DNA of 64,000 nt from an uncultured Nitrospiraceae bacterium (lineage in GTDB: Bacteria; Nitrospirota; Thermodesulfovibrionia; Thermodesulfovibrionales; Dissulfurispiraceae): NCBI GenBank assembly GCA_963727805.1, contig CAVSHF010000003.1, positions 1,984,001-2,048,000 on the forward strand, given 5' to 3'. Below the pieces are notes generated by a model, which saw only the letters and a list, made by a program, of their open reading frames with translations, ran no database searches and was not told the DNA's origin. This document shows positions 1 to 64,000 of this stretch, piece after piece; position 1 is the stretch's first letter; every line of letters begins with the position of its first letter. A program made the position numbers and the translations under genes.

Positions 1-318
1 GGTCTCATCATTGTTGGGTTACTTATTTTCAAGATTCTAAAAACCTTGAAAGGAATAAGATCTGCAGCATCAAATTTGATTAGGGAACTGGACAGCTCGA
101 AGAGACAGCTATCTAAAGTACTTCTTGACGATTTAAGACTTATAGAGGCAGTCGCCTTTGCGACGAGTGCATTCATTATCATTCGTCTAGTATTGGGGTT
201 ATTCGGAATGGATCTTTATGAGATTTATTGGTGGTTTGCTATTGGTATTACCTTTTCATTGTATTCTATGATTAATAGAATAGAGAAGCATTTTAATAAC
301 ATAAGACAATATTTATGA
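1..318 (+). CDS. C-terminal part of a membrane protein, probable O-antigen ligase/Wzy-like polymerase (5'-truncated by window edge)
   Basis: Frame open from base 1 into ORF 46..318; hydrophobic helices with a YEIYWWFAIG-type ending; EPS context. Confidence 0.55.
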   Translation, partial: GLIIVGLLIFKILKTLKGIRSAASNLIRELDSSKRQLSKVLLDDLRLIEAVAFATSAFIIIRLVLGLFGMDLYEIYWWFAIGITFSLYSMINRIEKHFNNIRQYL

Positions 319-373
319 GTTCATCTTAAGATATTTTCTCTCATTATTATCCACATGCATAGGTGAAATTTAT

Positions 374-529
374 ATGTGCGGCATAGTAGGTAACTATGAA
401 AGAAGCTTTTTAAAGTCATTTATTATAGTGATCCCGTTTGAGTTTATGCTGCTTATGCAACGCAACGTTTTTATAAAGCTGATGCAGGATAGGTGCGGTT
501 TCGTGCAAGATTCAGGACATACCTATTAG
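374..529 (+). pseudogene. Possible remnant of a class II glutamine amidotransferase (asnB-like) gene start
   Basis: SD-like AGGTGA then ATG TGC GGC ATA GTA GGT = MCGIVG; similarity is lost immediately afterwards. Confidence 0.35.
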
Positions 530-545
530 AAAGGATTATTAATAC

Positions 546-1520
546 ATGAATAATTTGATATGGCTTAGTTGGGATAACCACAGACGAAGTTATGAACTTG
601 CCAAAAAGCTTGCAGTGCGATTTCACGTTATTGGCAGAGGGTATTGGCGTATTTTTGACCCAATTATTCCCTCTTTGAGAACCTTACTGTTTCTTGCTTT
701 TCGAAATTATAAAATCATAATAGTGCAAAATCCTTCTCTCATACTTACGTGCATAGTGTGTTTATTAAAACCTTTAAAGGGGTTTCGCATTATACAAGAT
801 TTACATTCGTACTTTGCTAGTCATATCGATAAGGGTGTTGGTCTCCGAGGCAAAATATATCGTCTCCTTTCTATATATTGCATTATAAAATGTGATCTCA
901 CAATTGTTACAAACGAGCCACTAAAAGAAGTGGTCGATAAATATGGAGGAAGAGGTTTTGTTCTACAAGATACAATTCCGGACATTGCCAGCATTGATAA
1001 AGCAGAATTAGTAAAAAGAAATAATGTTGTTTTCATCTGCACTTATGCAGCAGATGAGCCTTACATTGAAGTTATAGAAGCCGGAAGAGCACTTTTAAAT
1101 GAAGTCGATATATTTATTACAGGCAATCCGCGTCATGCTAATGATTTGGACAAAATGAATATTCCTCCGAATATAAAAATTACGGGTTTTCTTACTGAGA
1201 ATAATTATATAGCACTTTTGAGAAATTCAGATGCAATTATTGACCTCACAACGCTGGAGAACTGTCTTGTATGCGGTGCATACGAAGCAGTGGCCCTGGA
1301 AAAACCGTTAGTTACATCTAATACCCAAACACTTAGAGATTATTTTTACAAAGGGACAATATATTCAGACAATAATAGATATTCACTCATAGATAACATT
1401 CGTGAAGCGCTGGAAAATAAATCTAAGCTAAGAAAAGAGATGAAATTATTAAAATCTGAACTTAATAATCAGTGGAGCCAAAAATTTGAAAAGTTAAAAT
1501 CATTAATCCATGAAGAGTAA
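546..1520 (+). CDS. Glycosyltransferase, GT4/GT-B fold
   Basis: 324 aa; QNPS motif, GAYEAVALEKPLVTSN (EX7-type) motif. Confidence 0.85.
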   Translation: MNNLIWLSWDNHRRSYELAKKLAVRFHVIGRGYWRIFDPIIPSLRTLLFLAFRNYKIIIVQNPSLILTCIVCLLKPLKGFRIIQDLHSYFASHIDKGVGLRGKIYRLLSIYCIIKCDLTIVTNEPLKEVVDKYGGRGFVLQDTIPDIASIDKAELVKRNNVVFICTYAADEPYIEVIEAGRALLNEVDIFITGNPRHANDLDKMNIPPNIKITGFLTENNYIALLRNSDAIIDLTTLENCLVCGAYEAVALEKPLVTSNTQTLRDYFYKGTIYSDNNRYSLIDNIREALENKSKLRKEMKLLKSELNNQWSQKFEKLKSLIHEE

Positions 1521-1630
1521 TGTAGATACCCACGGGCATGCCCGTAGCCCTTACGACTTAGTTGTTACATTCACCCGCGCGGATACGCGTGTAACTCTGC
1601 CCATAGGTTAGACATAGGGAGGCAACTCAT

Positions 1631-2431
1631 ATGTACGTGTGTCCGGATTGTAAAACAAGTCTTGAACGACTATATTGTAAGTCATGTAGAACACAATTTG
1701 CTCAAGAAGAAGGAATTCCAATTCTACTCTCGCGAGAGGAACGATTACAGTCTGTCAATCAAATCAGGAATGTTTATGACAAAATATATTCAAATCGATC
1801 TCTAGTATGGGAAGATCAGGGAAGAACTCCAGAATTCTTGAGTTACTTCGCAAATTTAGCAGAGAAGTTTTCTGGAGACAGGATTCTGGAAGTTGGCTGT
1901 GGAGAAGGTTTTCTACTGAACTCTCTAATTGCCAAAAAAAAGTTTGCAGTTGATATTTCTAAAGAAGCCCTACAAAAAACAAAAAATCTTACCAACGCTG
2001 AATGTGCAGTCGCAATGGCTGAAAAGCTTCCTTTTCAAGAAAACTGGTTTAACCTTGTAGTAAGTGTGGGAGTTATGGAACATTTTTTGGATGATTATGC
2101 AGCCACATCAGAAATATCGCGTGTGCTCAAACCGGGCGGATATTATCTGGTATTGATTCATGCCAAATTAACTTTTTTGCAAAAAATTATGCAAAAACTG
2201 AATGAATATATATTTCCGCGTTTCAGACCGATAAAATTGACACGCTGGCTTATTAGCAAGATATATAAGCCTATATATCAACCAATTCAACGAAAATATA
2301 CCGTAGAAGAGTGTAAGATATGCCTGGAGCGTAGTGGATTTCATATCGACCACATTATATCAAAATCAACTGATTCATCTGCCCCATTAATTGGTACTCA
2401 TGTTAAAATATTTATTACGCGTAAGTTATGA
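1631..2431 (+). CDS. Class I SAM-dependent methyltransferase with N-terminal Trm112-like Zn ribbon
   Basis: CPDC..CKSC..GIP N-terminus; ILEVGCGEG motif I; RVLKPGG; SD GGAGG. Confidence 0.85.
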   Translation: MYVCPDCKTSLERLYCKSCRTQFAQEEGIPILLSREERLQSVNQIRNVYDKIYSNRSLVWEDQGRTPEFLSYFANLAEKFSGDRILEVGCGEGFLLNSLIAKKKFAVDISKEALQKTKNLTNAECAVAMAEKLPFQENWFNLVVSVGVMEHFLDDYAATSEISRVLKPGGYYLVLIHAKLTFLQKIMQKLNEYIFPRFRPIKLTRWLISKIYKPIYQPIQRKYTVEECKICLERSGFHIDHIISKSTDSSAPLIGTHVKIFITRKL

Positions 2432-2781
2432 CAATATGTTTCTAGTTGGTGCAAGCAGTTAATAACGCACCCGGCCTTCAAGGTTTGGGGTTCTAGGTTA
2501 ATCGTCGGCATGATGGTCTTAATAGTACCGTGCACCTACGGCAAATAAATTTTCTTAGCGCCGTCCAGAAACTTAGCTATGTAATGGGCTATGCTGGCAG
2601 CCTGTTTTGCCTTGCAGAAAGGGCTGCACAAGTTGGTTTTAACCGAAGAATGAAAGGGTTTGCATCTTGGCGTGACAACCTTTACGCCCACTGTCGCAAG
2701 AAGATATAAGAGGCATTTCATTGCAAGGTCACAGATACCTATGGTTGTGGCGACGGCATACAAATAGCTGCTCAATGCGGT

Positions 2782-3063
2782 ATGAGCAACGGTGCATTTC
2801 ACATCTTCATGCCTCACATAGTCTTTGAAATGGTGGATGATTATGGCCTCCCGGTAGAGCCTGGAGATGTTGGGAATATCCTGTTAACGCGTCTAGACGT
2901 CGGGGCTATGCCACTGATCCGCTATAAAGTAGGCGATATCGGGAGAAAAAGCACAACCGAGACCTGTCCGTGCGGGAGGGGATTGGAGATGCTCTCGAAA
3001 CAGAGGGGCGGGACACCGATATCATAGTCACTCCGAATGGAAAAGGTTTTTCTACAGGTGTAA
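2782..3063 (+). pseudogene. Fragment of phenylacetate-CoA ligase family (CapK-like) protein, frameshifted
   Basis: AMPLIRYKVGDIG..CPCGRG, continuing in another frame as EGRDTDIIVTPNGK; N-terminal part missing. Confidence 0.75.
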
Positions 3064-3336
3064 CGCCAAAATGATACTGTCCTATATTGCCTAAGTGGAA
3101 ATGTCCTATTGACTATCTCCGAATAGTCGATTCTCATCCATGATGTATCATGTAGTGGGATAATTAAGAAAATTTAATTTTAATCTCGCGGTAGCATGCT
3201 ATAATGACATCGTCAACATGTGCTGCATTTTAACATTGGGGATAATCAAACGTGAGTGAAAGAATTGGCAGCTATCATTACAGTTGATAGCCAGACAATA
3301 TCTACTAATCTCTGATAGAAGAAAGAAGGTGGCTTT

Positions 3337-4290
3337 ATGAATTTTCAAGAAGTGAGATCCATCATAGGCTCGACGTTGTTGCTGATGCTCCTGATCGGGT
3401 ATGCATCGGCTGCCTCAGTCCCGCGGAATGAGTGCTCAAATCCGCCTGCCGGAACTATATTTTGTGAGGATTTCGAAGGCACCAATCCTAAGTCAGACTT
3501 TGACGACTACGACGGAAATCTCGACTCGGAAAACCAGATCGTAACGGATAGCGGACCATCGGGCGACTCATCTAACAAGGTGATTCGATTACGGGTGCCC
3601 GCCGGCCAAGGAGGTGACTCAGATCTGTTAAAGGTGTTACCAGGCAGTTACGACAAACTCTACGCCCGCTGGTATTTCAAGTACGAAGTCGGGTTCAACT
3701 TCGGTGCGCGCAATCATGGTGGTGGTCTCGCTGCCGGAGACAGGACTTTTGTCGGCCAATCGGGCATACGTCCGAATGGCACCGACTTTGCCGGGTTTTA
3801 TGTTCAGTATCAGGAGAACACAGCCATACCGTATGCTTATAGTTATTATCGCGGGATGTACCAGGACTGTGCTGACCCAAATGGCAGTTGCTGGGGCGAT
3901 TCTTTGCCCTGTGTTTATGACAATGGAGCATACTATTGCACAAAGCCGCAAGATCAACCCGTTGTTGCCCTGCCCAACTTAGTTGCAGGACAATGGTACT
4001 GCGTGGAAGAGATGCTGGATATGGGGACGCCCACCGCCACTAACCAAGCGGCTAATGGCCAATTGGCACTCTGGCTGGATTCAAACTTAATTGGCGATTT
4101 TCAAAACCTATGGATCAGAACGAATGCTAACCTTAAGATCCAGAACCTTTGGTTGAACCTGTATCACCATGATGGTACCCACTCCGTGGTTGGCGAACTC
4201 ATTGACAACGTGGTTGTTTCTACGCAACGCATCGGATGTGGTACTGCTAGTCGGCCTTCGCCGCCCGCGAGTCTTCGAGTCATCCAATGA
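3337..4290 (+). CDS. Secreted protein with polysaccharide-lyase-like/ConA (jelly-roll) domain
   Basis: Signal peptide; IFCEDFE, LYARWYFKY, GQWYCVE, DNVVVSTQRIGC; ends in a truncated PSPPASLRV FN3 linker. Confidence 0.65.
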   Translation: MNFQEVRSIIGSTLLLMLLIGYASAASVPRNECSNPPAGTIFCEDFEGTNPKSDFDDYDGNLDSENQIVTDSGPSGDSSNKVIRLRVPAGQGGDSDLLKVLPGSYDKLYARWYFKYEVGFNFGARNHGGGLAAGDRTFVGQSGIRPNGTDFAGFYVQYQENTAIPYAYSYYRGMYQDCADPNGSCWGDSLPCVYDNGAYYCTKPQDQPVVALPNLVAGQWYCVEEMLDMGTPTATNQAANGQLALWLDSNLIGDFQNLWIRTNANLKIQNLWLNLYHHDGTHSVVGELIDNVVVSTQRIGCGTASRPSPPASLRVIQ

Positions 4291-4319
4291 TAGGGAGTTG
4301 CTTTGATGATAAGCGGCAA

Positions 4320-4490
4320 AGGGATTCTGGTTGACGAACGAATTGCATTACAGGGGGTTCGCACCAAGAAGTACTAGCCTCAGGAACTCCAGCGCATTGT
4401 GTTTTATCATGACGAGCGTCAGAGGGTTTTAACGTCTTTGACAAACTATCTCAAACTGGCTACATCAACAATTCCACCAATTGATAGCTA
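4320..4490 (+). pseudogene. IS4-family transposase remnant
   Basis: Translates GILVDERIALQGVRTKKY*PQELQRIVFYHDERQRVLTSLTNYLKLATSTI, resembling the IS4 'YP..LRRI.....FLTN' segment. Confidence 0.55.
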
Positions 4491-4599
4491 GCGATAGCAA
4501 AAAAGAGCCGTGTTCTTACGGAGATGTTCGTTCAGCGAAAGAGTCTGATAGATATTCTGACACTTAACCCCGATCGTCTCACTGCAGCGCGCAGACTTG

Positions 4600-4950
4600 C
4601 TGCAAGAGGTGTTATTTTAACCGTTCAGTAGTTGGATTGAAGTATAAACCTGAAGCCATGTATAACCAAGCTCCTTTCAAAGAATAGGATGTGCCCTCAT
4701 TGTTGAAATCGAAACTTTATAAACGCACCCTATTGCTCATCACGACAAACCTGATCGTCGGAGAATGGTTGCAGGTCTTTGAAGGGAGTAAGATGACAAC
4801 TGCCCTCCTGAACAGGCTCATACATCACTGTAATATCATCGAAACTGGAAACGATGGCTAGAGAATTAAGTCAGAAATTCAAATTAAAACTGACCGCCTG
4901 GAGGGATTTTTGGACGCCAACGGTGGGTTAATATTCAATGTCGATTAACT
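4600..4950 (+). pseudogene. istB: IS21-family istB remnant with right-end-like repeats
   Basis: LLITTNL.VGEWLQVFEGSKMTTALLNRLIHHCNIIETGNDG* matches the IstB C-terminus; followed by GGTGGGTTAATATTCAATG. Confidence 0.7.
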
Positions 4951-5179
4951 TATCTGCACAAAAATAGGGCTCACTTTATTCCGAAATATCTCCCATATTA
5001 AGAATATTTAATAATTTCTTAATCGATTCTTCACCTTAGGGTGTTAGGATATATTGACTGTATATTTTAATTGCATGTAGAGCGCATGCCTTTTCAAGAA
5101 CAAGTAACTATCGCAAGCGCTTTAGATTAGTGCGCTGATACGGATAAGTATATTTCTTTATTATAAGTATTATTAGTAT

Positions 5180-5195
5180 GGTGATCAAGATCACA
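5180..5195. promoter_or_regulatory. CRP/FNR-type site (GGTGA-N6-TCACA)
   Basis: ggtga tcaaga tcaca, upstream of -10-like TATTAT (5219-5224) and of CDS 5286. Confidence 0.55.
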
Positions 5196-5285
5196 AAATA
5201 TTTTCCCATTTTGACCGATATTATTAACAGAGCGTCGACTCACGTTAGTTAGCAAAGATAAAGTAACCGCACGGAGGGTAAAGTT

Positions 5286-6368
5286 ATGCATTTTGTTAAA
5301 TTGACAAAGATCACAGTCTTAATAGTTCTTGCGTTGTTAATATCACCACTTGGCGTTCACGCTGCCCCGGTAGTCTCTGCGGAAAATGGCACGTTCACGC
5401 ATGGGCAAACGGTTACGATTACTGGGTCAGGTTTCGGCACAAAATCACCTGTTGCACCTTTACAGTGGGACCCTGTCGACGGGATGTATTCAAGTATATC
5501 ACAGGGCGCCACAGTCCCCACCGGAGGTTCTAATCCTTGGAACTCTTCCGGTGGTGCTGATATGTATAACCCTACATTCATTACCACTAATCCAAGAGGA
5601 AAATGGACAGCAAAATATACAAACGCATCATCTCCTTCTTCTGTTCACAATGCGGTACTTGGGGAGAAATCGTGGGCTGCTTGTTCTACAGCTAAATTAT
5701 ATTTAAGTTATTGGCTTTATCCTCATCAAAATCCATCAAATCCCGGTGCATCTAACAAATATATGAGAATAACTGATAATGGTGGATGGTCTTCAAGTGT
5801 TAGTTGGCTTATTTGGGACCCAGGTTCCGGGGATATATCTACTTATAGTGTTGCCACCGATTATACAGGGGAAATTTATGAATCAACAGACGGGACAGTA
5901 GGCGCATGGAATAGATTAGAACTTACAATTGATAATTCTGTAAGTCCACATCCTGCTGTTTCTACAAGTATGAATAATGTTTCTCAAGGATCATTTCGGT
6001 CAAGTCAATCTATAGCTCCGTTAATTGGTATCTACACTATAGGTGCTGATTGGACTAATGCACAAAACAGTCCAATTGCTCAATTAGATTGGGGTGAGAT
6101 TTACGTCGATAGTACCTTGGCTAGAGTCGAAATCTGCAATGCAGCCACAAAAACATCGAGCAATCATTGTGAGATTCAGATACCCACGACACAATGGATA
6201 GACGGGCAGTTGCAAATACAAGTCAATCAGGGCAGTTTCGCTAATGGTTCAACTGCCTATCTCTACGTCGTCGATGCAAGTGGCAATGTAAGTGCTGGGA
6301 ATAAAATTACCTTTGGATCATCTGGAACAACTGGAACAGAGCAACCAAGCGCGCCGATTCTTAATTAG
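5286..6368 (+). CDS. Secreted protein (IPT/TIG-like N-terminus, lectin/lyase-like core)
   Basis: Signal peptide; HGQTVTITGSGFGTK; EIYVDSTLARVEIC..EIQIP; SD GGAGG. Confidence 0.7.
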   Translation: MHFVKLTKITVLIVLALLISPLGVHAAPVVSAENGTFTHGQTVTITGSGFGTKSPVAPLQWDPVDGMYSSISQGATVPTGGSNPWNSSGGADMYNPTFITTNPRGKWTAKYTNASSPSSVHNAVLGEKSWAACSTAKLYLSYWLYPHQNPSNPGASNKYMRITDNGGWSSSVSWLIWDPGSGDISTYSVATDYTGEIYESTDGTVGAWNRLELTIDNSVSPHPAVSTSMNNVSQGSFRSSQSIAPLIGIYTIGADWTNAQNSPIAQLDWGEIYVDSTLARVEICNAATKTSSNHCEIQIPTTQWIDGQLQIQVNQGSFANGSTAYLYVVDASGNVSAGNKITFGSSGTTGTEQPSAPILN

Positions 6369-6407
6369 TTAACGATTTAGGGTTACTACTAAAAGCGATA
6401 CACTAAA

Positions 6408-6448
6408 AGAGAAGGGACCTACAGATTGCCTGCAGGTCCCTTCTCTCG
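6408..6448 (+). terminator. Hairpin after CDS 5286..6368
   Basis: gagaagggacct...aggtcccttctc inverted repeat; weak U-tract. Confidence 0.5.
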
Positions 6449-7334
6449 AACCCGACTTTTGCCAATATTCCAGCCACCGTTCGTAAGTATATGAAATTGC
6501 CTCTGAAATCACACACCATAGCGACTACCCAAATAAATCCTGACCCGGTTACCTCTAAAATGGCGGAAAATGGCCGTATTGTAAATTTTTCTATTTGACT
6601 CTACAAGTGCGATGCAGGACAATATTGCGAGAAAAATATATTCTCATCCACTAAAGCGAATCACCAAGCGGAGGAGAAAAGAGATGTTCCGGCAAAACTG
6701 GACAGCGACAACACGGGAACTTGGTGATTATTAGACCCTTACAATGTTCGGCGGTGGCATCAAGGTCCTGACGAGCGGACACCGGATGAGATTTACTGAA
6801 CTATTCTACCTCAGAGGCAGGTGTCTTTATGAACATGAGCAGCTTATCACTTAAAAGCTCCTTTACACTGTCCAAACAACCCCGACCACCTTAAAATATT
6901 GCCTGGCATGTTTTCAAATCACCCATAATTGTTTCACAATTAACGCAGTTTAGCCCCAGAAAATACCCTATGGATGATGATTTACAATTTCCCCTTAATG
7001 TGGTAGTGTTGAAGTATGTTAAAAAAATCAGTACTCAGAAGAGTTGCCATCAACCTTTAATGTTGAGGACTCGTAAAAAGTCTAATGATTCGAATATTTT
7101 TGTTTTTTAGGGGGAAAATGACTTCACCATATGCTCTACAATCGACTATTTCATATCAACACATGGTAAAGTGGCCCATAAAAAAAAACGATTTTCACCA
7201 GTCGCCGACTTTTTGCGAGGCCGTCAATCTTCATTCATCGATTTTTTGTTACGCTGCCACTGACCGTATCAAGTTACCCAAGTTGCGTTATAGAGGCGCA
7301 TATGTCAACTAACCCTTAAAAGAAGGAGGATCTT

Positions 7335-10300
7335 GTGACAAGACGAATTTCTTTAGCTGTTTGGCTGTTGGCAGTTTTTTTAATGGTTTTTGCGAGCCCT
7401 GTGCTCACTTATGCCGAACCCTTTGCGTATATCACGAACTATTACGATGATACCGTCCAAGTCATTGATTTGTCTAACAACCAGATAGTAACTGGTGGCG
7501 ACTTACCGATTGATGTGGGGTCTGCCCCTATCGGCATAACGATGAACCCTGCGGCCAAAATCGCCTACGTAACTAATTACGGCGACGGTCTGTCTGCCAG
7601 TACGGTTTCGGTTATAGATACTTCATCAAATGAAGTGATCGGTTCGCCGATTAATGTGGGGATTGGCCCTATCGGCATCGCGGTGAACCCTGCGGGCACT
7701 TTTATCTATGTAGCCAATCAAGGCTCTAGTACAGTCTCGGTTATTAATACCTCAACTGGGTTGCCAGTACTTGGTACGCCGATTGCTTTACCTGCGGGGA
7801 GTGCGCCCAATGGCATAGCAATTGACCCCTCAGGCGCTTTTGTCTATGTAACCAATGAAGGCACAGATCTGCTGCCGGATAGTACAGTCTCGGTTATTAA
7901 TACATCAACTAACACGGTCAGTTCAACAATTCCTGTGGGGAGTAGACCTTTTGGCATAACAATAAACCCTGCCGGCACCCGCGCCTACGTGACTAATTCC
8001 GTCGATGGCACGGTGTCAGTAATTAATACTTCTTCCAAGAGCGTCATAGATACTATTACTTTGTATGACACATCAGCTAACCCGCATGGCATAGCAGTAA
8101 GCCCTGACGGGAACAAAGTCTATGTGGCCAATTACATCGATCATACCGTCTCAGTCATTGACGTACAAAATGATAATGATGTAGAAATCATTTCGAGTGT
8201 GGCGCCTATTACACCTATTGATGTGGGTGTTGGAGCCGGTCCTTATGGCATTGATGTAAAACCTGACGGGACCGAAGTCTATGTAGCTAACAGCATTACC
8301 GGTACAGTCTCGGCTATCAATACGACAACTTATCTGACAGTTCTGATTCCTTCTGTGGGGGCTGGCCCTCGTGGATTCGGTAAGTTTGTTCAAATCCCCA
8401 CCTATACGATCACGACATCGGTCCCTGGTGGAAACGGGACCATAGGCTGCACCACACCGGTAAACTACGGCGGCAGCTCCACATGCACGATCACGCCGGC
8501 TACTGGCTACCATCTGGCGACCCTGACGGATAATACCGTCAATGTGATTGGTTCGGTGAGCGGCAGCACTTACACCATAACCAACGTGACTGCGGCCCAT
8601 GCTGTGGCGGGCACCTTTGCCATCAACACCTATGCGATCACGACATCGGTCCCTGGTGGAAACGGTACCATAGTCTGCACCACACCGGTGAACTACGGCA
8701 GCAGCTCCACATGCACGATCACGCCGGCTACTGGCTACTCTCTGGCGACCCTGACGGATAATACCGTCAATGTGATTGGTTCGGTGAGCGGCAGCACCTA
8801 CACCATAACCAACGTGACTGCGGCCCATGCTGTGGCGGGTACCTTTGCCATCAACACCTATGCGATCACGACATCGGTCCCTGGTGGAAACGGTACCATA
8901 GTCTGCACCACACCGGTGAACTACGGCGGCAGCTCCACATGCACGATCACGCCGGCTACTGGCTACTCTCTGGCGACCCTGACGGATAATACCGTCAATG
9001 TGATTGGTTCGGTGAGCGGCAGCACCTACACCATAACCAACGTGACTGCGGCCCATGCTGTGGCGGGTACCTTTGCCATCAGCACGTTTACGATCACGAC
9101 ATCGGTCCCTGGTGGAAACGGTACCATAGGCTGCACCACACCGGTAAACTACGGCGGCAGCTCCACATGCACGATCACGCCGGCTACTGGCTACCATCTG
9201 GCGACCCTGACGGATAATACCGTCAATGTGATTGGTTCGGTGAGCGGCAGCACCTACACCATAACCAACGTGACTGCGGCCCATGCTGTGGCGGGCACCT
9301 TTGCCATCAACACCTATGCGATCACGACATCGGTCCCTGGTGGAAACGGTACCATAGTCTGCACCACACCGGTGAACTACGGCGGCAGCTCCACATGCAC
9401 GATCACGCCGGCTACTGGTTACTCTCTGGCGACCCTGACGGATAATACCGTCAATGTGATTGGTTCGGTGAGCGGCAGCACCTACACCATAACCAACGTG
9501 ACTGCGGCCCATGCTGTGGCGGGCACCTTTGCCATCAACACCTATGCGATCACGACATCGGTCCCTGGTGGAAACGGTACCATAGTCTGCACCACACCGG
9601 TGAACTACGGCGGCAGCTCCACATGCACGATCACGCCGGCTACTGGCTACTCTCTGGCGACCCTGACGGATAATACCGTCAATGTGATTGGTTCGGTGAG
9701 CGGCAGCACCTACACCATAACCAACGTGACTGCGGCCCATGCTGTGGCGGGCACCTTTGCCATCAACACCTATGCGATCACGACATCGGTCCCTGGTGGA
9801 AACGGTACCATAGTCTGCACCACACCGGTAAACTACGGCGGCAGCTCCACATGCACGATCACGCCGGCTACTGGTTACTCTCTGGCGACCCTGACGGATA
9901 ATACCGTCAATGTGATTGGTTCGGTGAGCGGCAGCACCTACACCATAACCAACGTGACTGCGGCCCATGCTGTGGCGGGCACCTTTGCCATCAACACCTA
10001 TGCGATCACAACATCGATCACTGGTGGAAACGGGACCTTAACCTGCACCACACCGGTAAACTACGGCGGCAGCTCCACATGCACGATCACGCCGGCTACT
10101 GGCTACCATCTGGCGACCCTGACGGATAATACCGTCAATGTGATTGGTTCGGTGAGCGGCAGCACCTACACCATAACCAACGTGACTGCGGCCCATGCCG
10201 TGGCGGGCACCTTTGCCATCAACACCTATGCGATCACGACATCGGTCCCTGGTGGAAACGGTACCATAGTCTGCACCACACCGGTGAACTACGGCAGCAG

Positions 10301-11288
10301 CTCCACATGCACGATCACGCCGGCTACTAATTACTATCTGGCGACCCTGACGGATAATACCGTCAATGTGATTGGTTCGGTGAGCGGCAGCACCTACACC
10401 ATAACCAACGTGACTGCGGCCCATGCTGTGGCGGGCGCCTTTGCCCGTTATGCGTCTCAAATCGGCGTTTTCAGAAACGGGACGTGGTATCTTGACTACC
10501 CTGGGACGGGCACATGGGTTGGCTGCGGAACAACCTCCAGCACTGATCGCTGTTACGCATTCGGGTTAACAACTGACATGCCGGTGGTTGGCGATTGGAG
10601 TGCCTCCGGTAAAACAAAGATCGGCATTTTCAGAAATGGCAACTGGTATCTTGACTACCCTGGGACGGCCACATGGGTTGGCTGCGGAGCCCCTGCCGAT
10701 CCGACGAAAGATGGCTGCATAGCCTTTGGCATCGCCAGCGATATCCTGGTAGTCGGCGACTGGAATGGAGACGGCCACTCCAAGATAGGAGTGTTCAGAA
10801 ACGGGATGTGGTATCTTGACTACTCTGGGACGTACGCTGCTACTGGCACATGGGCAGGGTGCGGAGCGCCTGCGGATCCGACAAAAGCTGCCTGCATAGC
10901 CTGGGGCGTCGCTGGCGATATCCCGGTAGTCGGTGACTGGAGTGGAAACGGCAAAAGCAGTATAGGGGTGTTCAGAAACGGGACGTGGTATCTTGACTAC
11001 CCTGGGACGGGCACATGGGTTGGCTGCGGAACGACCTCCAGCACTGATCGCTGTTACGCATTCGGCTTGCCAACCGATATTCCGGTGGTTGGCGATTGGA
11101 ATGCCTCCGGTAGCACAAAGATCGGCATTTTCAGAAGCGGCAACTGGTATCTTGACTACTCTGGGACCTACGCTGCTACTGGCATATGGGCGGGATGCGG
11201 AGCGCCTGCGGATCCGACGAAAGCTGCCTGCAAAGCCTGGGGCATCGCTGGCGATATCCCGGTTGTAGGCAACTGGAATGGTCTATAG
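7335..11288 (+). CDS. Giant surface adhesin A: signal peptide, YVTN/YncE beta-propeller, 9 x 76-aa InlB-B-like stalk repeats, 5 FG-GAP-like (GDWNG) C-terminal repeats
   Basis: 1317 aa; GTG start with GGAGG SD; repeated AYVTN..VSVINT; GDW(N/S)G..KIG(V/I)FR repeats. Confidence 0.9.
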   Translation: MTRRISLAVWLLAVFLMVFASPVLTYAEPFAYITNYYDDTVQVIDLSNNQIVTGGDLPIDVGSAPIGITMNPAAKIAYVTNYGDGLSASTVSVIDTSSNEVIGSPINVGIGPIGIAVNPAGTFIYVANQGSSTVSVINTSTGLPVLGTPIALPAGSAPNGIAIDPSGAFVYVTNEGTDLLPDSTVSVINTSTNTVSSTIPVGSRPFGITINPAGTRAYVTNSVDGTVSVINTSSKSVIDTITLYDTSANPHGIAVSPDGNKVYVANYIDHTVSVIDVQNDNDVEIISSVAPITPIDVGVGAGPYGIDVKPDGTEVYVANSITGTVSAINTTTYLTVLIPSVGAGPRGFGKFVQIPTYTITTSVPGGNGTIGCTTPVNYGGSSTCTITPATGYHLATLTDNTVNVIGSVSGSTYTITNVTAAHAVAGTFAINTYAITTSVPGGNGTIVCTTPVNYGSSSTCTITPATGYSLATLTDNTVNVIGSVSGSTYTITNVTAAHAVAGTFAINTYAITTSVPGGNGTIVCTTPVNYGGSSTCTITPATGYSLATLTDNTVNVIGSVSGSTYTITNVTAAHAVAGTFAISTFTITTSVPGGNGTIGCTTPVNYGGSSTCTITPATGYHLATLTDNTVNVIGSVSGSTYTITNVTAAHAVAGTFAINTYAITTSVPGGNGTIVCTTPVNYGGSSTCTITPATGYSLATLTDNTVNVIGSVSGSTYTITNVTAAHAVAGTFAINTYAITTSVPGGNGTIVCTTPVNYGGSSTCTITPATGYSLATLTDNTVNVIGSVSGSTYTITNVTAAHAVAGTFAINTYAITTSVPGGNGTIVCTTPVNYGGSSTCTITPATGYSLATLTDNTVNVIGSVSGSTYTITNVTAAHAVAGTFAINTYAITTSITGGNGTLTCTTPVNYGGSSTCTITPATGYHLATLTDNTVNVIGSVSGSTYTITNVTAAHAVAGTFAINTYAITTSVPGGNGTIVCTTPVNYGSSSTCTITPATNYYLATLTDNTVNVIGSVSGSTYTITNVTAAHAVAGAFARYASQIGVFRNGTWYLDYPGTGTWVGCGTTSSTDRCYAFGLTTDMPVVGDWSASGKTKIGIFRNGNWYLDYPGTATWVGCGAPADPTKDGCIAFGIASDILVVGDWNGDGHSKIGVFRNGMWYLDYSGTYAATGTWAGCGAPADPTKAACIAWGVAGDIPVVGDWSGNGKSSIGVFRNGTWYLDYPGTGTWVGCGTTSSTDRCYAFGLPTDIPVVGDWNASGSTKIGIFRSGNWYLDYSGTYAATGIWAGCGAPADPTKAACKAWGIAGDIPVVGNWNGL
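8400..10451 (+). repeat. 9 tandem near-identical 228-bp coding repeats
   Basis: Unit acctat(a/g)cgatcacgacatcggtccctggtggaaacgg... recurs every 228 nt. Confidence 0.95.
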
Positions 11289-11401
11289 ATGTGTTGTCTT
11301 ACGGCATCTGTTACCAGCGACATGAAATGTCGGCGGTGCATAGGATGATGGAGCGGCAGATAAATGATATCTGACGTTTAGTCTGATCGGCATTTAATAG
11401 T

Positions 11402-11449
11402 TCACTCCTAAAGAGAGGCTGACACGACATCACCTCTCTTTAGGAGTGA
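11402..11449. terminator. Perfect 17-bp inverted repeat after adhesin A
   Basis: tcactcctaaagagagg / cctctctttaggagtga with 14-nt loop. Confidence 0.6.
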
Positions 11450-12106
11450 GAATATCTTTAGCCTCTGGGGTGTTTCTCAAGCCAATAACCTTATAACAAT
11501 CCCGGGGTACAACCAACCAATTAGAATTTACGGCGGAAATCCTCCTCGGGCTATGAATCCGAGATGAAAGCCGTTCCGTTTATCGGAGAATCATCGTAAA
11601 ACACCGTCACTTCAGGGCCGTGATTGAGGCTTGACAGATATAAGACGTTTGATCCGACAAAAATAGAAAAGCTTGAACGCGGTGAAAGTTACATCAAGCG
11701 TCTGCCTTCATCTAACGCAGTTTATCCCTAGAAAATACCCTATAGATGATAATTTACAATTTTCCCTTAATGTGGTAGTCTTGAAGTATGTTAAACAAAT
11801 GAGTAAACAGAAAAGTTGCCATCAACCTTTAATCTTGAGTGGTTCATAAAAAGTCTAATGATTCGAATATTTTTGTTTTTTAGGGGAAAAATGACTTCAC
11901 CATATGCTCTGCAATCGACTATTTCATATCAAAGCATGGTAAATTGGCTCAGAAATAAAGCGATTTTCACAAGTCGCCGACTTTTTGCGAGGTCGTCAAT
12001 CTTCATTCATCGATTTTTTATTACGCTGCCAATCACCTTACCGGGTAACCCAAGTTGCGTTATTGAGGCACATATTTCAACTAACCCTTAAATGAAGGAG
12101 GATCTT

Positions 12107-15100
12107 GTGACAAGGCGAATTTCTTTAGCTGTTTGGCTGTTGGCAGTTTTTTTAATGGCCTTTGCTAGCCCAGTTCTCACTTATGCCGCCCCCTTTGCGT
12201 ATATCACAGACGCATCAGAAGGGCACGTTTACGTCATTGATTTGTCTAGCAACTCAGTAGTAACTGGGGTTGGTTACCCTATTCCAGTAGGGTCTGCCCC
12301 TATTGGCATAGCGGTGTCCCCTGCGACCAGTCGCGCATACGTGGCTAATTACGGCGACGGTACGGTTTCTGTTATAAATACGTCAACAAATTTAGTGATC
12401 GGTTCGCCGATCCCTGTAGGGTCTGCCCCTCTCGGCATAGCGGTTTCCCCTACGAACGGCCGCGTTTACGTGGCTAATCAGGGCGACAATATAAATCCCA
12501 GTACAGTTTCGGTTATTGATCCGTCAAATAATAATTCTGTAACTCCAATTAATGTGGGGGTTGGCCCCACTGGCGTAGCCATTGACCCTGCAGGCTTTGT
12601 CTATGTAACTAATACAGTCGATCATACAGTCTCGGTTATAGATACCTCAAATACAGTAACTACAATTAATATAGCGGGTATATCACTAACGGCGGCTAAC
12701 CCTTTTGGCATAGCAGTAAACCCTGCCGGCACCCGCGCCTACGTCGCTAACCAGGATAGCTCGGTGACAGTGATTGATATTACTGCTTCTCCCAAGGCCG
12801 TCATGGGTACTATTACTTTGGTGGAGTATGGTGTTCCGCATGGCATAGCAGTAAGCCCTGACGGGAAGACCGTCTATGTGGCAAATAATTCCTCTCATAA
12901 CGTCGCAGTCATTAACGTAGATGGTGATGCTAATACAGAAGGGTCGCCTATTGATGTGGTTCTTGGAAATTCCCCTTATGGCATTCAGGTAAACTCTAAC
13001 GGCAACGTCTATGTATGTGATAGCGCCGGCGGTAACGTCTCGTATATTATAGGTACTACAGTAAGTACAATTAATAGTGTGGGGACTAACCCTCGTGGAT
13101 TCGGTAATTTTATTCAATTGAGCGCGCCTTCGGTCACAACCACAGCGGTTACTGCGATTACCTCCACGACGGCAACAGGTAATGGCACTCTCAATTCAAA
13201 CGGAGGCGCCACGATTACTGGCCAGGGCGTCTGTTACGGTACAGCAGCCAGTCCTGTTTTGGGTGGTACAGGAGTCACCTGCATCACCGGCACTCTTACC
13301 GGCACGGCAATCACGGCCAGCATCTCGGGCCTCACACCTGGCCAGCTCTATCATGTGCAGGCCTATGCGACAAACTCGGTGGGCAGGACTTACGGCGGCG
13401 ACGTGCAGTTTACGGCTTCAGGGCTTGCGCCTTCGGTCACAACTACAGCGGTTACCGCGATTACCTCCACCACGGCAACAGGTAATGGCACCCTAAATTC
13501 AAACGGAGGCGTTACGATTACTGACCAGGGCGTCTGCTACGGTACAGCAGCCAGTCCTGTTTTGGGTGGTACAGGAGTTACCTGCATCACTGGCACTCTT
13601 ACCGGCACGGCAATCGCCGCCGGCATCACGGGCCTGACACCTGGCCAGCTCTATCATGTGCAGGCCTATGCGACAAACTCGGTGGGCAGGACTTATGGCG
13701 GTGACGTGCAGTTTACGGCTTTAACAATCGCGCCTTCGGTCACAACCACAGCGGTCACTTCGATTACCTCCACGACGGCCACAGGTAATGGCACTCTCAA
13801 TTCAAACGGAGGCGCCACGATTACTGACCAGGGCGTCTGTTACGGTACAGCAGCCAATCCTATTTTGGGTGGTACAGGAGTCACCTGCATCTCCGGCACT
13901 CTTACCGGCACGGCAATCGCGGCCGGCATCACGGGCCTGACACCTGGCCAGCTCTATCATGTGCAGGCCTATGCGACAAACTTGGTGGGCAGGACTTATG
14001 GCGGTGACGTGCAGTTTACGGCTTTAACAGTCGCGCCTTCGGTCACAACCACAGCGGTTACTTCGATTACCTCCACAACGGCAACAGGTAATGGCACTCT
14101 CAATTCAAACGGTGGCGCCACGATTACTGACCAGGGCGTCTGTTACGGTACAGCAGCCAATCCTATTTTGGGTGGTACAGGAGTCACCTGCATCTCCGGC
14201 ACTCTTACCGGCACGGCGATCGCGGCCAGCATCACGGGCCTCACACCTGGCCAGCTCTATCATGTGCAGGCCTATGCGACAAACTCGGTGGCCAGGACTT
14301 ATGGCGGTGACGCGCAGTTTACGGCTTCAGCGGTCGCGCCTTCAGTCACAACCACAGCGGTTACTTCGATTACCTCCACAACGGCAACAGGTAATGGCAC
14401 TCTCAATTCAAACGGTGGCGCCACGATTACTGACCAGGGCGTCTGTTACGGTACAGCAGCCAATCCTGTTTTGGGTGGTACAGGAGTCACCTGCATCTCC
14501 GGCACTCTTACCGGCACGGCAATCGCGGCCAGCATCACGGGCCTCACACCTGGCCAGCTCTATCATGTGCAGGCCTATGCGACAAACTCGGTGGCCAGGA
14601 CTTATGGCGGTGACGCGCAGTTTACGGCTTCAGCGGTCGCGCCTTCAGTCACAACCACAGCGGTTACTTCGATTACCTCCACAACGGCAACAGGTAATGG
14701 CACTCTCAATTCAAACGGTGGCGCCACGATTACTGACCAGGGCGTCTGTTACGGTACGGCAGCCAATCCTATTTTGGGTGGTACAGGAGTTACCTGCATC
14801 TCCGGCACTCTTACCGGCACGGCAATCGCGGCCAGCATCACGGGCCTCACACCTGGCCAGCTCTATCATGTGCAGGCCTATGCGACAAACTCGGTGGCCA
14901 GGACTTATGGCGGTGACGCGCAGTTTACGACTTTAACAGTGCCTTCGGTCACAACCACAGCGGTTACTTCGATTACCTCCACGACGGCAACAGGTAATGG
15001 CACTCTCAATTCAAACGGTGGCGCCACGATTACTGACCAGGGCGTCTGTTACGGTACAGCAGCCAATCCTGTTTTGGGTGGTACAGGAGTCACCTGCATC

Positions 15101-17935
15101 TCCGGCACTCTTACCGGCACGGCAATCGCGGCCAGCATCACGGGCCTCACACCTGGCCAGCTCTATCATGTGCAGGCCTATGCGACAAACTCGGTGGGCA
15201 AGACTTATGGCGGTGACGTGCAGTTTACGGCTTTAACAGCCGCGCCTTCGGTCACAACCACAGCGGTTACTTCGATTACCTCCACGACGGCAACAGGTAA
15301 TGGCACTCTCAATTCAAACGGAGGCGCCACGATTACTGACCAGGGCGTCTGTTACGGTACAGCAGCCAATCCTATTTTGGGTGGTACAGGAGTCACCTGC
15401 ATCTCCGGCACTCTCACCGGCACGGCAATCGCGGCCAGCATCACGGGCCTCACACCTGGCCAGCTCTATCATGTGCAGGCCTATGCGACAAACTCGGTGG
15501 GCAGGACTTATGGCGGTGACGCGCAGTTTACGGCTTTAGCGGTTGCGCCTTCAGTCACAACCACAGCGGTTACTTCGATTACCTCCACAACGGCAACAGG
15601 TAATGGCACTCTCAATTCAAACGGAGGCGCCACGATTACTGACCAGGGCGTCTGTTACGGTACAGCAGCCAATCCTGTTTTGGGTGGTACAGGAGTCACC
15701 TGCATCACCGGCACTCTTACCGGCACGGCAATCGCGGCCAGCATCACAGGCCTCACACCTGGCCAGCTCTATCATGTGCAGGCCTATGCGACAAACTCGG
15801 TGGGCAGGACTTATGGCGGTGACGCGCAGTTTACGACTTTAACAGCTGCGCCTTCAGTCACCACCACACCGGTTACTTCGATTACCTCCACAACGGCAAC
15901 AGGTAATGGCACTCTCAATTCAAACGGAGGCGCCACGATTACTGACCAGGGCGTCTGTTACGGTACAGCAGCCAATCCTGTTTTGGGTGGTACAGGAGTC
16001 ACCTGCATCACCGGCACTCTTACCGGCACAGCAATCGCGGCCAGCATCACGGGCCTCACACCTGGCCAGCTCTATCATGTGCAGGCCTATGCGACAAACT
16101 CGGTGGGCAGGACTTATGGCGGTGACGCGCAGTTTACGACTTTAACAGTGCCTTCGGTCACCACCACACCGGTTACTTCGATTACCTCCACAACGGCAAC
16201 AGGTAATGGCACTCTCAATTCAAACGGTGGCGCCACGATTACTGACCAGGGCGTCTGTTACGGTACAGCAGCCAATCCTGTTTTGGGTGGTTCAGGAGTT
16301 ACCTGCATCCCGGGCACTCTTACCGGCACGGCAATCGCGGCCAGCATCACAGGCCTGACACCTGGCCAGCTCTATCATGTGCAGGCCTATGCGACAAACT
16401 CGGTGGGCAGGACTTATGGCGGTGACGTGCAGTTTACGACTTTAACAGTGCCTTCTGTCACCACCACACCGGTTACTTCGATTACCTCCACAACGGCAAC
16501 AGGTAATGGCACTCTCAATTCAAACGGAGGCGCCACGATTACTGACCAGGGCGTCTGTTACGGTACAGCAGCCAATCCTGTTTTGGGTGGTTCAGGAGTT
16601 ACCTGCATCTCCGGCACTCTTACCGGCACGGCGATCGCGGCCAGCATCACGGGCCTCACACCTGGCCAGCTCTATCATGTGCAGGCCTATGCGACAAACT
16701 CGGTGGGCAGGACTTATGGCGGTGACGTGCAGGTTACGACTTTAAACTCGCCTGCGGTCACCACCACGGCGGTTACTTCGATCCACCGCACGTCTGCAAC
16801 ATTAAATGGCAACGTAACGTCAGCCGGAGGTGCTACAGTTAGTGCCAGGGGAGTCTGTTACAGTACAGCAGCTAATCCTGTTTTGGGTGGTTCAGGAGTT
16901 ACCTGCATCGCCGCTAGCACTGGTGGTACCGGCACTTTTAACATCAACATTACGGGCCTGACTTCGCACCAAACTTATCATGTGCAGGCCTATGCCACCA
17001 ACTCGGTGGGCACGTCTTATGGCGGGGACGTGTCGTTTACAGCGATAAGCGTGGTCGAGATCGGCGTTTTCAGAGGTGGCAACTGGTATCTTGACTACTC
17101 CGGGACGTACCTTGCGACGGGCACATGGGCTGGCTGCGGTGCGCCTGCGGATCCGACGAAGGCTGCATGCATACCTTTTGGAACAGCCGGCGACATCCAG
17201 ACAGTCGGTGACTGGAATGGTGACAGCCAAAGCAAGATCGGCGTTTTCAGAGGTGGCAACTGGTATCTTGACTACTCCGGGACGTATCTTGCTACGGGCA
17301 CTTGGGCTGGCTGCGGTGCGCCTGCGGATCCGACGAAGGCTGCATGCATACCTTTTGGAACGGCCGGCGACATCCCGGCAATCGGTGACTGGAACGGAGA
17401 CGGCAAAAGCAAGATCGGCGTTTTCAGAAACGGTATGTGGTATCTTGACTACTCTGGGACGTACCTTGCCACGGGCACATGGGCTGGCTGCGGTGCGCCT
17501 GCGGATCCGACGAAGGCTGCATGCATACCTTTTGGAACGGCCGGCGACATCCCGGCAATCGGTGACTGGAACGGAGACGGCAAAAGCAAGATCGGCGTTT
17601 TCAGAAACGGTATGTGGTATCTTGACTACTCTGGGACGTACCTTGCCACGGGCACATGGGCTGGCTGCGGTGCGCCTGCGGATCCGACGAAGGCTGCATG
17701 CATACCTTTTGGAACGGCCGGCGACATCCCGGCAATCGGTGACTGGAACGGAGGCGGCAAAAGCAAGATCGGCGTTTTCAGAAACGGTATGTGGTATCTT
17801 GACTACTCTGGGACGTACCTTGCGACGGGTACATGGGCTGGCTGCGGTGCGCCTACGGATCCGACGAAGGCTGCATGCATACCTTTTGGAACTACCGGCG
17901 ACATCCCGGTAGTCGGCGACTGGAATGGTCAATAG
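12107..17935 (+). CDS. Giant surface adhesin B: signal peptide, YVTN beta-propeller, 13 x ~100-aa FN3-like repeats, 5 x 60-aa FG-GAP-like C-terminal repeats
   Basis: GTG start at 12107 by analogy with paralog 7335 (ggaggatcttgtg); PSVTTTAVTSIT..YHVQAYATNSVG..YG FN3-like units. Confidence 0.9.
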   Translation: MTRRISLAVWLLAVFLMAFASPVLTYAAPFAYITDASEGHVYVIDLSSNSVVTGVGYPIPVGSAPIGIAVSPATSRAYVANYGDGTVSVINTSTNLVIGSPIPVGSAPLGIAVSPTNGRVYVANQGDNINPSTVSVIDPSNNNSVTPINVGVGPTGVAIDPAGFVYVTNTVDHTVSVIDTSNTVTTINIAGISLTAANPFGIAVNPAGTRAYVANQDSSVTVIDITASPKAVMGTITLVEYGVPHGIAVSPDGKTVYVANNSSHNVAVINVDGDANTEGSPIDVVLGNSPYGIQVNSNGNVYVCDSAGGNVSYIIGTTVSTINSVGTNPRGFGNFIQLSAPSVTTTAVTAITSTTATGNGTLNSNGGATITGQGVCYGTAASPVLGGTGVTCITGTLTGTAITASISGLTPGQLYHVQAYATNSVGRTYGGDVQFTASGLAPSVTTTAVTAITSTTATGNGTLNSNGGVTITDQGVCYGTAASPVLGGTGVTCITGTLTGTAIAAGITGLTPGQLYHVQAYATNSVGRTYGGDVQFTALTIAPSVTTTAVTSITSTTATGNGTLNSNGGATITDQGVCYGTAANPILGGTGVTCISGTLTGTAIAAGITGLTPGQLYHVQAYATNLVGRTYGGDVQFTALTVAPSVTTTAVTSITSTTATGNGTLNSNGGATITDQGVCYGTAANPILGGTGVTCISGTLTGTAIAASITGLTPGQLYHVQAYATNSVARTYGGDAQFTASAVAPSVTTTAVTSITSTTATGNGTLNSNGGATITDQGVCYGTAANPVLGGTGVTCISGTLTGTAIAASITGLTPGQLYHVQAYATNSVARTYGGDAQFTASAVAPSVTTTAVTSITSTTATGNGTLNSNGGATITDQGVCYGTAANPILGGTGVTCISGTLTGTAIAASITGLTPGQLYHVQAYATNSVARTYGGDAQFTTLTVPSVTTTAVTSITSTTATGNGTLNSNGGATITDQGVCYGTAANPVLGGTGVTCISGTLTGTAIAASITGLTPGQLYHVQAYATNSVGKTYGGDVQFTALTAAPSVTTTAVTSITSTTATGNGTLNSNGGATITDQGVCYGTAANPILGGTGVTCISGTLTGTAIAASITGLTPGQLYHVQAYATNSVGRTYGGDAQFTALAVAPSVTTTAVTSITSTTATGNGTLNSNGGATITDQGVCYGTAANPVLGGTGVTCITGTLTGTAIAASITGLTPGQLYHVQAYATNSVGRTYGGDAQFTTLTAAPSVTTTPVTSITSTTATGNGTLNSNGGATITDQGVCYGTAANPVLGGTGVTCITGTLTGTAIAASITGLTPGQLYHVQAYATNSVGRTYGGDAQFTTLTVPSVTTTPVTSITSTTATGNGTLNSNGGATITDQGVCYGTAANPVLGGSGVTCIPGTLTGTAIAASITGLTPGQLYHVQAYATNSVGRTYGGDVQFTTLTVPSVTTTPVTSITSTTATGNGTLNSNGGATITDQGVCYGTAANPVLGGSGVTCISGTLTGTAIAASITGLTPGQLYHVQAYATNSVGRTYGGDVQVTTLNSPAVTTTAVTSIHRTSATLNGNVTSAGGATVSARGVCYSTAANPVLGGSGVTCIAASTGGTGTFNINITGLTSHQTYHVQAYATNSVGTSYGGDVSFTAISVVEIGVFRGGNWYLDYSGTYLATGTWAGCGAPADPTKAACIPFGTAGDIQTVGDWNGDSQSKIGVFRGGNWYLDYSGTYLATGTWAGCGAPADPTKAACIPFGTAGDIPAIGDWNGDGKSKIGVFRNGMWYLDYSGTYLATGTWAGCGAPADPTKAACIPFGTAGDIPAIGDWNGDGKSKIGVFRNGMWYLDYSGTYLATGTWAGCGAPADPTKAACIPFGTAGDIPAIGDWNGGGKSKIGVFRNGMWYLDYSGTYLATGTWAGCGAPTDPTKAACIPFGTTGDIPVVGDWNGQ
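13124..17045 (+). repeat. 13 tandem 300/303-bp FN3-like coding repeats (last one divergent)
   Basis: Counted from the translation and from the nucleotide periodicity. Confidence 0.92.
17060..17932 (+). repeat. 5 tandem 180-bp FG-GAP-like blade repeats
   Basis: IGVFR.G.WYLDYSGTYLATGTWAGCGAPADPTKAACIPFGTAGDI...GDWNG. Confidence 0.9.
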
Positions 17936-18047
17936 GTATGTTCTTCAACGGTACTGTTGCCTCGACATGAAATGTCGGCGGAGTTTAGAATGATGCAACG
18001 GCAGATAAAATGATATCTGACATTTAGTCTGAGTGGCGTTTAGTAGT

Positions 18048-18095
18048 TCACTCCTAAAGAGAGGTGATATCGTGTCAGCCTCTCTTTAGGAGTGA
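18048..18095. terminator. Perfect 17-bp inverted repeat after adhesin B (loop inverted relative to copy at 11402)
   Basis: Same arms as 11402-11449; loop tgatatcgtgtcag. Confidence 0.6.
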
Positions 18096-18343
18096 GAATA
18101 TCTTTAGCCTCTGGGGTGTTGATCAAGCCAATGACCTTATAACGAACCCGGGGGACAACCAACCAATTAGAATTTACGTTGGAAATCCTCATCGGGCTAT
18201 GAACCCGAGATGAAAGCCGTTCCGTTTATTGGAGAATTATCGTAAAAACCGTCACTTCAGGATAGTGATATAAGGCTTGAAAAATATAAGGCGTTTCGGT
18301 TGACTTTTAGATCCGACGGGGCTATACGACTATATATATATAT

Positions 18344-18575
18344 ATGCTAGTGCGTAAGGCTTACAGAATCAGTCTTAATACCAGCTCGACAGGCGAACCA
18401 TTGTCCCAACAGTTTGCGGGCTGAAACCGTTTCATCTGAAACAAAGCACTTGCCCTTCGGAAGGAACGACTTGATGTCGGACTGAGTCGTCTCAGCGCCA
18501 ATAAGCTTGCAGCCATGTTGGTAGAATGGAAGATTGAGTACCCGTTCCTTTCGATTTCACCGTCATCGTATCAGG
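18344..18575 (+). pseudogene. tnpB: IS200/IS605-type tnpB 5' remnant
   Basis: MLVRKAYRISL....QQFAG*NRFI*NKALALRKERLD...LAAMLVEWK..PFL (OrfB N-terminal HTH region) with internal stops. Confidence 0.7.
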
Positions 18576-18737
18576 AGAAAGTGATCACTGGTGTGTCTCG
18601 ACTCGGGTAGAGATAGAAATTGCATCTCCAGTATATCCATCTGCAATGTAGGCGTCACTAAGCTGATAGCTAGAGAATGTAACGAATCCAGCCATCACAA
18701 TACAATACTAGTAAGAAAATAATTATCGGAGGATAGT

Positions 18738-20042
18738 ATGACTTTGTTAGAAAAGATTGAATCTCGGGATGCTGCAGTCGGCATTATCGGTCTCGGATAT
18801 GTAGGTCTTCCTCTTGTCTTCGAATTTTGTCGTGCTCAGTTTTCTGTGAGCGGCTTCGACATAGATCCGACAAAAATAGAAAAGCTTCAACGCGGTGAAA
18901 GTTACATCAAGCATCTTCCTTCATCGCTGGTTGCAGAAGCATCCGTAAGATTCAAAGCCACGACGGACTTTGCACAACTTGCGTCCATGGACTGTATCAT
19001 CATTTGCGTTCCAACACCATTGAACAAATACCGGGAACCCGACCTTTCCTATGTAATGAACACTACGAAAGCGATTGCAAACACTCTTAGAAAGGGACAG
19101 CTTATCGTCTTGGAATCTACAACTTATCCCGGTACCACAGATGTTGACATGCGGACAATCCTTGAAGCGACTGGCCTGAAAGCAGGTGTTGATTTCCATC
19201 TCGCCTTCTCACCCGAACGCGAAGACCCGAATAATCCGCAATTTTCGACACGCACTATTCCGAAGGTTGTGGGCGGCTACACTCCTCAGTGCCTGAATGT
19301 TGCTAAAGCCCTGTACGACAGCGTGGTGGATCGGACAGTCCCTGTTTCGTCAACGAGAGCGGCCGAGGCGACTAAACTTGTTGAGAATATTTACAGAGCG
19401 GTAAATATAGCACTGGTGAACGAGTTGAAGATGTGCTTCGACCGGATGGCAATCGACATCTGGGAAGTAATCGACGCCGCTAAAACAAAGCCTTTCGGGT
19501 TCCAGGCATTCTATCCAGGCCCGGGCCTGGGCGGACATTGCATACCGATTGACCCATTCTATCTGACCTGGAAAGCCCGTGAGTACGAGTTCACCACCAA
19601 GTTTATCGAACTCGCAGGTGAGATCAACACGTCGATGCCTTATTATGTAGTAGAAAAAACCCTGATGGCGCTGAATGAAACAGGAAAGAGCATCAATGGC
19701 GCGCGAGTGCTGATTATGGGACTCTCTTATAAGAAAGACATCGACGATATCCGTGAATCTCCATCTCTCAAGATTATAGAGCTTCTAAAAGCCCGTAAGG
19801 CCGTTGTGGATTACAACGACCCGTTCATACCAGCGACTCACAAGATGAGGAAGTACGATATCAACATGAAATCCATTCCATTGACGCCGGAGACCGTCAG
19901 GAGTTATGACTGTGTGATCATTGTAACGGACCATTCCTCTTACGATCCTCATTTTATTCTAGAACATGCGCAGCTCGTAGTAGATACCCGAAATCTTATC
20001 AAAAGAGAAATCGACAAGGAAGGGAAGGTAGTCCGAGCCTGA
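18738..20042 (+). CDS. Nucleotide-sugar dehydrogenase (UDP-GlcNAc/UDP-glucose 6-dehydrogenase, WbpA-like)
   Basis: GLGYVG, CVPTP, LESTTYPGTT, FSPERED, GGHCIPID, YKKDIDDIRESP. Confidence 0.92.
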   Translation: MTLLEKIESRDAAVGIIGLGYVGLPLVFEFCRAQFSVSGFDIDPTKIEKLQRGESYIKHLPSSLVAEASVRFKATTDFAQLASMDCIIICVPTPLNKYREPDLSYVMNTTKAIANTLRKGQLIVLESTTYPGTTDVDMRTILEATGLKAGVDFHLAFSPEREDPNNPQFSTRTIPKVVGGYTPQCLNVAKALYDSVVDRTVPVSSTRAAEATKLVENIYRAVNIALVNELKMCFDRMAIDIWEVIDAAKTKPFGFQAFYPGPGLGGHCIPIDPFYLTWKAREYEFTTKFIELAGEINTSMPYYVVEKTLMALNETGKSINGARVLIMGLSYKKDIDDIRESPSLKIIELLKARKAVVDYNDPFIPATHKMRKYDINMKSIPLTPETVRSYDCVIIVTDHSSYDPHFILEHAQLVVDTRNLIKREIDKEGKVVRA

Positions 20043-20178
20043 AACAGGTTACAGTAAGCGCTTGCTTGGAGGAGCTGACTCTAAGCTAATAAATGCTGAT
20101 CAATGATTCTATCAACTGGCACGAACAGGCAAAGCAGATACAGTAGCATGAAAAACTATAACCTGTATGAGGCCTCCA

Positions 20179-20283
20179 GAAGATGCGGATACGAACGCTG
20201 CAAAGAATATTCGAAGGGACGAACTCTCCTTGTTAGACTATCGAGAGATGGCCGAATTAGACGCTCTGCGAAGCAGTAGGTAA
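20179..20283 (+). pseudogene. tnpB: IS200/IS605-type tnpB 3' remnant (RuvC-III and right-end-like sequence)
   Basis: DADTNAAKNI, followed by ttagactatcgagagatgg...cgctctgcgaagcag, resembling typical tnpB 3' ends. Confidence 0.55.
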
Positions 20284-20362
20284 GGTCTCAGTTTGCAGCT
20301 AGATCTGCGATACTCGGCGAGAGGTGGAGAATATAAAGTGATCGGTATCATCAGAGGGATAA

Positions 20363-20569
<207 letters not shown>

Positions 20570-20663
20570 TGACGTTCATCTGTTATGATTCCACAAAACA
20601 GATGGCAACACAACAACTCTCATCTTGACATTAAGAGAGCTGTTATGCCGCAGTTTTGCCCTT

Positions 20664-21851
20664 CTAGAAATTTGCCTGCTTTGATAGTTTGAGACCGGCC
20701 GTTACGATGTTGTTGATATAACTGCCCACATGATTCTCTTCGTTGTCCGAATTTACGTAGGAATACGAAATAAAGAGGTCCGCCCATCGAAAAAGCTTGT
20801 ACGAAATCTTGACATTACCCCCCATATCATCCCTTTTCTGGTCGGGCCCGGTATTATTTACGGCTCTGTAATGCCCGTACCAAGCAGAAATGGCGGTATT
20901 TATGGCAGCAGTCACATCTCTGTTATAGTTCACTGTGATCACTTCTTGTCTCACTGGAGCAGCGGTCTCAAGTCCGGAAATAACGCTGTTTATATAAGAC
21001 AAGCTAGCATAGCCCTTTTCAAATGTCTTTGTGACAATGAAGTTCCCGATAAAGTATGTATCATTTTTTGATGTCAGTTCGATCTCTTGTATGTCTATTC
21101 CTGCAGCTGCATCGACACTAAGTGTAGGTGTGAACTTGTGGTGCGCTCCTATGGTGAACTGCTGCTCGTAAACATTGCCGCTGATGGAATACACATAAGC
21201 GTCAAATTCAGCTTTTGCATTCAGAGTAGTCATTCCGCTAAGGAGATAGCTGGCACCCATAGCCCCGGTGTATGTCGTGATATCACTGAAGCCAGGTTGA
21301 GAATTATCGGCAATCGTATAAATCAAAGAGGGCTGCAATGTCAGTTTTTCGGAAATCCTATAGTCGACATTTGCGTTTAGGGTATTCATCGTTATTGTAT
21401 TCTGTGTTGAGACCAACGGTCCCACCGTTATTGTATTCTGTGTTGAGCCCGACGGTCCCACCGTTTCTAAATTCCTTATTGCAACCAAATCCTTTGTTTT
21501 CAAAAAGACATCGGAGATTCCGGCAGAAAGACTATCCGTCAGCTTGAAGAGGCCTCGAGCGGTGGCTGATTCAGTGGTGGTGTTCTCTTGGTGCTGTGTG
21601 CTGTAATAACTAAACGATGGAGAGTACTTAACCATAACATCTGATTTTTCCGTCTTCGTGGAGAGCGTGACCTCAGGGTTGACTTCCGTAATATAGTCGG
21701 AGGTTTTGTCTCTGTGCGTAAGGAATATATTGTCATTGTATTGTTCGAATAAAGACAGCGAGAGGTCGGCCTTGTAGTCAAGGGCAAAAGCTGTACCCGA
21801 CACCGTAAGCACTACGGCAACAAACAATGAACTGATAGATAATAATTTCAT
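20664..21851 (-). CDS. Outer-membrane beta-barrel protein, EPS-export associated type
   Basis: Signal peptide; EQYNDNIF..SDYITEVNP; alternating aromatic strands; C-terminal Phe. Confidence 0.75.
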   Translation of the reverse strand: MKLLSISSLFVAVVLTVSGTAFALDYKADLSLSLFEQYNDNIFLTHRDKTSDYITEVNPEVTLSTKTEKSDVMVKYSPSFSYYSTQHQENTTTESATARGLFKLTDSLSAGISDVFLKTKDLVAIRNLETVGPSGSTQNTITVGPLVSTQNTITMNTLNANVDYRISEKLTLQPSLIYTIADNSQPGFSDITTYTGAMGASYLLSGMTTLNAKAEFDAYVYSISGNVYEQQFTIGAHHKFTPTLSVDAAAGIDIQEIELTSKNDTYFIGNFIVTKTFEKGYASLSYINSVISGLETAAPVRQEVITVNYNRDVTAAINTAISAWYGHYRAVNNTGPDQKRDDMGGNVKISYKLFRWADLFISYSYVNSDNEENHVGSYINNIVTAGLKLSKQANF

Positions 21852-21974
21852 GATTTTTCCTTTCGTTCATTTGATAAAGCTATTTTTTTAGTATTTAACA
21901 GAGTTTCATGAATAGTGTAGTGCAGTCGTGGCATCAAGTCAAGGAAAATTACTGGAATGTCATGAATAGTTGGA

Positions 21975-22525
21975 GTTTCCTGAGTTTTCATCCGAACTCG
22001 AAGGTGAATTGAAAGTCATCGCTGCTAGCGGCCGACAATCCCCGCAATGCTGTCTTATCTGGGAACAGCAGATTGTATATCCCATCGGCTATTGCATAAT
22101 TGAAGAAACTCGACACTACTAATGAATAGTTTGGACACCACAAAAACACGCTCAACCAGCAATCGAAGCTTTATGTTCTGCCCAAGATACACCGCTGCAA
22201 AGTACGAAATGGCAACGACCGGCACCACGACATTTCTTATGCTGATATAGCTTCTTCCAAGAGTTCCGCCAATAATAACGCCATAATTCACGCGAAGTAT
22301 TGCTGGAGTGGCAAGGACGGCGATTACGAAGTTGACTCGATACGTCTGTAAAAAATGGGGGGACTTTTTATGGCCTTCAAAAGTGGCAAGGCGACTTGTA
22401 CGGAAGATGGTGTATGGGATACAGGCCAGCCAGTCGGTTGTGCTGACAAAAGTCGCCAGGACGTTAGAAGAGCAGACTGCTATAAAGAAAGTTCAGAGAC
22501 GACTGTCGTGGCAACTGTTACGTAA
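21975..22525. pseudogene. Scrambled IS4-like transposase remnants (C-terminal piece on -, N-terminal piece on +)
   Basis: - strand: SYISIRNVV..YFAAVYLG..VSSFFNYAIADGIY; + strand: MVYGIQASQSVVLTKVARTLEE..RRLS. Confidence 0.55.
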
Positions 22526-22721
22526 AGTGGGTCATCGCGTAATCATGCCAGATTTCTTATGCCTATGAAAACTCGATTTCTCGTTGTCCCTAGCCAATCC
22601 ATACCATTTTCATGCTGCTTCTTATCCAGTCGACACCGTGAAGATACAGCATAATTTCTTTATATCAATAATGTCGTTATGTTGTAATTCATGGCGCAAA
22701 ATATGCTAATATGTTAAGAAG

Positions 22722-23000
22722 ATGGGCATATGGGGGAGTTTTTTCAAGAAGCGGCAGGAACATATCTATTGTGAAAAAAGACGTCGGCCCAGGCGCAGAT
22801 GCGCCGTAGTGACCGAATTTGCCGATCCAAGGGGAAACATCTGGAGCTGCGAAATCCTCGATGCGAGTGAAAGCGGCTTCGGTATCTCTACGAGTGCGTG
22901 GCTCACCATGGGGCATACAGTGAACATTATTCGCCCCTCCGCAGAGGCAAAAGTGGTCTGGGTCGGAGATAATAAGGCGGGCCTCAGGATCCTCAGGTAA
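22722..23000 (+). CDS. Stand-alone PilZ-domain protein
   Basis: EKRRRPR (RxxxR) and DASESG (D/NxSxxG) motifs; AKVVW..AGL. Confidence 0.8.
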   Translation: MGIWGSFFKKRQEHIYCEKRRRPRRRCAVVTEFADPRGNIWSCEILDASESGFGISTSAWLTMGHTVNIIRPSAEAKVVWVGDNKAGLRILR

Positions 23001-23223
23001 CACTGTGATATTCTTTTTTCGTGCACAAACGCGTCGACTGCAGCCAATGTGCTATATTTAACCCGGCTGGGCAGATGCCCGTCTCGGATTCCTAACAAAA
23101 TATCTCGATTAAATAACACATGAAAAATAATTGCCGATAATATTTACGGTCATAATCAATCGGCTACTCATTTCAGATTATCGATACTTGGCGTTTTACG
23201 AATGAGTAGTATTTATAGTAAAC

Positions 23224-23816
23224 AACCACCGACTTTGCTGGTGGCTTTCCTAGAGAAGACAACAACTCTTGACAATGTCCTCCGCAGTTGTCCCATGGTC
23301 GTCGCTGTTCTTCCTTAATCTCTTCCTCTTGGTGCTTCCTCACGTATTCCCTTACAACTTCTTCGTTCAGCCCTACGGTATTTACACAATATCCTCTCAC
23401 CTAGATCTACATTCCCTAGTATTTCTTTGCCAGCTCAGGAAACTTACGGCCCAAATACTCCGCACTCTGCCCCTTCAATATCTTCATGACTTGAAGCGGT
23501 GAATGCTTGGGTGGTACTGAGAAATACATGTCAACGCGGTCTTCTTTGATTGCTCCTTCTAGTATTTTTATGCCATTCACATAGCTCCGTCAATATAACC
23601 TGGAGCCTCTCCCCAACCTCTGCTCCCAATACTTTGTATCTATATTTCGGCGCCCAGACAAAATGGTATTCGCACCCATAGACTACCTCAGAGGTCTTCA
23701 GAAATTTATTCATCGATTCTATGCTATGATAGGCCTCTCAGCTCGCCAACCTCCCCAGCTCACTTTCGATGTGCTGCCTCCGCCCCCACGGCCCACCACT
23801 GACATTGTCAGTGGTT
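23224..23816 (-). mobile_element. tnpA: Degenerate IS200-like element (Y1 tnpA pseudogene with subterminal hairpins)
   Basis: YHFVWAPKYRY..VPPK..KG..RGYCVNTVG..YV with frameshift and stops, HUH degraded; hairpins accaccgac..gctggtgg (~23225) and accactgaca..tgtcagtggt (~23795). Confidence 0.8.
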
Positions 23817-24316
23817 TTGACCAATTAATAAATTCATTGTGATTGCCTATTTCCAGCAGGAAAATCCACGCAGGATAATGACTCATGTAGAGCTCTCCAT
23901 GAATGTGAAATTAGGAGCTAAGTAATGCACGGCCAGAAGTCTGCCACGGGCTTAATCATCATCTCGGATTCAGTCCGGCAGATAAGAAGGGGACCATCCG
24001 GTGTATTGGGGAGCTAAGCTTTTTGTCGCCGTGGGGCTACCCCCGTGCTGACTGCCTATATATCTCCATGCCGGGAAGATCATGACAACGTAAGGAAGCT
24101 TGTGAAGGATAACGAATTCATCGAGGTCTGCATCAAATAAGTTTCACATTCAAAATATTTTCACATCTACTTCCGCCTCGATTACTTTTTTTTGCCTTTT
24201 CTTGTTAAACTTTTCCTCATGGGTATGATTCTCCTTTTCTCTCTTTGAGAGATTTCTTTCCCCTATGATTGTACCCATTTTTCTTTTACAGAATTGAGCT
24301 TACACTATCATCATGA

Positions 24317-25300
<984 letters not shown>

Positions 25301-25354
25301 TTAAGTCCCTTCTGGTCCCATAAAGCTTTCAGTAGGAGCACTCCATGACTGCTC

Positions 25355-25567
25355 TTACTGAAAATATTTAAAAACTCCCAACCCAATAATAAGTTCAAAC
25401 GCGATGAAGGCCAAAAGCATCCGCCCCAGCACAAAAGGGTCTTCTTCAAGACCAGTCATCGTGTCTCTTGATAGACATCCCATGACAAAAGACTCTTCTT
25501 CATGGCTGGTCACTGCATAATTTGGTGTCTGCCCCAGTACAAAGACGTTATCTTTTACGTTAGCCAT
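25355..25567 (-). CDS. Small membrane protein (C-terminal TM helix)
   Basis: 70 aa; strong SD GAGGAGG; hydrophobic C-terminus. Confidence 0.55.
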   Translation of the reverse strand: MANVKDNVFVLGQTPNYAVTSHEEESFVMGCLSRDTMTGLEEDPFVLGRMLLAFIAFELIIGLGVFKYFQ

Positions 25568-25647
25568 TGTAAACCTCCTCTTTCGCTATACAGATAGTGA
25601 TTCATTCTTTTCATTCAACGTTCTACCCCATAAATATATGCTATTTC

Positions 25648-25702
25648 AATTAAGATTTAATTAAGATTTAATTAAGATTTAATTAAGATTTAATTAAGAT
25701 TT
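25648..25702. repeat. 5 perfect tandem copies of 11-bp AATTAAGATTT
   Basis: Read directly from the sequence. Confidence 0.95.
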
Positions 25703-25812
25703 CTTCATTATTCTTTGTGACCGCAGAAAGGGACTCAACAACATGCTCCAGATGTTTTGCCTCAGACTCCGCGATTCTCGGAGCAGGGTATCTTTAATCT
25801 TCAATAAGAATA

Positions 25813-25841
25813 TAGACAATTGCTATCATATATAGTATAAT
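25813..25841 (+). promoter_or_regulatory. Sigma70 promoter of IS607 tnpA (likely leaderless mRNA)
   Basis: TAGACA-17 nt-TATAAT, ending 5 nt before ATG 25847; no SD. Confidence 0.65.
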
Positions 25842-25846
25842 AAATC

Positions 25847-26443
25847 ATGAAATTATCGACATACGCAAAGCAATTAGGCATCAGCTATCAGACGGCATGG
25901 CGGCTATTCAAAGACGGCAAGCTCAATGCCTACAAGCTGCCCACGGGGACGGTCATTGTCCGCGAAGAAGAGTCCCAGGGTTCGGAACAGGCAGTTGGCG
26001 TTTACTGTCGGGTCTCTTGTTCTGAAAACAAGAACAACCTGGAATCACAGAAGCGCCGTCTTTTGGATTACTGTGCTGCAAAGGGATACAAAGTGAGCAG
26101 GGTTATAACCGAAGTAGGGTCTGGTATCAACGACACCCGTAAGCAATGGCTGTCTTTGCTACAGGATCGGACGGTAAGGATTATCGTTGTGGAGCACAAA
26201 GACAGGTTTACGCGGTTCGGGTTCACCGGATACAAGACCCTGCTGAATGCCGATGGGCGCGACATCCAGGTAGTCAACGAAGCGGACAATGGCAAGGAGG
26301 ATCTACTTCAGGATCTGGTGGCTATTATTACCTCCTTCTGTGCCAGACTTTATGGTCAGAGACGCTGCAAGAGAAAAACGGAAAAGATCATACAGGAATT
26401 GACAGCTGGCAAGCAGCAAAGCGTGGATGGACAAGACATATAA
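25847..26443 (+). CDS. tnpA: IS607 serine transposase TnpA
   Basis: N-terminal MerR-like HTH (YAKQLGISYQTAWR); YCRVS catalytic Ser; EVGSG, VEHKDRFTRFGF, SFCARLYG. Confidence 0.95.
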   Translation: MKLSTYAKQLGISYQTAWRLFKDGKLNAYKLPTGTVIVREEESQGSEQAVGVYCRVSCSENKNNLESQKRRLLDYCAAKGYKVSRVITEVGSGINDTRKQWLSLLQDRTVRIIVVEHKDRFTRFGFTGYKTLLNADGRDIQVVNEADNGKEDLLQDLVAIITSFCARLYGQRRCKRKTEKIIQELTAGKQQSVDGQDI

Positions 26444-28586
26444 GCTAAAACATCTTGCCAACAAAGGCAAGCAGGTGAAGGTCATCCAGACGATACGGGC
26501 TTATCGGGACACTGCCAGTCTTATTGCGTGGGATCAGTGGCGTTGCTTCTATGAGTCTGCTCAACCCTTCAATAAGCAATGTGACATCAAGCGTATTGAA
26601 ACACTACTATCTGAGCGCTTCAAGCAGACCTGTCAGTATCAGGTGGTTGGGGCACTGGATTCCTTCATTACCAATAGGCAGAATGATTTTATTTTTCATG
26701 TCCATCGCAGCAGTCTTGACCAGAACAGTAAACACCGGATGTTCACTATCAACAAGTATGGGTTGTGGTACAACAAGTACCCCTTCTCTATGTTGTTTGT
26801 GGCCAAAAAAGCGAAAAAGCGTGCGCAGAGTGATGACAAAGAGTATCTATATACGATCAAGCAGGGACTTACCATCGAGTCGGATGATCTGAAACTCTCC
26901 CGTAAGATATTCAACCACATCCTGTCCAAGCACCGTAAGCCTTCGTTTCAACACATCAATATGAATCTTGATAACAAAGTGGCGGTGATTTCGGGGAAGA
27001 TCCATGGCAAGGCAAGTGCTTTTGACTACTGGGTGCGGCTTTCCACTTTGGAGAAAGGCAAGCCCGTCTACATGCCTGTGGAGTCCAATGCGTATTTCGA
27101 TGACATTGCCGGCAGGCAGAAGAAGTTCTGTCAGGTGAATCTCAACGACAAAAACGAGATATCCATAAGCTTCATCAAAGACGTACCCGATCACAAGAAT
27201 GACTATGTCCCGGCGATTGACAAGATATGCGTGGACATCGGTCTTGTCACGGCAATGGCAACTGACAAGGGAGACCGGTTTGGCAGGGACTTTATGGGTC
27301 GGCTCCTGTATTACGACAACCGCATCAGTCCGCTTGCCGCAAACAGGCAGCGCCAGGGCTTGCCGGTGCGGAGCCCGAGGTACGACCACAGAGTCTCTGA
27401 ATTGAGGGATTACCTGAAGAACGAGATCAACAGGTTGTTCAACCGTATTAAAGAGATATATCTTCCCGCAGAGATAGTCGTCGAGAAGTTGGACTTTCGT
27501 AACCTCAATCTCTCAAAGAGAATGAATCGGCTGCTGTCCCGCTTTGGCAAGTCCTGTATTGTTGCCAAATTGAAGTCGCTGGAAGAAGAATTCGGGATTG
27601 TCACCAGATATGAGAATCCCGCATACACCTCTCAGCAATGCTCAGTATGCGGGTATGTGGACAAGAATAACCGTAAGTCTCAATCTGTTTTTGAGTGTAA
27701 GTTTTGTTTGTGCTGCGAGGTTGCAAAAGAGATGAAGGAAGGCCCTTCGGAATCGGCATGCAGGTGTTGATTTCAAACCGCCTCACGCTGCTTTAGATCG
27801 AAAGACTACGGTAGTGAACGGTTGAGGAAAAGGCGTACTAGATACGTCAGGTGTGGATCAAGAAGGTGAATGTTAAGTGAACCAATGTAAGCGTCGAAAT
27901 ACATTAGATGATGTCAAAATTGGAGTCTGCAAAATGCTCCAAGATTAGCTTAGGGGAAACCTGTTTACTGCCTAAGTGACATCCGGCGTAGAGTTGGCAC
28001 GAGCTTGATTCTGGCTCTTTTGTAAAACGTAGGAACTCTTTATGTGATGCTAAGGGAAAACTTTATAAGTGGCATCCCCACGAAGGAGGAAAGTACCGAT
28101 GCACATAAAGGGGGCGGATCATCTTGTAGTACCGATGAAGCGGTGATAATAAGCCGCGGAGGGAAGGAGATGAGCCAGTCCACAGAGAGTAACTGTCAAC
28201 TGGGCAACCAGGAGGAACTATCACTCAATGTGTAGTCTTGGGTCTAAGAGGATCTTAGAAGATGGCTGGCACGAGCCGGATGATGGGAGACTATCATGTC
28301 CGGTTCTGTGAGAGGCTGGAGGTGTAATTCCTCCGGCCTACTCGGCCATAGTATCATGCATGCGGATGTGAACGCCCCGCGAAACCTCAGCAAGAGAAGT
28401 TCTCTTGTTACTGCCCTTCCACTCTACATGTCTCATGCAAATATCCTTCGTGTCCTGACAAAGAGTTTTATCGACTCTTTATCAAGCATGGAGCGAAAGT
28501 ATCACCTGCGGCATAGTGACGCAGTCAGCTTACTGTCGGCCAACCCTTATTTCTCAGGGAATCTGGCACAGCTAAAAGGGTCGTAG
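26427..28586 (+). CDS. tnpB: TnpB RNA-guided nuclease, two exons: join(26427..27707,28347..28586), 506 aa after splicing
   Basis: RuvC-I CVDIG, RuvC-II VVEKL, PAYTSQQCSVCG..FECKFC | HSIMHADVNAPRNL (RuvC-III lies in exon 2). Confidence 0.88.
27708..28346 (+). ncRNA. ORF-less group II intron (IIB, bacterial class D/RmInt1-like), 639 nt
   Basis: 5' TTGTGCTGC; DV gagccggatgatgggagactatcatgtccggttc (28273-28306, AGC triad); DVI with bulged A28340; 3' CTACTCGGC; EBS1 27929-27935 pairs IBS1 27701-27707; EBS2 27900-27905 pairs IBS2 27694-27699; DIV only ~97 nt. Confidence 0.92.
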
Positions 28587-28971
28587 TGGTCAATGAGATA
28601 TTTGACTATGAAAATTCTTACTATAAGCTTTTAACTTGAGGACAGCGTCCCAGAGGGTCATTATGCTTCTCAATCAACTGTCCAGCAAGCAGGGGGAAAG
28701 ATCTATGAGAAAATGCTGTTAAACATTCGGCTTACTCATCAAAACATGACGTGATCGGTCTGACTCGAAAAACGTTGACAAGGGGCCTCGATTAACTTCA
28801 AAAAGACGGCCTTATTTCGCCCCAAAAAAACAGAAGAATATGCCTCCAACTTTCCTTTTAAAAAGAATTTTCCCTTAAGAATTCGAAAATCTAATTAGAG
28901 GCACCGGAGTTCTCTGAGGCTAGCGCATTCTTCTTTTCTCAAATAATAAGGGAGTCCCGAAATAGCCAGAG

Positions 28972-28987
28972 TGTGATTGCTATCACG
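28972..28987. promoter_or_regulatory. CRP-type site in class II position
   Basis: TGTGA-ttgcta-TCACG centred about -41.5 from the TSS implied by -10 TATACT (29009-29014). Confidence 0.65.
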
Positions 28988-29045
28988 GAAACCATCTGCA
29001 TTATCTTTTATACTCCAATTTAGAGAGACGGATTTTATCCGTTAA

Positions 29046-29130
29046 CCCGAAAAAGGCAAACCATCCGAAATGATGGGACGCAAAGCCACGGGCCTAAATC
29101 CTGTATGGACAAGGCAGCCGGGTTGCCGGG
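29046..29130 (+). promoter_or_regulatory. c-di-GMP-I (GEMM) riboswitch
   Basis: GGCAAACCATCCGAAATGATGGGACGCAAAGCCACGGGCCTAA...GGCAGCCGGGTTGCC; P1 cccg/cggg; G20 and C92 equivalents canonical. Confidence 0.93.
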
Positions 29131-29184
29131 AGGTTAGAGCACCTCCCATGGTCTTTAATCCCCAGTGGAGTCATGGAGGTGCAT

Positions 29185-31728
29185 ATGGTAGCAGAAAGTA
29201 TCACAGGACGAAGACTAAGCAAGGTATCATTTCGTATTTGCAATCCTGTGCTGGCTCTTCTGACCGTATTGATGCTTACTTTACCGATGTCCGTTGAAAA
29301 TGCCTTTTCAGCAGTAACCCTGAACTGGACTGCTCCGAGCACGAACACAGATGGAACACCGCTGACAGACCTTTCTGGATATAATCTTTATTATGGAACT
29401 TCTTCCGGTACTTACACTAATTCAATTACTCTCACCAATGTAATAACCTATACGCTTAACAACCTCTCCAACGGCACATATTATTTTGTTGTAACTGCAT
29501 ATACAACCGCAGGATTAGAGAGTACCCCCTCGAATGAGGTTTCAAAAACGGAATCATTGCCTTCTGACACAACTCCTCCGACAGTGAACGCTTTCACTAT
29601 TCCGCCCACTGCAACGTCTTTGCCCGTATCGATCACCAGTTTTACTGCAACGGATGACGTCGGGGTGACGGGTTATCTGGTAAACGAATCCGCCACCACA
29701 CCAGCCGCTTCAGCAGCTGGATGGTCTGCAACCGCTCCCACTTCCTACACCTTCACTACCGCTGGCACCAAAACACTCTATGCCTGGGCTAAAGACGCAG
29801 CCGGTAATGTATCGACCAGTCTCAGTGCTTCGGTTACCATCACCATTGACACTACGGCTCCCACAGTGACTGGTTTCACTATTCCGGCTACTGCAACCTC
29901 TTTGACCGTATTGATCACCAGTTTAACAGCAACTGATAACATCGGAGTGACCGGTTATCTGGTAAACGAATCGGCCACGGCGCCAGCCGCTTCAGCCGCA
30001 GGATGGTCTGCAACCGCTCCCACTTCCCACACCTTCACTACCGCTGGCACCAAAACACTCTATGCCTGGGCTAAAGACGCAGCCGGTAATGTATCGACTA
30101 GCAGAACCGCAAGCACTACCATTACATTGCCCGATACAACTCCTCCGTTAGTGACAGTTTTCACTATTCCGGCTACTGCAACCTCTTTGACCGTATCGAT
30201 CACCAGTTTAACAGCAACTGATAACGTCGGAGTGACCGGTTATCTGGTAAACGAATCGGCCACGGCGCCAGCCGCTTCAGCCGCAGGATGGTCTGCAACC
30301 GCTCCCACTTCCCACACCTTCACTACCGCTGGCACCAAAACACTCTATGCCTGGGCTAAAGACGCAGCCGGTAATGTATCGACTAGCAGAACCGCAAGCA
30401 CTACCATTACATTGCCCGATACAACTCCTCCGTTAGTGACAGTTTTCACTATTCCGGCTACTGCAACCTCTTTGACCATATCGATCACCAGTTTAACAGC
30501 AACTGATAACGTCGGAGTGACCGGTTATCTGGTAAACGAATCGGCCACGGCGCCAGCCGCTTCAGCCGCAGGATGGTCTGCAACCGCTCCCACTTCCCAC
30601 ACCTTCACTACCGCTGGCACCAAAACACTCTATGCCTGGGCTAAAGACGCAGCCGGTAATGTATCGACCAGTCTCAGTGCTTCGGTTACCATCACCATTG
30701 ACACTACGGCTCCCACAGTGACTGGTTTCACTATGCCTGCCACTGCAACTTCACTCAATGTTCCGATTACCCTTTTCACCGCCACGGATAACATAGCAGT
30801 AACTGGATATATTGTTACAGAGACTGCAACTGCGCCTGCTACCTCCGCTGCAGGATGGTCTGCAACCGCCCCGACATCGCACACGACCTCTGCAGCAGGC
30901 AGCAGAACCTTCTATGCCTGGGCCAAAGATGCAGCTGGCAAAGTGTCGACAAGCATGAGCGCTACGGTTTCGATAACTGCCAAACAATCATATAGAGGTG
31001 TCTTTAGAAAAGGTATATGGTACATGGATATGAATCAAAACGGTATTTGGGATGCAAGTGCGGACACTGCTAGTCCCTTTGGAACAGCCGGAGACATACC
31101 AGTCATGGGTGATTGGGACGGCACTGGCACGAAAAAGATCGGCGTATTCAGAAACGGCATGTGGTATCTCGATATGAATGGGAATAATGCATGGGATCCG
31201 GGTGTTGATGTAGCAATTCCCTTCGGTACAGCCGGGGATATCCCCGTTGTCGGCGACTGGAATGGTGACGGAAGAACCAAGATCGGCGTCTTCAGGAACG
31301 GGATGTGGTATCTTGACTATTCTGGCACGTACCTTGCCACGGGCACATGGGCTAGCTGCGGAGCGCCTACTGATCCGACGAAAGCGGCCTGTATATCTTT
31401 CGGTGTGGCCGGTGACATCCCCGTTGTCGGCAACTGGAATGGCAGTGTAGATGGCAAGTCCGAGATCGGCGTCTTCAGAAATGGGTATTGGTACCTTGAT
31501 ACCAACGGGAATAATGCATGGGATCCGGGTGTTGATGCAGCGATTCCCTTCGGTACAGCTGAGGATATCCCTGTTGTCGGCGACTGGAATGGTGATGGAA
31601 AGACAAAGATCGGCGTCTTCAGAAATGGGTATTGGTACGTTGATACTAACGGAAATAATGCTTGGGACCCGGAGATTGATTCTGTGATGACTTGGGGAAT
31701 GGCAGGGGACAAGCCAATCGTAAAATAA
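29185..31728 (+). CDS. Secreted surface protein: FN3 domain, 5 Ig-like ~95-aa repeats, 5 FG-GAP-like C-terminal repeats
   Basis: SD GGAGG before ATG 29185; signal peptide; DTT(P/A)P..TLYAWAKDAAGNVS repeats; GDWNGDG..KIGVFRNG repeats. Confidence 0.88.
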   Translation: MVAESITGRRLSKVSFRICNPVLALLTVLMLTLPMSVENAFSAVTLNWTAPSTNTDGTPLTDLSGYNLYYGTSSGTYTNSITLTNVITYTLNNLSNGTYYFVVTAYTTAGLESTPSNEVSKTESLPSDTTPPTVNAFTIPPTATSLPVSITSFTATDDVGVTGYLVNESATTPAASAAGWSATAPTSYTFTTAGTKTLYAWAKDAAGNVSTSLSASVTITIDTTAPTVTGFTIPATATSLTVLITSLTATDNIGVTGYLVNESATAPAASAAGWSATAPTSHTFTTAGTKTLYAWAKDAAGNVSTSRTASTTITLPDTTPPLVTVFTIPATATSLTVSITSLTATDNVGVTGYLVNESATAPAASAAGWSATAPTSHTFTTAGTKTLYAWAKDAAGNVSTSRTASTTITLPDTTPPLVTVFTIPATATSLTISITSLTATDNVGVTGYLVNESATAPAASAAGWSATAPTSHTFTTAGTKTLYAWAKDAAGNVSTSLSASVTITIDTTAPTVTGFTMPATATSLNVPITLFTATDNIAVTGYIVTETATAPATSAAGWSATAPTSHTTSAAGSRTFYAWAKDAAGKVSTSMSATVSITAKQSYRGVFRKGIWYMDMNQNGIWDASADTASPFGTAGDIPVMGDWDGTGTKKIGVFRNGMWYLDMNGNNAWDPGVDVAIPFGTAGDIPVVGDWNGDGRTKIGVFRNGMWYLDYSGTYLATGTWASCGAPTDPTKAACISFGVAGDIPVVGNWNGSVDGKSEIGVFRNGYWYLDTNGNNAWDPGVDAAIPFGTAEDIPVVGDWNGDGKTKIGVFRNGYWYVDTNGNNAWDPEIDSVMTWGMAGDKPIVK

Positions 31729-31748
31729 GCTGAATTCTTTAAGCTGAT

Positions 31749-31785
31749 AAGGAGGCAAAGTCGTTAGACTTTGCCTCCTTTTTAT
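31749..31785 (+). terminator. Rho-independent terminator
   Basis: aaggaggcaaagtc-gtta-gactttgcctcctt followed by a T-run. Confidence 0.85.
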
Positions 31786-32070
31786 GTATTACCGAAAGTC
31801 TGTGCGGAATGCCCCATCGCTTGCCGCAGAGATCATACCCTTCATATGTGGGTATAGCAAATATCAGACTCGTTCGAGTATGCTAAAGGGACAGGAATAG
31901 ATTCCTTGCTTCTTCTCTTTTATTAACGTCACTGTTTTTGTATTCTTGAAGAAATTCTCTTTGTAACGGGAGGACTCTTCTATCATTTATTGTAATTGCA
32001 CTAATTAACAGTTTTGGACGTTTTAAATATTTTCAGCAGGAGTCACTAGGTACAGACCTCCAAAGTTTGA

Positions 32071-32712
32071 TTAAACCGTCGCCTCCCTACTGAAATCAAA
32101 CTCATCCATCCTGATAGAAAGCTCCTGCCAGTTGTATAATTGCAGAGCGCGGGCGAGACTGTCGATCACCCTAGTCCGAACAGCGCGTTCAATTTCCCGC
32201 TTGCCGGTAACACCGTAGAAAGGGAGCATGATAGAAAAGGCACTGTTGGTGCAATCACGACGCGGAGACAGCACATCTGATCTTCTCGTATAGTACGGGT
32301 CCTCGTCGGCCTCGCAGACTTTGCTGAATACATTGAACTGCCTGCAAGCGATGGGTCGCATCGAATGTATTGAGCAGGTGCCGTCGATCAGAAAGGGACA
32401 CAGGTCACCCTTGCGATGATCGAGGAGCCTCTTTTTCAGAATACCGCGTAACGGATGAGGAAGTTTTTCGATGACAAACCAGTAAATCCCGACAAGTTCA
32501 AGCGGATATACAGGTATATCACGGTGCGTGGTGCAGCAATTCCCGCAGCCTTTTCCGCACGCAAGCCTTACACCTCTTTTTTTCTCCTCCTCATTGATTG
32601 CCGCAGAAACCCCGTTGTCGATCACGGCATAGGCATCTAGAAGCTGAGGAAGCCAGGGTAATCTCTTTTCGTCTTCAGGAAAATGAAGACGAAATGGTGT
32701 TTTAGTATTCAT
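32071..32712 (-). CDS. YkgJ-family cysteine-cluster protein
   Basis: ACGKGCGNCC, CPFL..CSIH..RPIACR. Confidence 0.85.
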   Translation of the reverse strand: MNTKTPFRLHFPEDEKRLPWLPQLLDAYAVIDNGVSAAINEEEKKRGVRLACGKGCGNCCTTHRDIPVYPLELVGIYWFVIEKLPHPLRGILKKRLLDHRKGDLCPFLIDGTCSIHSMRPIACRQFNVFSKVCEADEDPYYTRRSDVLSPRRDCTNSAFSIMLPFYGVTGKREIERAVRTRVIDSLARALQLYNWQELSIRMDEFDFSREATV

Positions 32713-32719
32713 AGACACA

Positions 32720-32884
32720 TTATGAGTTGCAGTTCCGTCGTTCTATCAACTTCCAAGTCTCCTCGTCAAACGCATCCCGGTATCCAGTCGGACTATATAT
32801 ATGGCCGCACCCCGTGCAGCTTAAGATAACGGACGTTCACCCGACGACTAGACTCAATTTTGCATTGCAGCCTCTGCACCGCAA
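32720..32884 (-). CDS. Putative small dual-CxxC selenoprotein (in-frame UGA at 32839-32837)
   Basis: SD GGAGG + TTG: MRCRGCNAKLSLVVG-U-TSVILSCTGCGHIYSPTGYRDAFDEETWKLIERRNCNS; SECIS-like hairpin after UGA; fills the arfB-ykgJ gap. Confidence 0.7.
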
Positions 32885-32903
32885 ATCAACCCCTCCGGAA
32901 TTA

Positions 32904-33323
32904 TTATTCATCGAATGACTTTATCATAGTCCTCATCCTTTTCTTTACTGCCTGGGCAGCCTTGTCGGCAAGCATCTTCTCTTTTGCCCTTTTCGAGCGC
33001 TTCCGCTTCTGTCGACGGATTTTCTCGATCCTCTGAATCTCGTCGCTCTCCAGACCCCTGATCTTCTGCTCGATCTTCTTCACTAGCCATACGCGGGCAA
33101 AATAACGGTTCATAACCTGAGACCGCTCTCTCTGGCATTTCACTTCTATTCCGGTAGGGACATGCTTAAGATAGACGCATGTTGATGTCTTGTTGACATT
33201 CTGACCACCATGCCCGCCCGAGCGCACAAAGGATTCCTCGATATCAGCCTCGCGGATGTTAAGGGCATCCATCTTAGCCTTAAGGGCTTGTTCCTTTGTA
33301 TTTGTAACGGGGAATATGCTCAT
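32904..33323 (-). CDS. arfB: Alternative ribosome rescue factor ArfB-like (GGQ peptidyl-tRNA hydrolase)
   Basis: [19 protein letters not shown], basic C-terminal tail. Confidence 0.85.
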
Positions 33324-33469
33324 TGTACTGGTCTCATCCTAAATCACCTTTTTTTTATAATAACTAAAAACAGGTAAATAATAAAAATATCAACGGCTGC
33401 TGGGGCACCAAATATTTACAGCTAGGCCCGTTTGGAATGAAAATCGTAATACCCTGTTCACAGATTGGT

Positions 33470-33650
33470 AAGGCCAGGGTAAATACCCAGCTACCACCAA
33501 TGTCCAGCCGCTGATTTTGTTGGAGTAAAGCGAAATGTTTTTTAGTCCTTTAGAAGCAATCAAGCTCTCTGCAGTGCCGATCGAGAGCGCGATAACGAAG
33601 ATCAATGCACAGCTGCCGATGATACAGGCAAAAAGAAGAGTGCTACCGCA
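33470..33650 (-). pseudogene. Possible C-terminal fragment of a CcdA/DsbD-type membrane protein
   Basis: LLFACIIGSCALI..ESLIASKG..KISG resembles the CcdA C-terminal helices; no N-terminal part. Confidence 0.35.
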
Positions 33651-33794
33651 ATGAAGGTCACCTTCTGTCGATGTGCCGTTACCGACCATAGCGGGAGGTC
33701 ATGCAGTAATCCATGCCAAAGTATTATCCTCTTTTAGGACTATCGCCAGTTTGTTGCTATACTTTTTAATAAAATAAATCCAAGGAGGTTTTAT

Positions 33795-34235
33795 ATGGCA
33801 GCTCCAAAAGCACATGCACGAGATCGTGAATTACTTGCTTTGCTCAGAAAATGGAAAGGTGTTGAAGCAAGTACAATTAAAAGCTGTAATGCGATCCTCA
33901 AAAAGGCGAAGAACCCCATCATGATCACCCTGACAACAGCGATCAGAAACGATTCGGAAAAGCATGCGTCGATACTCCAACTAGTCATCGACAGTATGAC
34001 CAAAATGGCTTATGAACTTTCACCTGACGATCTGGCCGGCGTCTCTTCACTGCTCAACAAGCATATCGATCTCGAGCAGGAATCGATTGATACTGCGAAT
34101 AAGGCGATCGAAATGACACGAGATGGCGTCACAAAACAGCTTCTTAAGCTCATTCTCGAAGACGAAAAGAAGCACAAGATGATGGCAACCCGAATGAGCG
34201 AGCTGAAATACAGGATCACCGCAGCCATTCCGTAA
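33795..34235 (+). CDS. Ferritin-like (rubrerythrin-type) protein
   Basis: DSEKH and DEKKH ExxH motifs; SD AGGAGG. Confidence 0.75.
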   Translation: MAAPKAHARDRELLALLRKWKGVEASTIKSCNAILKKAKNPIMITLTTAIRNDSEKHASILQLVIDSMTKMAYELSPDDLAGVSSLLNKHIDLEQESIDTANKAIEMTRDGVTKQLLKLILEDEKKHKMMATRMSELKYRITAAIP

Positions 34236-34364
34236 ATCATCGCAGAACGGGGGGCGGTCCTCAAACCGCCCCCGTCACAGTCCTGCCTCGTTATTACATG
34301 TATTTCCTCCATCGGTCTATGCTACAATTAATCAACATCATTTCGTTTGGAGAAAAGACCAATT

Positions 34365-35084
34365 ATGTCACACCGACCGCTAGAGATCGATAAAACAGGC
34401 GGCAAGTCCGTCGACCCGCAGGACAACGCTCGGTCTACACAACCCAATCTATCGAACAGCTCCTTCAACAAAGTCTTCGCCGCGTCATTCAAGCAGATGG
34501 AGAATATGCAGGTTGTCTTCAAGAAGAACCTTTTCAGTCCCGCCGTTTCAACCCCCATTCGCTCGGCCCCTGTTCAGACTCCCACAGATTCTGGATTCAA
34601 GGATATCGTCAAGATCGTCATGAAGCACGAAGGCACCGGATACGTCAAGATGGATGGGGGGAAGGAATCTTCGAAGATGGGCATTCTCCAGTCAACCGCT
34701 GGGGAATACGGATATAGGGGTGATATCAGGAATATTTCAAAGGCCGAAGCAGAGGCAATCTACAAGAAGATATGGGACAAATCGGGGGCGGCCAACCTGC
34801 CTTACCCGCTGAGCGTTGTCCATTTCGATACTTATGTAAATAGTCCCTCTGCCGCGAGGAAAATCCTGAATAAGTCAGGTGGCGATATTGATGCCTACCT
34901 TAAGATGAGGGAAGACCGTTTTATTCGACTTGCATCGGCAAAACCCGAGAAATACGGCAAGTATCTCAACGGATGGATTAACCGAGTCAACAGCCTCAGA
35001 TCAGTGGTTACGGAATACGCGATGACGACCGATGCCGCAAAAAGCAAAATGGCTGCTACGACTAATACGCGCACAACCGCATAG
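34365..35084 (+). CDS. Glycoside hydrolase family 108-like muramidase
   Basis: HEGTGYV..DGGKESSKMGI, AEAIYKKIW, HFDTYVN, YLNGWINRV. Confidence 0.7.
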   Translation: MSHRPLEIDKTGGKSVDPQDNARSTQPNLSNSSFNKVFAASFKQMENMQVVFKKNLFSPAVSTPIRSAPVQTPTDSGFKDIVKIVMKHEGTGYVKMDGGKESSKMGILQSTAGEYGYRGDIRNISKAEAEAIYKKIWDKSGAANLPYPLSVVHFDTYVNSPSAARKILNKSGGDIDAYLKMREDRFIRLASAKPEKYGKYLNGWINRVNSLRSVVTEYAMTTDAAKSKMAATTNTRTTA

Positions 35085-35113
35085 TTTCGCCCAGTCCGAC
35101 AGGGGTATCAAAC

Positions 35114-35620
35114 TTAGACTACGATGATATCCAGCCGTTCAGGCCCGTGCACTCCGATCGCAAGTCCAAGTTCCACATCCACGGTACAACTGGGGCCCGT
35201 TATCAATGTTATGTTTGTTGGCATTGATGCCGAATATTTCTTAAAGAAGTCGTCGAGAGTGACGAATATCTTTTCACGGGGAACAATTGCTATATGACGC
35301 GATGGGAGAAGGCTTGCCTGCACGGCCTTCCCACCGCTACTGTCGCAGACAATACTGCCTGTTTCCGCAATAGCGGCGGAAACTTCTTCTACTGTTATCT
35401 TGGCTGAACCGTAATCAGCGACTATTCTAGAGAGCTTGCCTGCTGCCGCCTTTTCGAGCTTCGTCGACCGCGGACAAAAAACCGATGCTCCTTTAGGCAC
35501 TAATTCCAAGACCTTATCCGCCAGCTTTTCCTTGTCTTTTAGCCGACATGCTCCCGCCGCTGCCCTTGCCGCGTTCGCCAAAAAAAGGGATATCTTGTCA
35601 ATCTTTACAATATCGTTCAT
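35114..35620 (-). CDS. lutC: Lactate utilization protein C (LUD domain)
   Basis: AIAETGSI, LLPSRHI, ITGPS.T.D.E..GVHGP. Confidence 0.85.
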   Translation of the reverse strand: MNDIVKIDKISLFLANAARAAAGACRLKDKEKLADKVLELVPKGASVFCPRSTKLEKAAAGKLSRIVADYGSAKITVEEVSAAIAETGSIVCDSSGGKAVQASLLPSRHIAIVPREKIFVTLDDFFKKYSASMPTNITLITGPSCTVDVELGLAIGVHGPERLDIIVV

Positions 35621-36981
35621 TCCATCCTTCTCCTGAAGGGCATCTTCACCGGCTCAGGAAGTCTTCCGGTGATGTCTTCACCGCCCAAACTGCTCAAGAC
35701 AGGCCAGAATATTTTTGCGAGCCCCTCTCCTGAAGAAAAGAGAAACGGCGATCTTGCAGCCGCCTCAAATACACGCATCCCGAGCTTTTCCTTCACAGGG
35801 GAAAACCCTTCCGAAACCTTCCGCACACGCAGTTTATGAATAAGTTCTACAATTGGTATTTTCACCGGGCAGACATCATCGCAGGCTCCACAGAACGTAC
35901 TCGCACTTACAAGCGGGTGTGAGTTCGCGAGGCCCGTTAGCAGGGTCGTGAGAATTATCCCCATTGGTCCGGGGTATATCCAGCCGTAGGAATCACCGCC
36001 CACAGTGCGGTACACAGGACAGACATTGATGCAGGCCCCGCACTTAATGCACTTGAGAATGTCCCTGCATTCGCCGGCGAGTATTTCCGACCGGCCATTG
36101 TCAAGAAGAATAATATGAAGCTCTCCGGCACCCGTCATCTCACCGTCTTTTCGGGTGCCGGTAATCATCGAAACATAGCTTGTTATCGCCTGACCCGTAG
36201 CAGAACGGGGTAAAAGCCTAATAAAAGCAGGGAGGTCTTTCAGCGAAGGGAGCAGTTTTTCTATCGAGAGCACGGCAATGTGCAGCGCCGGTACCGTCGT
36301 TACCATACGGCCGTTCCCTTCGTTGCTAAACAGGACAAGACTCCCCGTGTCTGCTATTGCAAAGTTCGCCCCCGATATGCCAGCATCGGCACTCAGAAAT
36401 TTCTCACGTAGTACCTTTCTGGCGATCTTCGTAAGGACCTGTGAGTCTTCGGAATATCCGACGCCAAGCTTGTCTGCAAAAAGTCGTCCGACCTGCCGTC
36501 TGCTCTTTTGGATCGCCGGCACGATCATATGGGAAGGAGCTTCGCCCGCCATCTGTAGTATATAGTCGCCAAGGGCCGTCTCGATGACCTCGACGCCCTC
36601 TTTCCCAAGGTACTCATCAAGTTGCATCTCTTCGGAGATCATCGACTTACCTTTCACCACAGTCTTTGCATTATGATCACTGAGTATGTCTACGATAGTC
36701 CTTCGAGCTGCCGCCGCATCAACGGCATGGTGCACAGTCGCCCCAGCCTTCGTCGCATTAGAAGAGAATATGTCCAGATACATCCCGATGTTGTCTAGCA
36801 CATCCTTTCTCACTGCAGATGCCTTTTTGCGAAGCGATTCGAAATCGGCTATTTCGGAAATTGATATGGTCCTCTTTGAGCTGAATGTTCCGGTAGCCGT
36901 CTTCACGACACTGCGAAGGGAAGAATCGGCAATTGCCCTAACGGCATTTGCCCTGAAGTGCAAACTCGTCTGTCTGCTCAT
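35617..36981 (-). CDS. lutB: Lactate utilization Fe-S protein B
   Basis: KGKSMISEE, NEGNGR, LPRSATGQ, CIKCGACINVCP; ATG at 36981 with GGAGG SD. Confidence 0.9.
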   Translation of the reverse strand: MSRQTSLHFRANAVRAIADSSLRSVVKTATGTFSSKRTISISEIADFESLRKKASAVRKDVLDNIGMYLDIFSSNATKAGATVHHAVDAAAARRTIVDILSDHNAKTVVKGKSMISEEMQLDEYLGKEGVEVIETALGDYILQMAGEAPSHMIVPAIQKSRRQVGRLFADKLGVGYSEDSQVLTKIARKVLREKFLSADAGISGANFAIADTGSLVLFSNEGNGRMVTTVPALHIAVLSIEKLLPSLKDLPAFIRLLPRSATGQAITSYVSMITGTRKDGEMTGAGELHIILLDNGRSEILAGECRDILKCIKCGACINVCPVYRTVGGDSYGWIYPGPMGIILTTLLTGLANSHPLVSASTFCGACDDVCPVKIPIVELIHKLRVRKVSEGFSPVKEKLGMRVFEAAARSPFLFSSGEGLAKIFWPVLSSLGGEDITGRLPEPVKMPFRRRME

Positions 36982-37700
36982 ATGCCCTCCGCGATAAGCT
37001 CTGCGATGTGTTTTACCCTCACCGCGCTGCCACGCTTCTTCAGTGCATCGGAGATGTTCATCAGACATCCGCAGTCGCAACCAGTCACCGTATCCGCACC
37101 CGTTGAAATAATGTCCGCCGCTTTTTCGTCAGCAAGAGCATAAGAGATTTCAGGCAGCTTTGCCATAAACATACCCCCAAAGCCACAGCAGCGGGTAGCA
37201 TCAGGAAGTGGAACTAGCTCGAGACCCTGCATGGCCTTAAGAAGCACAAGTGGCTCCCTCCGCACTCCGAGCACTCGCGTAAGATGACACGATGGATGAT
37301 AGGTGACCTTTCCGTTTCGAGTAAGATCGGTTTCATGCACACGCAACACGTGGACCAGAAACTGGGTGAGTTCGTAAACTCGACCGGCAACTTTGTCAGC
37401 AACAGCCCGAAGAGTTGTTTTTTCGCGAAAAAACTCGGGGTAACGATATTTGACCATTGCAGCGCACGAACCGGAAGGGGTGACAATAAGGTCGGCTCCA
37501 GAAAATACCGACAGGAAATGCTCTGCCGCGCCCTTCGCCTCTTCATGATATCCCGCATTATAGGCTGGCTGACCGCAGCAGGTCTGCCCTTTGGGGAAAG
37601 AGACATCGACTCCGAACTTGTTGAAAATACGCAACATCGCCTCACCAACTTCCGGGTAAAAAGAGTCTACGAGGCAAGTCCCAAAAAGTTGAATGCGCAT
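36978..37700 (-). CDS. lutA: Lactate utilization protein A (CCG domains)
   Basis: FGTCLVD, QTCCGQP, PSGSC, YHPSCH, CCGFGG. Confidence 0.9.
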   Translation of the reverse strand: MRIQLFGTCLVDSFYPEVGEAMLRIFNKFGVDVSFPKGQTCCGQPAYNAGYHEEAKGAAEHFLSVFSGADLIVTPSGSCAAMVKYRYPEFFREKTTLRAVADKVAGRVYELTQFLVHVLRVHETDLTRNGKVTYHPSCHLTRVLGVRREPLVLLKAMQGLELVPLPDATRCCGFGGMFMAKLPEISYALADEKAADIISTGADTVTGCDCGCLMNISDALKKRGSAVRVKHIAELIAEGI

Positions 37701-37913
37701 GAGCCTCCTTTCGCTGTGATTGCAGCTATGACTAAGGTGTCTGCTCTAAAAACAGAAAGTCACAATCCTTGTGTCGATATCAGTGTCGGGTAGTATGTTA
37801 GAGAAACGCCCACTTTATAATAACAAAACTGGACATTTCAGATATGAAATTCTTATCGGATTATTTCTGGCAATCATGGTTGTCCCGGGTAAACAATACC
37901 CGGTGCAGCGGCG

Positions 37914-37960
37914 TTGTCAAAAAAAAGAGCCGTGATAAATCACGGCCCTTTTTTGTCAAC
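37914..37960. terminator. Bidirectional terminator hairpin
   Basis: A-run gagccgtgat-aa-atcacggccc T-run. Confidence 0.7.
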
Positions 37961-37971
37961 ATCCTGCGCAG

Positions 37972-38319
37972 CTACTTGCCTTCGCCGACATCAACATTTT
38001 CTTCGTTGTGTTTCTTTTCGTAGATTTTCTTGCTAGCCTTATTCTGCCTTCTTTTCGGTTTTACCCGCTCCTTTTTGGTAAGTTGGCCATCCGATTTCAT
38101 GCGCTCTTCGTCTTGCTTGATCTTGGCTTCCCGAGCCTCAAGTTTACCTGCTTCCTTGGGGGGCAGTTGACCGCTCTTAACGCCCTGATCAATTCTCCTG
38201 TCCTGGATGGCTTCGCTCTTCTGAATGCCCGGATCGTCTGTTGATGCTGCAAACGCAGGCGCGACTGCCAGCATAAATGCAATGCTCCCCGTGAGAATCG
38301 TGGTCATGATCTCTGTCAT
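37972..38319 (-). CDS. Small secreted basic protein of unknown function
   Basis: Signal peptide (APAFA); QDRRIDQGVKSGQL..DGQLT motif; SD AGGAG. Confidence 0.75.
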   Translation of the reverse strand: MTEIMTTILTGSIAFMLAVAPAFAASTDDPGIQKSEAIQDRRIDQGVKSGQLPPKEAGKLEAREAKIKQDEERMKSDGQLTKKERVKPKRRQNKASKKIYEKKHNEENVDVGEGK

Positions 38320-38485
38320 AACAACTCCTTTATGCGGATCTGTTTTTGAGGTGACACCTCGTTGATTATCTCACCTGAAGCTTATCAAATCATTATGAAC
38401 TTATAATGAAAACATTGTGAAAGAGTGTGAGCCAAGCAACACGAGGGGAGAAATACGATATGTGCGAAAATTTGTTATTTCTTTT

Positions 38486-40381
38486 TCAATAAGAAATATT
38501 CTGCTCCGTCGGTATGTCGTCCTCTATCTCTGCAATATATCTTGATCGAGAAGCGAACACCGCATCGCCGTAGCGTCTTCGGTACATTGACGAACTGAGA
38601 TAGAGCCTTTCCTTTGCCCTTGTAACCGCAACATAGAACAGCCTTCGTTCCTCTTCAAGCGCTTGAGGATGGTCCAGCGATCGCGCTGAGGGGAATATAG
38701 CTTCTTCAAGCGCCACGACGAAAACAACAGGGAATTCGAGTCCTTTAGCGGCGTGGATGGTCAGGACCTTAACCGCATCCGACGGCCCGATTCTATCTTG
38801 TTCGGAAGCGAGGATGGTATCTTCAAGAAATTGCGAAAAGAGCTTCCCTTCTGATTCTATCGCCTTGAGCACGTTGGCAAGTTCAGATACGTTTCCCTGC
38901 CGCTCCTCGAAATCCTCCTTATAGTGTAGCGCGAGATATTTCTCATATTGGATGTCTCTCAGGAGCTCCATAAGGACGGTATAGGGCTTATTATCCACAA
39001 GAGAGCAATAGGCATCGATCAGCGAGATGAAGCTGTCGGCCCTGGCCCGCTGCCTCGGCGGCAGTCTAGTGTCGCGCAGCGCCTGCAGCCAGTCCTCGGA
39101 AAAATTGCCCCTGATATTTGCTATAGTCTTCGTACCTATAGACCGGGGCGGAGCATTAATGCTCCTCTCAAAGGCAGCCCTGTCCTTTCTGTTCAGCATC
39201 AGACGGAGATAGGCTAGAAGGTCTTTTACCTCGGCTCTTTCGTAAAAGGCGGCGCCGCCGATGATCTCATAAGGGATGCCGGTATTCATGAACGAATGCT
39301 CAAAACCACGCGACACAAAGGACATCCTCATAAGTATCGCCATATCCGAATACTGGTAGCCTATGTCCACGAGCTTCCTGATCCGAGACGCAATAGAGCC
39401 GCACTCGGCGATGTTATCGCTGTTTTTGGTATACAGAATTTCACCATCATCACACCGGTCGGTCGAAAGTTTCAGGATCTTCCCTTCCCACATCATATCG
39501 GCTTTTGCTATGACTTTATTTGCAACATCAAGAATCGCCTGCGTCGAACGGTAGTTCTTTTCAAGCTTTTTCTCGGCAGCACTGAAGTCCTTCGTAAAGT
39601 TCAGGATGTTGAGTGGATGCGCTCCTCTCCATGTGTAGATGCACTGCTGAGGATCCCCGACCACACAGATGTCGCCTCTCTCGCTGACGAGGAGGTTGAT
39701 GAGGAGGTACTGGATCTTGTTTGTATCCTGGTATTCGTCAACAAGGATATAATCGAACCTCTCCTGCCAATGCCTTCTAATGTCAGGTTTTTTCGAAAAG
39801 AGATCGACTGCGAGATAGATAATATCATCGTAATCGAGTGCGTTGCTCTTTTCCATCTCGACGAGATAATGCGCCGCCACTGGAGCAAAGCCGGACATCG
39901 GATAGGGGAGGCTGCCTATATAATCGACAATGTCGCTACGGTAATCCTGCTTCGCCTTGGAGAGAACCCCCTTAGCCGCATCAGCGTGCTTGATATCCAT
40001 ACCGCCCTCTCGCAGGATATCCTTAATGACTTTTATACTGTCATGCTCATCGTAAATGGCGAAGTTTTTGTCGTAATTTCCCTCAAGGGCGGTGATATTT
40101 TCTCTCAGAACCCTCACGCAGAAAGAGTGGAATGTAGATATCCATTTAGGCTTTACCGAAAGAAGGCGCTCGACTCTCTCTTGCATTTCACGGGCGGCCT
40201 TTTTGGTAAAGGTGATGGCGAGTATCCGGTTCGCCCTGATGCCCTTCTCTTTGATTAGCCATGCGATTTTTGTCGTAATGACCCTTGTCTTGCCGGAGCC
40301 GGCGCCTGCAAGCACCAGGAGAGGCGAGCCGAAATGCTCGACCGCCTCCTTCTGTTGTCTATTCAAACCGTCAGTTATCAA
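38486..40381 (-). CDS. pcrA: UvrD/PcrA-family ATP-dependent DNA helicase
   Basis: AGAGSGKT, ITFTKKAA, VDEYQD, VGDPQQ, NYRS, TIHAAKGLEF, EERRLFYVAVTRA. Confidence 0.9.
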   Translation of the reverse strand: MITDGLNRQQKEAVEHFGSPLLVLAGAGSGKTRVITTKIAWLIKEKGIRANRILAITFTKKAAREMQERVERLLSVKPKWISTFHSFCVRVLRENITALEGNYDKNFAIYDEHDSIKVIKDILREGGMDIKHADAAKGVLSKAKQDYRSDIVDYIGSLPYPMSGFAPVAAHYLVEMEKSNALDYDDIIYLAVDLFSKKPDIRRHWQERFDYILVDEYQDTNKIQYLLINLLVSERGDICVVGDPQQCIYTWRGAHPLNILNFTKDFSAAEKKLEKNYRSTQAILDVANKVIAKADMMWEGKILKLSTDRCDDGEILYTKNSDNIAECGSIASRIRKLVDIGYQYSDMAILMRMSFVSRGFEHSFMNTGIPYEIIGGAAFYERAEVKDLLAYLRLMLNRKDRAAFERSINAPPRSIGTKTIANIRGNFSEDWLQALRDTRLPPRQRARADSFISLIDAYCSLVDNKPYTVLMELLRDIQYEKYLALHYKEDFEERQGNVSELANVLKAIESEGKLFSQFLEDTILASEQDRIGPSDAVKVLTIHAAKGLEFPVVFVVALEEAIFPSARSLDHPQALEEERRLFYVAVTRAKERLYLSSSMYRRRYGDAVFASRSRYIAEIEDDIPTEQNISY

Positions 40382-41769
40382 CTGTTCCCCTCTTCAACCT
40401 TATCGACGACAAAGCTGCTCCCTCGGTGGGATTTTGCACATTCCTTCAATTCGGCCGCTATTTCTCCGACCTGCAGTGGATCTCTCAGCTCACGTTCGAG
40501 GTTGGTCACAACCCCTATCGAGATCGACATGAGCGGAAAGGCCATCTCGTCGCCCTGGCGCGTCTTGCCCATAATGAAACCCTGCGTCCGGTCTTCAGGG
40601 CTATAGAAATCAGGGACCGTTCTGTCAAAGGCCTCGATTACAGTGCAGCATATTCTTTCGTACCTGGTAGGTCTTGTGATAACGACAAAGTCGTCGCCTC
40701 CGACATGTCCCAAGAAATCCTCTTGTGTGCCGTGCTCGGCAAGGGCCGACTCGATGATTTGCGCCGTTGCCTTGATGACCTCGCTGCCTCGGGCATAACC
40801 ATATTTGTCGCCAAAAGCCTTGAAGTTGTCTAGATCAAAATGGCAGAACGCAATGGGTCCGCCTTCTTCAAGCTTGCTCCTGAGCGTATTCTCTATCGCT
40901 ATATTACCGGGCATCCTTGTGAGGGGGCTCATATCGACTAGTATTTGTTCGAGCTTCCTGAGCCTTCCAGCCATCTCGGAAAAATACATCGAGAGTTCTC
41001 CCAGTTCGTCATGGCTCTTCACCTCCGGGAGATTTTCAAAATCACCCTTTGCCACCCGTTTCGTCGCGATCTTGAGCTTCCGTATCGACCCGGCGATATT
41101 ACGAGTGATCAGACCAGTGGTGACGAGCGCGAGAATAACAAAGAGGATACTGAGGCTTATGATCGACTGATACGCTTTCTCTCCAATCTCGGAAGAGCGT
41201 CGGCTTTGTCTGTTCTGGTTCCTGACAGAGTCATTTGATATCTTTTTGATCGAATCGGTCAGAGCTGCCTGCCTGTTCCGTATAGTATTATCGATTTCCT
41301 GAGAGCGTGGAGATACGGGGCTGCCTTTATATTCAAACATCTTTTGGAAAGCATCGCTATATTCCGCATGGAGTGATATAAGCTTGTCCACTGAATAATC
41401 CTTCTTGCCAAGCAGCACCTTCAGCTCATCGGCGCGAGAATCGAATTCCTCGGTCTTTTTCTGATAGAGATCGAGCAGTTCCGAACTTTGCAAAAGAGCG
41501 TATCGGCGGCCCCAGAGTTCCTGGGCAAGGACAGCGTCGATCATCTTGTCAGAAAGTTCGATAACCTGAACGTCGACTCCTACGATGCCTTTATTGATAT
41601 CATTCAATTTCTTGAGACTCGAAAGGGCTAGTGCTGCGATCAGGACGATCACGACCGAGAGGCCGAGGTAGGCAATGACCATCTTGGCCGCGATGGTGAA
41701 GCGGAAGAAAGGCAGCCGCGATGGAGTCTTATCTAGAGATTTCTTTCCCGGAATATTCATGGTCATCAC
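40378..41769 (-). CDS. Membrane sensor with periplasmic 4-helix domain, HAMP and GGDEF (GGDDF) domain
   Basis: Two TM helices; DELGELS HAMP; SPLTRMPG, DLDNFK, HVGGDDF, SISIG. Confidence 0.88.
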   Translation of the reverse strand: MMTMNIPGKKSLDKTPSRLPFFRFTIAAKMVIAYLGLSVVIVLIAALALSSLKKLNDINKGIVGVDVQVIELSDKMIDAVLAQELWGRRYALLQSSELLDLYQKKTEEFDSRADELKVLLGKKDYSVDKLISLHAEYSDAFQKMFEYKGSPVSPRSQEIDNTIRNRQAALTDSIKKISNDSVRNQNRQSRRSSEIGEKAYQSIISLSILFVILALVTTGLITRNIAGSIRKLKIATKRVAKGDFENLPEVKSHDELGELSMYFSEMAGRLRKLEQILVDMSPLTRMPGNIAIENTLRSKLEEGGPIAFCHFDLDNFKAFGDKYGYARGSEVIKATAQIIESALAEHGTQEDFLGHVGGDDFVVITRPTRYERICCTVIEAFDRTVPDFYSPEDRTQGFIMGKTRQGDEMAFPLMSISIGVVTNLERELRDPLQVGEIAAELKECAKSHRGSSFVVDKVEEGNS

Positions 41770-41864
41770 CTCAAATTTTTATTATAACCCAAATCGACCT
41801 TGTGGCTGGCATAAAACGACAAGGCGATCGTTTGACTTTTTCGACGGATTTTGCGGACAATATA

Positions 41865-42040
41865 TGCTATCAGGTGCTGAAAGCTTAATAGGGAATCCCG
41901 TGAGGGCATAGAGCCCAATCCGGGAGCGGTCCCGCCGCTGTGACCGGGGACGAAAGCCGACTGAGCCACTGTCTTAATTCAGGAGACGGGAAGGCCGGTA
42001 AGTAGGATAATCCGGGAGCCAGAAGACCTGCCTGAAAATA
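41865..42040 (+). promoter_or_regulatory. Cobalamin (AdoCbl) riboswitch
   Basis: AGGTG..AATAGGGAA.CCGTGA..CCCGCCGCTGTGA..GCCACTG..GGGAAGG..GAGCCAGAAGACCTGCC (B12 box). Confidence 0.95.
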
Positions 42041-42178
42041 GAGAAGTCAGAAACCGGTATCAGTTAGCAAAGAATGAGCCTGTCGATCGCAGCCTCATTC
42101 TGTAATATTGATAACGCTTACCGATTCTGATTAACTCCTTCTCGCGGATAGAAGGTGGGGATGAAGGAAACAGGGTGC

Positions 42179-42216
42179 AATCCTCAGGGCTCATTCGCTC
42201 TGAGGATTTTTTATTT
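42179..42216 (+). terminator. Attenuator hairpin of the cobalamin riboswitch leader
   Basis: aatcctcagggc / gctctgaggatt plus T-run, just upstream of the SD of 42231. Confidence 0.75.
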
Positions 42217-42230
42217 AATAGGAGGCTTCG

Positions 42231-43532
42231 ATGACACAGATTGAAAGGGCAGCAACAGGAGAGATCACCAGTGAACTCATGAGGGTCGCGACCGATGAAA
42301 TGCTTTCGTCCGAACTGATCAGAAGCCGTGTTGCATCCGGACAGATTATAGTCCCCGCAAACAGCAACAGGCAGACGAAGATTGTCGGAATCGGCATGGG
42401 TCTTAGGACAAAGGTCAACGCATCCATAGGGACTTCGACTGATATCGTCGATCTCGCGATGGAGATCGAGAAGGCACAGATCGCGGAAAAGTATGGGGCT
42501 GACACCCTGATGGACCTGAGTGTCGGAGGTGATATCGGGGCGATTAGGAGGGCCGTCATGAACCAAATCACCCTGCCCGTCGGGACAGTCCCACTTTACG
42601 AGGCCTTCTCCCTTGCCATCGAGAAATACGGTGCCGCAGTGAAGATGCCCGCCGAACTCCTCTTCGAAGTGACCGAAAGACAGTGCGAAGAAGGGGTCGC
42701 GTTTATGGCGATCCACTGCGGCATTAATCGGAGGACTGTCGAGATGCTGAGGAAACAGCACTACCGTTATGGCGGGCTGGTCTCAAAAGGCGGCTCCTAT
42801 ATGGTAGCCTGGATGGAGCACAACAACATGGAGAACCCTCTTTACGAGCATTTCGACAGGGTTGTGGAAATCCTCAAGAAGCATGACGTGGTCCTGAGCC
42901 TCGGCAACGGGTTTCGCGCAGGCGCGATCCATGACGCCAATGACCGGGTGCAGATGCAGGAATTGCTGATCAATTGCGAACTTGCTGAAGTGGGCAGAGA
43001 GAAAGGCTGCCAGACGATGGTTGAAGGGCCCGGCCATATACCGATCAATGAGATCGAGGCGGTCATCACCCTCCAGAAAAAGATGAGTGGCGAGGCGCCA
43101 TTTTATATGCTCGGCCCTATCACTACTGATATAGCGCCGGGATATGATCACATCACCGCCGCAGTCGGCGCCTCGTTGTCATCCGCTTACGGCGCGGACT
43201 TCATCTGTTATGTCACGCCGTCGGAGCACCTCGGCCTCCCATTTACTGAGGATGTAAAGGAGGGGGTTATTGCCTCCCGAATCGCCGCCCACATTGGCGA
43301 TATGATAAAGCTGAAACATACTGAAAAAGACAAATTAATGGCGAAAGCGAGAAGAGACATGGACTGGCACAAGCAATTCGAACTCGCCATAGACCCTGAA
43401 AGGGCGATCGAAATCAAATCAAAAAGGGGCAATGGCGACGAACACTCATGCACGATGTGCGGAAAGTTCTGCGCGAATGAAATGCTGAAAGGCATGTTCG
43501 ATACAGCCATGCAAAAGACCGATAAACTATAA
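42231..43532 (+). CDS. bzaF: ThiC-paralog, 5-hydroxybenzimidazole synthase (BzaF-like)
   Basis: ThiC fold (KVNASIGTS, MVEGPGH, CTMCGKFC); first gene after a B12 riboswitch, followed by cobU-cobT. Confidence 0.8.
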   Translation: MTQIERAATGEITSELMRVATDEMLSSELIRSRVASGQIIVPANSNRQTKIVGIGMGLRTKVNASIGTSTDIVDLAMEIEKAQIAEKYGADTLMDLSVGGDIGAIRRAVMNQITLPVGTVPLYEAFSLAIEKYGAAVKMPAELLFEVTERQCEEGVAFMAIHCGINRRTVEMLRKQHYRYGGLVSKGGSYMVAWMEHNNMENPLYEHFDRVVEILKKHDVVLSLGNGFRAGAIHDANDRVQMQELLINCELAEVGREKGCQTMVEGPGHIPINEIEAVITLQKKMSGEAPFYMLGPITTDIAPGYDHITAAVGASLSSAYGADFICYVTPSEHLGLPFTEDVKEGVIASRIAAHIGDMIKLKHTEKDKLMAKARRDMDWHKQFELAIDPERAIEIKSKRGNGDEHSCTMCGKFCANEMLKGMFDTAMQKTDKL

Positions 43533-44065
43533 TGAACGGCATGATTACCTTCATACTCGGGGGCTCGCGGAGCGGCAAGAGCAGCTTCGCCCTTGAACGC
43601 GCATCCATGATATCTGGTTCCAAAGCTTTCATAGCAACGGCCCAGGCATTTGATGACGAGATGAGGGAGCGGATCGAGCGCCATAAGCAGGAGAGGTCCC
43701 CTGAATGGATGACCTTTGAAGAACAAGTCGCGCTTCCGAGCCTTATCAGCACAATGCACAGTGAATACGCCGTAGTCCTTATCGACTGCCTTACTCTCTG
43801 GCTCTCAAACCTCATGATGAATAAGGCCGATGTCGAAGCAGAAATTGAATCTTTTTTATCCTCTGCAATCGCTTGTACTGCTTGCCTCTTCGTCGTCTCG
43901 AACGAAGTCGGGATGGGCATTGTGCCGGAGAACGCCCTTGCAAGGGAATTCAGAGATTTTGCCGGCACCCTAAACCGTCGCATGGCGGAAATTGCTGATG
44001 AGGTCTATTTGATAACAGCTGGGATAGCGATGAAGATAAAACAAACAAATAACTCTTTCTATTAA
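43532..44065 (+). CDS. cobU: Adenosylcobinamide kinase/guanylyltransferase
   Basis: GGSRSGKS, ERIERH, IDCLTLWLSN, SNEVGMG. Confidence 0.93.
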   Translation: MNGMITFILGGSRSGKSSFALERASMISGSKAFIATAQAFDDEMRERIERHKQERSPEWMTFEEQVALPSLISTMHSEYAVVLIDCLTLWLSNLMMNKADVEAEIESFLSSAIACTACLFVVSNEVGMGIVPENALAREFRDFAGTLNRRMAEIADEVYLITAGIAMKIKQTNNSFY

Positions 44066-44075
44066 GGAGAATTAA

Positions 44076-45137
44076 ATGCATTTACTAAAAGACACTCTAA
44101 AAACCATTAATCCGTCAAACAAGGAATTCTCCATTGCGGCCCAGCAGCACCTCGACAACCTTACCAAGCCTCTGGGTAGCCTCGGCAGGCTTGAAGAGTT
44201 CGCGCGTAGGCTCGTCGCGATCACCGAAAACAAAAGTCCCATACTTGATAAGAAGGTCATCTTCACCTTTGCCGGAGACCACGGAGTGACAGCAGAAGGT
44301 GTTTCGGCTTACCCGAAAGAAGTGACACAGCAGATGGTCCTAAATTTCCTAAAGGGTGGCGCCGGCATAAATGTTCTAGCCAGGCATGCCGGAGCGGAGG
44401 TCGTCGTCATCGATATTGGCGTGGACCATGACTTCGGAGATATGGCTGGACTTGTAAATATGAAAGTCGTCAGCGGAACAAAGAACTTCACGCACGAACC
44501 CGCCATGACACGAGAGGAGGCGGTCGCGTGCATTGAAATGGGGATTAAGCTCGCAAATGGGTATGCTCAAAAGGGATACAATATCTTCGGCACAGGAGAG
44601 ATGGGCATAGGCAATACCACTCCCTCAAGCGCTATCGCAGCCGTCTTAACCGGACGGTCTGTTGCGGAAGTAACGGGAAAGGGAACAGGCATATCGGACG
44701 AATCGCTACTCAATAAGATCAGGGTCATCGAAGAAGGCATAAGAGTAAATCATCCTAACAAGAATGATGCGATCGATGTCCTTGCGAAAGTGGGTGGAGC
44801 CGAAATCGGGGGGATTGCTGGAATAGTCCTCGGTGCTGCGGCAAATAAGATCCCAGTAATTATCGACGGCTTCATATCGACTGCCGGAGCGCTCATCGCC
44901 TATTGCATCGAACCGAAGACTGGGGATTATATGTTTGCCGCTCACAACTCTGTCGAGATTGGGCACAGATCAATGCTCGAAAAAATGGGGTTGGAGCCGA
45001 TACTTGACCTCGACCTGCGGCTCGGAGAGGGAACAGGTGCAGCACTCGCCCTTCTCCTGATCGAAGGAGGGCTTAAGATTTACAAAGAGATGGCGACCTT
45101 CGGCGAGGCTGGAGTTTCATCAGATGTCATTAACTAA
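44076..45137 (+). CDS. cobT: Nicotinate-nucleotide-dimethylbenzimidazole phosphoribosyltransferase
   Basis: [28 protein letters not shown]. Confidence 0.95.
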
Positions 45138-45156
45138 GAAATAGCGGAAAGGGGCT

Positions 45157-45966
45157 ATGCGCTCTATCATTCTGGCCATACAATTTCTTACCATTTTGCC
45201 CGTCAGGCTCAAAGGAGTCGTCTCGGAGCGTGACATCGCGCGTTCCGCAGCCTTCTTCCCTGTTGTCGGGGTAGTGCAGGGGATTCTCCTGCTCAGCTCC
45301 GCAATACCACTGATCCGCATACTCCCTCCTGACATCGTAAGCGGACTCATTATCACTATAGCGATCATCAGTAATGGAGGGTTTCATCTGGACGGATTGG
45401 CCGACACTTTCGATGCGCTTGCGGTCAAGTCTTCGGGCGATCCGGTAGCTGACAGGGAGAAAAGATTGTCAGTGATGAAAGACAGCTCAACAGGCGCGAT
45501 AGGGGTTGTTTCAATCGTGATGGTACTCCTTCTCAAATTTGTCCTGATCAAGAACGTCCTCCTGTTTCCGGACCCACTGACGGCTGTTCTCATACTCTTC
45601 CTCATGCCGGTCTTCTCAAAATGGATCATGGTGCCGGCTATGTACTTCGGAAAGTCTGCTCGTCATGACGGTCTCGGTAAGATATTCATAGAAAGCATGT
45701 CGTTACAAATAGTAATGTTTTCTTCAGCCCTCGCGATTTTTATTTTTGCGATCATTTATATCACTCATCTGGCCGGTATCTTCGGATTGCAGACACTTCT
45801 TATTTTCGGATTGTTTCCAGCTGGCTACTTATTGGCGCAATTAGCGGTACTTTTCTGCTCAAAGAAGTTCGGCGGCCTTACCGGCGACACGCTAGGAGCA
45901 TTAAGCGAACTATCGGAAATATTATATTTAATGGGGTCATATTTATGGTTACAACACTCTATCTGA
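45157..45966 (+). CDS. cobS: Cobalamin synthase
   Basis: FHLDGLADTFD, MKDSSTG, GGLTGDTLGA. Confidence 0.93.
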   Translation: MRSIILAIQFLTILPVRLKGVVSERDIARSAAFFPVVGVVQGILLLSSAIPLIRILPPDIVSGLIITIAIISNGGFHLDGLADTFDALAVKSSGDPVADREKRLSVMKDSSTGAIGVVSIVMVLLLKFVLIKNVLLFPDPLTAVLILFLMPVFSKWIMVPAMYFGKSARHDGLGKIFIESMSLQIVMFSSALAIFIFAIIYITHLAGIFGLQTLLIFGLFPAGYLLAQLAVLFCSKKFGGLTGDTLGALSELSEILYLMGSYLWLQHSI

Positions 45967-46562
45967 TACGTCACGGTGCGACAGAGGGGCACGAGGAGAA
46001 GCGGTACAAGGGGAGCATTGACGTCCCACTGTCCGAAAAAGGGATCGAACAGATAAAAAAAGCGGTCCAGTTCATATGCGCGACATTGGGGAGTTCCTCA
46101 CTCGCCGCAGTCTATTCATCACCTCTTTCTAGGGCATACAAGAGCGCAGAGATACTGGCCGCGCCCTTCGGACTGCAACCTTCAGTAGTCGCTGACCTAA
46201 GGGAGCGCCATTTCGGCATATGGGAAGGCATGACATTAAACGAAATCAGTGAAAGATATCCCGATGAGTTCAAGGCATGGGCGAGTAATCCTCTTCAACA
46301 CAGCCCGACCGGCGGGGAAAGCACCCTGCAGGTGAGAGACCGTCTTATCCCCGCTTATGAGGAAATCATTGAGCACCACCCCGGGGAGAGCATCGCCATC
46401 GCGGGCCATGGCGGCGTGAACCGGATTGTCCTTTGCCATGTTCTCGGTATACCCCTTGAGCATATCTTCAGGGTTGAGCAGGACAACGCTGCGGTGAATA
46501 TAGTCAACTTCTATGACAAATACCCGGTGGTGAGATTATTGAACGGAGGGCCCTTTGTCTAA
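45945..46562 (+). CDS. cobC: Alpha-ribazole phosphatase (histidine phosphatase)
   Basis: LIRHG, SSPLSRA, FGIWEG, GHGGVNR; cob operon context. Confidence 0.85.
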   Translation: MVTTLYLIRHGATEGHEEKRYKGSIDVPLSEKGIEQIKKAVQFICATLGSSSLAAVYSSPLSRAYKSAEILAAPFGLQPSVVADLRERHFGIWEGMTLNEISERYPDEFKAWASNPLQHSPTGGESTLQVRDRLIPAYEEIIEHHPGESIAIAGHGGVNRIVLCHVLGIPLEHIFRVEQDNAAVNIVNFYDKYPVVRLLNGGPFV

Positions 46563-48087
46563 ATCGCTGATGATACAAGGGACAGGATCGGGCGCGGGCA
46601 AAAGCCTGATTGTTACGGCCCTCTGCAGGATCGTGCGCGACATGGGGTTGAACGTTGCGCCTTTCAAGGCCCAAAACATGGCACTGAATTCCTTTATAAC
46701 TATGACCGGGGGCGAGATCGGAAGGGCACAGGCGCTTCAAGCTGAGGCCGCACGGCTGGACCCAACGGTAGAGATGAATCCTATATTGCTGAAGGCCCAG
46801 GGAGAGAGCGGGTGCCAGGTCATCATTCACGGCAAGGTGCACAAGAGCATGAGGGCCCGTGAATATTACGCTTTCAGAGACCACGCCTGGGAATCAGCCA
46901 AAGCAGCTTTCAATGCGCTGTCAGAAAAACATGAGGTGATCCTTATTGAGGGTGCCGGCAGTCCGGCTGAGATCAATCTCATGGATGCCGATATCGTGAA
47001 CATGTCCGTCGCTAAGTATGCCAAAGCCCCCGTTCTCCTCGTGGGAGATATCGATAAAGGCGGGGTCTTTGCCTCCCTTTATGGGACGGTAAAGCTCCTC
47101 GGACGTGACAAACGTTACATCAAGGGATTCATCATCAACAAGTTCCGCGGAGACGTGGATATCCTCACACCCGGATTGGAGATGATTCGTGAGAAGACAG
47201 GGATTCGGGTTGTCGGTGTTCTGCCCTACTTCGATCGCTCGGGACTACCGGAGGAAGACGGTCTGTCGTTGTCTCAGGGGGGAGCCGTGGCACGGCCTGC
47301 CGTATTTGTGCCTGGCGTGAAGATAGTTATTGTGAGATTGCAGTACATCTCCAATTTCACAGATTTTGACCCCCTTCTCTACGAACCCGATGTGGAGCTT
47401 GTCTACTCGACAAATCCTGCGGAAATCGAAAATGCAGATATGGTGATCATTCCGGGAACGAAGAATACGGTAAAGGACCTTCTTCATCTGAGGGAGAGAG
47501 GACTCGCTCAAAGTGTCGCAAGGGCTCATGCGAAGGGTGTCCAGATCGTCGGGATGTGCGGCGGCTATCAAATGCTCGGCAAACGCATATACGATCCCGA
47601 CGGCGTTGAAAGTCTCCATCGTGAAGTCAAAGGCCTCGGATTGCTGAATATCGATACTAACTTTAAGGGCACCAAAACGACATGCCGGGTCAAAGCGGAT
47701 TTGGTCCATACCGGTTCGCCGTTTCCCATTGCAGAGAACGGACACGGGGTACTCTTAACCGGATACGAAATCCATATGGGCACGAGCATCGGCGACATCG
47801 GGCTGTTCAGGATGCGACGGTTTCCAACTCACGAACCAGGCCAAGGAGATGAAGTGCTCGACGGTTCGATAAAGGATAATTGCTGGGGTAGCTATATCCA
47901 TGGAATCTTCGAAAATGACTCGTTCAGGCGGGGTATGATCAATGATCTGAGAATAAAGAAGAGTCTGTCCCCCCTGGAAAGCGGGATCAATTGCAGGGAG
48001 ATAAAAGATCGGGCAATCGACAAGCTTGCGTCGATAGTAAAGGATAATATCGATATGGATTTTGTCACGAGGCTCCTGAAATTATGA
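46555..48087 (+). CDS. cbiP: Cobyric acid synthase
   Basis: GTGSGAGKS, PFKAQNM, EGAGSPAE, ISNFTD, CGGYQMLG, SYIHG. Confidence 0.95.
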   Translation: MSKSLMIQGTGSGAGKSLIVTALCRIVRDMGLNVAPFKAQNMALNSFITMTGGEIGRAQALQAEAARLDPTVEMNPILLKAQGESGCQVIIHGKVHKSMRAREYYAFRDHAWESAKAAFNALSEKHEVILIEGAGSPAEINLMDADIVNMSVAKYAKAPVLLVGDIDKGGVFASLYGTVKLLGRDKRYIKGFIINKFRGDVDILTPGLEMIREKTGIRVVGVLPYFDRSGLPEEDGLSLSQGGAVARPAVFVPGVKIVIVRLQYISNFTDFDPLLYEPDVELVYSTNPAEIENADMVIIPGTKNTVKDLLHLRERGLAQSVARAHAKGVQIVGMCGGYQMLGKRIYDPDGVESLHREVKGLGLLNIDTNFKGTKTTCRVKADLVHTGSPFPIAENGHGVLLTGYEIHMGTSIGDIGLFRMRRFPTHEPGQGDEVLDGSIKDNCWGSYIHGIFENDSFRRGMINDLRIKKSLSPLESGINCREIKDRAIDKLASIVKDNIDMDFVTRLLKL

Positions 48088-49100
48088 TTGAAGTGATCAT
48101 CCTCATAGCAGCATTCCTCCTCGATCTTGCTATCGGAGATCCCAGCCGGCTGCCGCATCCCGTAAGGATTATCGGAAAAGGCATAAGCTTCCTGGAAGGG
48201 ATCATCAGGAAGATCGCCAGGACCCAGAGGATCGAAAAGATCGGAGGTTTATTTCTTGTACTCCTGATCGTCATACCCGTCTTTCTGCTGACCTTCGTGA
48301 TAAATAAAATCATCTTACTGGATATAGCAACGGGGGGCATCATTACTGCGGTGGGAATTATTGCCGCTATTATCCTGACCTCGACAACGATTGCCGTCAG
48401 GGACCTCGTTGATTCGTCAAAGGCAGTCATCGATGCTGTCAAGGCCGGTACAACTGACGAGGCAAGACGAAACCTGAGCATGATCGTGGGCCGCGACACC
48501 GAACGCCTTCAGGACAAAGGCATCCTGAAGGCTACGATTGAGACGCTCGCCGAGAACCTCTCCGACGGCATCGTGGCGCCACTCTTCTATTTCGCTCTCG
48601 GTGGGCTCCCGCTCGCAATGACCTATAAGGCAATCAACACTCTCGACTCAATGGTAGGCTATAAGAACAAGAACTATATTAATCTCGGCCGTGCATCCGC
48701 ACGACTTGATGATATCGCCAATTATCTGCCGGCACGTATCACCGGAGTCCTGATAGTATTATCTATCGGTATGTGTCGGACATTTTCCCGGACCATTGGG
48801 AAAACCCGCTATTCATTATTGACTGCCGGCAATGCCTTCACAATTATGATGCGTGACGGAAGAAAACATTCTAGCCCGAACAGCGGCATACCGGAGGCGG
48901 CAATGGCCGGAGGCCTCGGCGTCATGCTAGGAGGCCCTTCAACTTATGGCAACGTGCTTGTTGAGAAGCCCTCGATAGGTGAGGAAAAGAATACAGATTA
49001 TCACGCTGCGGCTGAGAACACCTTAAAAATAGTTCTCCTTGCATCTTTTCTCGGCCTGGGAGTCTCGGTTCTGATAATCCTTCTCAGAGGCTTGATATGA
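48084..49100 (+). CDS. cbiB: Adenosylcobinamide-phosphate synthase
   Basis: GDP..PHPV, VGRDT, AENLSDG, NTLDSMVGY, SPNSG.PEAA. Confidence 0.95.
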   Translation: MIEVIILIAAFLLDLAIGDPSRLPHPVRIIGKGISFLEGIIRKIARTQRIEKIGGLFLVLLIVIPVFLLTFVINKIILLDIATGGIITAVGIIAAIILTSTTIAVRDLVDSSKAVIDAVKAGTTDEARRNLSMIVGRDTERLQDKGILKATIETLAENLSDGIVAPLFYFALGGLPLAMTYKAINTLDSMVGYKNKNYINLGRASARLDDIANYLPARITGVLIVLSIGMCRTFSRTIGKTRYSLLTAGNAFTIMMRDGRKHSSPNSGIPEAAMAGGLGVMLGGPSTYGNVLVEKPSIGEEKNTDYHAAAENTLKIVLLASFLGLGVSVLIILLRGLI

Positions 49101-50170
49101 TAGGACATGGAGGAGATATTTACACTGCATCACGTGAACTCGGTATTGCTGCCGACAAGGTCATCGATTTCAGCGCTTCGATCAATCCCCTCGGCGTTCC
49201 GAAGAGTGTCCGCGCCGAAATAATCACTCAACTCGGTAATCTGCGCCACTATCCAGATCCGTCAGCCACGAATCTCAACGGAGAGATATCGCGGTCGATC
49301 GGCGTCAATCAGGAATCAATCTTCTGCGGAAACGGAAGCACCGAATTGATCTATCTCGTGGTCAGGGCCTTGCAGCCCCAAAAAGTCCTCATACCCGCCC
49401 CCACCTTCTCGGAATATGAAAGGGCCTGCAGTGTTAAATCACCTCTTAAAAATTCAGACGCAAAATATTCATCCATAGACCACTTCGACCTTTCCGAAAA
49501 GACAGAATACAGGATAAACCCTCATAAATTTATCAATGCGATGGTCGGGCATGATTTGGCCTTCATCTGCAATCCCAATAATCCTACAGGCGGCCTCATC
49601 AAAAAATCTGACATGCTGCGTATAGCCGAAGCGGCAAGGGAGACCGCGTGTTACCTTGTCGTAGATGAGGCGTTCATTGACTTCATTCTTAATGAATCGA
49701 TCGTAACAAAGGTTAAAAATAACCCTTATTTGATCGTCCTGCGATCTCTGACGAAGTTTTATGCTCTTTCAGGTTTAAGGATCGGATACGCCGTGATTCA
49801 TCCCAAACTGTCCTGCGCAATCAAATGTTTCAAGGAACCGTGGACGGTCAATACCCTTGCTCAGATTTCCGGCGTTGCAGCCCTTAAGGATGCTAACTAT
49901 GCAACCAAAACCTTCAGGATTCTCGAAGAGGAAAAAGCGCATCTGGAAACAGGATTTAAAAAAATGCGGATCAGATATTATCCATCACGTATAAATTTCT
50001 ACTTATTGAAACTGGAGAATGCGAGTAATATTGTGTCACATCTAAGAACAAAAGGCATTCTGGTGAGGGACTGCTCCAATTTCAGGGGCCTCAATAATTC
50101 ACACATCAGGATCGCGGTAAGGTCCAGAAGCGAAAATGCACGCTTGCTCAGGGAGCTTGCAAAACTATGA
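49097..50170 (+). CDS. cobD: L-threonine-O-3-phosphate decarboxylase
   Basis: HGG, DFSASINP, CNPNNPTG, RSLTKFYALSGLRIGY. Confidence 0.9.
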   Translation: MIGHGGDIYTASRELGIAADKVIDFSASINPLGVPKSVRAEIITQLGNLRHYPDPSATNLNGEISRSIGVNQESIFCGNGSTELIYLVVRALQPQKVLIPAPTFSEYERACSVKSPLKNSDAKYSSIDHFDLSEKTEYRINPHKFINAMVGHDLAFICNPNNPTGGLIKKSDMLRIAEAARETACYLVVDEAFIDFILNESIVTKVKNNPYLIVLRSLTKFYALSGLRIGYAVIHPKLSCAIKCFKEPWTVNTLAQISGVAALKDANYATKTFRILEEEKAHLETGFKKMRIRYYPSRINFYLLKLENASNIVSHLRTKGILVRDCSNFRGLNNSHIRIAVRSRSENARLLRELAKL

Positions 50171-51606
50171 AAGGCATCGTTATAGCAGGAACGCACAGCG
50201 GCTGTGGCAAGACGACGGTTACCCTCGGCCTGCTTGCCGCGCTGGTGGACAAGGGCATAACCGTCCAGTCTTTTAAGGCCGGACCTGATTTTATCGACGC
50301 CGGCATTCACCGGCTCGCGACTGGAAGACAGGCGATTAATCTCGACCTCTGGATGTGTGGCGAAGAGGGGGTTAGTAATTCGTTCTGCCGTTACGCACGT
50401 CTTGGCGAAATCGCTGTTGTAGAAGGTGTTATGGGCATGTTTGACGGTACTCAGGGGACCGCATCGCTTGCAGCAATGCTCGGCATGTCGGTAGTCCTTG
50501 TCGTCGATGCTTATGGCATGGCCGAAAGCGCCGGAGCACTTATCCGGGGATATGCCGAGTGGGCCACATCCAGCGGGGTCAGGCTAGCGGGTGTTATCTT
50601 CAACCGGGTTGGCTCCGAACGCCATTTCGAGAGGCTAAAGCGCGCTGTTCAGGATGTGGAGGTGCTTGGCTATCTGCCCAGAGATTCTGAAATCGAGATG
50701 CCTTCCCGCCATCTCGGCCTCGCAACTGCTGAGGAAATGCCTATAAGCCGTCAACAAGTCAGTTCGCTTGCAGCGTTAATCGAAAAGCATGTGCTAATCG
50801 ATAGAATCCTCGAACTGGCGACGATCGACGATGAATCATCGTGTGAGCGTTTCATTTCAAGGCCGGGCCGTGTCGCCATAACCATCCGCATCGCCATAGC
50901 CCGAGATATCGCTTTTTCATTCTACTATGATGAGAACCTCGACCTCCTACGCGAGGCTGGTGCTGAGATCGTCACCTTCAGCCCGTTGTGGGACAGCGAG
51001 CTTCCTGCCGGAACCAATGCGGTCTACCTTGGAGGCGGCTATCCGGAACTGCATGCTGAACAATTGTCTTCCAATGATGCAATGCGTTCAGCTATTCGGG
51101 AATGGGCAGCAGCAGGCGGGCCCATCTATGCAGAATGCGGAGGGTTGATGTATCTTTCAAAGGGTATCCGTGATTTCGAGGGACGATTTTTTGACATGGC
51201 AGGCGTTCTTCCTTTTGAAACAGCCATGCAGCGCCGGAGATCAAGTCTCGGCTACCGCGAGATCAAGCTCGGAAAGGACTGCATACTCGGTCGCGCAGGC
51301 GCGGCCCTTCGAGGGCATGAGTTCCATTATTCTGAAATCCTGTCCTGCCAGGATAGGATTTCCTCAGGCATCGAAAAGGTCTATGATGTCGCGGATGCGC
51401 AGGGTATCTCACGCGGAGTTGAAGGATACTATGTCGGTTCGGTCCTTGCCAGTTATGTACATGTGCATTTCGGCAGCAATCAGCGGACAGCACGTCACTT
51501 TGTCAATTTCATTAAAAAGAACGCCTGGACCAAACAGACATCACAACGAGACGGATGCCCCGTTGATCAGCACATTCAAAAAGAATCTAGGGAGGAAACG
51601 ATATGA
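50167..51606 (+). CDS. cbiA: Cobyrinate a,c-diamide synthase
   Basis: SGCGKTT, FKAGPDFID, PSRHLGL, AECGGLMYL, GHEFHYS. Confidence 0.95.
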   Translation: MKGIVIAGTHSGCGKTTVTLGLLAALVDKGITVQSFKAGPDFIDAGIHRLATGRQAINLDLWMCGEEGVSNSFCRYARLGEIAVVEGVMGMFDGTQGTASLAAMLGMSVVLVVDAYGMAESAGALIRGYAEWATSSGVRLAGVIFNRVGSERHFERLKRAVQDVEVLGYLPRDSEIEMPSRHLGLATAEEMPISRQQVSSLAALIEKHVLIDRILELATIDDESSCERFISRPGRVAITIRIAIARDIAFSFYYDENLDLLREAGAEIVTFSPLWDSELPAGTNAVYLGGGYPELHAEQLSSNDAMRSAIREWAAAGGPIYAECGGLMYLSKGIRDFEGRFFDMAGVLPFETAMQRRRSSLGYREIKLGKDCILGRAGAALRGHEFHYSEILSCQDRISSGIEKVYDVADAQGISRGVEGYYVGSVLASYVHVHFGSNQRTARHFVNFIKKNAWTKQTSQRDGCPVDQHIQKESREETI

Positions 51607-52625
51607 CCCAACCGAATACCGTCAGGACAATACCAGAACGGATCATCATCATAGGGCACGGCAGCCCCCGCAAAGAGGCAAACACCATCGAGTCCATTAC
51701 GGAACTCCTTCATGCCGCATTACATCCGGGCTGTAACAATCATTGCGTCAAGGGGGCCTATCTGCAGTTTTCGGAGCCTGATATTGACGCCGTCATCGAA
51801 AAGAGCATTAATGAAGGGGCTGGACGAATCATCCTGCATCCCTTCTTTTTGAATTCGGGTATGCATGTGACAAAGGATATTCCGGAACTAATCGATGCGG
51901 CACGGAAGAAATATCCAAGGGTCGAATTTATCTATACCGAGCCACTCGGTATGCACGAAAATCTCATCGCGGTCGTGAAGGAGCGCATTGCTGCGAGCGG
52001 CGGGTACGCTCCCTCAGAGATCGAAAAACGGAGCTTTGCGATCATCGGTGACGAAGCAGACCTGAGTGAGATTCCTGCAGACCGGATCCCAGTCATAAAG
52101 CGCGTTATTCATGCAACAGCGGATTTCGAGTTCGCACAGACACTTGCGTTTCATCCCGATGCGATTACAACCGGAATCGATGCAATACGGTCCGGCAAGA
52201 ATATTCTCACCGATGTCGAGATGGTGAGGACCGGAATAAACAAACGACTCATGTCGAAGTGGGGAGGAGAGGTTATCTGCATGATGCCAAGGCCGGAAGA
52301 AGTAAAGTCTGCAGATAACAGAACCAGGGCTGAAAAAGGGATCGAATCGGCCCTGGAAGGTGATCATGCTATTGGCATCATCGCGGTCGGCAACGCGCCA
52401 ACGGCCTTGCTGAAGGTGATTGAGATTTTCAACTCGCCCGCAGCCCCTTCCCCTTTCCCTTTAGTCATCGGCGTGCCAGTGGGCTTTGTGAAGGCGTTTG
52501 AATCAAAGGCACTGCTCGCATCGCAATCGTTCCCCTTCATTACAAATCTAAGCAGAAAAGGTGGCAGCCCCGTTGCTGTAGCAATTGTTAACGCTCTTTT
52601 AAAGATGGCTGCGGAGGGAATATGA
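51603..52625 (+). CDS. cbiC: Fused CbiX cobaltochelatase / cobalt-precorrin-8 methylmutase CbiC
   Basis: N-terminal HGS..FFLNSGMHVTKDIP (CbiX); C-terminal IEKRSF, RVIHATADF, GNAPTAL, PVGFV, RKGGS (CbiC/CobH). Confidence 0.88.
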   Translation: MTQPNTVRTIPERIIIIGHGSPRKEANTIESITELLHAALHPGCNNHCVKGAYLQFSEPDIDAVIEKSINEGAGRIILHPFFLNSGMHVTKDIPELIDAARKKYPRVEFIYTEPLGMHENLIAVVKERIAASGGYAPSEIEKRSFAIIGDEADLSEIPADRIPVIKRVIHATADFEFAQTLAFHPDAITTGIDAIRSGKNILTDVEMVRTGINKRLMSKWGGEVICMMPRPEEVKSADNRTRAEKGIESALEGDHAIGIIAVGNAPTALLKVIEIFNSPAAPSPFPLVIGVPVGFVKAFESKALLASQSFPFITNLSRKGGSPVAVAIVNALLKMAAEGI

Positions 52626-53383
52626 AAAGACTGAATCCTGCTATACTTCTGGGCTCTTATGCAGTTGCCGTGTTGATTTTTCTTGTCCCCGGCAACGCAC
52701 TCGCCATGCATATTTCCGAAGGCCTGCTGCCTTTTAACTGGGCAGTGCTCTGGTTTGCCGTCGCCCTCCCCTTCGTTGGTTATGGATTATACCGACTGAA
52801 GAAGACATCAGAGACCGATCTGTCATTCAAGCCACTTGTGGGCTTGATGGCGGCGGTAGTTTTCATCATCTCCTGTATGCCCATACCCGTCCCGACTGCT
52901 GGCACGTGCTCGCACCCCTGCGGTACAGGAATGTCAGGGATCCTTCTCGGACCTGCAATCAGCATTGTTATCACTGCGGCGGCACTGCTTATCCAGGCGC
53001 TCTTCCTCTCCCACGGCGGCCTGACTACGTGGGGTGCGAATATTGTTTCCATGGGGGTAGCGGGTTCTTTTGCGGGATATTTGACCTTTAAGGGACTGCG
53101 ATCAATAAGATTATCGATACCTGTTGCTGGGTTCCTTGCTGGGCTGTTTGCGGATTGGGCAACATACCTCGCTACCTCCGCTGAACTCGCTTCAGGCATA
53201 AGAGGAGACTCTCCGTTCATGCCTCTTTTATGGAATATCCTCGTCGCCTTCATTCCGACGCAGCTTCCCCTTGGTATCCTGGAAGGGGCTATGACGGCAG
53301 GGATGGTCATGCTCCTTTCGAAAAAGAGACCTGATCTTCTAGTGAAAATGCATGTCCTTAAACCGGAGGAAGTAGCGTCATGA
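52622..53383 (+). CDS. cbiM: Cobalt ECF transporter S component
   Basis: Leader peptide then MHISEG; GTCSHPCG; HGGLTT. Confidence 0.92.
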   Translation: MKRLNPAILLGSYAVAVLIFLVPGNALAMHISEGLLPFNWAVLWFAVALPFVGYGLYRLKKTSETDLSFKPLVGLMAAVVFIISCMPIPVPTAGTCSHPCGTGMSGILLGPAISIVITAAALLIQALFLSHGGLTTWGANIVSMGVAGSFAGYLTFKGLRSIRLSIPVAGFLAGLFADWATYLATSAELASGIRGDSPFMPLLWNILVAFIPTQLPLGILEGAMTAGMVMLLSKKRPDLLVKMHVLKPEEVAS

Positions 53384-53703
53384 AAAAACAACACTCGCCA
53401 GACAATAGACTCTGCTGCCGTACATTTCTCCTGGCGATAGCGCTTGCAGCCTGCTTAGTATCCTCTGTTGTCGCATCCGAAAAATGGCAGGGCGTCGATG
53501 AGTCCGTCGTACAAAAAGTCGCAAAGGAGCACGGCAGGGAAGCATGGGAACCATTCATAAACACCGATCAGGGCGACCTGCTTCTCTTTGTCTTCCTCCT
53601 TGCAGGGTCGATTGGAGGATTTGCGGCAGGATATTACTGGAGAATACTCATGGTTGAAAAAGCACCCAAAAGAAAAAAAGAAGAACAAAAATTTACCGAC
53701 TGA
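53380..53703 (+). CDS. cbiN: Cobalt transporter auxiliary subunit (CbiN-like)
   Basis: WQGVDESVV..GDLLLFVFLLAG..GYYW; lies between cbiM and cbiQ. Confidence 0.7.
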   Translation: MKKQHSPDNRLCCRTFLLAIALAACLVSSVVASEKWQGVDESVVQKVAKEHGREAWEPFINTDQGDLLLFVFLLAGSIGGFAAGYYWRILMVEKAPKRKKEEQKFTD

Positions 53704-53771
53704 CTTTAGTGCGAATGTGCAGGCCGTATTCTAATGGTCCTGCATATCCGCCTATGTACAAGGACTACTGA

Positions 53772-54524
53772 ATGGAACTTTTTTCTGAATACTTTAAGAA
53801 AGAGAATCAACTCTCAAGGACCGATGCAAGGATAAAGCTCATTGTCGCTATCATCCTTCTCATGATGGTGGTGAGTTATAAAGGATATGCATTCCCTCTT
53901 TTTGTGGCCCTTTGCGGGCTCATACTGTGCATTAAGATGAAGATTCCTCTCAGGATATTTGCCCTGCGATTTTCGGAGCCGCTGTTGATTGCCCTGGTTT
54001 TGATTGCGCTCAAGTTATTCTTTTCAGGAAACGAAGTCTTATTTTCGCTGCATATTTCCAGCCTGGCGATAACCGCCTATAAAGACGGACTTATCGACGG
54101 TCTGATGATTGCGTGCAGGATAATCGGAGCGGTAACCATTGTGGCAGTACTGGGCTTCGCCACTCCCTTTACTGAACTCATGGCTGGCCTCTCATGGATG
54201 AGGGTCCCCAGGGGCTTCATTGAGATTTTAATGTTTGCATACCGATATATTTTTGTACTCTTTGACGACGCTATGGTGATCTACAATGCGCAGAAAAACC
54301 GCCTCGGCTACTCGTCTATCGGGCGCGGACTAAGCTCTTTCGGCACTCTGGCAGGATCCCTAACGCTGAAGGCATTCGAGAACAGTGAAAATACTACCGT
54401 TGCAATGGTGCAAAGAGGATACGCCGGCAATATTCCCATGCTGAAGCACAAACCCTTCAGGGCCCCGGAAGTGTTCTGCTCAATCCTTATTGTAGTTATT
54501 ATGGGGGCGGTTTGGAAGATATGA
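53772..54524 (+). CDS. cbiQ: Cobalt ECF transporter T component
   Basis: DARIK, YRYIF, AQKNRLGY, AMVQRGY. Confidence 0.92.
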   Translation: MELFSEYFKKENQLSRTDARIKLIVAIILLMMVVSYKGYAFPLFVALCGLILCIKMKIPLRIFALRFSEPLLIALVLIALKLFFSGNEVLFSLHISSLAITAYKDGLIDGLMIACRIIGAVTIVAVLGFATPFTELMAGLSWMRVPRGFIEILMFAYRYIFVLFDDAMVIYNAQKNRLGYSSIGRGLSSFGTLAGSLTLKAFENSENTTVAMVQRGYAGNIPMLKHKPFRAPEVFCSILIVVIMGAVWKI

Positions 54525-55417
54525 ATAACGAACTGATCTCTGATAAAAAAGCCAGCCCTCAAGTCGCCAAACCATATATACGTTTGTCTGTTAAGGTAGA
54601 TTCATTTGCCTATCCTGACAGAACTCAGGCGCTATCGAAAATAGCGCTCGAAATAGAGCGGGGAGAATTTGCGGGAATACTCGGCTCGAACGGCTCAGGG
54701 AAAACGACTCTCCTCAAAGTAATGGATGGACTGGTGAAGGATTTTAAAGGCCGCGTTCTCCTTGACGGCATGGATTTACGAAAGCTCTCCCCGAAAGAAA
54801 TTTACAGGAAGGTCGGCCTTGTATTCCAGAATCCCGATGACCAGCTCTTTGCTCCCACTGTTTTTGAAGACGTTGCATTCGGGCCCACCAACATGGGATT
54901 TTCTGAAAAGGAAGTCGCAGACAGGGTTGGCAATGCCCTTGTCAATGTAGAGATGGAAGGCTATGCCAGGAAATCGATTCATAACCTCAGCTTTGGACAG
55001 AAAAAGAGAATCTGCATAGCCGGTCTCCTTGCGATGGGACATGAGATATTGCTGCTGGATGAACCGACGGCGGGGCTCGATCCCATGGGTGAATACAAAA
55101 TGATGGACCTTCTCCGAAAGCTGAACAGCGAGAATGGAGTGACCATCGTCATGGCCACCCACAGTGTCGATCTGGTCCCTCTTTTTCTGCATAAACTTTT
55201 CATATTGAGCAAGGGCACCGTCGTAAGAGGAGGGACGCCTGAAGCTGTGTTTACAGCACCCGAAGAGATGTCGAGTGTTAAACTCAGATTACCTCATATT
55301 GCCGAATTGATCCACAGCCTCAAGCATCAGGACAAAATCCCCTTCGACAAAATACCCCTTACTGTCGGAGAAGCGAGAAGGGAAATCTTAAAAGTGATCT
55401 CAGAATCAAAAAGATAA
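54521..55417 (+). CDS. cbiO: Cobalt ECF transporter ATPase
   Basis: GSNGSGKT, FQNPDDQLF, LSFGQKK, LDEPTAGLD. Confidence 0.92.
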   Translation: MNNELISDKKASPQVAKPYIRLSVKVDSFAYPDRTQALSKIALEIERGEFAGILGSNGSGKTTLLKVMDGLVKDFKGRVLLDGMDLRKLSPKEIYRKVGLVFQNPDDQLFAPTVFEDVAFGPTNMGFSEKEVADRVGNALVNVEMEGYARKSIHNLSFGQKKRICIAGLLAMGHEILLLDEPTAGLDPMGEYKMMDLLRKLNSENGVTIVMATHSVDLVPLFLHKLFILSKGTVVRGGTPEAVFTAPEEMSSVKLRLPHIAELIHSLKHQDKIPFDKIPLTVGEARREILKVISESKR

Positions 55418-55421
55418 TGGC

Positions 55422-55940
55422 ATGAGGAAAGGATACATTCAAGTTTATACCGGCATCGGAAAGGGCAAGACGACTGCAGCCCTTGGTTTGGCTATGCGTG
55501 CAGCGGGTGCCGGACACAAGGTCTTCTTCGCTCAGTTTGTCAAGAAGACAAAGTGCAGCGAACATAGGGCGCTGGAGCGATTCGCCGACCTCATTACTCT
55601 CAGGCAATTCGGTACCGGCTTTATCAGGGGCGGTAAAACGACAAAGTCCCAGTTGGAAGCTGCGAGACACGGGTTTGAAGAAGTGGATAAAATCATATCT
55701 TCTTCATTGTATGATGTCGTGATTCTGGATGAAATCAACATTGCTGTACATTATGGACTTATCGATGTCCAGGATGTTCTGGATATCCTCGATTCCAAGC
55801 CACCTCCTGTAGAGATCGTCCTTACCGGCCGCTATGCCAATGAACGAATAATCGAGAGGGCGGATCTCGTCACCGAAATGAAAGAGATCAGGCATTATAT
55901 GCATAAAGGCATCAAGGCAAGAAAAGGCATAGAGTTTTAG
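55422..55940 (+). CDS. cobO: Cob(I)yrinic acid a,c-diamide adenosyltransferase (BtuR/CobO)
   Basis: YTGIGKGKTTAA, LDEI, LTGR, KGIEF. Confidence 0.93.
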   Translation: MRKGYIQVYTGIGKGKTTAALGLAMRAAGAGHKVFFAQFVKKTKCSEHRALERFADLITLRQFGTGFIRGGKTTKSQLEAARHGFEEVDKIISSSLYDVVILDEINIAVHYGLIDVQDVLDILDSKPPPVEIVLTGRYANERIIERADLVTEMKEIRHYMHKGIKARKGIEF

Positions 55941-57134
55941 ATGCGGAGAAAAGTACTTCGTTCGGGATACACTACCGGTGCTTGCGCTGCCGCCGCCGCA
56001 AAAGCGGCTACGATACTCATACTCAGCGCGGAAATGCGGAAGCGCGGAGGAACGGAAAGACAACTCAGTGCAGCCGAAGTTGATATTCTTCTTCCCAGCG
56101 GAGACAGAGCACTGTTCACAATTCATAATACAGGATATCGCACTCAAGACAATGCCGCATTTGCTTCTGTTATCAAAGATGCGGGGGACGATCCTGATGT
56201 CACCAACGGCGCCGAAATAGTTGCAGAAGCGCGCTTTCTTTATAAGCGCGAGAGACTTGAAGCAATAGGGCCTGTACTTTCCGGACTTACAAAATTCCAG
56301 ACTCCAGAGCTTATTATAAAAGGGGGTAATGGCGTCGGGAGTGTAACGAAGCCCGGGCTTGCCGTTCCAGTGGGAGGCCCCGCAATTAATCCCGTCCCTC
56401 GCAGGATGATACAAAACGCCGTGTATGAAGCGTTATCAGCCATGACTCCACATTCTGAAATCCGAGACTTCCGCGCCTCGGATCATATTGTCGAGATCAC
56501 CATCTCGGTCACTGACGGCGAACTCCTCGCAAAAAAAACGCTCAATGAAAGGCTCGGTATTATCGGTGGCCTCTCGATTCTCGGAACGACGGGCATTGTC
56601 CGGCCTCTTTCATCCGAGGCGTGGACAGCGACGATTGCCTCATCGTTGGATGTGGCTAAAGCGATGGGACGCAGTGAGATCGTGCTCTCCGCGGGGAGGA
56701 CTTCCGAAAGAGCTCACATGAAGCGATACGGCCTGCCTGAGGAATCATATATAATGATGGGGGATTATCTGGAGTTTGCTCTATGCGAAACAGTGAAACG
56801 CGGCTTTTCAAGAATCTATTTATGCGCGCAGTGGGCGAAGATGCTCAAGATCGCGATGGCGACACCGCAAACGCATGTACGGCATGGTGCTATTGATATG
56901 GGGAAAACGGTCAGGTTCCTGAACATACTCGGCATGATAATCCCACAGGACGTTGTGTTCAATACAGCCCGCGAGATTTTCGATTACCTTCGTACGAATT
57001 CAGAGAATCCCGAACAGGAACTAATAAGGGTCTGCCATGCCGCGCATTCTTATGCTGCCGGCATCGCAGACCCCGTTAAAGTCACTGCACTTCTTGTGTC
57101 ATATGATGGAGAGATTATAGCGTGTAGTGTTTGA
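55941..57134 (+). CDS. cbiD: Cobalt-precorrin-5B C1-methyltransferase
   Basis: GYTTGACAAAA, KDAGDDPDVT, AINPVPR, GGLSILGTTG. Confidence 0.95.
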   Translation: MRRKVLRSGYTTGACAAAAAKAATILILSAEMRKRGGTERQLSAAEVDILLPSGDRALFTIHNTGYRTQDNAAFASVIKDAGDDPDVTNGAEIVAEARFLYKRERLEAIGPVLSGLTKFQTPELIIKGGNGVGSVTKPGLAVPVGGPAINPVPRRMIQNAVYEALSAMTPHSEIRDFRASDHIVEITISVTDGELLAKKTLNERLGIIGGLSILGTTGIVRPLSSEAWTATIASSLDVAKAMGRSEIVLSAGRTSERAHMKRYGLPEESYIMMGDYLEFALCETVKRGFSRIYLCAQWAKMLKIAMATPQTHVRHGAIDMGKTVRFLNILGMIIPQDVVFNTAREIFDYLRTNSENPEQELIRVCHAAHSYAAGIADPVKVTALLVSYDGEIIACSV

Positions 57135-57181
57135 CGTCCTGTCAGTATAAGCGCAAAATATCTCTCTCAGTTGCCGCAGAT

Positions 57182-57418
57182 CTATTTGAGCTTCTTTTTG
57201 ACCGTTTTCGTCGCAGCAGAAACCTTCTTCGCTGCCTTTTTCTCAATGGCCTTCACCTTTTTTACAACCTTTTTCTCGGCGGTTTTTGCAACCTTCGTTA
57301 CTTTCTTGACGACCTTTTTTACAGCCTTAACTGCAGGGGCTGCTTTCTTCACTACTTTTTTCTCAGCAGCCTTCACCGTCTTTACCGCCTTCTTTACAAC
57401 TTTTTTTGCTACTGGCAT
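57182..57418 (-). CDS. Histone H1-like Lys/Ala/Val-rich nucleoid protein (Hc2/HctB-like)
   Basis: 78 aa of KKVVKK/KKAA repeats; SD GGAGG. Confidence 0.75.
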   Translation of the reverse strand: MPVAKKVVKKAVKTVKAAEKKVVKKAAPAVKAVKKVVKKVTKVAKTAEKKVVKKVKAIEKKAAKKVSAATKTVKKKLK

Positions 57419-57786
57419 TATGCGCCCTCCCTGATCATTGATGAGATGCTGATGTTATCAAACATCGCTCTAAGCAGAATTATCGCCGAATGTTCCGTCT
57501 CTTGTCAATGAAAATTATGCTTAACTTCAACTGCTTACGCATTTTAATTTCTTGTAGCATCAAAGTCAATCCCTTGACTATCAATGATTCGCGGCCTAAT
57601 TCCTCATCGCGTGATAAAATTAACTATTTCTCACTTCACAAAAAAACCACTAAAAGCTTAAAATAGAATACTCGCGCGCAGACAGCGACATGATCGAAAA
57701 GCATAAGAGACTGCACTTCAGCAGACAGACAGTCTGGGTCAGGGGTGATGTAATGTACCAATAAGTTGTGTAAGAAGGAGTTCTTA

Positions 57787-58215
57787 ATGAAACAAGTGGA
57801 AGACGGAAGCACCATTAAAATTCACTATACGGGAAGGCTTGATGACGGCACCGTATTCGATTCATCAAAGGAACGCGAGCCGCTGGAGTTCACCATGGGC
57901 AGCGGAGGTATTATAAAAGGCTTTGAAGACGCAGTAAGGGGAATGGCAGTCGGCGAGATGAAAACAATTAGGATCATTTCCGGCGAGGCATATGGTCCTT
58001 ACAGGGATGATCTCGTGATGAGCATCAACAAGGCCCAGCTCCCCCCGGACATCGAAGCCAAGCAAGGTGTCGTGCTTTCTCTTAGACATCCAAACGGAAG
58101 GACGATCGATGCGCTAATCGCTGAGGTAACCGCTGAATCGGTGACTCTCGATGCAAACCATCCGCTGGCGGGCGAGGATCTTACTTTTGAACTTGAGCTT
58201 GTCGAAATCGCATAA
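57787..58215 (+). CDS. slyD: FKBP-type peptidyl-prolyl isomerase (SlyD-like, no His-rich tail)
   Basis: HYTGRLDDGTVFDSS, AYG, DANHPLAG; SD AAGGAG. Confidence 0.88.
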   Translation: MKQVEDGSTIKIHYTGRLDDGTVFDSSKEREPLEFTMGSGGIIKGFEDAVRGMAVGEMKTIRIISGEAYGPYRDDLVMSINKAQLPPDIEAKQGVVLSLRHPNGRTIDALIAEVTAESVTLDANHPLAGEDLTFELELVEIA

Positions 58216-58263
58216 CTCAGAATATCCCTTGGTTGCGAGGGCGTATTCATACAGTATCTCATC

Positions 58264-59586
58264 ATGTCAAAAATATTTGTTATTGGTATAGGGTATAAGC
58301 CGCTCGGGCAAAGAGCTCGGGGAATAATCCTGAACTCGGTGACCATACTTGCGTCCAACCGGCTTCTTGATGTCTTTGCGCGATATGAAGAATATAGCGC
58401 GGTAAAGGAACGAGTCAAAGTTATCAACAGTGTTAACGGAACGATCGATTTCATAAAGTCTGCGCTCCATGATGATGAGACATCGAACATCATCCTTCTC
58501 GCTTCCGGTGATCCCCTGTTCTTTGGTATCGGGAGGAGAGCAGTCGAAGAGATCGGCAAGGATAGGGTAGAAATCATTCCAGATCTCTCAAGCATCCAGC
58601 TCGCATTTGCGCATATTAAAGAACCCTGGGACGATGCCCTTTTGATAAGCCTGCACGGAGGCCCTGATCCAAATAGGAGAAGAAAGCTCGAATATCAACT
58701 TCGGGACCTGCCGTCGCTTCTCGCGATGAGCAAGAAAATTGCCATCCTAACTGACAAGGTGAATAATCCTGCCGTCATCGCCCAAACTCTTCTCGATGCT
58801 CAGGAACATCCAGAGCACCTCGATTCCACACTCAAAATATATGTCTGCGAAAAACTGGGCTACCCTGATGAGAAGATAACCGAGGGAACTACTTCAGTAG
58901 TCGCTTCACAATCCTTTTCTGACCCCAATGTGGTCATCATTGTAAACGATGCGAAAAATGAGGAGCACGGAAGATCAGAAATTAAAAACCTTAATGCAAC
59001 TGAAATCTGCACAAGTTCCCGCATCAGGTTTGGATTAACCGAAAACGCGATACTCCATTCGCGAGGATTGATCACCAAGGATGAGGTACGAGCGGTGACT
59101 CTACACAAGTTGCAACTCCCTGAGGCCGGGGTGTTTTGGGACATCGGTGCGGGCTCAGGCTCGGTATCGCTAGAAGCCGCCCGGCTTTTTCCTAGACTCA
59201 GCGTATTTGCCGTCGAGCGGGATGAAGAGCAGATTAAAAACATGACTGCCAACCGGGAGAGATTTCAGGTGCTAAACACCACTATACTGCGTGGTTCAGC
59301 TCCTGACACATTGACTGAACTTCCCTCTCCCAACAGGGTCTTCATCGGAGGAAGCGGGGGAAGCATCGGCGCCATAATCGAGATGACCGGGAAGAAAATG
59401 AAAAGCGGCATCATCGTGGTCAACGCCACAACGGTAGAGACCCTCAACCTCGCTATTGAAGCGCTCAAGCGGGCAGACTATTTTGTTGAGGTATCTCAGA
59501 TTTCAGTGTCCCGCATGAAATCAATTGGCGACGGCCATTTCTTTTCAGCGCAAAACCCCGTCTTTGTGATTAAAGGTGAAAAGTAA
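58264..59586 (+). CDS. cbiET: Fused CbiE/CbiT cobalt-precorrin-7/6B methyltransferase
   Basis: LASGDPLFFGIG, SLHG; ITKDEVR, WDIGAGSGSVS, FIGGSGG. Confidence 0.92.
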   Translation: MSKIFVIGIGYKPLGQRARGIILNSVTILASNRLLDVFARYEEYSAVKERVKVINSVNGTIDFIKSALHDDETSNIILLASGDPLFFGIGRRAVEEIGKDRVEIIPDLSSIQLAFAHIKEPWDDALLISLHGGPDPNRRRKLEYQLRDLPSLLAMSKKIAILTDKVNNPAVIAQTLLDAQEHPEHLDSTLKIYVCEKLGYPDEKITEGTTSVVASQSFSDPNVVIIVNDAKNEEHGRSEIKNLNATEICTSSRIRFGLTENAILHSRGLITKDEVRAVTLHKLQLPEAGVFWDIGAGSGSVSLEAARLFPRLSVFAVERDEEQIKNMTANRERFQVLNTTILRGSAPDTLTELPSPNRVFIGGSGGSIGAIIEMTGKKMKSGIIVVNATTVETLNLAIEALKRADYFVEVSQISVSRMKSIGDGHFFSAQNPVFVIKGEK

Positions 59587-59654
59587 GCACCGAGAACATG
59601 CCGGGGGGATAGCGGCATCTTTAACCACAAATATTTATGACGAAGGAGAAGGTG

Positions 59655-59845
59655 AGCCTTTGACCAGAGACAATTCTGCTTTGATAGCTTGACTCTTTTC
59701 CTCAGTTCCTAATCTCTGTCCGTTCCTCTTCATATCAGCTATATGCTTTAGCCGCTGCGAAATAGCTTATCCATCCGAAATATTCTCCAATCTCTTTGTT
59801 TGTTGCTCCTGCAGAGTTCTTGTCAAGTACAGATAGCAGCTTTTG
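59655..59845 (-). pseudogene. Possible C-terminal remnant of a REP-associated tyrosine transposase (DnaA-C-like HTH)
   Basis: GATNKEIGEYFG.ISYFAAAKAY..LRKRV..LVKG-like translation with stops and frameshifts. Confidence 0.4.
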
Positions 59846-59940
59846 TTGGCTCAGCGGACCCATGGTATGCAATTATATCTTTAGATATTATTTAGGCCGT
59901 TGGTATTAGAGCACGAATCTGCTCCATTTCATAAGGCCTG

Positions 59941-60100
59941 TTAAATTCTTTTCATTCCGGCTACGAGCTGAGAAGTTAGTGATTTGCCAGAGCCAGAAAA
60001 CCCGAATAGCACGGCAAGCTTATTGCCTATTTGCCGGGAAACATCCAGCGCGAAACCTTTTACTGCTTTCTTGACCGAAACTGACACGCCTATCAGAAAA
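59941..60100 (-). pseudogene. ModC-like ABC ATPase N-terminal fragment
   Basis: VSVKKAVKGFALDV..LFGFSGSGKSLT (Walker A), truncated. Confidence 0.65.
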
Positions 60101-60211
60101 TCCTCTTGCCGTGAGCGTTGTGGGTGCTTGACCATGGAGAAGGTTGCTAAAGCAATCCACAAATCCCCAGGTTTTTAGACTTGGGGATTTGCTTTTCGTT
60201 TTCACGCAGTA

Positions 60212-61090
60212 TTACCTACCAAATACTGCGGTAACTGAACCGTTATTGCTAATAACGAATGTGCATACAGGATTCCCTCCTGAACACACAGCGCCAGACC
60301 AGGAATGGAATTTCATTCCCGTCACCGGCTTGGCCGTCAAGGTGATCTGCGCACCGCTCGAATAAGTGCCCTTGCAGACACTACCACCTTTTCCACAGTT
60401 GATGCCGTTGCCTGTCACTGTGCCATATGTTGGCTTGTGCACCGCCAGGGTTTTATTGGCTGGAGGCGTATAGGTGCATGATTGAGAGGTGACTGGGGTG
60501 CTCCCGGCACAGCCGGATGGAGAGGAGCTCAATACTGTTCTCGTTTGTGTGCCATCAGACTGACAGGCCTCCCAGGCAGAGTACGCAAACGAACAAGCGG
60601 GCGGGACATATACGCAGGATTGGGTTAATGGCAGCGGGGTGCCAGTGCATCCGGCCGGAACGGCTGATAGAATAGTCATTGTCTGTGTGCCATTGGGTTG
60701 GCAAGCTCCCCAGTTCGAGTAAGTATAGACGCATGAGGGCGTCGAGCAAGCAGAGTTCTTGACCACTTCGTCAGAAAAGGCACTTGTATTAGATGGGTTA
60801 GCGACAACATATGTTTGAGCGACAAAGTAATAATTCACGCCACATGGCAAATTGACGGTATAGGAGAGGGCCGAGCCTAGATCTACAGTCGTGCTATAGA
60901 CACCGGACTGCGTGCCATACAATATTTTATACCCGACCGGGTCGGTAAGCGGAGTGCCATCGGTCCATGTTGTGACCGAATTCCATAATACGGTAACAGC
61001 ACTCGTTGCCGCTGATATATTGCCATTGAATATAAGCACGCACAGTGTGGCCAGAAAAAAACCAATGCTTATCTTTTTAAATTTTCTCAT
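60212..61090 (-). CDS. Secreted protein: FN3 + two TSP1-like Cys-rich repeats + InlB-B-like domain
   Basis: ATG 61090 after GGAGG; signal peptide; C.Y.YS.W.ACQ..GTQT x2; ITLTAKP..F.SWSG..C. Confidence 0.8.
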   Translation of the reverse strand: MRKFKKISIGFFLATLCVLIFNGNISAATSAVTVLWNSVTTWTDGTPLTDPVGYKILYGTQSGVYSTTVDLGSALSYTVNLPCGVNYYFVAQTYVVANPSNTSAFSDEVVKNSACSTPSCVYTYSNWGACQPNGTQTMTILSAVPAGCTGTPLPLTQSCVYVPPACSFAYSAWEACQSDGTQTRTVLSSSPSGCAGSTPVTSQSCTYTPPANKTLAVHKPTYGTVTGNGINCGKGGSVCKGTYSSGAQITLTAKPVTGMKFHSWSGAVCSGGNPVCTFVISNNGSVTAVFGR

Positions 61091-61384
61091 TGTCCCCCTC
61101 CAGATCCTCATCCACAAAGAATATTCGTTACTTTTGGCCTGCTCTGTTTTACAAGAAAGATCAGTGCCTGACCCTTAATACAAAAGACTGTGCTGTCCTC
61201 AGAAGTGTAAGAGGATTGACATGCATAACGCGATGTGCGAAAGTTCTATAAGATCACAGCGAGTGCGAAACTCGGACAGCCCAGCACTCCCCTGTATGAT
61301 GTTGTCTGAAAGCGTCCTGTTTTAATTTTAGACCGACTTAATTAAGACTTAATTAAGAAATGATTAATCTTTCTTCTTTAAGAA

Positions 61385-61400
61385 CGTGATATAAATCACA
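61385..61400. promoter_or_regulatory. CRP-type site
   Basis: CGTGA-tataaa-TCACA upstream of CDS 61090(-). Confidence 0.6.
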
Positions 61401-62072
61401 GAAGGCGGATGCTCGCTAGTTACAACGCAGGCAGATACAAATACTTTTCAACTAGTCATTAAATTCCTTATCGAAATGACCATCACTTTTCCTGATTTCC
61501 GCATCTGTTGAAGACGGATTTAGAAATATTAGGGTTTGCATATTTCCAAAACGCAATCTATTTCCCTACTGCGGAAGTGTTAACGTTAAGTTAGAAGTAA
61601 AAGTCAATTCGCCGCGAACGATTCCCTTCTTGCAGGCATCGGTAAACAACACGATTATGGGACTGTCTTAACAGTTTTTATTCGGGTTGAAATGTGAAGG
61701 TAAGATCAGCGACACTGACGCCATCAGGTGGATGGACATTCTTCATGGAAAATAGGAATCCAAGCTAACAAGTGATCACAGAGGTCCGAGGCGTTCAATA
61801 AACAAGCCCTGCGAAATGCTTTTGCACCTTTGTCAAGCGGAAGACTATCGAGAACGGGAAGGGGACTCGGTATCCAAAAATGCAGAGCAGGCCGGACACG
61901 CGTGAATCACTATTGCAAAACTCAGTACCATTCATGAGTCAGCGTGAACGCTGATCTCCTACCTCAGCGCAGAGAAAGAATCCAATTGAAGAATAAAGAC
62001 AATAAGGTCCCGACCGAAATGCCCTATAAAAATACAATTTTGTACAGAGGAATAATTAAGCAGACTGGCAAA

Positions 62073-62768
62073 TCAAGAAACAATCTCCGATTTCAAGAAG
62101 CCGGGGAGTAGAATCACCTTCCTATCCCCTTTTTGTATCTTGATACACTTATCTTTTTGCATTGCATCAAGCGTTCTTGTCACCGTTTCGCGGCTCAAGC
62201 CTATCATGGAAGCCAATGTTTGATGAGTTAACCTGATATTCAATAAAGTCCCTCCTTCAACCGGCTCGCCATGTGTGGTAGATAGTTGCTGAAAAAGCAG
62301 ACTTAACCGCTGCTCTGACTTATTAAAATTAATCATCTGTACTCGTTCCCATAAGTACCGCAGTCTCATACAAAACATTTGAATTAAATTATCAAGCACC
62401 TTTTCCTGCGTGTGAATAATCTTCAGGAAATTCTCCTTGCTTATGATGGCAGCCGAAGTGTCTTTCATGGCCACAACCTTGGCAGGGGAAGTCTCGCGGT
62501 CAAGCAACGACAATTCTCCGAATGAATCTCCAGCCGCATGAATGGCCCTGATAATCTGCTTCCCATCTTCTGTAGTCTGCACAACCTTGACCCGACCAGA
62601 CATTACCAGATAAATATAGGAGCTAGTATCACCTTCCAACAGTATCACTTGGTCTTTCCGATAATTTCTAACCATAATTTTGCCAACAACCTCTCCGATC
62701 TCTGCATCGTTTAATGATGAAAACATCTGCATTTCCCTAAGGTTTTTAGACAATCCTGCGATATTCAT
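62073..62768 (-). CDS. Crp/Fnr-family transcriptional regulator
   Basis: cNMP-binding fold (SGRVKV, FGELS); HTH LTHQTLASMIGLSRETVTR. Confidence 0.92.
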   Translation of the reverse strand: MNIAGLSKNLREMQMFSSLNDAEIGEVVGKIMVRNYRKDQVILLEGDTSSYIYLVMSGRVKVVQTTEDGKQIIRAIHAAGDSFGELSLLDRETSPAKVVAMKDTSAAIISKENFLKIIHTQEKVLDNLIQMFCMRLRYLWERVQMINFNKSEQRLSLLFQQLSTTHGEPVEGGTLLNIRLTHQTLASMIGLSRETVTRTLDAMQKDKCIKIQKGDRKVILLPGFLKSEIVS

Positions 62769-62859
62769 TATGGATCTCCTTTCACAAGCAATTGTTAACT
62801 ACTCACAAGGCTTAGGCTTGTGCGGTTGCTTCCAATTCTTTGATACTGTATCCAGGCAC

Positions 62860-62896
62860 AAAAAAGGCCCGCTCCCTTTTCCGCAGTAGCGGGCTC
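62860..62896 (-). terminator. Intrinsic terminator in the Crp leader
   Basis: - strand gagcccgct..agcgggcc followed by TTTTTT. Confidence 0.7.
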
Positions 62897-62920
62897 ACAT
62901 AAATTTGTCAAAACAGCGTA

Positions 62921-62998
62921 TTGCCAGACCGGCAATCCATTGAAACCAAAGGATCCGTATTTTTGTGCCCTATCCTTGCGGGCAGGTAGCCTTTTCAA
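62921..62998 (-). promoter_or_regulatory. Divergent c-di-GMP-I (GEMM)-like riboswitch
   Basis: - strand GAAAAGGCTACCTGCCCGCAAGGATAGGGCACAAAAATACGGATCC..GGATTGCCGGTCTGGCAA aligns with the canonical copy at 29046. Confidence 0.55.
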
Positions 62999-63106
62999 AA
63001 CTCAGTTTTCTGAGAGCAAGACTGATTAATCTTGTGATTATGTCCTATCTTAAAGAAACTTTATTAAGAGAAGATTAGTAAATTATTAATTTTTCTTAAT
63101 GGAGCA

Positions 63107-63122
63107 TGTGACACAAATCACA
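63107..63122. promoter_or_regulatory. Perfect CRP consensus site
   Basis: TGTGA-cacaaa-TCACA upstream of the Crp gene. Confidence 0.7.
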
Positions 63123-63394
63123 AAAAGTGGATGCCCGCTAAGACAGGCTTAGTCAGATACGAATAGTTTCCCGTCGCTCATTTAATTCTTTGCCGAAATG
63201 TTCACCCTTTTTCCACATTTACGTGTCTGGTAACTTTGGTTTGAAGAACTGAAACTAAGTCAACGGGAACCCTTAGACGGAAATAGTAATGCTTGTTTCT
63301 TTATGCATGGTAAACGCTCCGTGTGTCTCAATTTGCGTCCATTCCCGGAAGCGTTAAAGAAAAACGTATTGATTTAGAATCAGAAAGGAGTGGT

Positions 63395-63470
63395 TGGTGG
63401 ACGGTAAGGGGATCGAACCCTCGGCCTCCACGTTGCGAACGTGGCGCTCTCCCAGCTGAGCTAACCGCCC
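63395..63470 (-). tRNA. tRNA-Ala (anticodon CGC)
   Basis: GGGCGGTTAGCTCAGCTGGGAGAGCGCCACGTTCGCAACGTGGAGGCCGAGGGTTCGATCCCCTTACCGTCCACCA; G3:U70; encoded CCA. Confidence 0.97.
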
Positions 63471-63604
63471 TCCTAGAGGCTGTTCAGGACTTGAGCAGAC
63501 CGTCTTGAAGCATCTCTATTATAGCATTATTGGGCCCCCATGGGGTCAACCCTAATCGAGAACATTTGTCTTCAACCAGCCCGATCATTTAATATAAATG
63601 TCTT

Positions 63605-64000
63605 ATGGATCTATTTGTTCGCGACTACAAACTGGGCGCATTTCCGCTTATCGCAGGCATTCTGACGGACAGGGACTACCCTCCTGCCGACAGCGATGAA
63701 ATGAATGCTGTCGATATTATCGAGCTGCGTGTGGATATGTTCGGTTCGGCAGAGACTGATCACGTAAAAGACGTGTTCAAGGAAGTGAGGACCCGCTATA
63801 ACAAGCCCGTTCTTGCAACTGTGCGGGATCTGCCTGAAGGGGGCGAGAAAGAGATCACTGGTCGCCTTGATGTTTACCGAGGCATTATTCCATTGTCTGA
63901 CCTGGTGGATGTAGAGATTCAGTCAGGGGAACTCTTTCCCCAGGTCAAAAGACTCTGTTCCACCTTCAAAAAAATCCTCATCGGGTCATACCACAATTTC
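63605..64000 (+). CDS. aroD: Type I 3-dehydroquinate dehydratase (3'-truncated by window edge)
   Basis: DIIELRVD, LATVR..EGG, VDVE, IGSYHNF. Confidence 0.88.
   Translation, partial: MDLFVRDYKLGAFPLIAGILTDRDYPPADSDEMNAVDIIELRVDMFGSAETDHVKDVFKEVRTRYNKPVLATVRDLPEGGEKEITGRLDVYRGIIPLSDLVDVEIQSGELFPQVKRLCSTFKKILIGSYHNF

Follow-up and report, generated by a model that had tools for sequence, protein, structure and literature searches.

A gene for a TnpB nuclease that is cut in two by a group II intron raises the question of whether splicing controls the nuclease or whether the intron is a selfish insertion in a gene that can be spared. The gene considered here belongs to an IS607-like element in the window, by which we mean the whole 64,000-nt stretch of DNA that was analysed, and the original prediction had seen in it a splicing-gated, RNA-guided nuclease of new topology. 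The predicted anatomy is borne out by the present analysis. In our judgement, the arrangement is probably the outcome of a single, recent retrohoming of the intron into one tnpB copy, that is, a one-off selfish insertion which makes this copy a leaky knock-out and does not serve as a regulated switch.

The split tnpB gene and its host element

The element (Table 1) is present in two copies in the genome (G000), of which only one holds the intron. The second copy, hereafter the twin (G000:C3:307884-305709), is 93.9% identical over 1900 nt and 97.1% identical over 279 nt, and its intact TnpB of 505 aa is 92% identical to that of the window. A serine-recombinase TnpA followed by tnpB, the arrangement that marks the IS607 family, is found here; TnpA reaches 182.5 bits on the IS607 transposase profile NF033518 (cut-off 110), and the 3' end of its gene (26443) overlaps the start of tnpB (26427). 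Both ends of both copies have a TATA core in common (25811-25814 and 28622-28625) and not the GG of characterised IS607 members, and the element is therefore named IS607-like. The right end, terminating in TACTAT, is kept in relatives, whose own ends are TAT (L071, L085-L087, L099), and the TAT(A) core of this IS607-like clade suggests an AT-rich target and TAM; a left-flank search among 41 relatives found no unoccupied target site of the element. From the left-end promoter, sense transcription of tnpA, tnpB and the intron is predicted. The two tnpB copies differ by 51 codons within residues 86-200 (window 26682-27026) and by none within residues 1-85, a pattern that is probably a mosaic with a recombined segment. 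As for the surroundings, an AT-rich 11-nt tandem repeat of 5.4 copies (25643-25702) ends ~110 nt upstream of the element, and a c-di-GMP-I (GGC) riboswitch (29046-29131) stands upstream of the gene for an 851-aa protein (29173-31728) with fibronectin-III, Ig-like and FG-GAP-like repeats. The window also contains a cobalamin riboswitch (41855-42049) and a tRNA gene (63398-63470).

The intron enters tnpB between codons 427 and 428, i.e., after the second CxxC of the zinc finger but before the RuvC-III aspartate. Its assignment to group II, already made in the original prediction, is confirmed by two Rfam models on the plus strand, group-II-D1D4-2 for domain I (27734-27852; 95.1 bits, gathering cut-off 36) and Intron_gpII for domains V-VI (RF00029; 28271-28346; 59.9 bits, gathering cut-off 40). 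No group I intron was matched by Rfam in the 64-kb window and no reverse transcriptase (RT) at the tnpB intron, in which domain IV comprises 97 nt without an ORF. The unspliced ORF (26427-27770) exists as predicted and encodes 447 aa, 427 of them TnpB residues and 20 intron-encoded, and excision of the intron yields the expected 506 aa. Since 506 aa also result from four of six other registers tried, the reading frame alone does not fix the intron ends; they are fixed by the twin, which is contiguous at exactly that point, and by ten sister introns that align end to end. Close to the junction the two copies differ at three bases (27699, 28349 and 28354), by which spliced transcripts would be distinguishable from those of the twin. 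The predicted boundaries thus proved right to the base, and the intron-free copy that had been proposed as a check was found in the same genome. Domain V, the J2/3 linker and the bulged adenosine likewise lie where they had been placed (Table 1). Five database proteins (P0017, P0019, P0022, P0024, P0026) have junction residues identical to those of the excised product, in line with the claim that excision restores the native protein.

The nuclease itself has the features by which a TnpB is recognised, the RuvC triad of D270, E353 and D434 and the zinc finger. Of 150 homologues, 145 keep D270, 143 keep E353 and 139 keep D434, and a search with the family profile found solved chains of TnpB and Cas12f. 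The NCBIfam cut-offs for TnpB are missed (NF040570, 74.9 against 100; NF038280, 25.3 against 350), and the window TnpB is a member of a divergent clade of ~500 aa. The RuvC triad is required for nuclease activity, so that the unspliced product, which is without D434 and without the last 79 residues, would be inactive; the conservation of D434 upholds the earlier statement that the third catalytic aspartate is lost without splicing. One close TnpB homologue (P0013, 432 aa) breaks after the first CxxC and continues with an unrelated tail, probably because of another insertion at a different site.

The conserved block at the right end of the element, which folds weakly (z -1.8 and -2.4), lies ~180 nt beyond the 3' end of the intron and is left whole by it. 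This block is likely the core of the omega-RNA scaffold, a role that we infer. One study, in the part available, proposes that TnpB acts in trans on the omega-RNAs of other elements (PMC10055086), and the protein of the twin could thus bypass any gate.

Table 1. Features of the IS607-like element and its intron, in window coordinates.
Feature	Position	Strand	Remark
IS607-like element	25811..28625	+	ends set by alignment to second genomic copy
sigma-70-like promoter in left end	25813..25841	+	consensus match only, 11/12
tnpA, serine-recombinase transposase, 198 aa, intact	25847..26443	+	NF033518 match; 97.5% to twin
tnpB 5' exon, codons 1-427: RuvC-I D270, RuvC-II E353, both CxxC pairs	26427..27707	+	
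IBS2, 6/6 pairs with EBS2 (one G-U)	27694..27699	+	
IBS1, 6/6 pairs with EBS1 (one G-U)	27702..27707	+	
group IIB intron without ORF, six-domain, class-D-like, 639 nt	27708..28346	+	
first in-frame intron stop, end of unspliced 447-aa product	27768..27770	+	
EBS2	27900..27905	+	register as in sister introns
EBS1 in hairpin loop	27929..27934	+	
J2/3 linker GCGGA	28114..28118	+	
domain IV without ORF, DIVa-like hairpin and remnant ribosome-binding sequence	28174..28270	+	
domain V: AGC triad, GNRA loop, AU bulge	28273..28306	+	
domain VI, bulged A at 28340 (7th from intron end)	28310..28343	+	
tnpB 3' exon, codons 428-506, RuvC-III D434; first base C presumed IBS3	28347..28586	+	
DNA block kept among related elements at right end	28528..28624	+	blastn to related loci

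Ribozyme fold and intron ends

Folded alone, the tnpB intron adopts the six-domain layout at -220.9 kcal/mol (z -6.5; MFE, 20 shuffles), and in an alignment of eight related ORF-less introns two-sided changes occur in 108 of 177 consensus pairs. With the intron's own fold as reference, 87.7% of the cells pair, compared to 74.5% in shuffled and 38-46% in slid controls, the slid comparison favouring a structure that was derived from the tnpB intron sequence; across the eight introns, 111 of the 193 pairs of this fold covary, which is above all 500 shuffles. Compared to the nearest sister (sister B), 121 base pairs are the same, 20 show a one-sided and 38 a two-sided change and 12 are broken, i.e., 58 of the 70 changed pairs remain paired. 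Judged from these comparisons, the ribozyme fold is kept through compensatory changes.

Group II introns have the consensus ends GUGYG ... AY. The ends of the tnpB intron are UUGUG ... GC, with U at position 1 (27708) and G at the penultimate position (28345), two oddities on which the original prediction was silent. According to the part of PMC4238363 that was available, few changes in RmInt1 impair the second splicing step as badly as a penultimate G, and the 3' end also varies in nature. The combination of U1 and penultimate G is also present in two unrelated introns, L023 (1501-2137) and L114 (2479-3121), and this recurrence indicates that it is not a private decay of the tnpB intron; a relative in sequencing run X4 begins with U as well. 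Penultimate G was encountered in three cases, only in U-starting introns. Strict covariation of the two positions was ruled out, as U1 is also combined with A (L174, L175) and with C (L046). The covariation is a hint that U1 and penultimate G may stand in for the G1-penultimate A interaction. The tnpB intron is probably splicing-competent at some level.

Related introns, target choice and empty sites

The genome gives 15 matches to domain V and six to RTs. Its related introns number 14, namely the tnpB intron, ten sisters, one further ORF-less intron and two that encode an RT. The sisters, all ORF-less, occupy ten different sites (L012-L021, e.g., G000:C3:611977-612614), nine of them being identical and one carrying a single change, and at 74% identity they are the nearest relatives in the genome of the tnpB intron, which is single-copy. 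The two RT introns encode a protein of 412 aa (resident RT L001), which reaches 432 bits with the TIGR04416 model and shares 63% identity with an intron RT of Bradyrhizobium. The class D label, which we take to apply to the tnpB intron and to the resident RT introns, has likeness to rhizobial introns as its observed basis, and RmInt1 and the tnpB intron are presumably kin within class D/IIB. Domain I of the tnpB intron has 66% identity with that of the resident RT intron. The sisters look chimeric: their domain I has 90% likeness to the resident RT intron, but for domains II-IVa the figure is only 58%, against 83% to the tnpB intron.

The ten fresh ORF-less copies point to a maturase acting in trans, as in T. 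elongatus (PMC2882425, available in part). The resident maturase likely also serves the tnpB intron, as suggested by the common domain IVa hairpin and by the likeness of the sisters' domains II-IVa. The DIVa-like hairpin of the tnpB intron is, we infer, likely the maturase-binding site. The tnpB intron interrupts a stop-free frame of 514 codons, whereas no frame broken by any of the other 13 related introns exceeds 143 codons; such a lone hit in a long gene is expected if insertions are lost from all genes but dispensable ones. As the nearest relative in the genome is only 74% identical and a donor copy is thus missing there, the tnpB intron may have entered the genome as part of the IS.

EBS1 and EBS2 form 12/12 pairs with the flanking exon (-6..-1 and -14..-9), and in view of this cognate pairing the intron likely retrohomed into tnpB. 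Its EBS1 would form at most two of six pairs at the other 13 intron sites, and the genome offers only three other perfect EBS-matching sites among 2132 candidates. The +1 exon base is C at the tnpB site and at all ten sister sites. The tnpB site of the twin would allow 11/12 EBS/IBS pairs, yet it is empty. The IBS target codons recur in close TnpB homologues, and a perfect match to codons conserved in the TnpB clade would fit a specialist intron too.

Searches beyond the genome returned empty sites. In a 90% protein cluster of 23 members, 14 of the 15 listed members are intact and the intron-encoded tail is found only in the window's own protein; the tail was absent from all 13 protein matches to the split region. 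A native-like motif follows in 134 of 150 distant homologues, the other 16 being unmatched by the search pattern, and among 43 TnpB loci none besides the window's own has an intron inside tnpB. A class-D-like intron piece at one TnpB locus (L079) was set aside as unrelated, being ~2.9 kb from tnpB and on the other strand. The tnpB site is empty in two genomes of the same genus (G403, G404) and in DNA runs X2, X3, X4 and X6, some of which are identical over the 78 exon bases compared, which indicates that the intron landed in a circulating tnpB allele. Relatives of the intron at 85-90% identity, met in other runs, continue into different 3' exons (e.g., in X3 and X15) and differ from it in the EBS1 loop. 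This comparison of sequencing runs covered seven of the 24 listed, all as contigs and among the matches listed, most of them with small word shares. The exact 5' junction was met in one contig, from run X1, which may be the source sample of the genome. RNA runs X15 and X16 contain joined exons, but these do not demonstrate splicing, since the joined form is present in DNA runs as well.

In metagenome contigs, a junction pattern (end of domain VI, 12 nt, HAD-x-NA codons) that detects class-D-like ends at the tnpB site only gave 17 matches, none with intron or TnpB. In viral contigs, none of the 36 matches to two intron patterns (15 and 21) fitted the intron profile, and a TnpB scan gave six candidates of which none was confirmed. 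An intron DNA search of 401 genomes of the phylum found a match in 23, the best outside G000 being 69% identical over most of its length. A second copy of the IS with its intron, or a second occupied site, was not found in any search, and the predicted hitch-hiking of the intron with IS607 therefore receives no support. Occupied sites are under-counted in such surveys, since multi-copy introns break short-read assemblies and split genes leave protein clusters.

Readings of the insertion and known systems

In the account that we consider probable, the intron RNP, with a class-D-like maturase provided in trans, would have reverse-spliced into tnpB through a chance match to its EBS. The ten sister introns at ten sites indicate that trans-mobilisation is active in the genome. 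The insertion would persist because tnpB is dispensable, the IS promoter would transcribe the intron, and a small fraction of the transcripts would be spliced to give full-length TnpB. The insertion spares tnpA and the likely omega-RNA, so that the element could remain mobile and could draw on TnpB from the other copy. The complete exon pairing, the recurrence of the target codons in close homologues and the want of a donor intron in the genome would also be expected of an intron lineage specialised on the zinc-finger codons of the TnpB clade, which spreads with the element, by retrohoming into empty copies and by riding on transposition or TnpB homing, and which entered the genome as a composite; site-specific introns in TnpB genes are indeed on record, with composite transposition left open in the portion of PMC4810608 at hand. 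Such a lineage is nevertheless unlikely, given that the twin site is empty despite 11/12 pairs, that relatives at 85-90% identity sit at other exons, and that neither the metagenome junction pattern nor the TnpB loci disclosed a second case.

A catalytically dead intron, or one orphaned for want of a compatible maturase, would make tnpB a pseudogene, and in this direction point the U1 and penultimate G, the latter harmful to the second step of RmInt1 (PMC4238363, in the part available), the low identity of domain I to the resident RT intron, and the single copy with its near-cognate site unused. We regard decay of this kind as quite unlikely, because the changed pairs with respect to sister B mostly stay paired, 38 of them by two-sided change, because covariation in the intron's own fold surpasses every shuffle, because the same ends recur in unrelated introns, and because the mobile sister B is so similar in domains II-IVa. 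Very unlikely, in turn, is the selected, conditional gate on the TnpB nuclease, tied for instance to expression of the trans-maturase. The anatomy would permit it (sense orientation, intact ribozyme, D434 lost when unspliced, exons open without stops), but there is one occupied site, TnpB from the intact twin gene would get round the gate, and the arrangement is not conserved in relatives. The conditional switch of the original prediction is thus not upheld, and we found no evidence of regulation. Just as improbable is a dependency of three elements, in which the nuclease would be made only when an ORF-less intron with U1 and penultimate G, tuned to the zinc-finger codons, is spliced by a borrowed maturase, so that retroelement expression would time transposon homing while the intron rides along.

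The topology is not new, contrary to what had been proposed: site-specific group II introns in the TnpB ORFs of cyanobacterial IS605/IS605B were described by Kapitonov, Makarova and Koonin (2016; PMC4810608, Suppl. Fig. 9), and the text available mentions many further examples at different positions. Those introns resemble the present one as sense group II introns inside tnpB with empty element copies in the same genome, but they are 2511 nt long, encode RT-maturase-HNH and lie at codon 50/51 of an IS605 TnpB, whereas the intron described here is a 639-nt ORF-less one at codon 427/428 in an IS607-like element (PMC4810608, as far as available). The TeI3 introns of Thermosynechococcus elongatus, of which family F4 resides in ISEL1 of the IS200 family, are likewise ORF-less, IS-resident and of diverged EBS, and are mobilised by a driver IEP in trans; F4, however, has three copies at a conserved site, and both the intron lineage and the family of the IS are different (Mohr et al., 2010; PMC2882425, partial text). 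RmInt1 in ISRm2011-2 of Sinorhizobium meliloti, for which splicing at 0.07% was measured, also interrupts an IS gene and has a non-consensus 3' end, but it encodes its own RT and interrupts the transposase rather than tnpB (Chillon et al., 2010; PMC3035460; PMC4238363; both in part). IStrons combine splicing, an IS607 TnpA and TnpB in one element too; there, according to the part of the preprint available (bioRxiv 10.1101/2023.11.20.567912), a group I intron makes up the element in its entirety, and splicing and omega-RNA maturation compete, in contrast to the internal group II passenger found here.

A literature search with most subscription journals outside its coverage returned no report of an ORF-less group II intron in an IS607 tnpB and none of a splicing-gated TnpB. 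The kind of nesting is already known in bacteria, and it is the combination of ORF-less intron, IS607-like host and pre-RuvC-III site that was not seen in the literature searched. As it stands, the locus is one more group II intron parked in a dispensable mobile-element gene. Its practical value is that the split gene, its intact twin, ten mobile sisters and candidate maturases occur together in a single genome, which thus offers a test system for the splicing rate, for TnpB trans-complementation and for the effect of U1/penultimate-G ends. If splicing were efficient and conditional, the locus would be a natural splicing-controlled RNA-guided nuclease. Other nested or adjacent arrangements were met among the relatives of the intron: the U-starting relative on a contig of run X4 (aligned at window 28007) lies inside another intron of the same family in a twintron-like manner, a Caballeronia plasmid (L114:2479-4813) carries an ORF-less relative followed directly by an RT intron, and a Neochlamydia plasmid (L115:707-2601) holds three ORF-less relatives head to tail.
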